NCBI RefSeq assembly: GCF_000392435.1 | Contig: NC_021219.1 | Location: forward strand, 900,001 to 932,000 | Direction: 5' to 3' | DNA from: Candidatus Saccharimonas aalborgensis | GTDB taxonomy: Bacteria > Patescibacteriota > Saccharimonadia > Saccharimonadales > Saccharimonadaceae | Length of the DNA stretch: 32,000 nucleotides | Part shown: in pieces, positions 1-32,000 of the stretch | Position numbering within the stretch: the first letter of the stretch is position 1 | Layout of the letters: each line of letters opens with the position of its first letter | Program-made: the position numbers and the translations under genes | The notes under the pieces: model-generated | Told to the model about the DNA's origin: nothing | What the model saw: the letters and a program-made list of their open reading frames with translations, nothing else | The model's database searches: none

Positions 1-1168
1 TGAGATAGATAATTCTCTGTGGTCTCGAGGAAAGTAGTCTGGTGATGAGGTCTCGGTGGAGTCCTGTGCGGGGTGGATCTACGATAACGGTTGTGTGCGG
101 CTTAATGTAGTCGAGCGATTTTTCGCTCGGCGCAAGGACGGCTTTGGCATTGCTCTCTAGGCGTTCAATGTTCCGTTTCATTTCTCTAACGGCATTTTCA
201 TCAATCTCGATCAATGTACACTCGTTACCACCTATCGTAAGCCCGATGGTACCGACCCCACTATAGAGATCGATCGTCTGTGTGTCAGCAACGACCCATC
301 GCTTTAGGTCATGGAGCACTTGTTCGTAAACAGGAAGATTTATTTGGAAAAAACTCTCCGCGGCGTAATTAAATGGAACGCCAAGGAGAATATCTGAGAG
401 AGCTATGTCTCCGTATTGAGCTAACCGTTTGGTAATACGACTGGCGGGGCTTTTGGGGTCGCTATAGATAAGCTCTCCGCCCTGAGCTGTTAGGTTTGAA
501 GCTTCCTTGGTGGTGATAATGTCTGGATTAACTTCTTTTAGATAAAGTTGCCAGACACACTGGCCTGATTGATCACAACGAATAAGAAGAGTTTTGAGCT
601 GACGTGCTGTCACTTTCTTGGCACGTAAAAGATCGCGAATCTCTTTTGCGAGTTTCATCATTGAATCGGGTATGAGTGAGCACTCCTCGATCGTGATTTT
701 ACCTTTTGAGCCGCGTCTAAAGAATGCTAGATCAAGTGTTTCATCTCCGTCTTTATCACAGTCACTGTACCAGCTGAACTCGACTTTATTGCGATAGTGA
801 TCGATATGTCCGTCACTATACATTTCGATAGGATTTGGGAGGACTATGTCATGTAGCTCAAATGCTTCTTCAACCAATGCGGCTTTGTAATGTTGCTCGG
901 CCGAGAATTTCATGAATTGCCATGGGCTAGTACTAAGATAACTATCGGGGTCCGCTGGTGAAATACGTTCAGTCGAGGGCGTTTTAATCTCTGAGACAAC
1001 TCCTTCGACAAAACGAGATTTCTTTTTTGTGATCCGAAACGCAACAGTTTCACCAGGGAGCCCGCCCCACACGAGTGCTTTGCGCCCGTCATCGAGCGTG
1101 CCAAGTGCCTGTCCCCCACCGATGATAGTATCGAGCAGGACGGTGTAGTAGAGAGCAGGTTTTGTCAT
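1..1168 (-). CDS. RumA/RlmD-type 23S rRNA (uracil-5)-methyltransferase (TRAM + SAM MTase); C-terminus cut by window edge
   Basis: My own minus-strand translation from the ATG at 1168-1166 gives MTKPALYYTVLLDTIIGGGQALGTLDDGRKALVWGGLPGETVAFRITKKK (TRAM-like), then IDLYSGVGTIGL (SAM-binding loop), then VIVDPPRTGL (the DPPR motif of the RumA/TrmA family). The frame stays open to position 1. It is absent from the ORF track because no stop lies in the window. Confidence 0.7.
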   Translation of the reverse strand, partial: MTKPALYYTVLLDTIIGGGQALGTLDDGRKALVWGGLPGETVAFRITKKKSRFVEGVVSEIKTPSTERISPADPDSYLSTSPWQFMKFSAEQHYKAALVEEAFELHDIVLPNPIEMYSDGHIDHYRNKVEFSWYSDCDKDGDETLDLAFFRRGSKGKITIEECSLIPDSMMKLAKEIRDLLRAKKVTARQLKTLLIRCDQSGQCVWQLYLKEVNPDIITTKEASNLTAQGGELIYSDPKSPASRITKRLAQYGDIALSDILLGVPFNYAAESFFQINLPVYEQVLHDLKRWVVADTQTIDLYSGVGTIGLTIGGNECTLIEIDENAVREMKRNIERLESNAKAVLAPSEKSLDYIKPHTTVIVDPPRTGLHRDLITRLLSSRPQRIIYL

Positions 1169-1177
1169 CTGTTTATT

Positions 1178-2566
1178 TTAGCGCGGAATAAACGAATAGA
1201 ACAGCACTAGGCTAGCTGCTGCCATCAAGATAAACGCGGCAAATACGCCCGCGTTGCTCCAGCGAGAGTTTTTGTATTCTCCCATAATGTCGGGATTGTT
1301 GCCAACGCGCCATATCATGTACAGAAGCGGAACCGATGCAACCGCGTTGAATACAGCAGTAAAGATCAACGCTTGAATAGGATCGATGCCGATGATATTT
1401 ATGAGCAGGCCTGCAAATGTGGCGAGGGCGATAATGCCATAAAAGCCATGCGCTTTTTTGAACTTGCGGTACAGCCCTTCTTTAATCCCGAGTGCTTCGC
1501 TGATGGCATAACTGGATGAGCCGGCCAGGACAGGTACGGCGAGCAGGCCGATGCCGATGATACCGACGCTAAAGAGCAGTTTGGCGACAAGGCCGGCATT
1601 TGGGAAGCCTTGCACGAGTGGCTCAAGTGCTGCTGCTGCGTCCTGGGCATTATTGATTTGACCGATATGTCCGTGCAGCGCTGCGGCACACGCAACAACA
1701 ATAAACCAGGCAGAAATGCTGGCCAAACTCATACCGGCGATATTGTCGAGGCGTATCTTGTGGATAAAACGTTTGCTGATATGCGGCTTAGCACCCGTCG
1801 AGAGGTTGCTAATGCGATGAGTCTCAACCTCATCCTCGACGACCTCGCCTGTATTCCAAAAGAAAAGATAGGGGCTAATAGTAGTGCCCAGGATACCAAC
1901 GATGATATAAATCGTATCTTTGTTTATCGTGACATTGGGGATGAAGGTGCTTTGAAACACTTCTCCCCAGTTCTGGACAACCATAAATGAGGTAACAGGA
2001 TAGGCAAATAGCGCGATAGCGAGCCACTTCAGTATTTTTGCATATTGCCGATACGGTACAAGGATTTGCAGCAGCACACAAAGCAGCGCAAAAAAGACAG
2101 CCAAGCCGATAAATGGTATCTCCGGAAAGAAGAGCTGCATCGTAGCGGACATTGCAGCGAGATCGCTTCCGATATTGACTGTATTTGCGATAACCACCAA
2201 GAATACTGCGGTATAGAGTACTTTTCGGCTGTAGTATTTCTTGAGGAGCGCGGCTAGCCCGTCACCGGTGACGGCTCCGATGCGAGCACAACTTTCTTGG
2301 ACGGCCAAAAGAAGCGGGTACATAATCGGGAATAGCCAAAGCAGTCCATATTTGTAGATGGTGCCAGCTTGACTATAAGTGGCAATACCGCTCGGATCAT
2401 CGTCGGCTGCGCCGGTCACTACCCCCGGCCCAAGCACCCGTACAAATCGACCAAAGCGGCTGTAATGACGGTTAGCACGCCTTAGATTTTCTTCGCGAGC
2501 GTTTGAGGCGGCACGTTGGTTGTGATTGCCAACAAGGTCGTGGATCCAGGTATAAAGATTTGCCAT
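1178..2566 (-). CDS. NRAMP-family-like divalent cation transporter (divergent)
   Basis: 462-aa polytopic membrane protein. It has GPGVVTGAADDDPSGIATYSQAG near the N-terminus (the Nramp TM1-like DP motif) and TTISPYLFFW mid-protein. Confidence 0.6.
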   Translation of the reverse strand: MANLYTWIHDLVGNHNQRAASNAREENLRRANRHYSRFGRFVRVLGPGVVTGAADDDPSGIATYSQAGTIYKYGLLWLFPIMYPLLLAVQESCARIGAVTGDGLAALLKKYYSRKVLYTAVFLVVIANTVNIGSDLAAMSATMQLFFPEIPFIGLAVFFALLCVLLQILVPYRQYAKILKWLAIALFAYPVTSFMVVQNWGEVFQSTFIPNVTINKDTIYIIVGILGTTISPYLFFWNTGEVVEDEVETHRISNLSTGAKPHISKRFIHKIRLDNIAGMSLASISAWFIVVACAAALHGHIGQINNAQDAAAALEPLVQGFPNAGLVAKLLFSVGIIGIGLLAVPVLAGSSSYAISEALGIKEGLYRKFKKAHGFYGIIALATFAGLLINIIGIDPIQALIFTAVFNAVASVPLLYMIWRVGNNPDIMGEYKNSRWSNAGVFAAFILMAAASLVLFYSFIPR

Positions 2567-2623
2567 TTTTTGAGTTATACATTAAGTTGGTTATGCTCAT
2601 TGTAACACAGGCTACAGTGAGGA

Positions 2624-3889
2624 CTATAGGTATTTTTTTAAGTTGTTTGCCTGTGCGATGAGTTGGCTATTGGCAGATTTCTTCGCATACTGGCTCATAT
2701 GGTGGATAGTTTTTGAGTGGCGTGCGATCGTCTTTGTATCGAGATGTGTCCCAAGTTTGCTCTGCTCTGCAAAGAAAAGTGCCTCATAGCAACGACGAAT
2801 CATAGGCTCTGAACCCGCATGTTTAAACGCATCGATCGCTGCTTGATAACGGTGAGCATTGTAATGATAGGTTCCTTCAGAGATATAACTTTCCTTCACT
2901 AGTTCACTGCGTTTTGGGGCAAACTCAGCAAAGCGTCGTGCAGACTTGAAGTCGTTGTGGCGCATATAATAAATCGCACCATTATTTCCCACTACTCCGC
3001 GTAGGTGAATGTCGCGGCTTTGTTTGGCATATTCCAGTGCAGGCATAAATCGCTCGCGCTTCATAAGCATGGTGATAAGCGAGCTATAGGCAGCTTCGAG
3101 GTTGTGTTGTGTGAGGTGGCGTTCGTGGCTGAGGAGATGGGAAAATCGGGCTGCTTGCAAGAACTCTTTTGGTGAAACTTCATGCGTGGTGAGGTAGAGA
3201 TCACTGGTATCAAGTAGGTTGACGCTGACAATTTCCTCAACAGGGAGCAACCGAGCTTCTTTAGTATGCTGATAATTCGTAACGGTGCCATTGGTTGCTT
3301 CAATGTCAATACCGCCGTAGTGAAGTGCAACATGACCCGGGAACAATCGTACCTGAAGGTCGCTTACATCGAAGTATCGCGAGTAAAGGTAGATATAAAG
3401 CGTAACGATCTGGTTGCAGTCGCCGACGAGAGTGTCCTTGGATGGGTTTTGCAGAAGACGACCGAATGAACTGGACGCTTGATACACGTACAGTCCCCTT
3501 TCCGGGGAGAAATAATCGAGTAGCTGTTGGATGATGTTGAGACGCTCGGGGTCTGCTTTGCTCTGAGATACCGAAGCAATAGTGTGATGAGCGAGTAAAC
3601 TACTACCTGGATGAGCCTGACGGAACCTTTCGAAGTCTGCTGCTATGAGGTCGAGATTTGCATAGAGTTCACGGCGCTTTGATTTTTTGAGATAGCGATA
3701 GCCTTTGTAGGCATATTCAGTCCATAGATTGAGGGCAGCGATGTCGCGCTGGAGGAGTGACTTGAGACGAGCCCTCGTTTGGGCTTGATTATTATGTTCG
3801 GTCAGTGTTCCAAAAAATTGTCCGACCGACCGCTCGTGCTCGTTGGCGTAAGAGCTGAAGAAAAAATAGATGTTGCGCACAAGGCTCAT
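2624..3889 (-). CDS. Hypothetical protein; possible Cys-His-Asp (transglutaminase/papain-like) core plus C-terminal TPR-like helical repeats
   Basis: 421-aa ORF. The stretch LVGDCNQIV...FPGHVALHYGGIDIEATNG gives a C...H...D spacing. C-terminal segments such as YYMRHNDFKSARRFAEFA and GTYHYNAHRYQAAIDAFKHAG look like TPR repeats. Its start overlaps the ackA stop as ATGA at 3886-3889. Confidence 0.3.
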   Translation of the reverse strand: MSLVRNIYFFFSSYANEHERSVGQFFGTLTEHNNQAQTRARLKSLLQRDIAALNLWTEYAYKGYRYLKKSKRRELYANLDLIAADFERFRQAHPGSSLLAHHTIASVSQSKADPERLNIIQQLLDYFSPERGLYVYQASSSFGRLLQNPSKDTLVGDCNQIVTLYIYLYSRYFDVSDLQVRLFPGHVALHYGGIDIEATNGTVTNYQHTKEARLLPVEEIVSVNLLDTSDLYLTTHEVSPKEFLQAARFSHLLSHERHLTQHNLEAAYSSLITMLMKRERFMPALEYAKQSRDIHLRGVVGNNGAIYYMRHNDFKSARRFAEFAPKRSELVKESYISEGTYHYNAHRYQAAIDAFKHAGSEPMIRRCYEALFFAEQSKLGTHLDTKTIARHSKTIHHMSQYAKKSANSQLIAQANNLKKYL

Positions 3890-5070
3890 AGCGTTACTGT
3901 ACGCGTCAGTGTCTGCGCATGTTTTGCGATTTCAAGCGATTCGTTGGCGGGAATAACAATGATGGGACGCGACTTTGCGGCTTGGCTAACACTTGTTAGT
4001 TTTTCGGGCGAGGTACAAGCATCATTGAGATCGCCATCGAGGATAAAATCGATAAACTCAAGGTGCGCGACGATTCGTTTACGTATGACAGCCGAACGCT
4101 CCCCCACTGTGCCCGTAAACACCAGCAGGTCACAGCCATTAAGAGCGACAATCATACTTCCTATCGCCTTATGTAGACTATGGATCAACGTATCAAGTGC
4201 GAGGTGAGCCATGTGGTTGCCATCGGCCTCACGCGAGATCAGCTCGCGAATATCGTTACTCCCAGAAAGCCCGAGGAGCCCTGCCTGCCTATTGAGGTAT
4301 TCCTCAATTTTGTCGTCATTCATTTGCAAGTTTTTTTTGAGAGCTTTGACCGCTCCAAAATCAATCGAGCCACTGCGAGAGGCCATGATGACACCTTCGA
4401 GTGGGGAGTACCCCATTGATGTGTCGATACTACGACCGTGAAACACCCCTGTCACCGACGAGCCGCTACCAAGATGGCAGACGACGACCTTCGGTGGCAA
4501 CTTGCCACGATCCCAGAGTGCATCGATTGCCGCGGCTACTGATAGTCCGTGGTAGCCAAATCGTTTGATGTCAAATTGATCAGCATCATGAATGGCGATA
4601 CCGTAGTTCCACGCATAATTTGGCTTAGTCGCATGAAAGGCACTATCGCTCACACCCACGACAGTAGCCTCGGGGTATGCTTCGCGTAAGCGACGGAGTT
4701 CCTCAAGCGACGCGTCGACATGAAGAGGTGCGTGTTCACGAACCTCCTGAAGTTTGGCGACCACCTCGTCGTTGATAATGTGGTCACTCATAAAATAACT
4801 ACTGGGCGCGACAATGCGGAGGCCAATTGTCGCAATCGTTTCATTTTCCTCAATACTATGATGGTAGCGAAAGATGGTAGTGAGATGTGACGCCGACTCG
4901 GCTAGATCACTATACTCGAGAGGCACATTTGTTGTTGTTTGATGATGGTGCAGTGTCGCGGCGAGGCGCTCACCGACCGTCTCGATATGAAGTTCAGCAC
5001 GAAGCTGGAGGGTGTCGTCATAAAGGGCGTATTTTCGACTTGAGCTGCCGGGATTAGCAACGAGGATCAT
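3886..5070 (-). CDS. ackA: Acetate kinase
   Basis: Motifs ILVANPGSSSRKYALY, FGYHGLS and VVCHLGSGSSV; 394 aa; located directly downstream of phosphoketolase. Confidence 0.9.
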   Translation of the reverse strand: MILVANPGSSSRKYALYDDTLQLRAELHIETVGERLAATLHHHQTTTNVPLEYSDLAESASHLTTIFRYHHSIEENETIATIGLRIVAPSSYFMSDHIINDEVVAKLQEVREHAPLHVDASLEELRRLREAYPEATVVGVSDSAFHATKPNYAWNYGIAIHDADQFDIKRFGYHGLSVAAAIDALWDRGKLPPKVVVCHLGSGSSVTGVFHGRSIDTSMGYSPLEGVIMASRSGSIDFGAVKALKKNLQMNDDKIEEYLNRQAGLLGLSGSNDIRELISREADGNHMAHLALDTLIHSLHKAIGSMIVALNGCDLLVFTGTVGERSAVIRKRIVAHLEFIDFILDGDLNDACTSPEKLTSVSQAAKSRPIIVIPANESLEIAKHAQTLTRTVTL

Positions 5071-5084
5071 AGAGTGTCTGCCCT

Positions 5085-7487
5085 CTAGTTAGTTTGACCA
5101 TGCCAGGCTTCTTCCTCCGTCTTGACAAGGCCACGTGCTGCGGGCCACACCCACGCATCAAGTTCCGGCAGGTCGATACCATTGGCTTTGATGTATTCAG
5201 TATTTTCGTCGATCTTTGCTTTGTATTTTGCGGCGAGATGCTCGGCTTCTTCAAATGGCATCACACCATCGTGGCCTAATTGTTTGAAAGCAGCAATCAC
5301 CAGGTCGTAGCGACTGGTCTCATTTCGGACGTGCATGTCAAATGGCGTAGTTGTGCTGCCAATCTCTTTGTAACCGCGGACGTCAAATCGTGTCGAATCA
5401 ACCGCGTAATTAAAGAGTACCGACTTGATAGTTTGAGGATAGCCATGGAAGTTGAAGATTACTGGTTTGTCCTCGGTAAAGATATGATCAAACAGTTTTT
5501 GGTCGGCGGTGTTGTTGAGTGTCCCAAATCCCATAGTGGTGAGACTACTGACATTGACACAGCGCAGTCGCACCTCGGGGCGTTCAGTTTTGATGATATC
5601 GATGGCGGCCATAATCTCTTTTGTTGGGTAATCACCTGCTGCGGCCATGACGAGATCGGGATTATCATCTGATGCGAAGTCCCACACTAGCACTCCTTGA
5701 TCGATTTGTTCGCGAGCTTTATTTACGTCAAGCCAGCGTGGCTCGACGGTTTTGCCGGCGACAATAGCATTGATCTGACGCACGCTCGTGAGCATTTTCT
5801 CGATGACAACAAGCGAGCAGTTACCATCTGCCGGGAAATAAACATCGCTGAAATTGCTTTGGCGACGGAGTAGGTCGTCGATAAAGCCAGGGTTTTGGTG
5901 GCTAAAGCCGTTGTGATCCTGGCGCCATCCACTACTTGTGAGGATATAGTTGATGCTTGGAATCGTCCCTCGCCAGGAAACACCGCGGCTCTGCGTCAAA
6001 AACTTGGCGTACTGATCGACCATACTACTCACTACTTGCAAAAATGCTTCATAACTGGCAAACATAGCATGACGGCCGGTCAATACATAGCCCTGCATGA
6101 GTCCTTGCATATTGTGTTCGGAGAGCATTTCCATGACTCGACCATCTTGGGAAAGATCCTTATCCCAGTCGCGCAGCGGCCATTGCCAGCTACGAGAAGT
6201 TGCTTTGAATATATCGTCAAGCTTATTGCTATACGTTTCGTCTGGAGACATAAATCGAAAGTTCTTCGTCTCGGCATTGAGGCGAAATACCTCCTCGAGA
6301 TAGAGGCCGGTACGGCGCATCGAGCTACTGCCCATCGTACCTGGTACGGTGGCGTCTTCGGCAAATTGCTCGACAGATGGAAGTCGGAGTGGTGTGTACA
6401 CACTGTCGCCGCCATGAGCATGCCGGCTTCTGCCCATGCGTTTCTCTGGATTTTCTGGCAAAATATCACCTACGAAGCTACCAAAGCCCTGCTCTTCACT
6501 AAATAGTTCGCTAAACTTGTAGCCACCCAACCACTCGTTGAGCATAGCTAGTTGGTGTTCGTCGGTTTTTGCTTCGGTCAGAACTACCTGGTGCGCTAGG
6601 CAGTTTCCCTCGATCTTATCCCCATCAAGTTCTTTTGGCCCTGTCCAGCCCTTGAGGGTACGCATGATAAGCATTGGCAGACGCGGGCAAACGGTGTCTT
6701 GAGAGACTTTTAGCTCCTCGATGGTCGTATGAGCCCAATCGAGTGCTTCTGCCATACGATCATGGGCTTCGTTTTCGTCGCAGTCGGTGGTATCGACAAT
6801 CCGCGGTTCATAGCCATAGCCGCTAAAGAGCGTCATCAATTCGTAATTGCTCATGCGGCCATAGATAGTTGGTTGAGAAATCTTATAGCCATTGAGGTGA
6901 AGAATTGGCAAGACCACACCGTCTTTGCGCGGATTGACGAGTTTATTGAGATGCCACGCACCGGCAGTTGGACCCGTCTCGGCTTCGCCATCTCCGACAA
7001 GACAGGCAACGATCAGGCCGGGATTATCGAGGATAGCGCCATAGCTGGTACTTAGACTATACCCCAGCTCACCTCCTTCGAGGATAACCCCGGGGGTCTC
7101 GGGATTTGAGTGACTTGGGTAGCCGTACGGCCAACTAAACTCACGGCACAGACGACGGATGCCATCGAGATTGACTGGAAGCGAGGGGTCAAAATGAGTT
7201 AGCGTCCCCTCGAGGAAGAGATTTGCCTGAAGCGCAGGGAATCCATGCCCTGGACCGAGGACAAACATCATGTCTTGGTCGTATTTTTTTGCAAAACGAC
7301 TGAGGTGCGCATAAGCAAAGTTGATGCCTGGCCCACTACCCCAGTGTCCAAGAAGTCGGCTCTTGACGTCATCAAACGTTAGCTCACGCTTCATAAGGTG
7401 GTTATCTGCTAAAAAAATTTGAGCGACTGTCAAATAATTGACAGCACGCAAATATTGGCCCATTGAGTGTTTTTCGTGATTATTCAT
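5085..7487 (-). CDS. xfp: Xylulose-5-P/fructose-6-P phosphoketolase
   Basis: Motifs GHWGSGPGINF, EGGELGYSL and GDGEAETGP; about 800 aa. I prefer the start MNNHEKHSMGQYL at 7487, because a TATACT -10 box at 7498-7503 lies 10 nt upstream, over the longer ORF-track start at 7532. Confidence 0.9.
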   Translation of the reverse strand: MNNHEKHSMGQYLRAVNYLTVAQIFLADNHLMKRELTFDDVKSRLLGHWGSGPGINFAYAHLSRFAKKYDQDMMFVLGPGHGFPALQANLFLEGTLTHFDPSLPVNLDGIRRLCREFSWPYGYPSHSNPETPGVILEGGELGYSLSTSYGAILDNPGLIVACLVGDGEAETGPTAGAWHLNKLVNPRKDGVVLPILHLNGYKISQPTIYGRMSNYELMTLFSGYGYEPRIVDTTDCDENEAHDRMAEALDWAHTTIEELKVSQDTVCPRLPMLIMRTLKGWTGPKELDGDKIEGNCLAHQVVLTEAKTDEHQLAMLNEWLGGYKFSELFSEEQGFGSFVGDILPENPEKRMGRSRHAHGGDSVYTPLRLPSVEQFAEDATVPGTMGSSSMRRTGLYLEEVFRLNAETKNFRFMSPDETYSNKLDDIFKATSRSWQWPLRDWDKDLSQDGRVMEMLSEHNMQGLMQGYVLTGRHAMFASYEAFLQVVSSMVDQYAKFLTQSRGVSWRGTIPSINYILTSSGWRQDHNGFSHQNPGFIDDLLRRQSNFSDVYFPADGNCSLVVIEKMLTSVRQINAIVAGKTVEPRWLDVNKAREQIDQGVLVWDFASDDNPDLVMAAAGDYPTKEIMAAIDIIKTERPEVRLRCVNVSSLTTMGFGTLNNTADQKLFDHIFTEDKPVIFNFHGYPQTIKSVLFNYAVDSTRFDVRGYKEIGSTTTPFDMHVRNETSRYDLVIAAFKQLGHDGVMPFEEAEHLAAKYKAKIDENTEYIKANGIDLPELDAWVWPAARGLVKTEEEAWHGQTN

Positions 7488-7580
7488 GCTAATGCTTAGT
7501 ATACACTGTATTGCTAGTAGTTGAAAATACATAAAAAGCGTATACTAAATACATAGTAGCGATACGTGAGGAGGTAGTGT

Positions 7581-7985
7581 ATGGTAAGCATCAAGTCTAT
7601 CGAGGGAATCGGACCAGCGTATCAGGAAAAACTCTTGTCGATCGGTATACGCACCACAGATCAATTACTTGAAGCCGGTGCCACCTCTACTGGTCGTATG
7701 CGTATTGCCGATGAGGCCCACCTCTCTGAAACACAGGTAAAAGAATGGGTTCATCGGGCTGATCTCCTGCGCATTCACGGCATTAGCCATGAAGTCGCTG
7801 ATCTTTTAGCGCGTGTTGGCGCTTGTACTGTTCCCAAACTTGCCTATCGTCAAGCGATGTCGCTACACGATGATTTGGTTAGCTACAACGCCGCACATCA
7901 CGTTGCCAAACACGTTCCGACGGTTGGTGAGGTTGAGGCTATCTTGAAGGCAGCGAAGCGATTGCCAAAGATGATTCACCATTGA
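7581..7985 (+). CDS. DUF4332 (helix-hairpin-helix) domain protein
   Basis: Sequence IEGIGPAYQEKLLSIGIRTTDQLLEAGAT...GR, then ADLLRIHGISHEVADLLARVG. A GAGGAGG ribosome-binding site lies 7 nt upstream. Confidence 0.6.
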   Translation: MVSIKSIEGIGPAYQEKLLSIGIRTTDQLLEAGATSTGRMRIADEAHLSETQVKEWVHRADLLRIHGISHEVADLLARVGACTVPKLAYRQAMSLHDDLVSYNAAHHVAKHVPTVGEVEAILKAAKRLPKMIHH

Positions 7986-8013
7986 AAAGTAAATGATAAC
8001 CTAGAGGAGTAAT

Positions 8014-8595
8014 ATGGATTTACAAGCGCGTATCACGGACCTTATTAAAGGAAATATCAGCGATTCTATCAGTCGATCAACGGGGGTAAGCCAACCGGAT
8101 GTTGAGCGCGTTATCACCGCGGGATTACCGATGATCATTGGACAAATGGGCAATAACGCCAGCTCACCCGAGGGTGCGACTGCCCTTGACGCGGCAATCG
8201 GCAAAGACCATGCTGGTGGTTCACTCCTCGATAGCCTCGGTTCTCTCTTTGAGACGCCAACAACCCAGCAAGATGGGAGCAAGATCCTCGACCATGTATT
8301 GGGAGCAAATAGTACTGTAGTCACAAATCGATTGTCGAAGCAAACAGGGGTAGATCCGGCAGCCGTGATGAAGATATTGGCCTTCGCGGCACCGCTTATC
8401 ATGGCATTTCTAGGGCGCGAGAAACAATCACAAAACCTCGATGCTGGCGGCATAGCGGACATCTTGAAGGGTCAGCGAACACCAAATGGTAGCCTTCTAA
8501 CTGAGCTTGCTTCGACCGTGCTGACTGCTTCAGGATCAAAAAAATCCGGCGGTTTGCTCGGATCGTTATTGAACGGCTTATTTGGTCGGCGATAG
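8014..8595 (+). CDS. DUF937-like protein
   Basis: 193 aa. The pattern GVSQPDVERVITAGLPMIIGQMGNNASSPEGATALDAAIGKDHAGGSLLD matches the DUF937 pattern as I remember it. A Gly/Leu-rich tail follows. Confidence 0.5.
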   Translation: MDLQARITDLIKGNISDSISRSTGVSQPDVERVITAGLPMIIGQMGNNASSPEGATALDAAIGKDHAGGSLLDSLGSLFETPTTQQDGSKILDHVLGANSTVVTNRLSKQTGVDPAAVMKILAFAAPLIMAFLGREKQSQNLDAGGIADILKGQRTPNGSLLTELASTVLTASGSKKSGGLLGSLLNGLFGRR

Positions 8596-8605
8596 TGTAT
8601 CGCGA

Positions 8606-8818
8606 CTACTGTTCATCTGCTGGAGATGGTTTAGAAAAAGTTTCAACTGCGACAAATGCAATATGACCAAGCGGTAGACCGCCGCGTGTTTGCTGAACCT
8701 CGCTCGTACCCACTCTTGGATAAATAAACACATCTGGTGAACCTTCACACTGAACTGGCTGTCGCGTGTGGTCGATAGGATCGCCATGAATTGATTTTGG
8801 GGTATGCATTTCAGACAT
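8606..8818 (-). CDS. Small hypothetical protein (70 aa)
   Basis: The ORF-track entry 8606..8833 is trimmed to the MSEMHTPK start at 8818, because the upstream ATGs overlap the -10 box. I recognise no family. Confidence 0.35.
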   Translation of the reverse strand: MSEMHTPKSIHGDPIDHTRQPVQCEGSPDVFIYPRVGTSEVQQTRGGLPLGHIAFVAVETFSKPSPADEQ

Positions 8819-8828
8819 AAGTATAGAC

Positions 8829-8857
8829 ATCATACACTAAATCGTTGATACTGTCAA
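8829..8857 (-). promoter_or_regulatory. Sigma70-type promoter TTGACA-N17-TATGAT, 10 nt upstream of the ATG at 8818
   Basis: The minus strand reads ttgaca gtatcaacgatttagtg tatgat gtctatactt ATG. Confidence 0.55.
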
Positions 8858-8874
8858 TGCCTATGCTGTTCCGT

Positions 8875-8993
8875 CTAAATCTCACCACCTCCCCACTCCG
8901 AACACCGGCCCGCCGCTAACTGATTAGCCTTCGCCTTGGCGGGCCTTGGCCCATCAGGGCCAACTGTTCGTCGGAGAAGATGGTGCGATTTAG
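8875..8993 (-). ncRNA. Unclassified structured RNA candidate (long closing stem plus two apical hairpins)
   Basis: Read on the minus strand, the closing stem pairs CUAAAUC.GCACCAUCUUCUCC..CGAACA with UGUUCG..GGGGAGGUGGUG.GAUUUAG. Hairpin 1 is UUGGCCC-UGAU-GGGCCAA (8946-8963). Helix 2 pairs GGCCCGCC with GGCGGGCC (8907-8945) and encloses GCUAA-UCAG-UUAGC plus a 9-nt bulge. Three G-U pairs on the minus strand would be A-C mismatches on the plus strand. The element is GC-rich compared with its flanks. Confidence 0.45.
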
Positions 8994-8999
8994 GTTATC

Positions 9000-9572
9000 C
9001 TACGGCTGGCGACCAATTTCGTAAGAACAAATATGAAAATTATTTGGGGCAGTTGTGTTGGTGACGATTGCATACCCCCCGATCGTACTCGGGCACGTGC
9101 CTTTGTCGCTAATGACCATATCGATCCGGACACTTTTGCTATCTGATCCACCCGTAGGGTTAAAATATGCGCCCCGATACCAATCATTTGGACTACTTAC
9201 GATGGCGGTTTGCATAGCTGGGGTGGGTTCACTACTCATATAGGGGCTCAGTGCCGTACTAAATGTACTATCACGAACAATTCCAGTGCTAGCTGATGAT
9301 TGCCTACATTGGTAGCCGGACATGTCAGCCTCACTCACACCATATTTATAATTAGTTCCAAGACAGCTCGTCATTGAGGGGAAACTGCCATTTCGAGCTT
9401 TGTACATCTGGATGGCTTTTACCCACTGGTTGACAGCAGTAGCTGTTTGACTATCGCGCGCTCTTGCCGAGGCAGTGCTGTATGACACGACACCAATAGT
9501 GGCAAGAATGACAATGATCACGATCACGATGACGAGTTCGACAATGGTAAATCCGCTTTTGCTTTTTGTCAT
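9000..9572 (-). CDS. Type IV pilin / pseudopilin (prepilin-type N-terminal methylation domain)
   Basis: N-terminus MTKSKSG/FTIVELVIVIVIIVILATIG: a G-F cleavage site, Glu at +5 and a hydrophobic helix. Confidence 0.85.
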   Translation of the reverse strand: MTKSKSGFTIVELVIVIVIIVILATIGVVSYSTASARARDSQTATAVNQWVKAIQMYKARNGSFPSMTSCLGTNYKYGVSEADMSGYQCRQSSASTGIVRDSTFSTALSPYMSSEPTPAMQTAIVSSPNDWYRGAYFNPTGGSDSKSVRIDMVISDKGTCPSTIGGYAIVTNTTAPNNFHICSYEIGRQP

Positions 9573-9609
9573 AGCATCAGTATAGACAGGTACGCAGTAT
9601 AATAAAAGG

Positions 9610-10323
9610 GTGAAACGTCTTGTAAAGAGTCATCAGCAACACTTTTTGAAGTATACGGGTCTCATCGCTGAGCTTATTGGTCATAGCACTATCCGTCCTC
9701 GTGATACGGTGGTTGATATCGGTGCGGGCAGCGGCGCGATTACTGCGGTCTTGGCACGTCGAGTGCACCAAGTTATTGCTTATGAGAACGAACCTGCAGC
9801 GGCAAAAAAACTCCGAAACAATATGCGGCAATTTAAAAATGTTGAGGTTATCGAGGAAGATTTTTTGAAAAGCTCTCTCCCGACCGTGCCTTATAAGGTA
9901 TTCGCAAATATTCCATTTTCCCAAAGTTCAGCCATTGTGCGTCGGCTCACCGAGGCACAGGTGGCTCCACGCGCAATTTATTTGATTGTCCAAAAACAAT
10001 TTGCGCGCAAACTCCTTGTCGAGAGTGACTATTTTCATGGCGCACTTGGTATTTCCATCGCGCCGTGGTGGCAGGCGCGGATTCGACGGCCCCTACGACG
10101 TACTGACTTCACCCCTCCGCCAGCAGTTGATACGGTGTTGCTTGAACTAAAACCACGAGAACCCGCTCTGCTGCCTCTGGAACAACGGGCTGATTTTATG
10201 AAGTTTATTGAGCAGTGTTACGCCGACCCACGGTACTATCAAAAAATCGGTGCACCTAAAGACAAGAAGCCGTCTCGCGTTAACGCTAGGCAGTGGGTAA
10301 ACTTATTTCAAAAAGCTATGTAG
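9610..10323 (+). CDS. Erm-type rRNA adenine N6-methyltransferase family protein
   Basis: GTG start, 237 aa. Motifs QQHFL, VVDIGAGSGAIT, YKVFANIPFSQSSAIVRRL, IYLIVQKQFARKLL and PPPAVDTVLLELKPR. Size and motif spacing resemble ErmC more than KsgA. Confidence 0.6.
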   Translation: MKRLVKSHQQHFLKYTGLIAELIGHSTIRPRDTVVDIGAGSGAITAVLARRVHQVIAYENEPAAAKKLRNNMRQFKNVEVIEEDFLKSSLPTVPYKVFANIPFSQSSAIVRRLTEAQVAPRAIYLIVQKQFARKLLVESDYFHGALGISIAPWWQARIRRPLRRTDFTPPPAVDTVLLELKPREPALLPLEQRADFMKFIEQCYADPRYYQKIGAPKDKKPSRVNARQWVNLFQKAM

Positions 10324-11314
10324 ATTTTAAAACGCGCAGCAGCTCATCGACTGATTCATCAAGTTGAAATTGTTTTTTGGCGTGATCACGTTCTTTCTTG
10401 GTGGCTTGACCAAGTGCAACGGCTTGCTTGATGCCGGTGAGGAGTGCTAATGGACTCCGCGGTTCGACTAGCGTCAGTAGCCCGCAGTTTGTTTCGGGCA
10501 GGCCACCAACATTACTGGCGACAACTCTACAGCCCGCGTGTTGTGCTTCAATCGAAAGCATGCCAAACGGCTCCGCAAAGACCGACGGCATCATGAGAAT
10601 ATCACTATGTGCCAAGAGCCTTGCCATTTGTTTGACTGATTTTTGCGCCGGCATGAGTTTTGCATATGGATAGTCCCGTAACATACGTGCAATTTCGCGA
10701 CCAGTGCCAACGTGCAACCCGGCCGTGACGAGTGTGACGTGGTAGCCGTTATGCCGCATGTCTTTGCTGTGCATCATTTCGAGGATAGTATAGATGCCTT
10801 TTTCGGGGTGGAGTCGACCGGCAAAGACGATGCGCGTGCGCTTAGTGGGTTTGCTGCGCGTCATGCTGCCATAGACCGGGTCGGCAAATGGCAACACGAT
10901 ATGGATACGGGCGTACGGTATATCTAGGTATAGCGCCCACTGCTGACCGCTATATACGCTGGTCGCAATGATAGTTCGACCGACGATGTAGAGCTTGTAT
11001 CGGTCACAGTCGGAGTCTTTCGGGATCGAGCAATGCAATATGATGGCGGCCTTGTGGCGTGTCGGTACATTGTAGGCTTTGTTGACGAAGACTACAGTGC
11101 CCGGTAGTTCGCTGATGTGTGCTTCGCTCCCGAGTGCAGTAAATGGAATGTCGGTGAAATCTTGTCGACCATCTTTGGTGCCGTGGCCGAGTGTCACTAC
11201 TTGGGCATCTATTCCGCGCCGTCGCAGCTCGCGGATGTGTCCTGCGGTGTAGGTTTCGGACCCACCAGTACCAGCGACCATCGGTTCACCGGGTGGCCAG
11301 ATAAATGAAATCAT
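10316..11314 (-). CDS. Glycosyltransferase family 4 (GT-B)
   Basis: The C-terminal motif EPFGMLSIEAQHAGCRVVASNVGGLPE is typical of GT4. Confidence 0.8.
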   Translation of the reverse strand: MISFIWPPGEPMVAGTGGSETYTAGHIRELRRRGIDAQVVTLGHGTKDGRQDFTDIPFTALGSEAHISELPGTVVFVNKAYNVPTRHKAAIILHCSIPKDSDCDRYKLYIVGRTIIATSVYSGQQWALYLDIPYARIHIVLPFADPVYGSMTRSKPTKRTRIVFAGRLHPEKGIYTILEMMHSKDMRHNGYHVTLVTAGLHVGTGREIARMLRDYPYAKLMPAQKSVKQMARLLAHSDILMMPSVFAEPFGMLSIEAQHAGCRVVASNVGGLPETNCGLLTLVEPRSPLALLTGIKQAVALGQATKKERDHAKKQFQLDESVDELLRVLKST

Positions 11315-11526
11315 GAGAAACCCCTTCTTTTAAGTTGTGTATTGAGCCAAAGGACTGTAAGAAGAGATATTTGGTAGTGAAATAAGAGGTCTTAGAATGA
11401 TCTAGCTACTTCTAGTATAACACAGTTGTAACCGAGTGACTGGATCGCCCTCTTTCCGTAGACATGACAGTAAAAGCAATGGCAAAGTTCACTTTTTTGT
11501 TGTGGCTTACCTCTTATTTTAAAAGA

Positions 11527-12201
11527 CTAAATGCTAAGTGATTTTGCGATATTCTCGAGATCGCTAATTATCTCCTTGGCTGAAGCCGACGAGTAATCAA
11601 TATTTGTTGCTGTTTGGGCTCCAGGAACTATTTGGTAGAGATGAATATACAGCTTCTTTCCGTTTAGCTGCAAATAGCAATTATCACCCGAGGGTGCGCA
11701 GGTCGCGAGAAATAACGTCGTTGGTGTTTTGAGGATATGTATAGTGGTGCCAGCCTTGGTTTTGACAGAACTGACAGCAGTAATCCCTTCATCAAATCTT
11801 TGTTCCATTAAGTTTGACTCAGAGCCTTCGTGTACAAATGAGCTAATAAGGTATTTTTCATTACCGATCGTCTTGACGATATTATATGGCTCAAACACCT
11901 TTTCGACTGACCAGCCTTTCGGTAGCACCACGGTGTAGAAGTCTTTAGAGGTTGTCCCATCACTTTTGCTTGGGTAAATTGAAACTGCACCAGAAGTATC
12001 TTTAGGTTGCTCTGTTTCTGTCGTTGTTTGTGTAATTTTTGTTTGATCAGATTGCTGTGCACTATTGCTGGCTGTGTTGTCGCTCGTCTTCGTTTCCTTC
12101 TGTTTATTAAAGAACATCCATCCTAGCACGCCAATCAACCCGACAACAACCACAACAAGCACTATTTCAACTACGCCAAACCCTTTTACGTTTTTACTCA
12201 T
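11527..12201 (-). CDS. Type IV pilin-like protein with a Thr/Ser/Gln-rich linker
   Basis: N-terminus MSKNVKG/FGVVEIVLVVVVVGLIG (Gly, then Phe, with Glu at +5), followed by the low-complexity stretch TKTSDNTASNSAQQSDQTKITQTTTETEQ. Confidence 0.65.
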   Translation of the reverse strand: MSKNVKGFGVVEIVLVVVVVGLIGVLGWMFFNKQKETKTSDNTASNSAQQSDQTKITQTTTETEQPKDTSGAVSIYPSKSDGTTSKDFYTVVLPKGWSVEKVFEPYNIVKTIGNEKYLISSFVHEGSESNLMEQRFDEGITAVSSVKTKAGTTIHILKTPTTLFLATCAPSGDNCYLQLNGKKLYIHLYQIVPGAQTATNIDYSSASAKEIISDLENIAKSLSI

Positions 12202-12381
12202 ATTCTTGCCCTTTCGATATAGTTTATTAGCCCTTACGCTTAGTTATAGCACAGGTAGGGTTTACAAGTTAAGAAAAACTACCACACGATAGGTTAGTTC
12301 TACTTTGAGTCATTGGCTATGTTACAATGATCCGTGGTTTATAAAATAATTACAGGTTCGCTTTTTCTGTTAAACACTTCA

Positions 12382-13248
12382 ATGAATACTCTAGTGGAAA
12401 AGTTAAGCTCTCATCAGCAAAGTACTCGCAATAAATGGCGTCACGAGCGACCACTGTCGAATCATGATTGGTGGATGTATCTTAGTCTACTGTTCTTGGT
12501 AATCGGTACTTTGCTAATGATTCCGCTTGGCCAGAAAATAGAGGGCGTGACTGTTCTGGGGGTTGGCGCACTGATGACCTTTGGTGCAACCCGTGCGTAT
12601 AGTCGACATGCGCTACTCATATTCTTGTCTATTGCAATTATTGGGGTTGCGCCAATAGGTACGAGTATAGATCTTATGCACATAATATCGATGGGCGCGT
12701 TGATAGGGCTAGCTGTGCTCATACCGTTTGTGGTAACACGATTCTTGTACAAAGAATCTGTAATACGCTTTCCAATCGGACGGCACACTTGGACCCGGGG
12801 ACACGTTGGGTATCTGCTTTTGGCGTGTATATTGAGTTATCTCATATTGCCGTATTGGATGCAGACGACGGGAGCGTATCAGAATTGGGTAGTTGAGAAT
12901 GACCCATACCATTTATTCATTTTGTTTCTTGGTACGAACGGCTTAGGCATTTGGGATGAGCTGTTCTTTATTGTTACGGTATTGGCGCTACTTAAACGGC
13001 ATATGCCGTTTCATCAAGCAAATCTTGTACAAGCACTACTATTCACCTCATTTTTATATGAGCTAGGGTTTCGTGGCTGGGCTCCATTTATTATCTATCC
13101 CTTTGCGCTGCTCCAGGGTCTAGTATTTCGTCGGACCGATAACCTGGTATATATTATTGCGATTCACCTGACGATCGATTTCGTATTGTATTTAGCTTTG
13201 ATCAATGCCCATCATCCTCAACTATTAAATATTTTTATAACAAGGTAG
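12382..13248 (+). CDS. CPBP/Abi-like intramembrane protease family protein (divergent), paralog 1
   Basis: Polytopic membrane protein with GIWDELFF, FTSFLYELGFRGW and AIHLTIDF (EE-like and HxxxD motifs). I prefer the ATG at 12382 (MNTLVEKL) over the ORF-track GTG at 12334. Confidence 0.45.
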   Translation: MNTLVEKLSSHQQSTRNKWRHERPLSNHDWWMYLSLLFLVIGTLLMIPLGQKIEGVTVLGVGALMTFGATRAYSRHALLIFLSIAIIGVAPIGTSIDLMHIISMGALIGLAVLIPFVVTRFLYKESVIRFPIGRHTWTRGHVGYLLLACILSYLILPYWMQTTGAYQNWVVENDPYHLFILFLGTNGLGIWDELFFIVTVLALLKRHMPFHQANLVQALLFTSFLYELGFRGWAPFIIYPFALLQGLVFRRTDNLVYIIAIHLTIDFVLYLALINAHHPQLLNIFITR

Positions 13249-13303
13249 CGCGGAGACAGCTATAGTAGTATATCTTTCACCTGCCAGCAGACAGTTTCTG
13301 GGT

Positions 13304-14056
13304 ATGGCCCTTCCCCTCGCTGGGGGTTATATAACGATAGTTACGCGGTTAAGTCAGGTGATCGGTTACATTCTGATTGCTCTATCACTTCTGGTACTAA
13401 TCAGTCTTCGTCACAGTCGAGAGCGTAACTATATGCTCTGGCTATGGTTGGGAGTGGCAATGCTAGCGATTACGCCAATTGGTACAGAGGTTAAGCCATA
13501 TTATTTAATATTTATGACCCTTGGCCTGGCGGCATCCGTCTTAGTACCTTATGGACTAGCTAGGCGTTATGATGAACATTCATTTATCCATCTTGGGCTT
13601 AACTTCCGTCGTCGCTGGACAAGAAACGAGGTTAAGTATGTGGTGTTTGCAGCGGTGATGACAGCATTTTGGCAACCGCTTTATTTTCTAACGACGAATG
13701 CCCATTTTAGCTGGCATATGGATACGACAGTCAACATTCTTGTATCGTTTGCGTCTATTATGGCGGTAGGCGTATGGGAGGAATTTTTCTTTATAGCCCT
13801 CGTGCTGGCCATTGCAAAACGCTACTTGCCGTTTTGGTTAGCAAACATTATCCAAAGTTCTATGTTTACGAGCTTTCTATTTGCTATGGGTTTTAGGGGT
13901 TGGATTGTCCCATTAGTTCTAGCTTATGCCCTATACCAAGGTTATGTATTCCATGTTACTCGGAGTCTTCTGGTGACTATAAGCATACACGTCATAGTAG
14001 ATATCATTGTGTTTATTTCATTGCTCTACAGTGCTCGCCCAGATTTGTTCAGTTAA
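13304..14056 (+). CDS. CPBP/Abi-like intramembrane protease family protein (divergent), paralog 2
   Basis: Motifs GVWEEFFF, FTSFLFAMGFRGW and SIHVIVDI. It is clearly paralogous to the upstream gene. Confidence 0.45.
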   Translation: MALPLAGGYITIVTRLSQVIGYILIALSLLVLISLRHSRERNYMLWLWLGVAMLAITPIGTEVKPYYLIFMTLGLAASVLVPYGLARRYDEHSFIHLGLNFRRRWTRNEVKYVVFAAVMTAFWQPLYFLTTNAHFSWHMDTTVNILVSFASIMAVGVWEEFFFIALVLAIAKRYLPFWLANIIQSSMFTSFLFAMGFRGWIVPLVLAYALYQGYVFHVTRSLLVTISIHVIVDIIVFISLLYSARPDLFS

Positions 14057-14310
14057 TCAAACAAATATCAAAAAGGCATGTCTTTGAAAATTTCAGCTCG
14101 GTGTGGTGAATCTTGTTGGTTGTGTGCTAGAAGGTTGACGAATTGCACTGTTTGAGCGTATTTCGGATCGTCTCAAAGTGAGCAATAATTGTGGTGAGCT
14201 CGGATCTAATTCCCTGAAACACCTTGACTAATCAACTGAGGCCTCTATCCTAGAGAGGCGTATCAAGCACCCTGCATCGCAGAATAAGTAAAGAGGCTAA
14301 TATACAGGAA

Positions 14311-14355
14311 AAGAAAATATCTCTTTTGTTCTTGTGGCAAAAGAGATATTTTCTT
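14311..14355 (-). terminator. Hairpin (17-bp perfect stem) inferred to be the displaced native terminator of tRNA-Gln
   Basis: AAGAAAATATCTCTTTT (14311-14327) pairs with AAAAGAGATATTTTCTT (14339-14355) around an 11-nt loop. On the minus strand the hairpin is followed by a U-rich tract (UUUUCUUUUCC, partly within the stem). It abuts the TTGGCT junction core. Confidence 0.55.
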
Positions 14356-14516
14356 GGCTCAATTTTACAACGAAGCTAGAACCTATTTCCAACACAAAGT
14401 CTAAACCAAGCCCCGCCAGACCTGACTTTTACAATTTTTCTATCTTTTACCCCCGCCGTACATCATTTTTAATTGAGAAAAAGTCAGGTCTGTCGGGTCG
14501 GTTGCGCTGGAGTGCA
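14354..14516. repeat. Repeat block L (163 bp), the reverse complement of 15559-15721
   Basis: Manual alignment gives 162/163 identity; the single mismatch is 14420 versus 15655. Confidence 0.9.
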
Positions 14517-14565
14517 GAATACCACACAATATCATGAGCTAACAGAGGTAAGAGCGTCGTAAGAG

Positions 14566-14594
14566 TTGACATAATAATAAAGTTAGTGTATAAT
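14566..14594 (+). promoter_or_regulatory. Consensus sigma70 promoter TTGACA-N17-TATAAT for the cargo gene
   Basis: Sequence ttgaca taataataaagttagtg tataat, then 10 nt, then the ATG at 14605. Confidence 0.65.
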
Positions 14595-14604
14595 GTCATT
14601 ATAC

Positions 14605-15393
14605 ATGTCTGAATGGAAAATAGCGACTCCCATAAACAAATTTGAGCACCTGGATAGTGGCTCACAGATTGACATTGTCTCTGTTGTTCATGTTGGCACG
14701 CCTGACTACTACAGAAAGTTAGGCAATTATATTACGACGAGACAAAATAATGGCTTTACTGTTCACTATGAGACAATTTCATCAGATGATAAAATGACTC
14801 CACCGACAAATCCTATAGAATCTCTAAAAACTAGAGTTCAAGAAGCCAGAACTGACATATCTGCCGATAATCTTATATTAGTAGAAGACTATAGCAATTA
14901 CACTACTCAGTGTGACTCTGATATGTTTAATATTTCAGATGCTGAAAATCACGATATCACAGAGGCTGATTACGTCCGCCGTTCAGGCCTTTTAACACTT
15001 ACGGGAAATTGGATTAATGCGCGCCGTTTAAACCATAAGCTAGAAAAAGCTGCCAACAGAGGATCGGATATTATGGACGAACTTATTTTTGACTTGCTCA
15101 AAAAGGACATAGATGCGATAGCAAACGGCACGCGGCGTAATAAAAGACGGGACGGGGTTACAATACATGCACGCAATCAGATAGCACTGGAAGGCATAGA
15201 TACTGCACTAGCCGATAACTCAGCGGCCAAGCTGTTACTGGTTTGGGGCATTGGACACCTTGCGGGACTGCAGTCTGGTCTAATATATAGAGGCTACGCG
15301 CTTACCGACCATGAAGAAGTTGACGTAGCAGTAAACTATGCTCAGCTGAGGCGTAATATGGACACAAATGAACTAGCGCTACAGCGGCCGTAA
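14605..15393 (+). CDS. TraB/GumN (TIKI-superfamily)-like protein, the element's cargo
   Basis: C-terminal AKLLLVWGIGHLAGLQSGLIYRGYAL matches the GAGHLxGxxGL...GY motif of GumN/TraB. The N-terminus has IVSVVHVGTPDYY...HYE. I moved the start from 14593 (which lies inside the -10 box) to 14605. Confidence 0.45.
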   Translation: MSEWKIATPINKFEHLDSGSQIDIVSVVHVGTPDYYRKLGNYITTRQNNGFTVHYETISSDDKMTPPTNPIESLKTRVQEARTDISADNLILVEDYSNYTTQCDSDMFNISDAENHDITEADYVRRSGLLTLTGNWINARRLNHKLEKAANRGSDIMDELIFDLLKKDIDAIANGTRRNKRRDGVTIHARNQIALEGIDTALADNSAAKLLLVWGIGHLAGLQSGLIYRGYALTDHEEVDVAVNYAQLRRNMDTNELALQRP

Positions 15394-15742
15394 GTGAAAC
15401 TTGGTAGATAATCGGTCATTATAAATAGACGCCTACCTAGCGTTGAGTAATGACCCAAATAGCGATGTAGCATGTAACTGACCATAAGGCTACAAGTATA
15501 AAGAATTGGAGCGCGGCATACGCTTTGGATTACTATCTATAATCATATTCAACTGCCATGCACTCCAGCGCAACCGACCCGACAGACCTGACTTTTTCTC
15601 AATTAAAAATGATGTACGGCGGGGGTAAAAGATAGAAAAATTGTAAAAGTCAGGGCTGGCGGGGCTTGGTTTAGACTTTGTGTTGGAAATAGGTTCTAGC
15701 TTCGTTGTAAAATTGAGCCAAATTCGGACTTTTTAGGAATTG

Positions 15743-15769
15743 GTCGCCCATTTGGGCGGCTTTTTCTTT
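15743..15769 (+). terminator. Intrinsic terminator inside block C
   Basis: GUCGCCC-AUUU-GGGCGGC followed by UUUUUCUUUG. Confidence 0.55.
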
Positions 15770-15823
15770 GGTTGCGCAGAGCGCAAGCCAGATGTTTTCT
15801 TGGGGGGGGGAATTGGAATTGGT

Positions 15824-15850
15824 GCGCGGCAGGAGCCGCGCTTGTTTTTA
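15824..15850 (+). terminator. Second intrinsic terminator inside block C
   Basis: GCGCGGC-AGGA-GCCGCGC followed by UUGUUUUUA. Confidence 0.55.
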
Positions 15851-15872
15851 GACCGCCGCAGGCGGTTTTCCT

Positions 15873-15881
15873 TGGTATAAT
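15873..15881 (+). promoter_or_regulatory. Possible extended -10 promoter (TGgTATAAT) for the recombinase
   Basis: tggtataat lies 122 nt upstream of the recombinase ATG. I saw no convincing -35 box. Confidence 0.3.
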
Positions 15882-16003
15882 GAAAGAGCAACCAACCAGT
15901 GAAGAATTGTTTTATTTGAGGGCTTTAATGGCCGTCTTGGACAATCTAGTTCTTCTAGGTTGGTTGCACCAGGACGGTCATTTAAGTTTTAGGGGGTGAA
16001 ACT

Positions 16004-17680
16004 ATGCGCGAAAAATACTTTTTATACGCTCGCAAGAGTACAGACGTAGAGGACAAACAAGTTTTGTCCATTGAGGCGCAAATTGCCGAACTTCGGAAAT
16101 ACGCCAGAGATAACGGCTTGCAAATCGTAGACACCATTATTGAAAAACGCACCGCCAAAATACCAGGTCGCCCGAAGTTCGGATCAATGCTTGCTCGCAT
16201 TGAAGCTGGCGAAGCCAATGGCATTATTGCGTGGCACCCCGACAGATTGGCGCGTAACTCGGTGGACGGCGGACAAATTGTCTATTTGTTAGACCAAATG
16301 TGCCTACAGGTGTTAAAGTTCCCAACATTTTGGTTTGAGAATACCAGTCAGGGTAAGTTTATGCTGTCTATTGCGTTTGGACAGAGCAAGTATTATGTAG
16401 ACAATTTGTCTGAAAACACCAAGCGCGGTTTGCGCCAGAAAGTCAGGCGCGGCGAAATGCCCGGACTTGCACCGCTTGGTTACATAAATGATGTACGTAC
16501 CCGCACCATTGCTGTAGATAAACGGCGTGCGCCGCTGGTTGTATCGGCTTTTGAGTTATACAGTAAAGGCGACAAAGGCTTACAGGAAATTGCCGACTAT
16601 TTTGCAGATAACGGTATAAAAACCAGCGGTGGCTTGCCGCTGAAAAAAGACCAAATCAAATATATGCTGACAAATCCGTTTTACTACGGACATTTTAGAT
16701 ATGCTGGCGAAGTCTACGAGGGCAAGCATGCGACGATTATGTCCAAGAAACTGTTTGACGCGGTGCAATCCGTACTGGAACAGCGCGGACACAAGCGAAA
16801 AGGCGCAAATGCGCCACAAGCCTTGTGCGGCTTACTGACCTGCGGCGCGTGCAATATGGCGATTACTGCCGAGAAAAAGATAAAACACCAAAAGAATGGC
16901 AATATACACGAATATACCTATTACCGTTGCACGCGCAAAAGCAAAATTATGAAATGCACCGAGCCAGCTGTAACCGAACCGCAACTTGTGGCGCAATTAT
17001 CTGACATTTTGCAGGGCTACGCCCTGCCGAGTGCGTGGGCAAACACACTAAACAAAATGCTGAACGAGGACGAGAAAACAGCCGAGCGAACCACTGGCGC
17101 ATTTATAGCCCAAGCACAAGACAATGTGCGTAACTTGCAAGGCAAGTTACAGCGACTTCTTGACGGCTATTTAGACCAAGATATTGACCAGCCAACATAC
17201 AAAGCCAAACAAGCCGAACTGATGAGCGAAAAGAAGTCGCTGGACGAGCAAATTGGCAAGCTAACGCTTGCCGCTAATGCGTGGGTTGAACCTATGCGCC
17301 AGTGGCTAAAAATGGCTGTTTCTCTCAAGAAAATAGCAGAAAACGCCGAGCCGACAGCCATAAAAGCCACGTTTGCTGAAATTGACGGATTGAACCTCTT
17401 TTTATCTAAAAAACAAGCGCGGCTCCTGCCGCGCACCAATTCCAATTCCCCCCAAGAAAACATCTGGCTTGCGCTCTGCGCAACCAAAGAAAAAGCCGCC
17501 CAAATGGGCGACCAATTCCTAAAAAGTCCGAATTTGGCTGGGGTGGAGGGATTCGAACCCCCGAATGCATGGACCAAAACCATGTGCCTTACCACTTGGC
17601 GACACCCCATTATTGCAACAGCAAATTGCTTCAGCAGTATACCACGAGAGGCGTTACTATTGCTATCCCCCGCTGCTTAG
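16004..17680 (+). CDS. Large serine recombinase (integrase)
   Basis: Motifs YARKSTDVEDKQVLSIEAQ (catalytic Ser region), HPDRLARN, a recombinase domain, the zinc ribbon CGLLTCGACN...YYRCTRK and a coiled-coil region. The ribosome-binding site is AGGGGGTG. The ORF has no stop before 17680, so it crosses block R, attR and the antisense of the tRNA. Confidence 0.9.
   Translation: MREKYFLYARKSTDVEDKQVLSIEAQIAELRKYARDNGLQIVDTIIEKRTAKIPGRPKFGSMLARIEAGEANGIIAWHPDRLARNSVDGGQIVYLLDQMCLQVLKFPTFWFENTSQGKFMLSIAFGQSKYYVDNLSENTKRGLRQKVRRGEMPGLAPLGYINDVRTRTIAVDKRRAPLVVSAFELYSKGDKGLQEIADYFADNGIKTSGGLPLKKDQIKYMLTNPFYYGHFRYAGEVYEGKHATIMSKKLFDAVQSVLEQRGHKRKGANAPQALCGLLTCGACNMAITAEKKIKHQKNGNIHEYTYYRCTRKSKIMKCTEPAVTEPQLVAQLSDILQGYALPSAWANTLNKMLNEDEKTAERTTGAFIAQAQDNVRNLQGKLQRLLDGYLDQDIDQPTYKAKQAELMSEKKSLDEQIGKLTLAANAWVEPMRQWLKMAVSLKKIAENAEPTAIKATFAEIDGLNLFLSKKQARLLPRTNSNSPQENIWLALCATKEKAAQMGDQFLKSPNLAGVEGFEPPNAWTKTMCLTTWRHPIIATANCFSSIPREALLLLSPAA
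17405..17539. repeat. Repeat block R (135 bp), the reverse complement of 15716-15852
   Basis: Identical by manual alignment except C6 (17448-17453) versus G9 (15802-15810), and A6 versus T5 near the outer end. Confidence 0.9.
17485..17512 (-). terminator. Element-borne intrinsic terminator 23 nt downstream of the tRNA-Gln 3' end
   Basis: This is the minus-strand copy of the 15743-15769 hairpin plus its U-tract, inside block R. Confidence 0.5.
17535..17609 (-). tRNA. tRNA-Gln (anticodon UUG), CCA encoded
   Basis: The minus strand reads UGGGGUGUCGCCAAGUGGUAAGGCACAUGGUUUUGGUCCAUGCAUUCGGGGGUUCGAAUCCCUCCACCCCAGCCA. It folds as a cloverleaf with anticodon loop UUUUGGU, and closely resembles E. 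coli tRNA-Gln (U1-A72, G73). Confidence 0.9.
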
Positions 17681-17711
17681 CATATGCTATAGCTATAAAC
17701 GAGGAGGATGT

Positions 17712-17927
17712 ATGGTAAAAAAATATATGCACGAGAGGCCTGTCCAAAAATCAGGTAATTTTCTGAGAACCTTGTTGATCTGGCTCGGTATCTTGATCGG
17801 TATAGCGACATTTGTCGTTGAATACGTTTGGCCTGGCAATGAAAAGGTAGTCCTCTACTTGTTCGCCATGTTGGCGGTAGTATATGGTGTGGTGTTGCTT
17901 GATTTTGATGTTGATGACGATGATTAA
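17712..17927 (+). CDS. Small membrane protein (71 aa, 2 TM, acidic DDDD tail)
   Basis: A GAGGAGGA ribosome-binding site lies just upstream of the ATG at 17712, followed by MVKKYMHERP... and two hydrophobic helices. The ORF-track start at 17565 lies inside the tRNA. Confidence 0.5.
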   Translation: MVKKYMHERPVQKSGNFLRTLLIWLGILIGIATFVVEYVWPGNEKVVLYLFAMLAVVYGVVLLDFDVDDDD

Positions 17928-17994
17928 TTAACTACCTATAGTGTTCGTTTTGACCTGCTTTTGCTTTTGATTTGCACGTCTGACGCGTACAATA

Positions 17995-19569
17995 ATGACA
18001 ATAGCGAGAGGAGCGTTGCGAGTGACTAAAGAAACCTTTAGGGAGCGAAATTGGGATATTATTCAGGGTGGTATGGGGGTGGCTGTCTCTGATTATCGGC
18101 TGGCACGAGCTACTGGACGCAGTACGGTCGGTGTTATCTCGGGTACGGCGATTGCTGAGGTGCTTTCGCGGCGATTACAAGATGGCGACCCCACCGGCGA
18201 GATGCGCGAGGCTTTGGCGACATTCCCCAATCAAGCGATTGCCGACCGTGCACTCAGATTGTTTTTTCAGGAAGGCGGTGAACGACCAGAGGGTCAGTCA
18301 CTCTGGTATCGTCAATTGTCAATGTTCAATCACAACACACGTGAGACCAGCATTACAGTCGATATGACGGTGCTAGGAGCATACGCCGAGGCCTATCTGG
18401 CGCGTATCGGTGCTGGCCCCAATGGCAAGACTGGGCTCAATCTCCTGACGAAACTCGATCGACCAAATATGCACGTGCTCGCTGGCGCAATGATGGGTGG
18501 TATCGATGTGGCCATCATGGGTGCCGGCATACCCGATCAGATACCAGAGCTGATTCATAAGATCAAACATAATCAAGGCGAGCCGATTTTGCATGGTATT
18601 CATACACAGGGTCAGGGGCCGAGTCGGTTTGCGATGCCGCTCGATCTCGGTCGGTACGCGCCTGACCTTGATACAATGAATCATCCGGCATTTCTCGCGA
18701 TTATTACTCATCATGATCTGGCGCGTCGCATGAGCGAACAAGAATTTGCTCCCGACGGCTATGTCATCGAGGCGCCAACAGCGGGTGGTCACAATGCGCC
18801 GCCGCGCGGCAGTGCCAAAAACGAGCGCGGCGAACCGGTTTACACCGAGCAAGATCTTGCCGACCTCAGTCAGATGCTCGAAATGGGATTAACATTTTGG
18901 CTAGCTGGCCAGCGCGGAACCCACGAGGATTATGAAGATGCACTTCTGTCTGGCGCGCGCGGCGTGCAGGTGGGTACCGCCTTTGCGCTCGCTCAGGAGT
19001 CGGGATGGGATCCTGAGCTGAAACGGCGAATTATCGATGAAATTGCGAGTGAAAGTGGCCTTGATGTCTACACTGATCCCAACGCTTCGCCGTCTGGTTT
19101 CCCTATCAAAGTGGGACGAGTACCTGGCACGGTGAGCGATGCCGACGTATATCCTGCTCGCAAGCGGATTTGCGACATCGGACACCTGCGTACCGCGCAT
19201 CACGGAGTTGATGCTCACGGAAAGCCGACTATCGGGTATCAGTGTACTGCCGAACCCATGGAAGATTATCTACGAAAAGTTGGTGCCGCTGAGTTGCCGC
19301 CAGAGCATCCCAAGCGTCGTGTGGCGATGATGCGGACTGATGGCAGTGTATGTCTCTGTAATGCGCTTCTCGCCGCGGCAGGCTTTCCGCAGGTACGTGA
19401 CGGGATAGCAGAGCCCGCTATGGTGACCATTGGCGATGATGCAAATCGCTTCCTGCACCTCATCAATACTGATGAATCGGGCCACTTCGATCCCTATAAG
19501 CCCGTCACGGCTGAGCGCGTACTGCACTTTATTCGTACTGGCGAAAAAGACCTTGATTACGGTATTTGA
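17995..19569 (+). CDS. Nitronate monooxygenase (NMO/2-nitropropane dioxygenase)-family FMN oxidoreductase, long form
   Basis: Motifs GGMGVAVS, IEAPTAGGHNAPPRG and GVQVGTAFALAQESG. Confidence 0.55.
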   Translation: MTIARGALRVTKETFRERNWDIIQGGMGVAVSDYRLARATGRSTVGVISGTAIAEVLSRRLQDGDPTGEMREALATFPNQAIADRALRLFFQEGGERPEGQSLWYRQLSMFNHNTRETSITVDMTVLGAYAEAYLARIGAGPNGKTGLNLLTKLDRPNMHVLAGAMMGGIDVAIMGAGIPDQIPELIHKIKHNQGEPILHGIHTQGQGPSRFAMPLDLGRYAPDLDTMNHPAFLAIITHHDLARRMSEQEFAPDGYVIEAPTAGGHNAPPRGSAKNERGEPVYTEQDLADLSQMLEMGLTFWLAGQRGTHEDYEDALLSGARGVQVGTAFALAQESGWDPELKRRIIDEIASESGLDVYTDPNASPSGFPIKVGRVPGTVSDADVYPARKRICDIGHLRTAHHGVDAHGKPTIGYQCTAEPMEDYLRKVGAAELPPEHPKRRVAMMRTDGSVCLCNALLAAAGFPQVRDGIAEPAMVTIGDDANRFLHLINTDESGHFDPYKPVTAERVLHFIRTGEKDLDYGI

Positions 19570-19602
19570 CAGAGGTAGTATTACGGCGTAAGCTAAAGCT
19601 AT

Positions 19603-21657
19603 ATGTCACGATTCTTTTTGCCTAGTTTTGAGGGCTATAAGAGGCGGTATGTCAAATCTGACTTACTGGCGGCACTTGTCGTCACTGCCATCGCGGTACC
19701 TGAATCACTCGGCTTTGCTGCTATCGTTGGGTTGCCACCACAGGCTGGACTCTATAGTGCGCTTTTTGCACCCATCGTCTTTGCTATTTTCGCCCACACC
19801 AGACGTCTTGTGGTCGGGGCCGACTCAGCAACGGCGGCGCTTGTGGCGTCGGGTGCCGGTCTGGTGGCTGCCGCCGGAAGCCCCGACTATACCAATGCTA
19901 TTGTCCTCCTGGGGTTATTGACAGCGGTCTTGCTGATACTGATGGGTGTCAGCAAACTCGGTTTTTTGGCAGATTTGATTTCGCGCCCCGTGCTAGTGGG
20001 TTTTTTGGCTGGTGTCGGTGTGCAATTGATACTTGGTAAACTTCCGGAAATGCTCGGTATTGAGCAGTCTGGCAATTTACTGCAAAAAATAACAGGGATC
20101 ATCGCTCACGCGGGAACGATTAATACTATGACAGTAACCATCTCGGTGCTTGTGGTAGGACTTATTCTCATCCTTAGGCATACGCGCTACCCGGCAGAGT
20201 TGTTGGCCTTGGTTGCGGCAACGATACTCAGCAGTAGTTTTGCTGTCGCTGCCTACGGCGTCAAACTGGTTGGTGCGCTGCCTGCTGGTTTACCGACGCT
20301 GACAGTTCCTCAATTTACACCAGGACTCATCATGACACTGTTTCCGGCAGCACTGGCTATCGCGCTGGTTATTTTGGCGCAAAGTTCGGCAGTCATCCGT
20401 TCGCAGGCTGCTGAGCATGATGACAAAATACGACTTAACACCGATCTCATTAGTCTTGGATTTGCTAACGCAGTCTCGGCACTTACGCGCGGATTCGCTA
20501 TCAACGGTAGCCCGCCGCGTTCTCAGGCTGCCGATATGGCGGGCGGCAAAACGCAGCTGGTCAATGTTTACATGAGTATCCTGATCGGGCTTCTCTTGCT
20601 CTTTGGATCGACACTCTTTGTCCATATGCCGGTTGCTGCTCTGGCTTCAGTTGTTTGCATGGTCGGTTTTCACTTGATTCGCGTACAAGAGCTAGTCTAT
20701 ATTTGGCGAGCACATCGCACCGAGTTTTTCATCGCAATGATTGCGCTTGTCGGTGTGGCGCTCCTAGGGGTACAGCAAGGTGTGTTGATTGCGGTGATTG
20801 TATCATTGATGGAACGCCTCAGCCGTCAGTATCGACCGAAGGACGATATTTTGCTTCGTGATGGCAAATTGTCAGACTGGGCCCAACAGCGAATTGATTC
20901 TCACCATCGCTTTCGGTCGAGCCCCGATGGGCTACTCGTCTATAGTTTTGATGGCTCGCTCTTTTTTGAGAATATCAGCTATTTCGTATCACGTCTCAAG
21001 GCGGCCATCAGGACCGCAAAAGAACCTGTCCGCCAAGTAATTGTTGATGCGGGTGCGATTGAGAGTATTGATTATACTGCTGTCGAGGCCATGAAACAGC
21101 TTCATCGTCACCTGGGTATCGACAATATAACGCTCGGTTTCGCCCACGTTTCGCCGCAGCTCCGAACGCAGTTTGATGAGTATGGAATGACAAATCTACT
21201 TGGTAAAGAACAGATATTTCCGACCCTCAATGCGGCTATTGAAGCGCATCCAGGAGCAACGAGGTCAGTGGTCGAAATGGTCAAACGGCTCGAACTCAAC
21301 TCCGATCACTACGTCGTGATTGGTGGTGGCGTCATGGAAGTGCTAGGGTTGCGCACAACCCGTGATACCGACCTTGTCGTGAATGACGATATATACCGAT
21401 TTTACCGTGACGAAAAAGGATGGAAGGAATACGTCCAGGATAATGGCAAAAAGATCCTTTCGCACAACGGCTACAACCTCATGCGGTCGTGGATGGGGCG
21501 CGACCTAAAAGCACTCAAGAAAGATGCATTCCAAAAGGATGACGTATCGTTTATGAGTGTCAAGCAATTGATCGAATGCAAGCATCATCTTGGCCGCAAA
21601 AAAGACTTTGCCGACATCGAGCTACTCAATTCATCTCACCACAGGCGTGAACGATAG
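19603..21657 (+). CDS. SulP-family anion transporter with a STAS domain and an extra C-terminal nucleotidyltransferase-like domain
   Basis: The N-terminal segment DLLAALVVTAIAVPESLGFAAIVGLPPQAGLYS is SulP-like. LLVYSFDGSLFFENISYF is STAS-like. The C-terminal ~120 aa contain VIGGGVMEVLGLRTTRDTDLVV (a G-x-D-x-D NTase signature) and GRKKDFADIELL. Confidence 0.75.
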   Translation: MSRFFLPSFEGYKRRYVKSDLLAALVVTAIAVPESLGFAAIVGLPPQAGLYSALFAPIVFAIFAHTRRLVVGADSATAALVASGAGLVAAAGSPDYTNAIVLLGLLTAVLLILMGVSKLGFLADLISRPVLVGFLAGVGVQLILGKLPEMLGIEQSGNLLQKITGIIAHAGTINTMTVTISVLVVGLILILRHTRYPAELLALVAATILSSSFAVAAYGVKLVGALPAGLPTLTVPQFTPGLIMTLFPAALAIALVILAQSSAVIRSQAAEHDDKIRLNTDLISLGFANAVSALTRGFAINGSPPRSQAADMAGGKTQLVNVYMSILIGLLLLFGSTLFVHMPVAALASVVCMVGFHLIRVQELVYIWRAHRTEFFIAMIALVGVALLGVQQGVLIAVIVSLMERLSRQYRPKDDILLRDGKLSDWAQQRIDSHHRFRSSPDGLLVYSFDGSLFFENISYFVSRLKAAIRTAKEPVRQVIVDAGAIESIDYTAVEAMKQLHRHLGIDNITLGFAHVSPQLRTQFDEYGMTNLLGKEQIFPTLNAAIEAHPGATRSVVEMVKRLELNSDHYVVIGGGVMEVLGLRTTRDTDLVVNDDIYRFYRDEKGWKEYVQDNGKKILSHNGYNLMRSWMGRDLKALKKDAFQKDDVSFMSVKQLIECKHHLGRKKDFADIELLNSSHHRRER

Positions 21658-22442
21658 CGACTAAGCATGTCGATAATTGGCGGCAGAGGATGGTGCGCAA
21701 CCAGCGTTGTCGGATCAGTTGTCTTATATACGGCATCGTAAGCTGATTTCGTACATTCTGATAGCACAGTGGTCTCTCTTGGTGGCAGGTGGCGATTGAA
21801 TCGATCGGCCTCTTTTATGGGGGGCAATAGCCCTACCGCGTGAGCAACGCCAGATACAAATGCATGAGTGTCTCGCGAAATATACTGTATCGATATTCCT
21901 TGCTGTTTGGCATGAGCCAGTGACTTGTGAATTGAGGGATATGGTACGACATCACCTAGGATGAGTCCCAAAAACTCTGCTTGATGAACTGATGCTGCAG
22001 CGAGGTCGGCAGTGTGCGTTAGGTGAGCTACCGCTTCAACACGACTGCCTCTAATATGATGTTGGCGGGCGGTCAACATAACGCGCTCTCGTTCGTTTTC
22101 AGTGAGTGATGTCGCTAGGAGGATGGTGTCAACATCGCCAAAAAGGATACTCGCAAACGTATCTCCGTCATGCCGGGTATAGGCAGAAATACTGCCATGA
22201 TGACTCACGATGATAGAGGAATCCTTTGTACTTTCCCATTGCTTACGTTTGGTGAATGCCTGTCGAATTGCATCAAGCCGTTGGGGATGAATAGTCCAAA
22301 AAGAGGACTCAGATAGGTTTATCGTAACAAGGTTTTCGGTATCGACAATGATTGTGGCGATGCTTTTCACCTGCTTTTTTCGCGCGCCCCTACCACCTAT
22401 GTGAGGAGGAAAGTAATACTCAAATAGTTCGGCACTAGTCAT
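21636..22442 (-). CDS. Soluble protein resembling a degenerate P-type ATPase P/N domain
   Basis: EFLGLILGDVVPYPSIHKSLAHAKQQGISIQYISRDTHAFVSGVAHAVGL parallels the ATPase hinge region (GI.V.MiTGD...A..IA...GI), but with SRD in place of TGD. IIVDTENLVTIN sits where DKTGTLT would be. There are no TM segments. Confidence 0.4.
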   Translation of the reverse strand: MTSAELFEYYFPPHIGGRGARKKQVKSIATIIVDTENLVTINLSESSFWTIHPQRLDAIRQAFTKRKQWESTKDSSIIVSHHGSISAYTRHDGDTFASILFGDVDTILLATSLTENERERVMLTARQHHIRGSRVEAVAHLTHTADLAAASVHQAEFLGLILGDVVPYPSIHKSLAHAKQQGISIQYISRDTHAFVSGVAHAVGLLPPIKEADRFNRHLPPRETTVLSECTKSAYDAVYKTTDPTTLVAHHPLPPIIDMLSRYRSRLW

Positions 22443-22465
22443 AGAGGTAGTATAGCATAAGCAGG

Positions 22466-22494
22466 TTGCACCGATTCGGCCGGTAGTCTACACT
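22466..22494 (+). promoter_or_regulatory. Promoter TTGCAC-N17-TACACT, 6 nt upstream of the ATG at 22501 (leaderless arrangement)
   Basis: Sequence ttgcac cgattcggccggtagtc tacact taggtc ATG. Confidence 0.45.
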
Positions 22495-22500
22495 TAGGTC

Positions 22501-22701
22501 ATGGCTACAAAATCAACCTCAAAGAAATCCACTCCCTCAAGGAAAGTATCAGCAGCCAAGAAGGCGCCCCAGAAAAAGCCTGTTTCGCGCCCAGTTGTTT
22601 CTGACAAGGTTGACTATTATCCCAACCGCATGACGGTAGCTATCTCCATGCTGGCCGGCAGCCTCCTCGTACTATTGGCGCTGATTGCCGTATTGACGTA
22701 G
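22501..22701 (+). CDS. Small Lys-rich tail-anchored membrane protein (66 aa)
   Basis: The basic N-terminal region MATKSTSKKSTPSRKVSAAKKAPQKKP is followed by a C-terminal TM helix, VAISMLAGSLLVLLALIAVL. Confidence 0.45.
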   Translation: MATKSTSKKSTPSRKVSAAKKAPQKKPVSRPVVSDKVDYYPNRMTVAISMLAGSLLVLLALIAVLT

Positions 22702-22759
22702 TCCAGCAATAATTAAGAGTTATTCGCATCTCACTACCAACGGTGGTATAATCATAGGC

Positions 22760-23893
22760 ATGAAAGTTCGTATCGAGATTGACACAAAAACATTTGTACG
22801 GTTTTGGCTCGTAGTAATTGGGTTTGCATTCGCCATCCTCGCTCTCTATAGCGCTCGCATGCCGCTATTTATTATCGGAACAGCTCTATTTTTGGCGTTG
22901 GCACTAAATGGCCCAGTCTCATGGATGGCGCGCCGCTTGCCTGATCGGAGTCGAACACTTAGCACAGCGATAGCTTTTATGGCGGTGATCGGCATGCTGG
23001 CAGTAGTCGTGTTTTTGGTGGTGCCACCTATCGTCCAACAGACAGCAAAGTTCATTGATTCGGCACCAACACTAGTCAGAGAGATGTCAAATCAATGGCG
23101 CGGGCTTGGTAATTTGATCGAAAAATACCATATTCAGCCTCAAATTGATCAGGCCGTTGCGGCGATTCAAGCAGATGCAGGACGTTTTGCGAGAGATCTC
23201 GGCGGCAATTTTATATCAGGCATTGGTTCGGCATTTGGCTGGATGATGGCGGCTACTCTCACGCTCGTCTTGACGTTTTTGATGTTGATCGAAGGCCCAA
23301 CGTGGCTGAACCGATTGTGGTCGGTTTATAAGGATGACAAAAAAATCACTTCGCATAAGCGTCTTCTTGGTAAAATGCACGCGGTCGTGGAAGGCTACGT
23401 AGGTGGGCAGTTGACGGTATCTGGCATTGATGGATTGTTCGCGGGACTGACAGTGTTTATTTTGAGCCAGTTTTTTCCTGAAGTACCTTCAAATCTAGCG
23501 CTGCCGACCGTTGCGATGCTTTTTACGCTTTCACTTATTCCCCTCTTCGGTGCACCGATCGGAGCTATGATCATCACCCTGCTTCTTCTCATCAATAGCG
23601 TGCCAGCGGCAGTTATCTTTGCTATTTACTTCCTCATTTACTCACAGATAGAGGGAAACTTCATCGCACCTACCATCCAATCGCGGCGGATTGAGCTTTC
23701 GCCGCTGGCGATTTTGGCCGCCGTTACTATCGGTATTTATGTCTTTGGCATTACTGGAGCGATTATCTCTATCCCCGTGGCGGGCTGTATCAAAGTGCTC
23801 GTCGAAGATTATTTGGAGCGTTCACGAGATCACCAAAAGCAGCAGCAAAAACCACTCGTCAAATTGGCAAAAAAGCTCAGTGGCGAGGATTAG
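22760..23893 (+). CDS. AI-2E family transporter (PerM/UPF0118)
   Basis: 377-aa polytopic protein whose layout, and the conserved C-terminal region IPLFGAPIGAMI...IEGNFIAP...L.PL, are typical of the AI-2E family. Confidence 0.7.
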   Translation: MKVRIEIDTKTFVRFWLVVIGFAFAILALYSARMPLFIIGTALFLALALNGPVSWMARRLPDRSRTLSTAIAFMAVIGMLAVVVFLVVPPIVQQTAKFIDSAPTLVREMSNQWRGLGNLIEKYHIQPQIDQAVAAIQADAGRFARDLGGNFISGIGSAFGWMMAATLTLVLTFLMLIEGPTWLNRLWSVYKDDKKITSHKRLLGKMHAVVEGYVGGQLTVSGIDGLFAGLTVFILSQFFPEVPSNLALPTVAMLFTLSLIPLFGAPIGAMIITLLLLINSVPAAVIFAIYFLIYSQIEGNFIAPTIQSRRIELSPLAILAAVTIGIYVFGITGAIISIPVAGCIKVLVEDYLERSRDHQKQQQKPLVKLAKKLSGED

Positions 23894-25060
23894 CTACTCG
23901 GCGACGAACGCCGCACTAGCTTGTATCCTATAAGGCTCATGAGTACAACGACCGTGATGAGCCACGACATAGCCACATTTGCCTGAGTGATACCCTGGCC
24001 GAGAGAAAATACTATTGAACCACCAAATAAGCGGGATTGCTGCAGCGTTGGCTGCGAAGCTGACTGTCGAAAAGACACTGGCGCGTACCTTGCTGGGGGT
24101 GTGGTGTTGGATTGCGGCGTCAGCAATCGTTTCCAAAAGACCAGTAATCGCATAAATAACGATGAATAAGCCGATACCAACCCATGACTGTATAAGGGCG
24201 AAAGCAACCAAAAAGATGATGAATACGAATGAGATGTGCGCAATACGGTTTTTGACCCAGTGCGATGTAAACTGCGCCAGACCTGAGATGAGTGCCGTGA
24301 GTGCCCAAAGTAACCCGAGTACAGCGGCACTGACCCCAAAGGAAAGAATGTACACCTGGCCAAATTCGCCGACCGTCAACCAAAACGCGTTGGCTGCAAA
24401 AAATATCAATCCAAGAACCCAAATAATTGGACGTGATGCAATCACGGTGATGATATCTTTTGCATGAGCACGCCAGCCACTGAGCTCGCTCTCCTTGTGA
24501 CGTGACGGTTCGCGTAGTGTCATGATGGTCGCAAGTGCGACAAGAGCTGGCAAAATCGACAGTAGATACGGCACACGGAGGTTTGAGTATTCGGCGATGA
24601 TACCACTGAGTGCATTAGCAACACCTGCTCCCAGTAGAAAGAGCGCGCTGGCTTGGCCCATATAGCGTGCATAACGTCGTTCACGACCCTCTGACAACAA
24701 GTGATCATACAAAAAGGCCTGGAAGGCGCCGTTTTGAAATGCCGTGTAGAGTGCATAGAATGCCGCGCCGATACCATAGACTAGGAGTGAAGGACTGATT
24801 GCCAGGATGCAGAGTGATAAAAGTTGAAAGAGACTGGCGGTGATGAGAGCGCGTTTGCGTCCGATGCGATCGGCGATAATACCGCTCGGGATATCAGATA
24901 AGAGAAACGTCACAGCCCATACCGTAGTGACAACGGCGCGAGCCGACGGGTCCTGGAGGATATTGTCAAGAAAGAGCTGTTCGATCCCATACCAAAACAT
25001 CAGCCCAAAACAAAAATAGATAAGTCGCAGGCGACCTAGTGCCCCTAGGCCCATTGCCAT
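23894..25060 (-). CDS. MFS transporter
   Basis: About 12 hydrophobic helices, with the MFS signature GIIADRIGRKRAL between TM2 and TM3. Confidence 0.75.
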   Translation of the reverse strand: MAMGLGALGRLRLIYFCFGLMFWYGIEQLFLDNILQDPSARAVVTTVWAVTFLLSDIPSGIIADRIGRKRALITASLFQLLSLCILAISPSLLVYGIGAAFYALYTAFQNGAFQAFLYDHLLSEGRERRYARYMGQASALFLLGAGVANALSGIIAEYSNLRVPYLLSILPALVALATIMTLREPSRHKESELSGWRAHAKDIITVIASRPIIWVLGLIFFAANAFWLTVGEFGQVYILSFGVSAAVLGLLWALTALISGLAQFTSHWVKNRIAHISFVFIIFLVAFALIQSWVGIGLFIVIYAITGLLETIADAAIQHHTPSKVRASVFSTVSFAANAAAIPLIWWFNSIFSRPGYHSGKCGYVVAHHGRCTHEPYRIQASAAFVAE

Positions 25061-26514
25061 CTGCTACCGTGAGGTGTGTCGTTGATAAGAATCTTCTTTT
25101 TGGCTAATTGGTCGCGCAACCTGTCGGACGCTTGCCAGTCTTTTGCATCACGGGCACGTTGTCGTTCGATGATCAGTCGCTTAGCGTCGTCGTCGATATC
25201 TGGCGTAGACTGCTCAAGCTGCAGGCCGAGTAGCTCATCGATGGCTCGAATGAACTCAATTAATCCATGGTGGTGAATATCATCAAGACGACAACTATCA
25301 AGTGAACTAAAAGCTTGGTCGATAACCCGCAACGCTTCGGGCGTGTTTAGGTTGTCCTGCAGTGCTTCGCGCAGTGCTCCGCTGGCCGCTAACAGCGAGA
25401 TTGAGCCGCGCTCAGCGTCGTTTTTTTGATTGTCATCGTCAAGTCGATCGTGCGTTTGATGCCGCAATACCGCATAGGAACGCCATTTTTCGAGACGATT
25501 TTTGGCCGAAGCAAGGTTATCGAAGGTAAAGTTGCCTTCATTTTGGAATTGACCCTGTAGCACAAAAAGCCGCAGGTCCATGGCAGAGTAGCCGTTCTCT
25601 TCTAGCTGCTGCAATGTGTAGGTGTTGCCAAGGCTTTTGCTGACTTTTGTACCATCAATTTTTAGGTGATTGTTGTGCAACCAAACAGTTGCAAATCGCT
25701 GACCGCTCGCGGCTTCACTCTGAGCGATCTCATTGGTGTGATGCACTGGTATATGGTCGATGCCACCAGTATGAATATCAATTGTTGGGCCCAGGATACT
25801 CATGGCCATCGCTGAGCACTCCAGGTGCCAGCCAGGAAAGCCCATTATCTCGGCCGAGCCAGTCGGTAATTCTAACAAATCGTCTGGTGTCGGCCACTGC
25901 ATATCACGGTTTTCGCCCGCCGGAGTAAATTTCCATAGTGCGAAGTCCCAAGGCTGGCGTTTTTGGGTGTTTTGTTCTACCCGAGCGCCGGCTTTTTGCG
26001 CCGCGAGGTCGAGGTGAGCAAACTCAGCGTAGCTTGGAAACTTTGCCGTATCAAAGTAGATACCATCGGTTGTTTGGTAAGTAACACCCTTATCTTTGAG
26101 AATACGCACGAGATCGAGCTGTTGATCAATAAAATCTGTTGCTTTGACGAGATGTTCGGGAGGGAGTAGCCCAAGTTTTTCCATACCCGCCACGAAATCC
26201 TCAGCGTAAAATTCGGCAATCTCCCAGGCTGTTTTGCCTTCGCGCCGAGCACCCTTTTCAAGTTTATCCTCACCTTCGTCTGCATCGCTGACAAGATGGC
26301 CGACATCGGTAATGTTCATCACTCGCTCGACTCGGTAGCTGCTAGCAATAAGCGTACGGACCAGGATATCCCAGTAGATATAGGCAGTCCAGTTACCGAC
26401 GTGCAGATAATCATAAACTGTTGGGCCGCAGGTGTACAGCGTCACCTTTTCGCTATTTAGCGGCTCAAATACTTCGACCTGCTGTGTGCGAGTATTATGA
26501 AGTCTGAGTGTCAT
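25045..26514 (-). CDS. cysS: Cysteine--tRNA ligase
   Basis: Motifs CGPTVYDYLHVGN (HIGH region) and KVSKSLGN (KMSKS); 489 aa. Confidence 0.9.
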   Translation of the reverse strand: MTLRLHNTRTQQVEVFEPLNSEKVTLYTCGPTVYDYLHVGNWTAYIYWDILVRTLIASSYRVERVMNITDVGHLVSDADEGEDKLEKGARREGKTAWEIAEFYAEDFVAGMEKLGLLPPEHLVKATDFIDQQLDLVRILKDKGVTYQTTDGIYFDTAKFPSYAEFAHLDLAAQKAGARVEQNTQKRQPWDFALWKFTPAGENRDMQWPTPDDLLELPTGSAEIMGFPGWHLECSAMAMSILGPTIDIHTGGIDHIPVHHTNEIAQSEAASGQRFATVWLHNNHLKIDGTKVSKSLGNTYTLQQLEENGYSAMDLRLFVLQGQFQNEGNFTFDNLASAKNRLEKWRSYAVLRHQTHDRLDDDNQKNDAERGSISLLAASGALREALQDNLNTPEALRVIDQAFSSLDSCRLDDIHHHGLIEFIRAIDELLGLQLEQSTPDIDDDAKRLIIERQRARDAKDWQASDRLRDQLAKKKILINDTPHGSRWQWA

Positions 26515-27511
26515 GGTATTCCCTTAGCGCTTTGTCGGTTGCCGTGAGTAGCTCGTGCAGCGCGGCATCGTAGGCGTCGTGTATCTTGTAGCCAGCAGCA
26601 TAGCTATGTCCGCCGCCGCCGAAATAACCAGCGATCATATTGGCAACGGGTGTGTTGCACCGCAGCTTGCCCGTTAGTTTGCCATCGGGATAGGTTTTTA
26701 TAGCGCAGGCTACTTCGACGCCCTCGACCAGACGCATCTCGTCAAGCACGAGAACACTTGGGTTGTAGCGGTCGCTGTATTCGGCAATATCTTCCCACGG
26801 AATGTGGACGGTGGCCAGCTTGCCATCCAAATGGTACTCAATGCGTTCGATGAGTTGTGCCTTGTAGGCGAGGATATCGGCGGGTTTTTTCATATACTCA
26901 CGGCGGCGTAACTCGATCTCAGCAGGAATGGCGCCCGCCTTGACCAAATCGGCGACAGTTTGAAACGTCGCAGCAGTTGCCGACTGGGTTGTCATGCCGA
27001 GCGTGTCTGCCGCGATGGAGATATAGAGGTATTCGGCTGCTGAGGGAGTGAGCTGCCACGAGGCTTCTCTGACAAGTTCATAGATGAGTTCACCAGTCGA
27101 AGCCGCCGAGGACGACATGACGAATTCGTGGCTAAAGGAAAGATCATTGAGGCTTTCGTCCTCATCATTTTCACCATGGTGGTCGAGCACAATCACCGGA
27201 TGTGTCTCGAGATAGTGTCGCGCCCCTGGTACGGCCAGACATTTTTCGAGTAAGGCTTCGGCGGCGGTGTCAACGACGATAGCCAGGTCGGCATCAAAAG
27301 GAAACTCATTGACCACTCTATCCCAGCCTCTGATATATCGGAGGTACTTTGGCATATCGATCGCGCAGTACATCGTAACACGCTTGCCTTGTTCGCCGAG
27401 TAGTTCCTCGAGAGCAAGCGAACTACCCAAGCTATCACCATCAGGATTTTCGCCCTGGATGATGACAACTGATGCGGCATCAGAGATCTGTGAGATAGCT
27501 GTCGTGTACAT
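26495..27511 (-). CDS. nrnA: DHH-family phosphoesterase (NrnA-like oligoribonuclease/pAp phosphatase)
   Basis: Motifs DGDSLGSSLAL, VLDHH and GGGGHSYAAG (DHHA1). Confidence 0.8.
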   Translation of the reverse strand: MYTTAISQISDAASVVIIQGENPDGDSLGSSLALEELLGEQGKRVTMYCAIDMPKYLRYIRGWDRVVNEFPFDADLAIVVDTAAEALLEKCLAVPGARHYLETHPVIVLDHHGENDEDESLNDLSFSHEFVMSSSAASTGELIYELVREASWQLTPSAAEYLYISIAADTLGMTTQSATAATFQTVADLVKAGAIPAEIELRRREYMKKPADILAYKAQLIERIEYHLDGKLATVHIPWEDIAEYSDRYNPSVLVLDEMRLVEGVEVACAIKTYPDGKLTGKLRCNTPVANMIAGYFGGGGHSYAAGYKIHDAYDAALHELLTATDKALREYHDTQTS

Positions 27512-27518
27512 TGTTCCT

Positions 27519-27548
27519 ATTGTAGCAAATGTTGTATTATTTTGTTAA
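27519..27548 (-). promoter_or_regulatory. nrnA promoter TTAACA-N18-TACAAT, 7 nt upstream of the ATG (leaderless arrangement)
   Basis: The minus strand reads ttaaca aaataatacaacatttgc tacaat aggaaca ATG. Confidence 0.5.
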
Positions 27549-27560
27549 GTATGATATAAT
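27532..27560 (+). promoter_or_regulatory. Divergent promoter TTGTAT-N17-(TGa)TATAAT, 6 nt upstream of the ATG at 27567, firing into the high-GC island
   Basis: Sequence ttgtat tattttgttaagtatga tataat atatat ATG. It has an extended -10 TG. Confidence 0.5.
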
Positions 27561-27624
27561 ATATATATGGCTCTCTCGACCGAGATGAGTATCGTCCTGG
27601 TGGTGAACGCCGCTAGTGTCCGAA

Positions 27625-27634
27625 AGGTAGGAAC
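27625..27634. repeat. Left 10-bp inverted repeat AGGTAGGAAC bracketing the high-GC island (preceded by GTCCGA)
   Basis: Its reverse complement, GTTCCTACCT, is at 27984-27993. GTCCGA directly precedes both copies (27618-27623 and 27977-27982). Confidence 0.6.
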
Positions 27635-27639
27635 TCCCT

Positions 27640-27921
27640 TTGCGATTCGTCGACAGCTACAACCCCCTCTTCCATATCGCCCAGTCGCCCGACCCGACGC
27701 GGGCCGCCGCCTTCGTGGCGGAGATCAAGGCCGTGGTCGCGGCGACCGACTCCATGGTGGCCAACAACCCCCAGTCGGTCGAGGCCGCGCTGCGGCAGGC
27801 CGCAGCGGACAAGGCCGGTACCGGCGAGCAGTGGCTCGTTCGGCTGGTCGGCAGCAGTGCCGAGCTGTTCGCCGCGGAGATGGAGGTGATGCGCCCCGAC
27901 GCGCGCTCGCTGGCCGCCTGA
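27640..27921 (+). CDS. Foreign high-GC ORF (93 codons, TTG start), unknown function; possibly a captured actinobacterial-type gene or gene fragment
   Basis: By my count only 6 of 93 sense codons end in A/T, which is the frame-specific GC3 signature of a real high-GC coding frame. AGGA lies 7 nt upstream of the TTG. The frame opens right after the TAG at 27628-27630. I recognise no family. Confidence 0.5.
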   Translation: MRFVDSYNPLFHIAQSPDPTRAAAFVAEIKAVVAATDSMVANNPQSVEAALRQAAADKAGTGEQWLVRLVGSSAELFAAEMEVMRPDARSLAA

Positions 27922-27933
27922 GTTCGGGCACTG

Positions 27934-27974
27934 GCCAGGGGTGGCAGCGGCGATCTGCTGCAGCCACCCCTGGC
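27934..27974 (+). terminator. GC-rich hairpin downstream of the high-GC ORF (terminator-like, no U-tract)
   Basis: GCCAGGGGTGGC (27934-27945) pairs with GCCACCCCTGGC (27963-27974), and there is additional inner pairing. Confidence 0.35.
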
Positions 27975-27983
27975 ACGTCCGAC

Positions 27984-27993
27984 GTTCCTACCT
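27984..27993. repeat. Right 10-bp inverted repeat GTTCCTACCT
   Basis: Reverse complement of 27625-27634. Confidence 0.6.
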
Positions 27994-28040
27994 CATTTCC
28001 AGATAGCTTGAGTGAGGCATTCGAGCCCTCTGGAGATGAA

Positions 28041-28658
28041 TTACAAGACGCGTCTGCCTTCAAGTGCGTGGCTGAGGGTGATTTGGTCGGCATACTCGAG
28101 GTCGACACCGACAGGAATGCCGCGGGCGAGCCGCGTTAGTTTGGTATCTAGTTTTGCCTCTTGGATTTGCCGCTGAATAAAGAGTGCAGTTGACTCACCT
28201 TCAACGCTGGCATTGGTGGCTATGATAACCTCTTCAACGCTATCAATTTTGATACGCTTGAGGAGCTCGGGGATATGCAGTTGCTCGGGGCCAACGCCAT
28301 CAATCGGTGAAATTGCGCCTCCTAGGACATGGTAGGTCCCCTTGAATTGTCCTGTCCGCTCTAGGGCAACGATATCGAGCGGTTCCTCGACGACTGCGAT
28401 GAGTCTTTTGTTGCGTTCTCGTCCGTCGTAGAGTGGCGATACTTCTTGGTTCGCGTCGATAAGAGCAAACGTTACTGGACATGTCTTGACGCCGCTGTGA
28501 AGTGTTGCAATGGATGTTGCCAGACTATCGGCTGTCCGCGTGTCGGCACGAAGCAAGAAATAGGCGTACCGCTCGGCGGTACGGGCACCCACTCCAGGGA
28601 GCCGTCCGAGTTCATCGATAACACGCAGCAGCGCCTCGGGCAATAGTTGCGCGCTCAT
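28041..28658 (-). CDS. recR: Recombination protein RecR (Toprim domain intact, zinc-finger cysteines missing)
   Basis: Motifs LPGVGARTAERYAYFLL (HhH), IAVVEEPLDIVALERTGQFKGTYHVLGGAISP (Toprim) and ATNASVEGESTALFI. Confidence 0.85.
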   Translation of the reverse strand: MSAQLLPEALLRVIDELGRLPGVGARTAERYAYFLLRADTRTADSLATSIATLHSGVKTCPVTFALIDANQEVSPLYDGRERNKRLIAVVEEPLDIVALERTGQFKGTYHVLGGAISPIDGVGPEQLHIPELLKRIKIDSVEEVIIATNASVEGESTALFIQRQIQEAKLDTKLTRLARGIPVGVDLEYADQITLSHALEGRRVL

Positions 28659-28663
28659 GCGGG

Positions 28664-28963
28664 TTACAGACCGAGATTTCCGAGGCCACCCATGAGTGGT
28701 TTCATGCGTTCAGCAGCAACTTCTTGAGCTTTTGCCATACCATCGCGAATAGCAATTTCGATCCAGTGCTCGAGTTCGCTGATATCGTCGAGATCAACGT
28801 ATGCTGGATCAATCTTGACGCTTTTTACTTTGAGCTCACCCGTAATTTGTACGACGACTGCTCCATCACCTGCCTCTACTTCGATAATTTCTTTGGCTAG
28901 GTCTTTTTGGGCTTTGCGTAAATCGTTGAGCATCTTTACTTGGTTAAATGCCATAGTTCTCAT
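28664..28963 (-). CDS. ybaB: YbaB/EbfC family nucleoid-associated protein
   Basis: 99 aa. MLNDLRKAQKDLAKEIIEVEAGDGAVVVQITGELKVKSVKIDP; located directly upstream of recR, as is usual. Confidence 0.85.
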   Translation of the reverse strand: MRTMAFNQVKMLNDLRKAQKDLAKEIIEVEAGDGAVVVQITGELKVKSVKIDPAYVDLDDISELEHWIEIAIRDGMAKAQEVAAERMKPLMGGLGNLGL

Positions 28964-28996
28964 TCCTCCCCGTGGATTAACATGTCTTAGTATACG

Positions 28997-30466
28997 TTAT
29001 TTTGAAGGTGTTTGATAGATATAGAAGCGGTTGCCGTCGGTCGCTCGCGAGTTGGTGACGATTTCTTTTAGTTCGGTGCGAGGTGGTATATGAGTACGAG
29101 CGTCGTGTGCAACGATGACTATTTGATTTGAGGCAGTAAATGAGCGGTCAACGCTAAAACGCTTATCATAGTGCGCTACCAAGGTATAAAATGCAGCCTC
29201 AGACGGGCCAGCATACAGTATCGTGTTGGAGCTGGTTGACTTGAGATTGGTAAGTTGCCGTTGGAGCAGCGTCAGATCTTTTGAATAGAACGACAATATG
29301 CTTGAGTTGTACTGATAGTTTCCGATATAGCGCAGCACGCTCAATGACATGATACCGATGATAACAATTGTCAGCGGTATAAGTCCCGCAACTCTGGCGT
29401 AGGGATTACGCGGAAAGAGCTTGTACCAGTCAGAGATGAGAGTGGCGATGCCGAGTGACATCAACAGCGCAGCGAGAGGAAATGTTTCGGTAACGCGTTC
29501 GGGGTTGAGGATGATGAGCGGAATGAGTAGCGCGCCCCACACCATCGTGATGTAGCTTCGCGCCGTATATTTGTAGGTAATCAGTTTGTAAAGTCCGATA
29601 CCAGCGAGCAGCACGATACTAAGCGAATAGAGTGGTCGAACCAGTGCGCCCGTTGACTGCGAGGCGAAGCCGGAGATATCTGTACCGACTTGCGTTGTAT
29701 TGCGCCAGAAATCGATCGAGTGATCTGGTATGCCCAGTAAGGTGCGAGCAACGCCCGGGTCGAGGATAGAAGCATAGATAAGAGGAGTAATAGCGATACA
29801 ACCGAGAACGATCGCAAGAATAAATCGAAGACGTGAAAACCGCTTGATAATATGGCGGATATGCGGATGAAAGAGCGACGTGGTCAGGATGGCTAATACC
29901 AAATAGCTGCCGAGCGGTAAGTAAAGTGCAGTACCGATGAGTACAAGTGTGATGACTTTCCAGAGTGTTCCAAAGAGTTTTTGGCGCGTGACATAGGTGG
30001 CTGCAAACAATAACCAGACGGCGACAAATGTGTGCATGATTCCTGGAGTGCCGTCTTGTACCAAAAAGAGAAACTGTGTCGAGGTAACAGCGATGATCGT
30101 CCCAAACACGGCGACATTTCGGCGGAACCAGGTGCTTAGCAGTAAAAAGAGGCCCAATACCGTTCCAACACCGAGGATCAGCGAGGGCAGTTTGATCGTA
30201 AAGGTCGACACACCAAAGATATTGAAGATGACGCGTTGCAATACATGATATGGAAGATCGATAACCATCGACGGAGACAGAGACTTGATAGAGAGCGAGC
30301 CGCTCTGAACACTCGAGGTAAGTTCGGCTTCACGCAGTTCACCAGGTACATAAAAGCTTGCGATGAACAGTACAACTCCGACGCAGACGATCAAGAAACC
30401 GTAGCTGACAATATATCGCCAGCGGTAAATCAAAAAATCGGTGACGCGAACTCGCATAGATATCAC
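28997..30466 (-). CDS. Polytopic membrane protein, GT-C (ArnT/PMT, GT39)-like glycosyltransferase candidate
   Basis: 489 aa with about 11-12 TM helices followed by a ~100-aa soluble C-terminal domain. The architecture resembles GT39/ArnT-type enzymes. I did not identify a diagnostic motif with confidence. Confidence 0.4.
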   Translation of the reverse strand: MISMRVRVTDFLIYRWRYIVSYGFLIVCVGVVLFIASFYVPGELREAELTSSVQSGSLSIKSLSPSMVIDLPYHVLQRVIFNIFGVSTFTIKLPSLILGVGTVLGLFLLLSTWFRRNVAVFGTIIAVTSTQFLFLVQDGTPGIMHTFVAVWLLFAATYVTRQKLFGTLWKVITLVLIGTALYLPLGSYLVLAILTTSLFHPHIRHIIKRFSRLRFILAIVLGCIAITPLIYASILDPGVARTLLGIPDHSIDFWRNTTQVGTDISGFASQSTGALVRPLYSLSIVLLAGIGLYKLITYKYTARSYITMVWGALLIPLIILNPERVTETFPLAALLMSLGIATLISDWYKLFPRNPYARVAGLIPLTIVIIGIMSLSVLRYIGNYQYNSSILSFYSKDLTLLQRQLTNLKSTSSNTILYAGPSEAAFYTLVAHYDKRFSVDRSFTASNQIVIVAHDARTHIPPRTELKEIVTNSRATDGNRFYIYQTPSK

Positions 30467-30501
30467 CAGTATATCACGAATACCAAATGGGCTTAAGCGG
30501 C

Positions 30502-31851
30502 TTAGTCCCGACGTTTGTCGAGTGACATAAAGCGTAGCCGCTCAGGGTGGAAGTAGAGCTGGATCTTACCGACAGGTCCGTTTCGATGTTTGGCGATAAT
30601 CAGATCGGTGATATTTTGGACGTCGACATTGTCCGGCTCATAATACCCAGGACGATAAATAAATGACACGATGTCGGCATCTTGCTCGATAGAACCAGAC
30701 TCGCGCAGGTCGCTAAGCTGCGGAATGGGCGGATTGCGACTTTCGACCGAACGGCTCAACTGGCTAATTGCAATGAGCGGGACATTGAGCTCACGAGCAA
30801 TGAGCTTGAGCCCACGGCTGATTTCGCTCACCTCTTGAACACGGTTACCAGCATAGTTGCCATTTGTCTGCATCAACTGCAAATAGTCGACGATGATGAG
30901 CCCGAGGGGCTGATCGTGCGCGGCGCGGCGAGCTTTGGTGCGCATCTCGAGCACCGAAAGTCCGGGCGTATCATCGATAAAAATCGGTGCTTCCGCCATC
31001 TCCCCCATCGCTTCGCTGATTTTGCTAAAATCTTCGTCGCTCAGGTTGCCGGTACGAATATTCCAGCTATCAACCCCACTAGCGTCGGCGAGCATACGGT
31101 CGATGAGCTGCTCTTTACTCATCTCGAGACTAAAGAAAAGTACCGGAAGCTTTGCAATGGTCGCCACATTATAGGCAAGATTGGTGACCAATGTCGTTTT
31201 TCCCATAGCTGGTCGAGCGGCAATAATAACGAGATCACTGCGTTGCAACCCGGCTGTCATGTTGTCGAGATCACGATAGCCGGTGCGAATGCCGCGAAGC
31301 TGACCTTTGTTGCGGTGAAGCTCTTCGATACGGTCAAAACTTTCGGTCAAAATACTCTCGATACTCACCAGGTCTTGCTTGAGTGATTGATCGCTGACGC
31401 TAAATAACTCAGCTTCGGCTTTTTCGAGCAGTTCCTCAGTGGTTGTCTCTTCATCATAGCCAAGTTCGGAAATATCGGCACTGGCTTTTATGAGGCGTCG
31501 ACGGACGGCTTTTTGGGCGACGAGTTCGGCGTAGGCGGCGGCGTGTGCAGCAGTTGGGACGTAGTTTGTGAGTTCAGAAAGATAGGCAGAGCCGCCAACT
31601 GCTTCGAGCTGGTCTTTTTTGCGTAGTTCCTCGGTGAGTGTCAGTAGGTCAACGGGTTTGTGCCGTTCATAGAGTCGCATCATCGCGCCAAAAATGGTGG
31701 CGTGACGCTTGTCATAGAAATCCTTTGGGGTAACGTGCTCAGAAATATCGGCCAGAACTTCTTCATCAATCAAGACTGCGCCAATCAAACTCATCTCCGC
31801 ATCGAGATTTTGCGGGGGGACTTTTCCAGCACTGACCTCTTTTTTAGCCAT
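30502..31851 (-). CDS. dnaB: Replicative DNA helicase DnaB
   Basis: Motifs PPQNLDAEMSLIGAVL, the Walker A motif AARPAMGKTTLVTN, IIVDYLQLM and IIAKHRNGPVG. Confidence 0.95.
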   Translation of the reverse strand: MAKKEVSAGKVPPQNLDAEMSLIGAVLIDEEVLADISEHVTPKDFYDKRHATIFGAMMRLYERHKPVDLLTLTEELRKKDQLEAVGGSAYLSELTNYVPTAAHAAAYAELVAQKAVRRRLIKASADISELGYDEETTTEELLEKAEAELFSVSDQSLKQDLVSIESILTESFDRIEELHRNKGQLRGIRTGYRDLDNMTAGLQRSDLVIIAARPAMGKTTLVTNLAYNVATIAKLPVLFFSLEMSKEQLIDRMLADASGVDSWNIRTGNLSDEDFSKISEAMGEMAEAPIFIDDTPGLSVLEMRTKARRAAHDQPLGLIIVDYLQLMQTNGNYAGNRVQEVSEISRGLKLIARELNVPLIAISQLSRSVESRNPPIPQLSDLRESGSIEQDADIVSFIYRPGYYEPDNVDVQNITDLIIAKHRNGPVGKIQLYFHPERLRFMSLDKRRD

Positions 31852-32000
31852 CGACTGATACCTCTTCTCCTCCCCCCATCATAGCAACAATAGCTGCGGT
31901 CTGGCCATCTTTGGGGGGTTTTGCGTTGGGGCTAATGACAATGTCGTGATCAGAAAGCTTCATTTGTTCGAGGATTTCCGCAAAAACCGGCAGTGATTTT
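31844..32000 (-). CDS. 3' end of an unidentified upstream gene (partial; overlaps the dnaB start)
   Basis: My own translation of the minus strand is open from the window edge: ...KSLPVFAEILEQMKLSDHDIVISPNAKPPKDGQTAAIVAMMGGGEEVSVDG*. The TAA at 31846-31844 overlaps the dnaB ATG region (ATGGCTAA). Confidence 0.35.
   Translation of the reverse strand, partial: KSLPVFAEILEQMKLSDHDIVISPNAKPPKDGQTAAIVAMMGGGEEVSVDG

Follow-up and report, generated by a model that had tools for sequence, protein, structure and literature searches.

The window analysed here, a stretch of 32,000 nucleotides from Candidatus Saccharimonas aalborgensis, contains an integrative cassette of 3,180 bp at the 3' end of a tRNA-Gln gene. 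The cassette comprises a cargo segment, the gene of a large serine recombinase (LSR), and three related sites (S1, S2 and S3) set in long inverted repeats (IR1 and IR2):

14311-14355, minus strand: host-side flank (B), a hairpin with T-run (inverted repeat I4, 14311-14328 / 14338-14355)
14354-14359, plus strand: S1 core TTGGCT (attL crossover region), the identity block common to S1, S2 and S3
14354-14516, plus strand: block L, the core and P' arm, IR1 outer arm
14517-15558, plus strand: unique segment 1, the cargo, 1,042 bp
15559-15852, minus strand: block C, or S2, a complete attP (P-core-P') in inverted orientation, core AGCCAA at 15716-15721
15853-16003, plus strand: recombinase promoter and leader, with a terminator hairpin and an extended -10 element, TGGTATAAT, at 15873-15881
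16004-17680, plus strand: LSR open reading frame in the integrated state, 558 aa
17405-17539, plus strand: block R, the P arm and core, IR2 outer arm, S3/attR
17535-17609, minus strand: tRNA-Gln(ttg), the target and B' half-site (ARAGORN; Rfam, 61.4 bits)
14354-14516 / 15559-15721: inverted pair I1, 163 nt, 99% identity (repeat search)
15716-15807 / 17448-17539: inverted pair I2, 92 nt, 100% identity (repeat search)
15805-15849 / 17409-17453: inverted pair I3, 45 nt, 100% identity (repeat search)

Block C is an inverted copy of the junction formed by joining block R to block L. This architecture had been proposed in a sequence-only reading of the locus, and both the repeat search and our own reading of the sequence confirmed it. 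The halves of C overlap at AGCCAA, the complement of the TTGGCT found at 14354-14359 and 17534-17539. By sequence reading, all differences between the copies amount to one SNP (14420 A versus 15655 G) and two homopolymer runs (G9 versus C6 at 15802-15810 / 17448-17453, and T5 versus A6). A chance origin of the repeat arms is excluded by their BLAST E-values of 1.9e-81 and 1.9e-61. The left part of C forms the inner arm of IR1 and the right part an arm of IR2, which on the plus strand contains two terminator-like hairpins (15742-15761 and 15824-15841). Block L holds a hairpin with a 19-bp stem (14412-14430 / 14479-14497), and block R, which encodes recombinase residues 468-512, presents two terminators on the minus strand directly after the tRNA. 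Because the second, inverted attP (S2) lies directly upstream of the recombinase promoter, both modules are bracketed by inverted arms: the recombinase by P arms of ~135 bp and the cargo by P' arms of 100-280 bp. Block C is thus a complete inverted attP, as the earlier reading held, and excision would yield a circle in which two attP sites in inverted orientation separate the two unique segments.

Natural copies establish the 3,180-bp block as one insertion. An empty site (L093) reads terminator-TTGGCT-GGGG, and an occupied contig (L101) has identical flanks with the 3,180-bp block between them, which bears out the proposal of an integrative element at the 3' end of tRNA-Gln with TTGGCT at either boundary. 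Six contigs from independent assemblies (MEGAHIT k119/k127 and an NCBI MAG) share a 3,601-bp region at 100% identity, copy-to-copy differences included, in agreement with the earlier view that the structure is no assembly artefact. No exact repeat stretch exceeds 96 nt, which is less than k, and the repeats are therefore resolvable by assemblers. The hairpin and T-run at 14311-14355 are the displaced, bidirectional terminator of tRNA-Gln, which would directly follow the tRNA in the empty site; this hairpin directly adjoins TTGGCT-GGGG in L093, and S1 host flanks at other loci are terminator hairpins too.

The 3' end of the tRNA gene overlaps the right-hand core, which holds its last 5 nt (AGCCA). 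By sequence comparison, the T-loop motif TTCGAACC is closer to the core by 4 bp than is TAGAACC in P'; the known offset between attB and attP zinc-ribbon-domain motifs is 5 bp (PMC3783163). The crossover dinucleotide is probably CT (14358-14359). Minimal 3-nt cores in relatives, together with half-site symmetry, would put the crossover within TGGNN, at positions 4-5, and site symmetry suggests that it falls at the discriminator/position-72 dinucleotide of the tRNA. The acceptor and T-arm would then be the sole specific attB half-site, the other half probably being the unconserved tRNA terminator.

The cargo segment contains a consensus sigma-70 promoter (14566-14594) and an open reading frame of 266 aa (14593-15393). 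The product had been labelled TraB/GumN-like, a label left unsupported here: searches of Pfam, NCBIfam and PADLOC gave no match, and an AF2 model with a pLDDT of 87 found no significant fold match in the PDB. Flipping of the cargo, another prediction of the earlier reading, is reflected in natural copies, among which both orientations occur. One contig (L114) corresponds exactly to the 1,042-bp segment, and the segment is inverted in a scaffold of the same strain (L097) that contains an N gap, so that a scaffolding error is possible there.

The recombinase possesses the Pfam domains Resolvase (residues 6-151), Recombinase (175-261) and Zn_ribbon_recom (274-329), and its best-scoring named families are the Ccr families (CcrB, E=1e-36). 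Its gene is preceded by a structured leader of ~110 nt ending at a Shine-Dalgarno sequence and ATG; RNAalifold on 29 family members predicted 14 pairs, 9 with compensatory changes, and the leader had no Rfam match. Residues 1-512 (16004-17539) are native and residues 513-558 are read-through into the antisense tRNA. The attP lies within the gene, 14 codons ahead of the stop, and integration therefore swaps a conserved C-terminal peptide for antisense-tRNA junk. The native last 14 codons and stop are encoded by 14360-14404 (QFYNEARTYFQHKV, followed by the stop), and S2 retains an intact spare copy of the gene end and attachment site. When read across P-core-P', the protein ends in the conserved peptide xFYNxARTYFxxxx. 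This reading frame stops 12-15 codons past the core in 33 of 34 elements, with a tail consensus of x[FLI]Yxx[AIV]RT[YHF]F in which the codon changes at Tyr, Arg, Thr and Phe are all synonymous; the tails of integrated-form LSRs are variable junk. AF2 modelled the LSR with no more than moderate overall confidence (mean pLDDT 70); in this model the crossover, at residues 513-514, falls within the final helix (510-527, pLDDT ~80), most of which consists of the conserved peptide. We refer to the orientation with the truncated recombinase as state A. Every state-A copy, even one whose repeats have decayed (L054), has an intact LSR reading frame, and the truncated enzyme may therefore be functional.

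This layout is shared by ~170 related loci, nearly all in the ultra-small Patescibacteria (CPR). The earlier reading had proposed searching CPR genomes and metagenomes for the same architecture at tRNA-Gln; the family exists, but its members, 3-6 kb in size, target more than 15 different tRNAs. Their order is S1 (host-P'), variable cargo, S2 (inverted P-P'), LSR and S3 (P-tRNA). The three sites are fully resolved in 33 loci, and in all 33 the reverse complement of S2 equals P-core-P' exactly. S2 is present even at loci where S1 was not found, and practically no element lacks it down to an LSR identity of ~45%; the boundaries of the inverted repeats differ from element to element. We found no prior description of such a layout in the literature, as the earlier reading had supposed, and the element is apparently undescribed.

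The two recombinase orientations are far from equally common, with state A accounting for ~90-95% of copies. Genomes yielded 62 state-A copies (and 6 more with tRNA remnants) against 2 flipped, and metagenomes at least 42 against about 5. The native tail occurs in 14 of 120 protein clusters; some native-tail gene calls on short contigs possibly reflect k-mer mis-joins at the perfect repeat. Six flipped copies are solidly supported by assembly (L026, L104, L107, L108, L110 and L127), and these lend natural support to the predicted flipping of the recombinase segment. One of them (L108), with perfect repeats, dominates its sample, which shows that flipped copies need not be short-lived. IR2 adjoins the tRNA in 90 of 93 state-A loci, at 100% identity in 41 of the 90. 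Decayed IR2 is commoner in flipped copies (3/6 versus 4/93 in state A, p=0.004), and in each of seven imperfect inverted repeats every mismatch is core-distal (P=1e-5 to 5e-3 each). The arms are thus homogenised, most strictly beside the core, in a concerted evolution with polarity. IR1 and IR2 can decay independently within one element (L034, L059). In addition, tandem arrays with a P1-P'2 junction (L038, L103) indicate that the hybrid P-tRNA site appears to stay usable as a target. Three central features, namely the recombinase reading frame spanning attP, the family-wide architecture and this strong orientation bias in place of a 50:50 ratio, were absent from the earlier reading.

The model that best accommodates these findings, to which we give about an even chance, is that integration attenuates the recombinase and that inversion of its repeat-flanked module, or excision, restores it. 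State A would be the resting state. Inversion of the LSR module between S2 and S3, driven by the LSR itself or by host RecA acting on perfect repeats, would rejoin the gene with the spare tail encoded by P', giving the full-length enzyme; excision (S1 x S3) would do likewise. The full-length enzyme could then promote further recombination, be it excision, re-integration or flipping back, and the flipped state would for that reason be rare unless the repeats have decayed. Since S2 (P-P') x S3 (P-tRNA) regenerates the same site types, inversion is proposed to be reversible without a directionality factor. A difference in activity between the full-length and truncated LSR is what we infer here. 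The reaction attP x attR is not one that canonical serine integrases perform, and neither an excised circle nor inversion isomers at read level were seen; these points count against the model. Ccr recombinases mediate integration and excision alike, which counts in its favor. The layout may thus serve as a built-in on/off switch for mobility.

Possible, if rather unlikely, is that the circle simply carries two equivalent attP sites of no regulatory role and integrates either way round. The inverted copy would persist since a direct copy is lost by homologous recombination, and the orientation bias would reflect post-integration selection, for example on transcription near the tRNA. The geometry, the occurrence of both orientations in nature and the intact state-A reading frames all fit. 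However, free choice predicts ~50:50, not the observed ~90-95:5-10, and the symmetry of the repeats gives the tRNA the same 135-bp downstream context in both orientations. This explanation also leaves unaccounted for the retention of S2 down to ~45% LSR identity and the enrichment of decayed repeats in flipped copies.

S2 could instead be an accessory or operator site, not a crossover site, bound by a recombinase dimer between attL and attR. Such a dimer might do the work of a directionality factor within an excision synapse of three sites (compare Tn3 res) or repress the promoter. The position of S2 directly upstream of promoter and leader and its universal conservation are in keeping with this role. 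So is the lack of a directionality-factor gene: the ORF list and profile searches revealed no directionality, replication or transfer gene in the element, just as the earlier reading had stated. Yet an operator needs about 50 bp, not 290 bp matching the outer arms. Furthermore, flipped copies with exchanged S2 and S3 flanks show that S2-type sites join in rearrangement or integration, and a gradient of identity that peaks at the core points to cleavage at that position. We consider this role distinctly unlikely.

Quite improbable, in our estimation, is a neutral legacy in which an ancestral inverted duplication of the recombinase 3' end is homogenised by RecA and functionless, with rare flips as incidental homologous-recombination events. 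RecA acts well on repeats of 100-280 bp that lie a few kb from one another, and the independent decay of IR1 and IR2 and the variable repeat boundaries are as expected. But a functionless 290-bp duplicate should be lost or decay in many lineages, whereas IR2 adjoins the tRNA in nearly all state-A loci; homologous crossovers should randomise recombinase orientation; and random conversion should fray both arm ends, not the core-distal one only.

We regard as very improbable a fold-back intermediate, in which the element travels as single-stranded DNA, for instance after natural transformation, and a double-stranded attP arises by base pairing of S2 with the P' arm from S1 and the P arm from S3. 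Complementarity is strictest beside the core, the element carries no transfer genes, SCCmec moves by transformation and Ccr, and CPR bacteria are, we presume, naturally competent. Serine recombinases, however, cut both strands; if the reaction is traced on paper, a stem-loop attP recombining with attB turns the chromosome into a linear molecule with a loop at each end, from which recovery takes extra steps; and a double-stranded circle explains the architecture more simply.

Highly improbable is the amplification suggested in the earlier reading, in which, as in the 2-micron plasmid, the replication fork changes direction when a repeat already replicated recombines by inversion with one not yet replicated. 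All that fits is the arrangement of inverted repeats in the inferred circle. We found no origin or replication gene, there was one Replic_Relax match among 72 cargo ORFs of the family, and the recombinase belongs to the serine and not the tyrosine type. The R-L circular form that the earlier reading had proposed to seek was found in none of ~170 loci, with no circular contig among about 80 metagenome loci, and viral contigs contain practically no members of the family. The lack of circles and replication genes limits the 2-micron analogy to geometry, the part of that claim which stands.

Finally, inverted repeats do yield mis-joins (the palindromic contig L192) and contig breaks, but with an identical structure in at least six independent assemblies, exact repeat stretches shorter than k, the same layout at ~170 loci from many studies and assemblers, and coherent coding and site logic across the junctions, an assembly, MDA or scaffolding artefact is refuted at contig level and its likelihood is close to nil.

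Several known systems share parts of this design. Large serine integrase elements (phiC31, Bxb1, A118/LI prophages) have the same resolvase, recombinase and zinc ribbon with coiled coil, insert conservatively at a short shared core, and place the outer attP motif farther out than that of attB (~4 bp here, 5 bp published). The present element, by contrast, has one specific attB half-site only, an attP inside the integrase reading frame, a second, inverted attP, no directionality-factor gene and a hybrid P-tRNA site that appears usable; it is 3-6 kb in size and not a phage.

SCC elements resemble it as small cargo cassettes without transfer genes at the 3' end of a conserved gene, with one recombinase system for integration and excision; their transfer by natural transformation needs Ccr and attB. 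Composite or tandem SCC arrays exist. The LSR here falls far under the Ccr family cut-offs (126 versus 900 bits), the target is a tRNA versus rlmH, and a single recombinase acts versus a CcrA/B pair; SCC lacks the internal inverted attP and the split recombinase gene. Prochlorococcus tycheposons likewise have tRNA-targeting, site-specific integrases, with excised and tandem-repeat junctions in cultures, and reportedly carry small adaptive cargo. They differ in that 910 of 937 have tyrosine recombinases, many have replication genes, and an internal inverted attP or split integrase is not described.

The 2-micron plasmid (FLP/FRT) matches the inferred circle in its two unique segments separated by long inverted repeats that are kept identical, each with a central site, one segment encoding the recombinase. 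FLP, however, is a tyrosine recombinase of an autonomous replicon that inverts for copy-number amplification, whereas the present element is found integrated, without a replication function, and no circle of it was observed. In Mx8 (intP/intX) and SSV1, attP lies inside the integrase gene and integration alters or splits the 3' part of its reading frame. Here too the form of the enzyme depends on the state of the DNA, but those integrases are tyrosine enzymes without an inverted spare of site and gene end. The Hin, Gin, Cin and Pin systems also pair a serine recombinase gene with a segment between inverted sites, and recombination regenerates the site types so that flipping is reversible. Those systems, which are not mobile, use small serine recombinases containing an HTH domain, together with 26-bp sites and an enhancer bound by Fis; here an LSR is paired with arms of 135-280 bp, and the segment between them is part of an integrative element.

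The element carries three sites that share the core TTGGCT: S1, where host sequence meets the P′ arm; S2, an inverted P-core-P′ site within the central block C (15559–15852); and S3, where the P arm meets the tRNA gene. These sites and their immediate surroundings are as follows.

Attachment-site features of the element (window coordinates)
14311–14355: displaced tRNA terminator hairpin, left of S1
14354–14359: TTGGCT core of S1
14360–14404: native tail of the recombinase, QFYNEARTYFQHKV; second inverted copy within block C
15716–15721: complement of TTGGCT, the core of S2, at the overlap point of the two halves of block C
17534–17539: TTGGCT core of S3
17535–17609, minus strand: tRNA-Gln(ttg), final five bases within the S3 core

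A repeat search bore out every repeat position proposed in the sequence-only reading. Three inverted pairs were returned, with arms at 14354–14516 and 15559–15721 (163 nt, 99%), 15716–15807 and 17448–17539 (92 nt, 100%), and 15805–15849 and 17409–17453 (45 nt, 100%); apart from one SNP (14420 A versus 15655 G) and the lengths of two runs, G9/C6 and T5/A6, the copies are the same. Given the shared cores and the block overlaps, the reverse complement of block C is exactly the end of block R (17405–17539), the core and the start of block L (14354–14516), which is the attP expected from excision. Among contigs carrying the flanking host protein we found a pair with and without the element. The empty contig (L093) runs from the terminator hairpin through TTGGCT to GGGG and on into another, larger mobile element, and the occupied one (L101) keeps both of these flanks, with a 3,180-bp block between two TTGGCT copies. 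Comparison of L093 with L101 and the window thus defines a precise 3,180-bp insertion with a TTGGCT overlap, confirming the earlier proposal of an integrative element with an empty attB.

The exact recombinase protein is present on 11 public contigs, six of which (MEGAHIT k119/k127 assemblies of several samples, plus one NCBI MAG) are 100% identical to the window over 3,601 bp around the element, copy-to-copy differences included. Since no exact repeat stretch exceeds 96 nt, which is below k, the assemblers were able to resolve the structure. An assembly or MDA artefact, against which the sequence-only reading had already argued, is rejected on the strength of at least six independent identical assemblies and some 170 related loci with the same layout. 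A different origin, two sequential integrations of circles with palindromic att sites (P joined to rcP, and rcP′ to P′), does reproduce the layout by half-site algebra. It was nevertheless rejected because it requires polarity-violating recombination, and hence a palindromic crossover dinucleotide, when the inferred dinucleotides (CT, TG, TA and AG) are mostly non-palindromic, and because the L093 and L101 comparison has the whole block moving as a single unit. Separately, contig L192 (1–7311) is a near-perfect palindrome with 2,059-nt terminal inverted repeats (99.95%), each with an LSR (large serine recombinase) module, on either side of a centre of 3.2 kb. Most likely the assembler folded back across the P′ (IR1) arms; we treated the contig as an IR-induced misassembly and not as evidence, and it stands as a warning for automated annotation of this cassette family.

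On its domain content, the recombinase belongs to the large serine recombinase family. The N-terminus carries a PF00239 resolvase catalytic domain (residues 6–151, E=7.8e-22) with a YARKST motif at residues 8–13 that is invariant across 58 homologs, and PF07508 (E=2e-16) and PF13408 (E=5.5e-07) mark the recombinase domain and zinc ribbon. An AF2 model predicts long helices at 345–425, in keeping with the coiled coil that LSRs carry inserted in the zinc-ribbon domain, and PDB sequence matches include the SPbeta and A118 integrases. The protein is 526 aa in its native form (16004–17539 joined to 14360–14404) and 558 aa in its integrated form and has more than 8,000 close homologs, the best 120 all at least 66% identical. 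As judged from profile scores far below the cut-offs, it is not a member of the nearest named families, XisF and the Ccr families (NCBIfam equivalogs CcrB, 126 bits against a cut-off of 900; CcrC, 83 against 900; CcrA, 81 against 700).

A scan of species-representative genomes revealed more than 546 related loci, nearly all in Patescibacteria, with hosts among the Saccharibacteria and the Nomura-, Morani-, Pacei-, Doudna-, Gottesman-, Woese- and Levybacteria. Wherever the flanks allow, the order is the same: host terminator, core and P′; cargo (0.9–6 kb); the reverse complements of P′, core and P; promoter and leader; LSR; and then P, core and the tRNA 3′ end. The layout recurs in an independent set of 80 metagenome loci, down to approximately 45% LSR identity, and the complete P-core-P′ site at S2 is also found in loci seemingly without the outer pair. 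LSR-mediated insertion at tRNA 3′ ends is thus established; a tRNA gene 3′ end is the target in at least 150 loci, and the genes used include tRNAs for Gln, Asn, Ser, Leu, Arg, Tyr, Met, Gly, Val, Lys, Thr, His, Glu, Ile, Ala and Trp. The architecture that the earlier reading proposed to look for at tRNA-Gln is family-wide, with tRNA-Gln being one target of many. The second, inverted attP is likewise conserved, and relatives do not uniformly lack it: the repeat flanking the LSR is present in 90 of the 93 copies in which a truncated LSR (state A) lies beside a tRNA with enough upstream sequence, with full (100%) identity in 41 copies and identity of 97% or more in 72.

Across the family, the shared core spans 3–10 nt at tRNA positions ~72–76. 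We infer from the minimal 3-nt cores (GCG, GAG and GTG) and the equal spacing of GAA-containing outer motifs in P and P′ that crossover occurs at positions 4–5 of TGGNN, which in the window would be CT, the discriminator and base 72. The motif T(C/A)GAACC lies at 19–25 in the tRNA and at 23–29 in P′, 4 bp further from the core than T-loop TTCGAACC. In serine integrases, the zinc-ribbon-domain (ZD) motif of attB half-sites is shifted 5 bp toward the centre relative to attP (PMC3783163), and, at the level of motif spacing, the shift between P′ and tRNA is this same relationship. The host-side half (B) is not conserved among loci, leaving the tRNA end as the only specific attB half-site. Read outward from the core, the P arm contains two terminator-like hairpins, which at S3 would stand in for the displaced terminator of the tRNA and at S2 would insulate the recombinase from cargo transcription.

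The attP lies within the recombinase gene itself. In the integrated state, the ORF (16004–17680) runs through P and core into the antisense tRNA, with variable junk tails that begin xxxG[FILV]EP, the T-loop read antisense. When the ORF is spliced over P-core-P′, as it would be in the circle or as it stands on the S2 minus strand, it stops 12–15 codons past the core in 33 of 34 elements with a conserved tail peptide, x[FLI]Yxx[AIV]RT[YHF]Fxxxx followed by the stop. Where the codons for the conserved Tyr, Arg, Thr and Phe vary, the changes are all synonymous (TAC/TAT, AGA/CGA, ACC/ACT/ACA and TTT/TTC), which, together with the conserved peptide, indicates that the native C-terminus is encoded across attP and is under protein-level selection. 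In the AF2 model of a homolog with the native tail (mean pLDDT 70; C-terminus ~80), the final helix (510–527) crosses the crossover point at residues 513–514. Integration is therefore predicted to remove approximately 13 of the 18 residues of this helix and to supply Gly/Pro-rich sequence instead.

Between members, P and P′ are highly divergent, yet within an element the copies are near-identical and hence evolve in concert. This homogenization is polar. In seven imperfect repeats, mismatches are confined to the core-distal part, and the 45–107 nt next to the core match perfectly (P=1e-5 to 5e-3 for each repeat, assuming uniform placement). Decay can also differ between the two repeats of one element, with 0/185 versus 10/138 mismatches in L034 and 12/178 versus 0/137 in L059. 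The polarity suggests gene conversion seeded at or near the crossover, which is what in vivo cleavage of these sites by the recombinase would produce.

Both orientations of the LSR module relative to the tRNA occur in nature when the family is surveyed; the module is bracketed by the P (IR2) arms. Of 79 loci in the genome set, the LSR continues into an intact antisense tRNA (state A) in 62 and into tRNA remnants in six more, with one locus having the native tail and one flipped; the metagenome set comprises 42 clear state A loci and ~10 distant ones with a downstream tRNA, versus ~4 with the native tail and one flipped. Native tails are encoded in 14 of the 120 closest protein clusters, some on short contigs where a perfect 135-nt repeat is open to mis-joins. 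In the flipped copies that are well supported, tRNA(+) is followed by rc(P), LSR, P, core, P′ and cargo. These copies are L108, whose repeats are 100% identical and whose k141 contig includes 7.6 kb of host genes; L104, which runs on through cargo to rc(P′), core and host terminator; and L107, L110, L026 and L127. An LSR-flanking repeat below 85% identity was found in 3/6 flipped versus 4/93 state A copies (p=0.004). No near-identical pair of elements in opposite orientation at one host site was present among the loci compared, the nearest being L110 and L051 at ~77–80% identity. About as many cargo genes share the strand of the LSR as lie opposite it; L012 and L028 carry homologous cargo in opposite orientation, with the gene 3′ end abutting an arm in each. 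In L097, a scaffold from the strain of the window, the cargo segment lies in inverted orientation beyond an N gap, at most a hint that this segment inverts.

In three flipped copies, the tRNA-side P arm is of another lineage than that of the recombinase itself (L110:3124–3260 against its LSR 3′ end, L104:8–89 against 1735–1816 and L107:2872–3006 against 5064–5198), the arm in L110 resembling that of L018. These sequence comparisons point to modular shuffling of arms between elements.

Tandem arrays are also found in nature. The region L038:5636–12952 (identical to L122) holds two complete elements with different LSRs at one tRNA-Leu, joined by a hybrid P1-core-P′2 junction at which the upstream recombinase, LSR1, regains a native-type tail from its neighbor's P′ arm; L103:207–9787 has the same layout. 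Whichever element arrived first, the second insertion must have used a hybrid site (P-tRNA or host-P′), so hybrid sites are still reactive, unlike canonical attL and attR. Such arrays seem to be extended from the tRNA side, in a way that recalls integrons.

Upstream of the recombinase is a conserved regulatory region (window 15853–16003, aligned with the homologous region of 28 other loci) comprising a terminator hairpin, an extended -10 element (TGGTATAAT) and a leader of ~110 nt (15885–15990) in which a long hairpin is nested. Positions 15923–15942 and 15970–15987 form the outer helix, its 3′ strand abutting the Shine–Dalgarno sequence. RNAalifold recovered 14 pairs, nine with compensatory changes, and a more distal helix (GCAACCAACC/GGTTGGTTGC) shows covariation by eye. 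The leader has no match in Rfam and is a candidate cis-regulatory RNA for recombinase translation.

The cargo of the window (266 aa) has no match in Pfam, NCBIfam or PADLOC, and Pfam domains are likewise absent from all 14 homologs. The AF2 model of this protein, though confident (pLDDT 87), has no significant fold match in the PDB. The earlier label 'TraB/GumN-like' is thus left without PF01963, family or fold support. The homologs (262–366 aa; window 14593–15393) share invariant H33, G35, E60, W218, G219, H222, L223 and G225 (HVGTP...E...WGxGHLxGL), and a family member is modelled as a confident alpha/beta fold. It looks like an uncharacterized enzyme family, and possibly a distant TIKI/TraB-type hydrolase for which the HVGTP and WGxGHLxGL motifs are a lead only. 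Matches among 72 cargo ORFs across the family, namely NUDIX (six), HAD, methyltransferases, EamA, glyoxalase, alanine racemase, inositol monophosphatase, GDSL lipase, adenylate kinase and transporters, are by annotation small accessory enzymes and transporters. The same ORFs include a single Replic_Relax match as the only replication gene and no transfer genes. No contig among the 80 metagenome loci had the terminal overlap of a circular form, and a metagenome pattern scan gave no match to the LSR-P-core-P′ junction of the window lineage. A viral origin was rejected, there being only two partial IMG/VR matches and the family being essentially absent from viral contigs.

Recombination directionality factors are diverse and may be host- or trans-encoded. 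Within the element we found no candidate ORF for a separate factor. The only small ORF (15772–15999), which has no family match, overlaps the promoter and structured leader; it and a 39-aa ATG ORF were both rejected, the region being promoter and covarying RNA leader.

The insertion site lies in a variable neighborhood. The second, larger element (L093:8057–13243; L101:8952–9269) occupies the host site of window 17540, encodes a PLD-like nuclease, a DUF8128/DUF87/TrwB-like ATPase and a 477-aa protein, and lies 4 nt further inside the same tRNA-Gln, following TTGGCTGGGG. Its presence with (L101) or without (L093) the LSR cassette makes this tRNA-Gln a multi-element hotspot. In a related genome (GCA_964267585.1; L091:8040–8056, equivalent to window 14345–17622), both the element and the tRNA-Gln gene are absent and ACATCAACCTTCAAAAG replaces part of the terminator and the whole tRNA, which may reflect either a deletion tied to element loss or relocation of the tRNA. 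Directly upstream of the insertion are two adjacent paralogous Rce1-like membrane proteins of the CAAX protease/bacteriocin-immunity type (12334–14056). Homology with L092, L096 and L098 ends directly after this pair, at 14057, with a different region beyond, so the variability extends beyond the LSR element. Elsewhere, L015 (3253–5065) has an extra inverted-repeat pair (211 nt, 98.6%) bracketing 1.4 kb beside S1, with no recognizable tRNA adjoining S3. We rejected a third cassette, as this repeat is host-side flank (terminator and core) and not P′; an LSR-mediated chromosomal rearrangement is possible.

The model we favor brings these features together as a switch. State A would be a resting state with an attenuated, tail-less enzyme, and the full-length protein would be restored either by excision or by an S2–S3 inversion that turns the LSR module around. 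As the reverse complement of S2 is P-P′ and S3 is P-tRNA, exchange would regenerate both site types, making flipping reversible without a directionality factor. The model would account for the universal retention of S2, the strong yet incomplete orientation bias, and the complete half-site-plus-terminator modules in both P copies and complete gene ends in both P′ copies; decayed repeats would be enriched among flipped copies because these are stuck. Against this, LSR ORFs are intact in every state A copy, canonical serine integrases do not recombine attP with attR, and L108 is flipped with perfect repeats. A single-strand 'dumbbell' intermediate has a low probability, since double-strand cleavage of the stem attP, worked through on paper, leaves the chromosome linear with looped ends.

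We consider it possible, though rather doubtful, that the cassettes of this family are natural, self-regulating serine-recombinase devices that are flip-switched, tRNA-stacking and free of a directionality factor. With attB specific in its tRNA half only, the P-tRNA junction left by integration would still act as an attB; the internal inverted attP would partner it, flipping the module back and forth; every flip would toggle the enzyme between full-length active and truncated resting forms; and new elements would stack at the tRNA as integron-like arrays, supplying minimal CPR genomes with accessory metabolic genes.

If the switch model holds, it would represent a new control of direction and timing in serine-integrase reactions, in which DNA configuration edits the enzyme's C-terminus and a spare inverted site confers reversibility without an accessory protein. 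Reversible or resettable LSR switches in genome engineering currently need a separate directionality factor, and such a device would be of direct interest as a tool. The targeting of a generic tRNA 3′ end, with the crossover dinucleotide apparently the main variable, suggests a simple route to retargeting. Patescibacteria have minimal genomes and few recognized mobile elements. Species-representative genomes hold hundreds of its loci and the recombinase has over 8,000 close protein homologs; the cassette may be their dominant small gene-delivery vehicle, bringing NUDIX hydrolases, HAD phosphatases, methyltransferases, transporters and racemases.

Full-text literature searches turned up neither an account of LSR elements in CPR bacteria nor one of this architecture, agreeing on the latter with the sequence-only reading. 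The closest functional analogs are the SCC elements, likewise cargo cassettes at a conserved gene 3′ end, that of rlmH (orfX) for SCC/Ccr and of a tRNA gene here; SCC uses one recombinase for both directions, and its transfer by natural transformation needs Ccr and attB. The likeness to the 2-micron plasmid, proposed earlier, holds for geometry only, with sites centered in the inverted repeats of the inferred circle; neither a circle nor replication functions emerged from the contigs and cargo. FLP is a tyrosine recombinase and ours a serine enzyme, and the 2-micron plasmid is an autonomous, extrachromosomal replicon, whereas the window element has two genes, neither replication-related, and all family copies seen are chromosomal. 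Hin and Gin invertases similarly act on DNA that lies between inverted crossover sites and occurs both ways round (here across the family), but are ~190 aa, with a C-terminal HTH and an enhancer, in contrast to the 526/558-aa enzyme with LSR C-terminal domains. Tycheposons share tRNA targeting and tandem junctions with the LSR cassettes; they mostly use tyrosine recombinases and many carry replication genes. We rate the element as an integrative cassette of the serine-integrase kind whose conserved architecture, with three sites and a split gene, is new. Even without the proposed switching, the family-wide three-site arrangement, the splitting of the recombinase gene and the core-polar way in which the repeats evolve in concert appear to be undescribed.

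Follow-up and report, generated by a model that had tools for sequence, protein, structure and literature searches.

The open reading frame at positions 16004-17680 (+ strand; stop codon at 17678-17680) of the window, the 32,000-nucleotide stretch of DNA that we analyzed, is the integrase gene of a 3.2-kb element and encodes a large serine recombinase (LSR), which in its integrated form is 558 aa long. We consider it probable that this gene is split by its own attachment site, attP, that the integrated enzyme is altered, and that the native form can be restored. The same gene-over-attP design is the rule in a family of elements found across the Patescibacteria (CPR), and comparison of sequences from related loci supports, throughout the family, one C-terminus for the integrated state and another for the attP form (the predicted circle). 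An earlier note on this DNA had described a 558-aa frame whose last 46 codons read into the antisense of tRNA-Gln, and had proposed that its C-terminus depends on integration state; the first point is confirmed and the second is supported.

Layout and targets of the element

The mobile element occupies 14354-17539, carries two genes, and resides in an ultra-small bacterium. Its insertion point is exactly the CCA end of tRNA-Gln(UUG), which lies at 17535-17609 on the - strand (Rfam tRNA match, 61 bits); codons 512-536 of the recombinase ORF are therefore antisense of this tRNA, which is intact, its 3' end having been rebuilt by the crossover core. The 6-nt core, TTGGCT/AGCCAA, is present in three copies: (i) at attL, the junction of arms X and A (14354-14359); (ii) as AGCCAA in an internal, inverted and intact copy of attP, the junction of arms A' and B (15716-15721); and (iii) at attR, the junction of arm B' with the tRNA (17534-17539), where it reads antisense to tRNA positions 72 and 73, to CCA and to 1 nt more. 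Codon 512 (GCT, 17537-17539) falls inside the core, where the earlier note had placed it.

The left arm of the former attB, X (14311-14355), forms a hairpin with an 18-bp stem (inverted repeat I7) that is probably the displaced terminator of the tRNA; the X arms at other loci also consist of a hairpin and T-run, with unconserved sequence. Arm A, the P' arm of attP (163 nt; 14354-14516, + strand; repeat I1), has 99% identity with its inverted copy A' (15559-15721, - strand). Arm B (15716-15849, - strand; repeats I2 and I3) is an inverted copy of recombinase codons 469-512, with a tblastn match of 96% to residues 469-513. It is the reverse complement of B' (17409-17539, + strand), the P arm of attP and conserved coding sequence for residues 469-512, the two being 100% complementary apart from homopolymer-length differences; a repeat over codons ~468-512 mirroring the region upstream of the gene had been noticed earlier and corresponds to this pair. 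Two terminator-like hairpins lie on the + strand of B (15742-15761 and 15824-15841), and two more lie inside B' on the tRNA strand (17417-17513, - strand), the first of them 22 nt past the tRNA 3' end.

This three-junction pattern is beyond chance and recurs at >35 independent loci, and the single-contig genomes G035 and G014 have the same layout. When the three junctions were compared at 36 loci, the sole sequence shared by attL, the inverted attP and attR was a core of 3-9 nt, the minimal core being the antisense of C74, N73 and N72. An empty attB for the exact tRNA-Gln site was not found in relatives: few members of the genus (3 of 40 genomes) have the neighboring NMO-like gene, and the sole syntenic relative has tRNA-Gln(CTG) at the same place, precluding a direct empty-site comparison. 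Other LSR paralogs of the same genome are without the twin inverted repeats.

The family targets the 3' ends of many different tRNAs. An antisense tRNA is found at the recombinase 3' end in 107 of 154 loci, representing 33 isoacceptors, and a single locus among the 154 has a sense tRNA upstream of the recombinase. At every locus compared, the discriminator and position 72 are the same in the element's core and in its tRNA, a pattern in the sequences suggesting that these two positions choose the target. The motif GCTAGAACC, within the detached native end of the recombinase gene, mimics the tRNA T arm and is 4 nt farther from the core in the attP arm than in the tRNA: GAAC(C) lies 21 nt past TGG in arm A versus 17 nt in the tRNA arm (20 of 27 loci), so that the distal (ZD) motif is displaced outward in attP half-sites relative to attB half-sites, as shown on the right-hand arms only.

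The recombinase is preceded by a -10 box, TATAAT (within TGgTATAAT; 15876-15881, + strand), conserved in an alignment of 58 loci, and by a conserved, pseudoknot-like mRNA leader (15888-15981, + strand) recognized by covariation. Leader stem a (15888-15897 with 15958-15967) is 99% paired, with compensatory changes in 9 of 10 pairs, and stem b (15928-15940 with 15969-15981) is 94.7% paired, with such changes in 8 of 13; no Rfam family matched this leader. Two candidate roles for the region were rejected. A 39-codon ORF directly upstream of the recombinase had been considered as a small Xis-like protein, but its region behaves as structured RNA, with compensatory changes and G-U pairs; and a guide RNA for target choice does not fit a leader whose variable stems pair with each other and follow the phylogeny of the element, not the identity of the tRNA. 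The only other gene of the element is a cargo ORF of 266 aa (14593-15393, + strand) without a Pfam match, ahead of which is a promoter-like TTGACA-17-TATAAT (14566-14594). Cargo varies by locus and includes alcohol dehydrogenase (ADH), alanine racemase, SDR and PGDYG proteins, among others. The recombinase is the only gene conserved among 38 elements, and the search for a recombination directionality factor (RDF) yielded no candidate among their cargo proteins, which form no family common to more than three elements.

Origin as a temperate phage or other virus was rejected for this two-gene element, which had only three distant matches (24-42% identity) in 2.9 million viral contigs. A 2-micron-type plasmid was likewise discarded, as there is no conserved replication gene, the cargo varies, and the enzyme is a serine recombinase and not a tyrosine recombinase (Flp); the geometry alone is similar. 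The literature, incompletely covered, yielded no description of serine integrases or CPR elements of such design, and this large family appears to be undescribed.

The recombinase and its two C-termini

The protein matches the Pfam families Resolvase (PF00239, residues 6-151, E 7.8e-22), Recombinase (PF07508, residues 175-261, E 2e-16) and Zn_ribbon_recom (PF13408, residues 274-329, E 5.5e-7). Residues Y8, R10, K11, S12 and T13, which include the catalytic block Y8-R10-S12, are invariant among 21 homologs. The AF2 model of P0016, a homolog in the native form whose numbering runs about 2 above that of the window protein, has long helices at residues 345-392 and 398-427, as expected for a coiled coil inserted in the zinc ribbon, and the chains of the SPbeta, phiC31, Bxb1 and LI integrases align with Z scores of 8.7-9.8, but with high global rmsd. 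As judged by sequence comparison the gene is under selection, dN/dS being 0.09-0.13 between elements at four different tRNA sites.

Alignment with solved LSR structures reaches approximately residue 478-497, and conservation among homologs extends to residue 511, with W488, L491, K497 and A499 invariant. Repeat B' is thus real coding sequence, and the suggestion that the recognizable recombinase ends at about residue 465 could not be maintained.

Beyond codon 512 the two forms part. In the integrated form, codons 513-558 and the stop (17540-17680, + strand) derive from the antisense of tRNA-Gln(UUG) and host spacer beyond it, and these 46 codons have no sense of their own; an open stretch of that length is unremarkable by chance, (61/64)^46 being 0.11. 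The tail predicted for the attP form, QFYNEARTYFQHKV followed by a stop, was found twice, at 14360-14404 (+ strand; 14 codons and TAA) in arm A and at 15715-15671 (- strand) in A'. It gives a protein of 526 aa, the length that the earlier note had predicted for the circular form, and it agrees with the native-looking end conserved in the family. The note's statement that the ORF has no stop of its own consequently holds for the integrated copy but not for the attP form, which has a native stop just beyond the crossover.

We rebuilt the native tail from the spare attP at 55 related loci; over the whole set (~55), the attP form closes with a conserved tail of 14 residues, x-[F/L/I]-Y-x-x-A-R-T-Y-F-x4-stop. 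The stop falls at codon 15 in 45 of 54 loci and stays fixed there even though codons 10-13 are variable, and the Y, R, T and F codons vary mostly synonymously (TAC/TAT, CGA/AGA/CGC, ACC/ACT and TTT/TTC, respectively); by these sequence criteria, the native tail shows signs of purifying selection. Part of its conservation is a constraint on a DNA site and not on the protein, because the conserved stretch, the ~27 nt directly past the core, falls where the P' half-site is expected, and the Ala and Arg codons are fixed at the third position too. The tails at tRNA junctions, in contrast, are unrelated and unconserved, run to 0-137 residues, and come off 33 different tRNA species. The earlier note had asked how homologous ORFs end at other loci: among the nearest homolog clusters (n = 120), ~92-97 have tRNA-antisense tails and ~16 have an FY tail, and one 90% cluster contains tails that differ with context. 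FY tails are 14 aa long in 12 of 14 cases, against 0-137 aa for other tails.

In the AF2 model of P0016 a helix spans residues 509-527 (pLDDT ~80), whereas residues 467-558 of the integrated form have pLDDT <50; this contrast is weak evidence, since the alignments differed in depth and the models are middling (mean pLDDT 67.5 and 57.7). From these models we infer that the native tail completes a C-terminal helix.

Possible consequences of the tail exchange

The explanation that we favor begins with an attP placed inside the 3' end of the integrase gene, with the crossover 14 codons ahead of the native stop. Integration for that reason parted the gene from its last 14 codons, which now lie at attL and in the spare inverted attP copy, and fused codon 512 to the tRNA antisense, in which the frame happens to stay open for 46 codons. 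As the native tail appears both to complete a helix and to be under selection, the integrated enzyme would have an altered structure. Its activity is most likely lowered or changed in some other way; it might, for example, be silenced once the element is inserted, and the chromosome would then be safe from the spare attP. The native form would be restored whenever B' is rejoined to A, whether by excision, by inversion of the module from B to B', or by a second element at attR. As a counterpoint, the integrated isoform could be fully active.

The exchange might instead be a neutral by-product of compaction, in which the coding sequence of a tiny element doubles as P and P' arms and the tail swap is without consequence for the enzyme, or, in an alternative form, integrated copies never need to act again. 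This we regard as somewhat unlikely. The conserved tail codons do correspond to the expected P' half-site, with a T-arm-like motif presumably bound by the enzyme, some third codon positions are fixed, and the final 30-50 residues extend beyond the core that aligns with solved LSR structures. A neutral swap sits poorly, however, with mostly synonymous variation in the Y, R, T and F codons and with a stop that remains at codon 15 behind variable codons; a confident terminal helix is predicted, and the integrated genes are intact, with dN/dS of ~0.1. Plausible but rather doubtful is a switch of directionality such as the earlier note had raised, whereby the 526-aa native form integrates (attP x attB) and the 558-aa form is biased to excision (attL x attR) with no RDF needed. 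Consistent with it are the lack of any conserved gene beyond the recombinase among the 38 elements, the conserved tail and its predicted structure, the changed properties of the Mx8 integrase once integration has rewritten its 3' end, and the contacts with the RDF made in phiC31 by regions past the coiled coil, including the extreme C-terminus. Against it, the integrated tails share neither sequence nor length, so a gained function could come only from loss of the native tail and not from the new residues. Disturbed expression of tRNA-Gln, which the earlier note had raised as a further effect, is conjectural. A broader form of this idea, that the tail swap is the built-in control of an RDF-less clade, turning the enzyme inactive or excision-biased until the spare attP or an insertion at attR rebuilds the native end, seems to us fairly unlikely.

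As the sequences are arranged, the gene can regain a native-type tail without leaving the chromosome, either when the LSR module flips between B and B' or when another element inserts at attR. The isoform might then be set by inversion and not by excision, the B/B' repeat flipping the recombinase module between a junk-tailed state (facing the tRNA) and a native-tailed state (facing the spare attP); we hold this to be quite unlikely. The spare inverted attP upstream of the recombinase is intact and universal in the family, and recombination between it and attR would regenerate the same two sites and thus be reversible. The arms of one element, moreover, have 98-100% identity, against a synonymous divergence of 0.39-0.60 between close elements, which indicates continual homogenization, and a relic without a recombinase has arms just 76% alike. 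On a 587-kb contig (locus L201) a tandem array yields an FY tail, most simply explained if one element used the attR or attL junction of the other as its target. That array also explains the one long-contig FY-tailed copy examined, without any flip; furthermore, the gene points at the tRNA at 107 of the 154 loci, a sense tRNA lies upstream at just one, and recombination of attP with attR is not known from canonical LSRs. On short contigs, an FY tail may reflect the assembler's choice of path through the repeat.

Misassembly through the repeats, or a gene-caller error, would produce an ORF that does not exist. Many homologs do sit at the end of a contig, and short-read assemblies are broken by inverted repeats of 130-160 nt; yet three single-contig genomes, and dozens of long contigs produced by independent studies, have these junctions too. 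We consider an artifact exceedingly improbable, and rejected an assembly origin on the strength of the single-contig genomes.

Related systems and implications

The closest precedent is the myxophage Mx8, whose attP lies within the integrase coding sequence, such that integration yields a recombinant gene whose 3' end is new and converts IntP to IntX; according to a review (PMC6070905, citing Tojo 1996 and Magrini 1999), the properties of the altered integrase are changed. Our element is an analogue and not a member of that system. In both, the crossover falls inside the integrase gene and replaces its 3' end, but Mx8 is a 49.5-kb phage with a tyrosine recombinase, whereas here a 3-kb, non-viral element with an LSR targets the CCA end of many tRNAs and keeps an intact inverted attP copy inside itself. 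The phage-type LSRs (phiC31, Bxb1, Listeria A118/LI and SPbeta SprA) share with our element the domain order of resolvase, recombinase and zinc ribbon with coiled coil, a short common core with hybrid attL and attR, and an attP motif shifted outward relative to attB, by 4 nt here and by 5 bp (ZD) in phiC31. Those enzymes have attP outside the gene, a separate RDF controlling excision, and single specific targets; in the present family attP overlaps the last 14 codons, there is no conserved RDF candidate, insertion is directed to tRNA 3' ends in general, and a spare attP is carried.

Archaeal integrases of the SSV1 type also have attP inside the int gene, which integration partitions, as here; they are tyrosine recombinases whose gene is split into two large parts, whereas only the last 14 codons are detached in our element. 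In the serine invertase switches Mu Gin and Salmonella Hin, a segment between inverted sites can swap the C-terminal coding end of a gene. Their small serine recombinases are encoded outside the segment and exchange variable ends of another gene; in the hypothetical flip of our element, it would be the recombinase's own constant part that moves.

A tail-swap design within the serine integrases has apparently not been described before. For annotation, hundreds of deposited CPR "site-specific recombinase" proteins have chimeric, tRNA-antisense C-termini that should not be treated as protein sequence. The target-recognition logic, in which the attP arm copies the universal T-arm motif of tRNAs, is potentially reusable. 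Serine integrases are valued in genome engineering because they act in one direction and require a separate directionality factor for reversal; in this family integration rewrites the end of the enzyme itself, with no conserved partner gene. Should the tail prove important, the design would offer a self-contained means of switching an integrase, or turning it off, once it has acted a single time, and, were the reading of a built-in control true, the state of recombination would be written into the recombinase's own C-terminus.

The recombinase gene and its repeats

The large serine recombinase (LSR) gene is a single ORF of 558 aa in the ORF listing (16004..17680, + strand), and its coordinates relative to those of tRNA-Gln(ttg) (17535-17609, minus strand; ARAGORN, with Rfam in agreement) mean that it covers the antisense of the entire, intact tRNA plus 71 nt further. 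A repeat search found two abutting pairs of inverted repeats: arms A and A' (14354-14516 and 15559-15721; 163 nt, 99% identical) and arms B and B' (15716-15849 and 17409-17539; 100% identical except for homopolymer lengths). The B/B' differences lie at 15802-15810 versus 17448-17453, where the G run of B is 3 nt longer than the C6 run of B' and the recombinase frame is kept; the T5/A6 runs at the inner ends of these arms differ by 1 nt. The hexamer TTGGCT/AGCCAA is present at all three junctions of the element. Codons 469-512 of the recombinase are encoded by B', with codon 512 (GCT, 17537-17539) in the core. These ORF, tRNA and repeat searches confirmed all coordinates in the earlier note, and the alternative ending predicted there, QFYNEARTYFQHKV-stop, was found at 14360-14404 and, inverted, at 15715-15671.

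The recognisable recombinase extends beyond residue ~465, where it had been proposed to end. The protein has the Pfam order typical of LSRs (Resolvase - Recombinase - Zn_ribbon_recom), its catalytic block around S12 does not vary among homologs, and the integrase structures of SPbeta, phiC31, Bxb1 and LI can be aligned with the AF2 model of a homolog up to about residue 478-497. Alignment of the best 120 homolog clusters (66-93% identity) extends to residue 511, and residues W488, L491, K497 and A499 are invariant. B' therefore truly codes for protein, and B is its inverted copy.

A conserved, pseudoknot-like leader (15888-15981, + strand) lies between the recombinase promoter and start codon. 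It has two stems, a (10 bp) and b (13 bp); stem a surrounds the 5' strand of stem b, and the 3' strand of stem b stops some 10 nt upstream of the ribosome-binding site. Across 58 loci, pairing is 99% in stem a and 94.7% in stem b, with compensatory changes at 9 of 10 and 8 of 13 pairs, respectively; G-U pairs are numerous on the sense strand. No Rfam family was found for this leader. At the other end of the gene, the earlier note suggested that reading across the tRNA could interfere with tRNA-Gln expression. On the strand of this intact tRNA, B' provides a pair of terminator-like hairpins that begin 22 nt past the tRNA 3' end; a search of the + strand from the LSR stop to the next host gene gave no terminator-like site. 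A small host ORF (17713-17927, + strand; about 71 aa, hydrophobic, with an acidic C-terminus and a good ribosome-binding site) lies on the same strand as the recombinase, begins 33 nt past the stop that the recombinase frame meets by chance, and could be within reach of read-through transcripts from the element. No empty site for exactly this tRNA-Gln locus was found in relatives.

Layout and attachment sites of the family

Loci were taken from 60 related genomes, from one representative genome per species (78 loci) and from metagenomes (80 loci). The recurring layout, with colons marking junctions, is X:A - cargo (0.9-4.6 kb) - A':B - promoter and leader - LSR - B':tRNA (antisense), and was found in Saccharibacteria and in MAGs labelled Morani-, Nomura-, Pacei-, Harrison-, Shapiro-, Gottesman- and Woesebacteria. 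Misassembly was ruled out, as the same layout is present in three single-contig genomes (G000, that of the window, G035 and G014). When the three junctions were lined up in 36 loci, a left arm was common to attR and the reverse complement of the middle site, a right arm was common to attL and the middle site, and only 3-9 nt were common to all three. By this alignment the junctions are attL (X:A, X being the left arm of the former attB), a spare, inverted attP (A':B) and attR (B':tRNA).

The minimal core is the antisense of tRNA C74, the discriminator base and position 72, and its two variable bases match the tRNA occupied by each element: TGGCT at Gln and Asn; TGGTG at Leu, Gly and Val; TGGTA at Arg; and TGGAG at Thr and Lys. 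In arm A, GCT[C/A]GAACC copies the T-arm antisense GGnTTCGAACC 4 nt farther from the core (+21 versus +17, in 20/27 loci); such an outward shift, 5 bp in phiC31, is a hallmark of LSR attP relative to attB half-sites. Among 154 loci with a near-complete gene end, an antisense tRNA lies at the LSR 3' end in 107 (33 isoacceptor types), and a sense tRNA upstream of the LSR in only one.

No conserved second gene was found among the elements. The A...A' module holds unrelated cargos of one to five genes in either orientation (L028, L039, L046, L052, L063 and other loci). Among their products are zinc alcohol dehydrogenase, alanine racemase, short-chain dehydrogenase, a PPDK-like protein and a PGDYG protein. 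Each cargo family occurred in at most 3 of 38 elements.

Between the window gene and its three closest relatives, which are inserted at tRNA-Asn and two tRNA-Gln(CTG) sites, dN/dS is 0.09-0.13 and dS 0.39-0.60. Against this divergence between close elements, B and B' are identical within each element, a comparison implying that the arms must be homogenised or regenerated much faster than substitutions accumulate. A relic element in the same genome (G000:C1:172413-175368; L006, L197; 172.4-175.4 kb) has lost the recombinase gene and keeps the A':B junction and a leader 89% identical to window 15875-15988; its A-type inverted arms are only 76% alike.

C-terminal tails and routes back to a native-type end

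That integration state sets the recombinase C-terminus, as the earlier note had claimed from one sequence, holds family-wide when homolog ends are compared. Translations of tRNA antisense end about 92-97 of the 120 nearest clusters (for example AGVEGFEPPNAWTKTMCLTTWR at Gln, AEREGFEPSV..., VPRAGVEPATL...CSIQLSYRG and VGNRGFEPLTSSTSM), while about 16 end in x[F/L]Y-x-x-A-R-T-[Y/H]-F-x4-stop, the native "FY" tail. The FY tail is 14 residues long in 12/14 cases; other tails span 0 to 137 residues (median 27), a spread as expected from unselected read-through. One 90%-identity cluster can hold the same enzyme with differing ends: that of the window contains forms of 558, 515 and 568 aa, and FY and tRNA tails occur together in the clusters of P0129 (FY) and P0004 (tRNA) and of P0016 (FY) and P0133 (tRNA). 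Read as B':A, the spare attP encodes an FY tail in 55/55 loci; at four additional loci, whose middle sites are degenerate or masked, this reading produced no FY tail.

Two other, distantly related serine recombinase genes of the window's genome (27-36% identity) also end inside tRNA antisense or read through it: one stops 13 nt into tRNA-Gln(CTG) and the other reads through tRNA-Gly(GCC). At neither locus (G000:C1:126976-128800, L011/L194; 150100-152210, L012/L195) were twin inverted repeats found; their tRNAs have a 28-34 nt direct repeat of the tRNA 5' part 180-290 nt upstream.

Three routes could restore a native-type end. Excision would bring B' and A back together. If the B...B' module inverted, the gene would face the spare attP and yield the same 526-aa product; geometrically, such an inversion would regenerate both sites and so could run both ways. 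No direct evidence of inversion was found, and the gene faces the tRNA in almost all assembled loci. The third route is tandem accretion. At L201 (G141:C2:344000-362000, a 587-kb contig; 5762-13078), two elements lie head to tail at one tRNA-Leu(CAG), in the order X:A1-cargo-A1':B1-LSR1-B1':A2-cargo-A2':B2-LSR2-B2':tRNA-Leu. The upstream LSR1 ends ...LVRFYAHARTHFSTKCEK-stop, read from the A arm of the downstream element, and has thus regained a native-type tail. This array would arise most simply if one element had inserted at the attR or attL junction of the other, which would fit the unconserved X arms; tandem arrays likely explain FY-tailed database proteins on long contigs.

Constraint on the native tail and consequences of its loss

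The native tail appears to be constrained both as DNA and as protein. At the DNA level, the GCT (Ala) and CGA (Arg) codons hardly vary at their third positions, and conservation covers about 27 nt, the span expected of a P' half-site. At the protein level, codons change almost only synonymously for Tyr (TAC 46, TAT 6), Arg (CGA 32, AGA 20, CGC 1), Thr (ACC 46, ACT 6, ACA 1) and Phe (TTT 38, TTC 15), and the stop is fixed (at codon 15 in 45/54 unique native-tail sequences) while codons 10-13 are free. As these counts are not phylogenetically independent, they amount to a strong suggestion rather than proof. In the AF2 model of P0016, a native-form homolog, the tail lies in a terminal helix (509-527, pLDDT about 80) that the crossover cuts in its first turn; in the model of the 558-aa window form, built on a shallower alignment, residues 467-558 have pLDDT <50.

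The comparisons show, as the family's rule, an attP inside the gene and integration at the tRNA CCA end that swaps a conserved tail for junk. Canonical serine integrases, in contrast, have attP outside the gene and an RDF, whereas the elements compared here share no conserved second gene. As a functional precedent, myxophage Mx8 comes closest: its attP sits inside int, and the gene that results from integration has a new 3' end and altered properties (PMC6070905); the Mx8 enzyme, however, is a tyrosine recombinase. Neither this design in serine integrases nor this CPR element family turned up in our full-text search, whose incomplete coverage leaves absence unproven.

We infer that the integrated enzyme differs functionally from the native one. 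The earlier note's suggestion of an excision-biased integrated isoform is a narrower form of this reading, disfavoured only in that the new residues, being random, cannot themselves matter. That the tail swap is a neutral by-product is a serious rival. We favor a tail swap that attenuates or shuts off the enzyme after insertion. One Shapirobacteria locus (L090, 6757-8584) has B-LSR-B', with arms 89% alike and without an A arm, between convergent tRNA-Val(CAC) and tRNA-Leu(UAA), and this single case may represent a chromosomal rearrangement by recombination of the spare attP with a second tRNA. Shut-off of the enzyme would also protect the chromosome from rearrangement through the spare attP, and the enzyme would be reactivated once B':A was restored.

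Follow-up and report, generated by a model that had tools for sequence, protein, structure and literature searches.

A GC-rich orphan gene of foreign composition at a variable position between recR and nrnA of Candidatus Saccharimonas aalborgensis

Introduction

A short stretch of extremely GC-rich DNA lies between the genes nrnA and recR of Candidatus Saccharimonas aalborgensis, and the question that it raises is whether it is a gene at all and, if so, by what route it came to sit there. The window analyzed here is the whole stretch of 32,000 nucleotides from contig NC_021219.1 (positions 900,001 to 932,000 of the forward strand, assembly GCF_000392435.1), and all coordinates below count from its first letter. 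An earlier note, made from the letters of this window, had proposed that the segment may be DNA transferred to the epibiont from an actinobacterial host, in the form of either a complete small gene cassette or a gene fragment used as filler. Saccharibacteria are naturally competent, grow on Actinobacteria, and are now transformable and genetically manipulable (PMC10633639). In a survey of about 130 donor events into Patescibacteria, Actinomycetota are rare donors with a single event, most documented donors being other Patescibacteria (PMC12455944). A host donor, if true, would offer a case of dated and strain-resolved gene flow from host to epibiont in Patescibacteria, for which direct evidence is scarce, and the island could then mark host assignment.

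Results

Composition and limits of the island

The analysis of base composition confirms a GC-rich island between nrnA and recR, with the highest 300-bp GC content of the window (0.737, starting at 27681) standing against a window mean of 0.487 (sd 0.042) and a next highest value elsewhere in the 32 kb of 0.607. The island spans 27636-27983 on the + strand at about 70% GC in a window of 49% GC (z about 6). In 40-nt steps, GC content runs at 0.68-0.82 across 27681-27960 and is 0.20 at 27521-27560, an AT-rich promoter region, and the left edge is sharp, with GC falling from 0.8 to 0.2 in about 150 bp. The earlier note had placed the feature at 27567-27993, with the GC-rich part at 27640-27985; the GC peak holds, whereas the limits are corrected to 27636-27983 because the high-GC3 frame starts at the start codon itself. 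The two arms of a 10-bp inverted repeat (27625-27634 and 27984-27993) enclose the island exactly.

The extreme third positions that had been claimed for the frame at 27640-27921 are equally evident. This ORF has GC1/GC2/GC3 values of 0.70/0.50/0.93, in one frame only, which is the codon-position profile of a gene from a genome of roughly 70% GC. By comparison, GC3 among the window's 26 long ORFs is 0.50 (sd 0.05, maximum 0.58), with nrnA and recR the highest among the window genes at 0.58 and 0.55, and outside 27300-28000 no other 282-nt stretch in the window exceeds a phase-specific GC of 0.745. The segment is compositionally foreign. The remaining features described from the letters also stand, namely, a TTG start with AGGA (27629-27632) 7 nt before it, a hairpin lacking a U-tract after the stop (27934-27974, 12+5 bp), and neighbors that encode a DHH/DHHA1 (NrnA-like) protein and RecR.

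The same island, with the same place and boundaries, was recovered from seven other independent assemblies of different projects. These are the closed 979-kb genome CP064959.1 (L004, “Candidatus Saccharibacteria bacterium”), the NCBI MAG GCA_049293355.1 (L092), an ENA scaffold (L005), three Logan assemblies (L001, L002, and L094), and a JGI contig (L003). An assembly chimera, in which a high-GC contig would have been joined to a Saccharibacteria contig, finds a hint in one further assembly (L093) that breaks within the island at window position 27976; given identical junctions in seven assemblies, one of them a closed genome, we reject this explanation.

No integrase, tRNA target, or direct-repeat target duplication was found at the island boundaries. 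The closest recombinase, of the large serine type, lies 10 kb off and has no evident link to the island. A 7-nt direct repeat, GTTCCTA (27514 and 27984), was considered as a target duplication and rejected because its left copy belongs to the promoter region of nrnA, which is conserved. A MITE, IS-like, or REP element was likewise set aside, the 10-bp inverted repeat having no flanking direct repeat and the hairpin motif being single-copy in the 32 kb; the arms of the inverted repeat contain the Shine-Dalgarno (SD) sequence and, in relatives, the start codon. An invertible segment was also dismissed, the ORF having the same orientation in nine family loci and in the window.

A complete small gene coding for an orphan protein

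The ORF at 27640-27921 (+ strand) comprises 93 codons plus a stop, and its product is predicted by AlphaFold (AF2) to form a helical bundle (pLDDT 78, pTM 0.68). The start codon is TTG in the window strain and ATG in 7/7 relatives, and the window strain carries a 1-nt deletion just 5' of the start codon with respect to the relatives, which is the sole 1-nt indel. Inside the ORF, the indels measure 3 nt and 90 nt and are both in frame, the 90-nt deletion being flanked by CCCAGTCG direct repeats. The 93-aa protein has no match in Pfam, NCBIfam, PADLOC, PHROGs, or PDB sequences, and its fold has no Foldseek match in PDB or BFVD; the best PHROG, phrog_7106 (“major head protein,” E 0.07), was not significant and was rejected as a relative.

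An exhaustive HMMER search covered 1.84 billion proteins that represent a set of 15 billion. It found no homologue in a high-GC lineage, and the sole distant relative besides close copies was P0006 (94 aa, 38% identity, E 3e-5, residues 3-84 aligned). A profile search of a 5.8-billion-cluster collection added P0007 (95 aa), and both proteins reach profile E values of 1e-30 to 1e-36 with end-to-end alignment. The distant homologues are thus full-length (92-95 aa, 36-38% identity), and they share the N-terminal motif (I/V)D(S/R)(Y/F)xPxFH…S..PT(R/K)AxAFV and a C-terminal helix. They occur in other Saccharibacteria only and at the same position beside recR: in a second clade, whose RecR is 76% identical to that of the window, the P0006 and P0007 genes are in convergent orientation to recR, with ybaB, PMT_2, and dnaB next in line, and have an intermediate GC3 of 0.69-0.74 among neighbors of about 0.5. 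This position, together with the intermediate GC3, means that vertical descent with a local GC-raising force fits at least as well as two imports. Two further candidates were discarded as spurious: P0005, a repeat protein of 1903 aa that the exhaustive search returned and that matches over a short stretch only, and a Neorhizobium locus (L010) whose 20-residue match falls in no comparable ORF.

Beyond these collections, GTDB species representatives yielded no homologue save this spurious 20-residue match, and IMG/VR yielded none. Searches of phage (INPHARED) and plasmid (PLSDB) sequences by tblastn and blastn returned nothing significant: the best plasmid tblastn match was a Kitasatospora enzyme at E 0.7, and the blastn matches were 50-nt GC-rich noise. 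Capture from an actinobacterial host, as proposed in the earlier note, therefore did not gain the support of any homologue in Actinomycetota or another high-GC lineage. That note had itself named two observations that would jointly count against its reading; one of them, the absence of a high-GC homologue, was found, whereas the other, many GC3-extreme genes, was not seen in the window.

The full-length homologues and the in-frame indels show that the island is not a gene fragment. The proposal of filler DNA accordingly fails, and that of a complete small gene cassette is correct, the putative expression signals (a promoter, an SD sequence, and a terminator hairpin of its own) pointing in the same direction. 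That the segment encodes no protein, being either a structured RNA rich in GC or non-coding filler in which a frame is open by chance, is very improbable. GC-rich DNA does give long open frames, as with the 190-aa + ORF and the 127-aa antisense ORF that overlap the island, and the untranslated regions are strongly structured; against this stand the position-specific GC of 0.70/0.50/0.93 in a single frame, protein homology at 36-38% identity despite different nucleotides, the in-frame indels, no Rfam match, and an ORF that shows no excess RNA structure when folded alone (z +0.4). The two overlapping ORFs were rejected as genes, since they have a GC2 or a GC1 of 0.94 and are not protein-like; the antisense frame that shares the third position of the ORF has values of 0.51/0.71/0.94, and the 190-aa frame is not conserved because the 1-nt indel separates the relatives from the window. 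Given the hot-spot location and the fast evolution of the protein, we would guess at a conflict or accessory role.

The gap between recR and nrnA as a variable position

The recR-nrnA gap was compared across 80 metagenomic loci whose RecR is 75-84% identical to that of the window, 51 of them with nrnA nearby. The island protein family is encoded in none of the 80 (0/80). The gap measures 2-60 bp in 28 of the 51 relatives (under 50 bp in 23) and 119-2850 bp in the other 23, where it holds unrelated ORFs, many of them on the strand opposite to recR and many with raised GC3, including ORFs of 95 aa in L011 (GC3 0.83), 104 aa in L045 (0.75), 209 aa in L057 (0.82), and 234 aa in L059 (0.85). The cargo shared by L011 and L027 (GC3 0.83 and 0.69) forms a second orphan family of two clusters only, again restricted to Saccharibacteria, and neither hmmsearch nor hhalign detected homology between the island family and the other cargo ORFs at this position. 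Among the 22 expanded cases examined, the highest-GC 200-bp stretch of the locus falls inside the gap in 13. Elevated GC3 is, as a side observation, a feature that the cargo genes of relatives at this position have in common with the island.

A close relative, L091 (GCA_049299155.1), illustrates the exchange. The island is absent from it although the flanks match the window at 96.8-98.5% identity, and the alignment breaks at 27466 and 28048. The interval 27467-28047 is a strain-variable unit that takes in the 5' end of nrnA, the two promoters, the island, and the final codons of recR; in its place, L091 has 1169 bp of unremarkable GC content that encode, on the recR strand, a 216-aa protein with a weak match to a DUF6036 nucleotidyltransferase (E 0.09). 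L091 carries a foreign nrnA 5' end and a foreign recR 3' end. The lack of the island despite near-identical flanks identifies it as strain-variable accessory DNA, which is exchanged when the core genes on either side, recR and nrnA, recombine. Both a presence/absence polymorphism among strains of a single species-level clade and an empty site in other relatives were thus observed.

Predicted promoters, hairpins, and pairing between the 5' and 3' untranslated regions

Two divergent promoters can be proposed in the AT-rich region left of the island. A promoter scan placed the nrnA promoter (TTAACA-18-TACAAT) at 27519-27548 on the - strand, with the same -10-to-ATG layout in relatives, and the nrnA mRNA is probably leaderless because its ATG (27511) lies 7 nt past the -10 box; in relatives with a gap of 2-60 bp, some 7 nt separate the -10 box from the ATG, and nrnA is apparently leaderless as well. 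A candidate promoter for the small gene was read from the sequence at 27532-27560 on the + strand (TTGTAT, 17 nt, and an extended -10 TGaTATAAT), having been missed by the scan because its -35 box matches at 3/6 positions only; boxes of the TTGACA/TATAAT type occupy this place in the relatives L006, L026, and L027. From here, a 5' leader of about 75 nt would extend over 27567-27639, with a hairpin at 27570-27590, and an ATG at 27567 coincides with the expected transcription start.

Two stretches of the leader have complements in the 3' UTR. A leader segment at 27611-27623 (+ strand) is complementary to a 3' UTR segment at 27923-27935 (p about 0.002 vs shuffles, for L004), and the mismatches between them form G·U pairs on the + strand only. 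The left arm of the inverted repeat, AGGTAGGAAC (27625-27634, + strand), holds the SD sequence, and the right arm, GTTCCTACCT (27984-27993, + strand), is its perfect complement and hence an anti-SD. This right arm sits between the GC-rich, terminator-like hairpin 1 (the 12+5-bp stem described above, on the + strand and occurring once in the window) and hairpin 2 (27993-28039, + strand), which ends 1 nt short of the stop codon of recR. A segment of 81 nt around hairpin 1 (27915-27995) folds at -47 kcal/mol (z -4.4), and hairpin 2 folds at -27.9 kcal/mol (z -5.9) on the + strand and at -18.7 (z -2.1) on the - strand. In the minimum free energy (MFE) structure of the putative transcript, the two arms are paired and enclose the ORF, with a whole-transcript z of -5.1.

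The pairing recurs in relatives. In the relatives, a terminal T replaces C in the left arm, which gives a G·U pair on the + strand only, and the second clade has the same SD/anti-SD layout with other arms, AGACAGGAGAA and TTCTCCTGTCT. The complement extends over 10/10 nt in the window, 11 nt in L006 and L008, 17 nt with 1 mismatch in L026, and 18 columns with 1 mismatch and 1 gap in L045; in L026 and L045, it includes the start codon of ORFs that are unrelated to that of the island. These complements have p values of 0.012 or less vs shuffles, and in 24 control genes from the window no such repeat is longer than 7 nt; the layout is missing in L011 and L027. Its conservation around unrelated ORFs suggests that the pairing is a property of the locus and not of one cargo gene, and by covering the ribosome-binding site, the 3' UTR anti-SD probably restrains translation of the small gene.

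Divergence among island alleles

The alleles of the island differ in patches. CP064959.1 is 99.1% identical to the window overall, and 13 of its 123 differences fall within a variable 5' patch at 27634-27684 (+ strand), for which three alleles exist among the strains. A 3' patch at 27745-27936 (+ strand) is about 16% divergent with third-position G/C kept and separates type-1 alleles (window, L004, L005, and L002) from type-2 alleles (L001, L092, and L094). A diversity-generating retroelement target was considered for the 5' patch and rejected, the variants involving all four bases rather than being A-specific; the interval 27400-28200 held no repeated copy of the region, and no reverse transcriptase was found among the window ORFs scanned.

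The substitution pattern sets the island apart from its flanks. Between the window and type-2, third-position differences in the island comprise 11 G↔C and 7 GC↔AT (61% G↔C), and those in the flanking genes comprise 125 GC↔AT, 10 G↔C, and 6 A↔T (7% G↔C), a contrast with a Fisher p of 3e-5 when computed on the BLAST-aligned subset (island 7 G↔C vs 5 GC↔AT). Third-position transitions account for 81% of changes in the flanks and 42% in the island (5/12, same subset). The ratio of synonymous to non-synonymous codon changes is 135:25 in the flanks and 10:19 in the island (Fisher p 9e-7 on the BLAST-aligned subset, with 6 synonymous vs 14 non-synonymous in the island). GC3 is 0.96 in type-2, 0.90 in L005, and 0.88 in L002, with flanking genes at about 0.5, and outside the 5' patch all differences among the near-identical type-1 alleles run GC→AT, their polarity being assigned by majority rule with no outgroup. 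For P0006 vs P0007, the third positions differ by 8 GC↔AT and 0 G↔C. We infer that the island alleles diverged with their third positions held at G/C and then decayed under the mutation spectrum of Saccharibacteria. Such G↔C divergence followed by GC→AT decay favors import from a high-GC reservoir, possibly repeated or patchwise.

Discussion

Lateral import from a high-GC organism best explains the composition of the island, and we give this foreign origin a probability of about 0.55. Counting against it are the failure of very large searches to find a homologue in any high-GC lineage, phage, or plasmid, the lack of an integrase, tRNA, or target-site duplication at the boundaries, and the finding that nrnA and recR have the highest GC3 of the window genes. 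The cassette consists of a complete accessory gene with its own GC-rich stem-loop and is the current cargo of a hypervariable position between recR and nrnA in a Saccharibacterium of the activated-sludge type. The import would have preceded the roughly 5% divergence of the species-level clade. Slow AT-ward decay may then have followed, along with a patchwise exchange of segments among alleles that had grown apart while their third positions were still held at G/C. The gene would be transcribed from its own promoter, divergent from nrnA, with the 3' UTR anti-SD probably restraining translation through pairing with the ribosome-binding site.

The reading that competes most directly with import is that of a native, vertically inherited, fast-evolving Saccharibacteria gene whose GC content was raised in place at a recombination hot spot, by a driver such as GC-biased gene conversion or selection on DNA or mRNA. 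We consider it doubtful, yet it accounts for much of what was seen: the family is confined to Saccharibacteria and holds the same position in two clades with RecR 76% identical, in each lineage its GC3 exceeds that of the genome (0.69, 0.74, and 0.88-0.96), other cargo is GC3-elevated with the GC peak inside the gap in 13/22 expanded cases, the second and unrelated orphan family (L011/L027) is restricted to Saccharibacteria as well, the locus is mosaic and recombinogenic, and G↔C changes are neutral under GC-biased conversion. What speaks against it is the sharp left boundary, the direction of the differences between the closest alleles (GC→AT, not AT→GC), an ORF without excess RNA structure, and an effect that is unique among the genes of the 32 kb. 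To our knowledge, the effect on GC at the island is also far above any reported for GC-biased conversion in bacteria.

Within the foreign origin, the special case of capture from the actinobacterial host of the epibiont through natural competence, possibly with repeated re-import by recombination with the homologue of the host, appears unlikely. The codon profile of a high-GC genome and the terminator-like hairpin without a U-tract agree with it, as do the competence and the growth on Actinobacteria noted above (PMC10633639), and the patchy, G↔C-dominated divergence (27634-27684 and 27745-27936) fits repeated conversion from diverged high-GC templates. These compositional features are nevertheless common to all high-GC phyla and are therefore not diagnostic of Actinomycetota, and since the 15 billion predicted proteins, the GTDB species representatives, PLSDB, and INPHARED held no high-GC homologue, composition is all that speaks for such a donor. 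Moreover, Actinomycetota account for 1 of about 130 donor events (PMC12455944), and it would take a coincidence or an unseen targeting mechanism for this family to occupy the corresponding position in a second clade.

A bolder proposal, which we hold to be a long shot, is that the recR-nrnA gap is a dedicated capture-and-expression site for foreign high-GC DNA. On this view, an invariant promoter, leader, and ribosome-binding site would be combined with a matching anti-SD and terminator on the 3' side, and the DNA between them may plausibly come from the host of the epibiont, be installed repeatedly, and be refreshed by recombination with incoming host DNA. Such a site would explain why unrelated GC3-rich orphans occur in the same frame across lineages and why the allele differences are mainly G↔C. 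Even with no donor found, a GC3 of 0.9 or above amid genes at 0.5, in a family restricted to Saccharibacteria, points to either an unsampled high-GC reservoir or an unusually strong local GC-raising process, and the G↔C divergence of the alleles likewise points to such a reservoir or to a local process of unusual strength. The pairing of the ribosome-binding site with the 3' UTR around exchangeable cargo represents, in addition, a testable regulatory design.

Among known systems, the hot spots of bacterial pangenomes harbor laterally acquired genomic islets between conserved core genes. The island resembles these islets in its atypical composition, its syntenic core flanks recR and nrnA, its cargo that varies by strain and lineage, and its exchange through flank recombination, as seen in L091; it differs in its high GC content, acquired or orphan genes tending to be rich in AT, and in being a single orphan of about 350 bp without a donor or a mobility gene. 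The island also resembles host-to-epibiont or inter-phylum transfers into Patescibacteria, its recipient being competent and host-attached and its composition pointing to a high-GC source, although the published cases have an identified donor homologue and the island has none (PMC12455944). Integron cassettes share with the island a fixed promoter and expression context around an exchangeable single-ORF cargo, whereas the island has no integrase, attI, or attC, consists of one cassette, and has cargo with its own leader.

Regarding its transcript, the island can be compared to the icaR mRNA of Staphylococcus aureus, in which pairing between the 5' and 3' UTRs occludes the ribosome-binding site. 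In both, a 3' UTR anti-SD perfectly complementary to the SD region lies just before a terminal hairpin, with predicted closure of the mRNA; the pairing at the island, unlike that of icaR, is purely computational and is conserved around unrelated cargo ORFs. U-tract-less (“I-shaped”) stem-loop terminators have been reported in Actinobacteria, and the long, GC-rich, perfect stem of the island directly past the stop, with no U-run, is of this appearance. Such terminators are not specific to Actinobacteria, and the island hairpin is a predicted terminator that is followed 20 nt later by an AT-richer hairpin. Overall, orphan genes of foreign composition at recombination hot spots are a familiar phenomenon, and what is unusual at this locus is the combination of GC-rich cargo, a family restricted to Saccharibacteria, allelic divergence dominated by G↔C changes, and a conserved frame of 5'-3' pairing.

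Predicted transcript ends at the recR-nrnA junction

Beyond the small gene (27640-27921, + strand) lies a 47-nt hairpin at 27993-28039, whose 3' end falls 1 nt short of the recR stop codon. Folded as + strand RNA it reaches -27.9 kcal/mol (z -5.9), whereas as recR-strand RNA it is far less stable, at -18.7 kcal/mol (z -2.1). The hairpin therefore seems to close the transcript of the small gene and not to serve as the recR terminator.

At the 5' side, an ATG lies at the predicted transcription start of the gene's candidate promoter (leader 27567-27639), and its frame passes through the SD. A 1-nt indel at about 27636 makes this frame continue differently, giving 190 aa for the window sequence but about 105 aa for its relatives, and its conservation is limited to the first ~22 codons; it may represent a leaderless upstream ORF. 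At the start of the small gene itself (region 27636-27642), the window strain alone has TTG in place of ATG as start codon and has also lost 1 nt between the SD and this codon, changes that together may mark the onset of the gene's decay in this strain. For the neighboring nrnA, the sequence suggests a leaderless mRNA as well, since the ATG stands only ~7 nt past a TACAAT/TATAAT box, both in the window (27511-27548, - strand) and in many relatives (loci L014-L074).

Predicted pairing between leader and 3' UTR

The arm containing the SD (27625-27634) is perfectly complementary in the window to a 3' UTR arm (27984-27993) that is placed immediately 5' of the terminal hairpin. This layout is kept in the second clade, the Saccharibacteria with distant homologues of the small gene next to recR (L006 and L008), with differing arm sequences. 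SD/3' UTR complementarity also flanks two unrelated cargo ORFs (L026 and L045), there reaching across the start codon, and the arm layout was not found at L011 and L027, two further loci with unrelated cargo. A second leader/3' UTR complementarity of 13 nt (27611-27623 with 27923-27935) was observed in the window, the mismatches of which become G·U pairs on the + strand only. As this pairing crosses the first, the two would either coexist as a pseudoknot or be alternatives to each other.

Other regions of the window

Comparison with the closed genome CP064959.1 placed the densest cluster of differences (n = 25) in the 200-bp bin 23400-23600, within an AI-2E transporter gene (22760-23893). In CP064959.1 this gene is called in two pieces of 217 and 172 aa, which implies a frameshift or a recombinant patch. 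The ~120 bp (window 8875-8995; see also 19005-19401 of L004, the CP064959.1 locus) upstream of a pilin-like gene (9000-9572, N_methyl motif) occur in two further copies elsewhere in CP064959.1 at 87-91% identity. A low-GC stretch (11400-15400, GC 0.36-0.45), carrying two Rce1-like CAAX protease genes and further ORFs without a Pfam match, adjoins the gene for a large serine recombinase (16004-17680, 558 aa; Resolvase, Recombinase, and Zn ribbon), and the two together are probably an integrated element.

Island alleles and exchangeable cargo

Two relatives from independent samples (L002 and L003) share a 90-nt in-frame deletion (equivalent to window 27683-27772), bounded by two CCCAGTCG direct repeats, that shortens the product to 63 aa. 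A MAG contig (L093, GCA_049643045.1) ends within the island's hairpin, at window 27976; short-read assemblies evidently tend to break here, where the sequence is rich in GC and varies between strains. Within the same species-level clade, L091 (GCA_049299155.1) has in place of the island a gene for 216 aa, oriented like recR (3420-4070, substituting for window 27467-28047), with a weak match to the DUF6036 nucleotidyltransferases (E 0.09), and the 5' end of its nrnA (MFDK...) is similar to that of more distant lineages. Across the recR-nrnA gaps of L011, L027, L037, L045, L057, L059, and L065, the cargo ORFs also have GC3 values of 0.69-0.87, well above those of their own genomes, and the L011/L027 cargo family is likewise an orphan, with relatives confined to two clusters.
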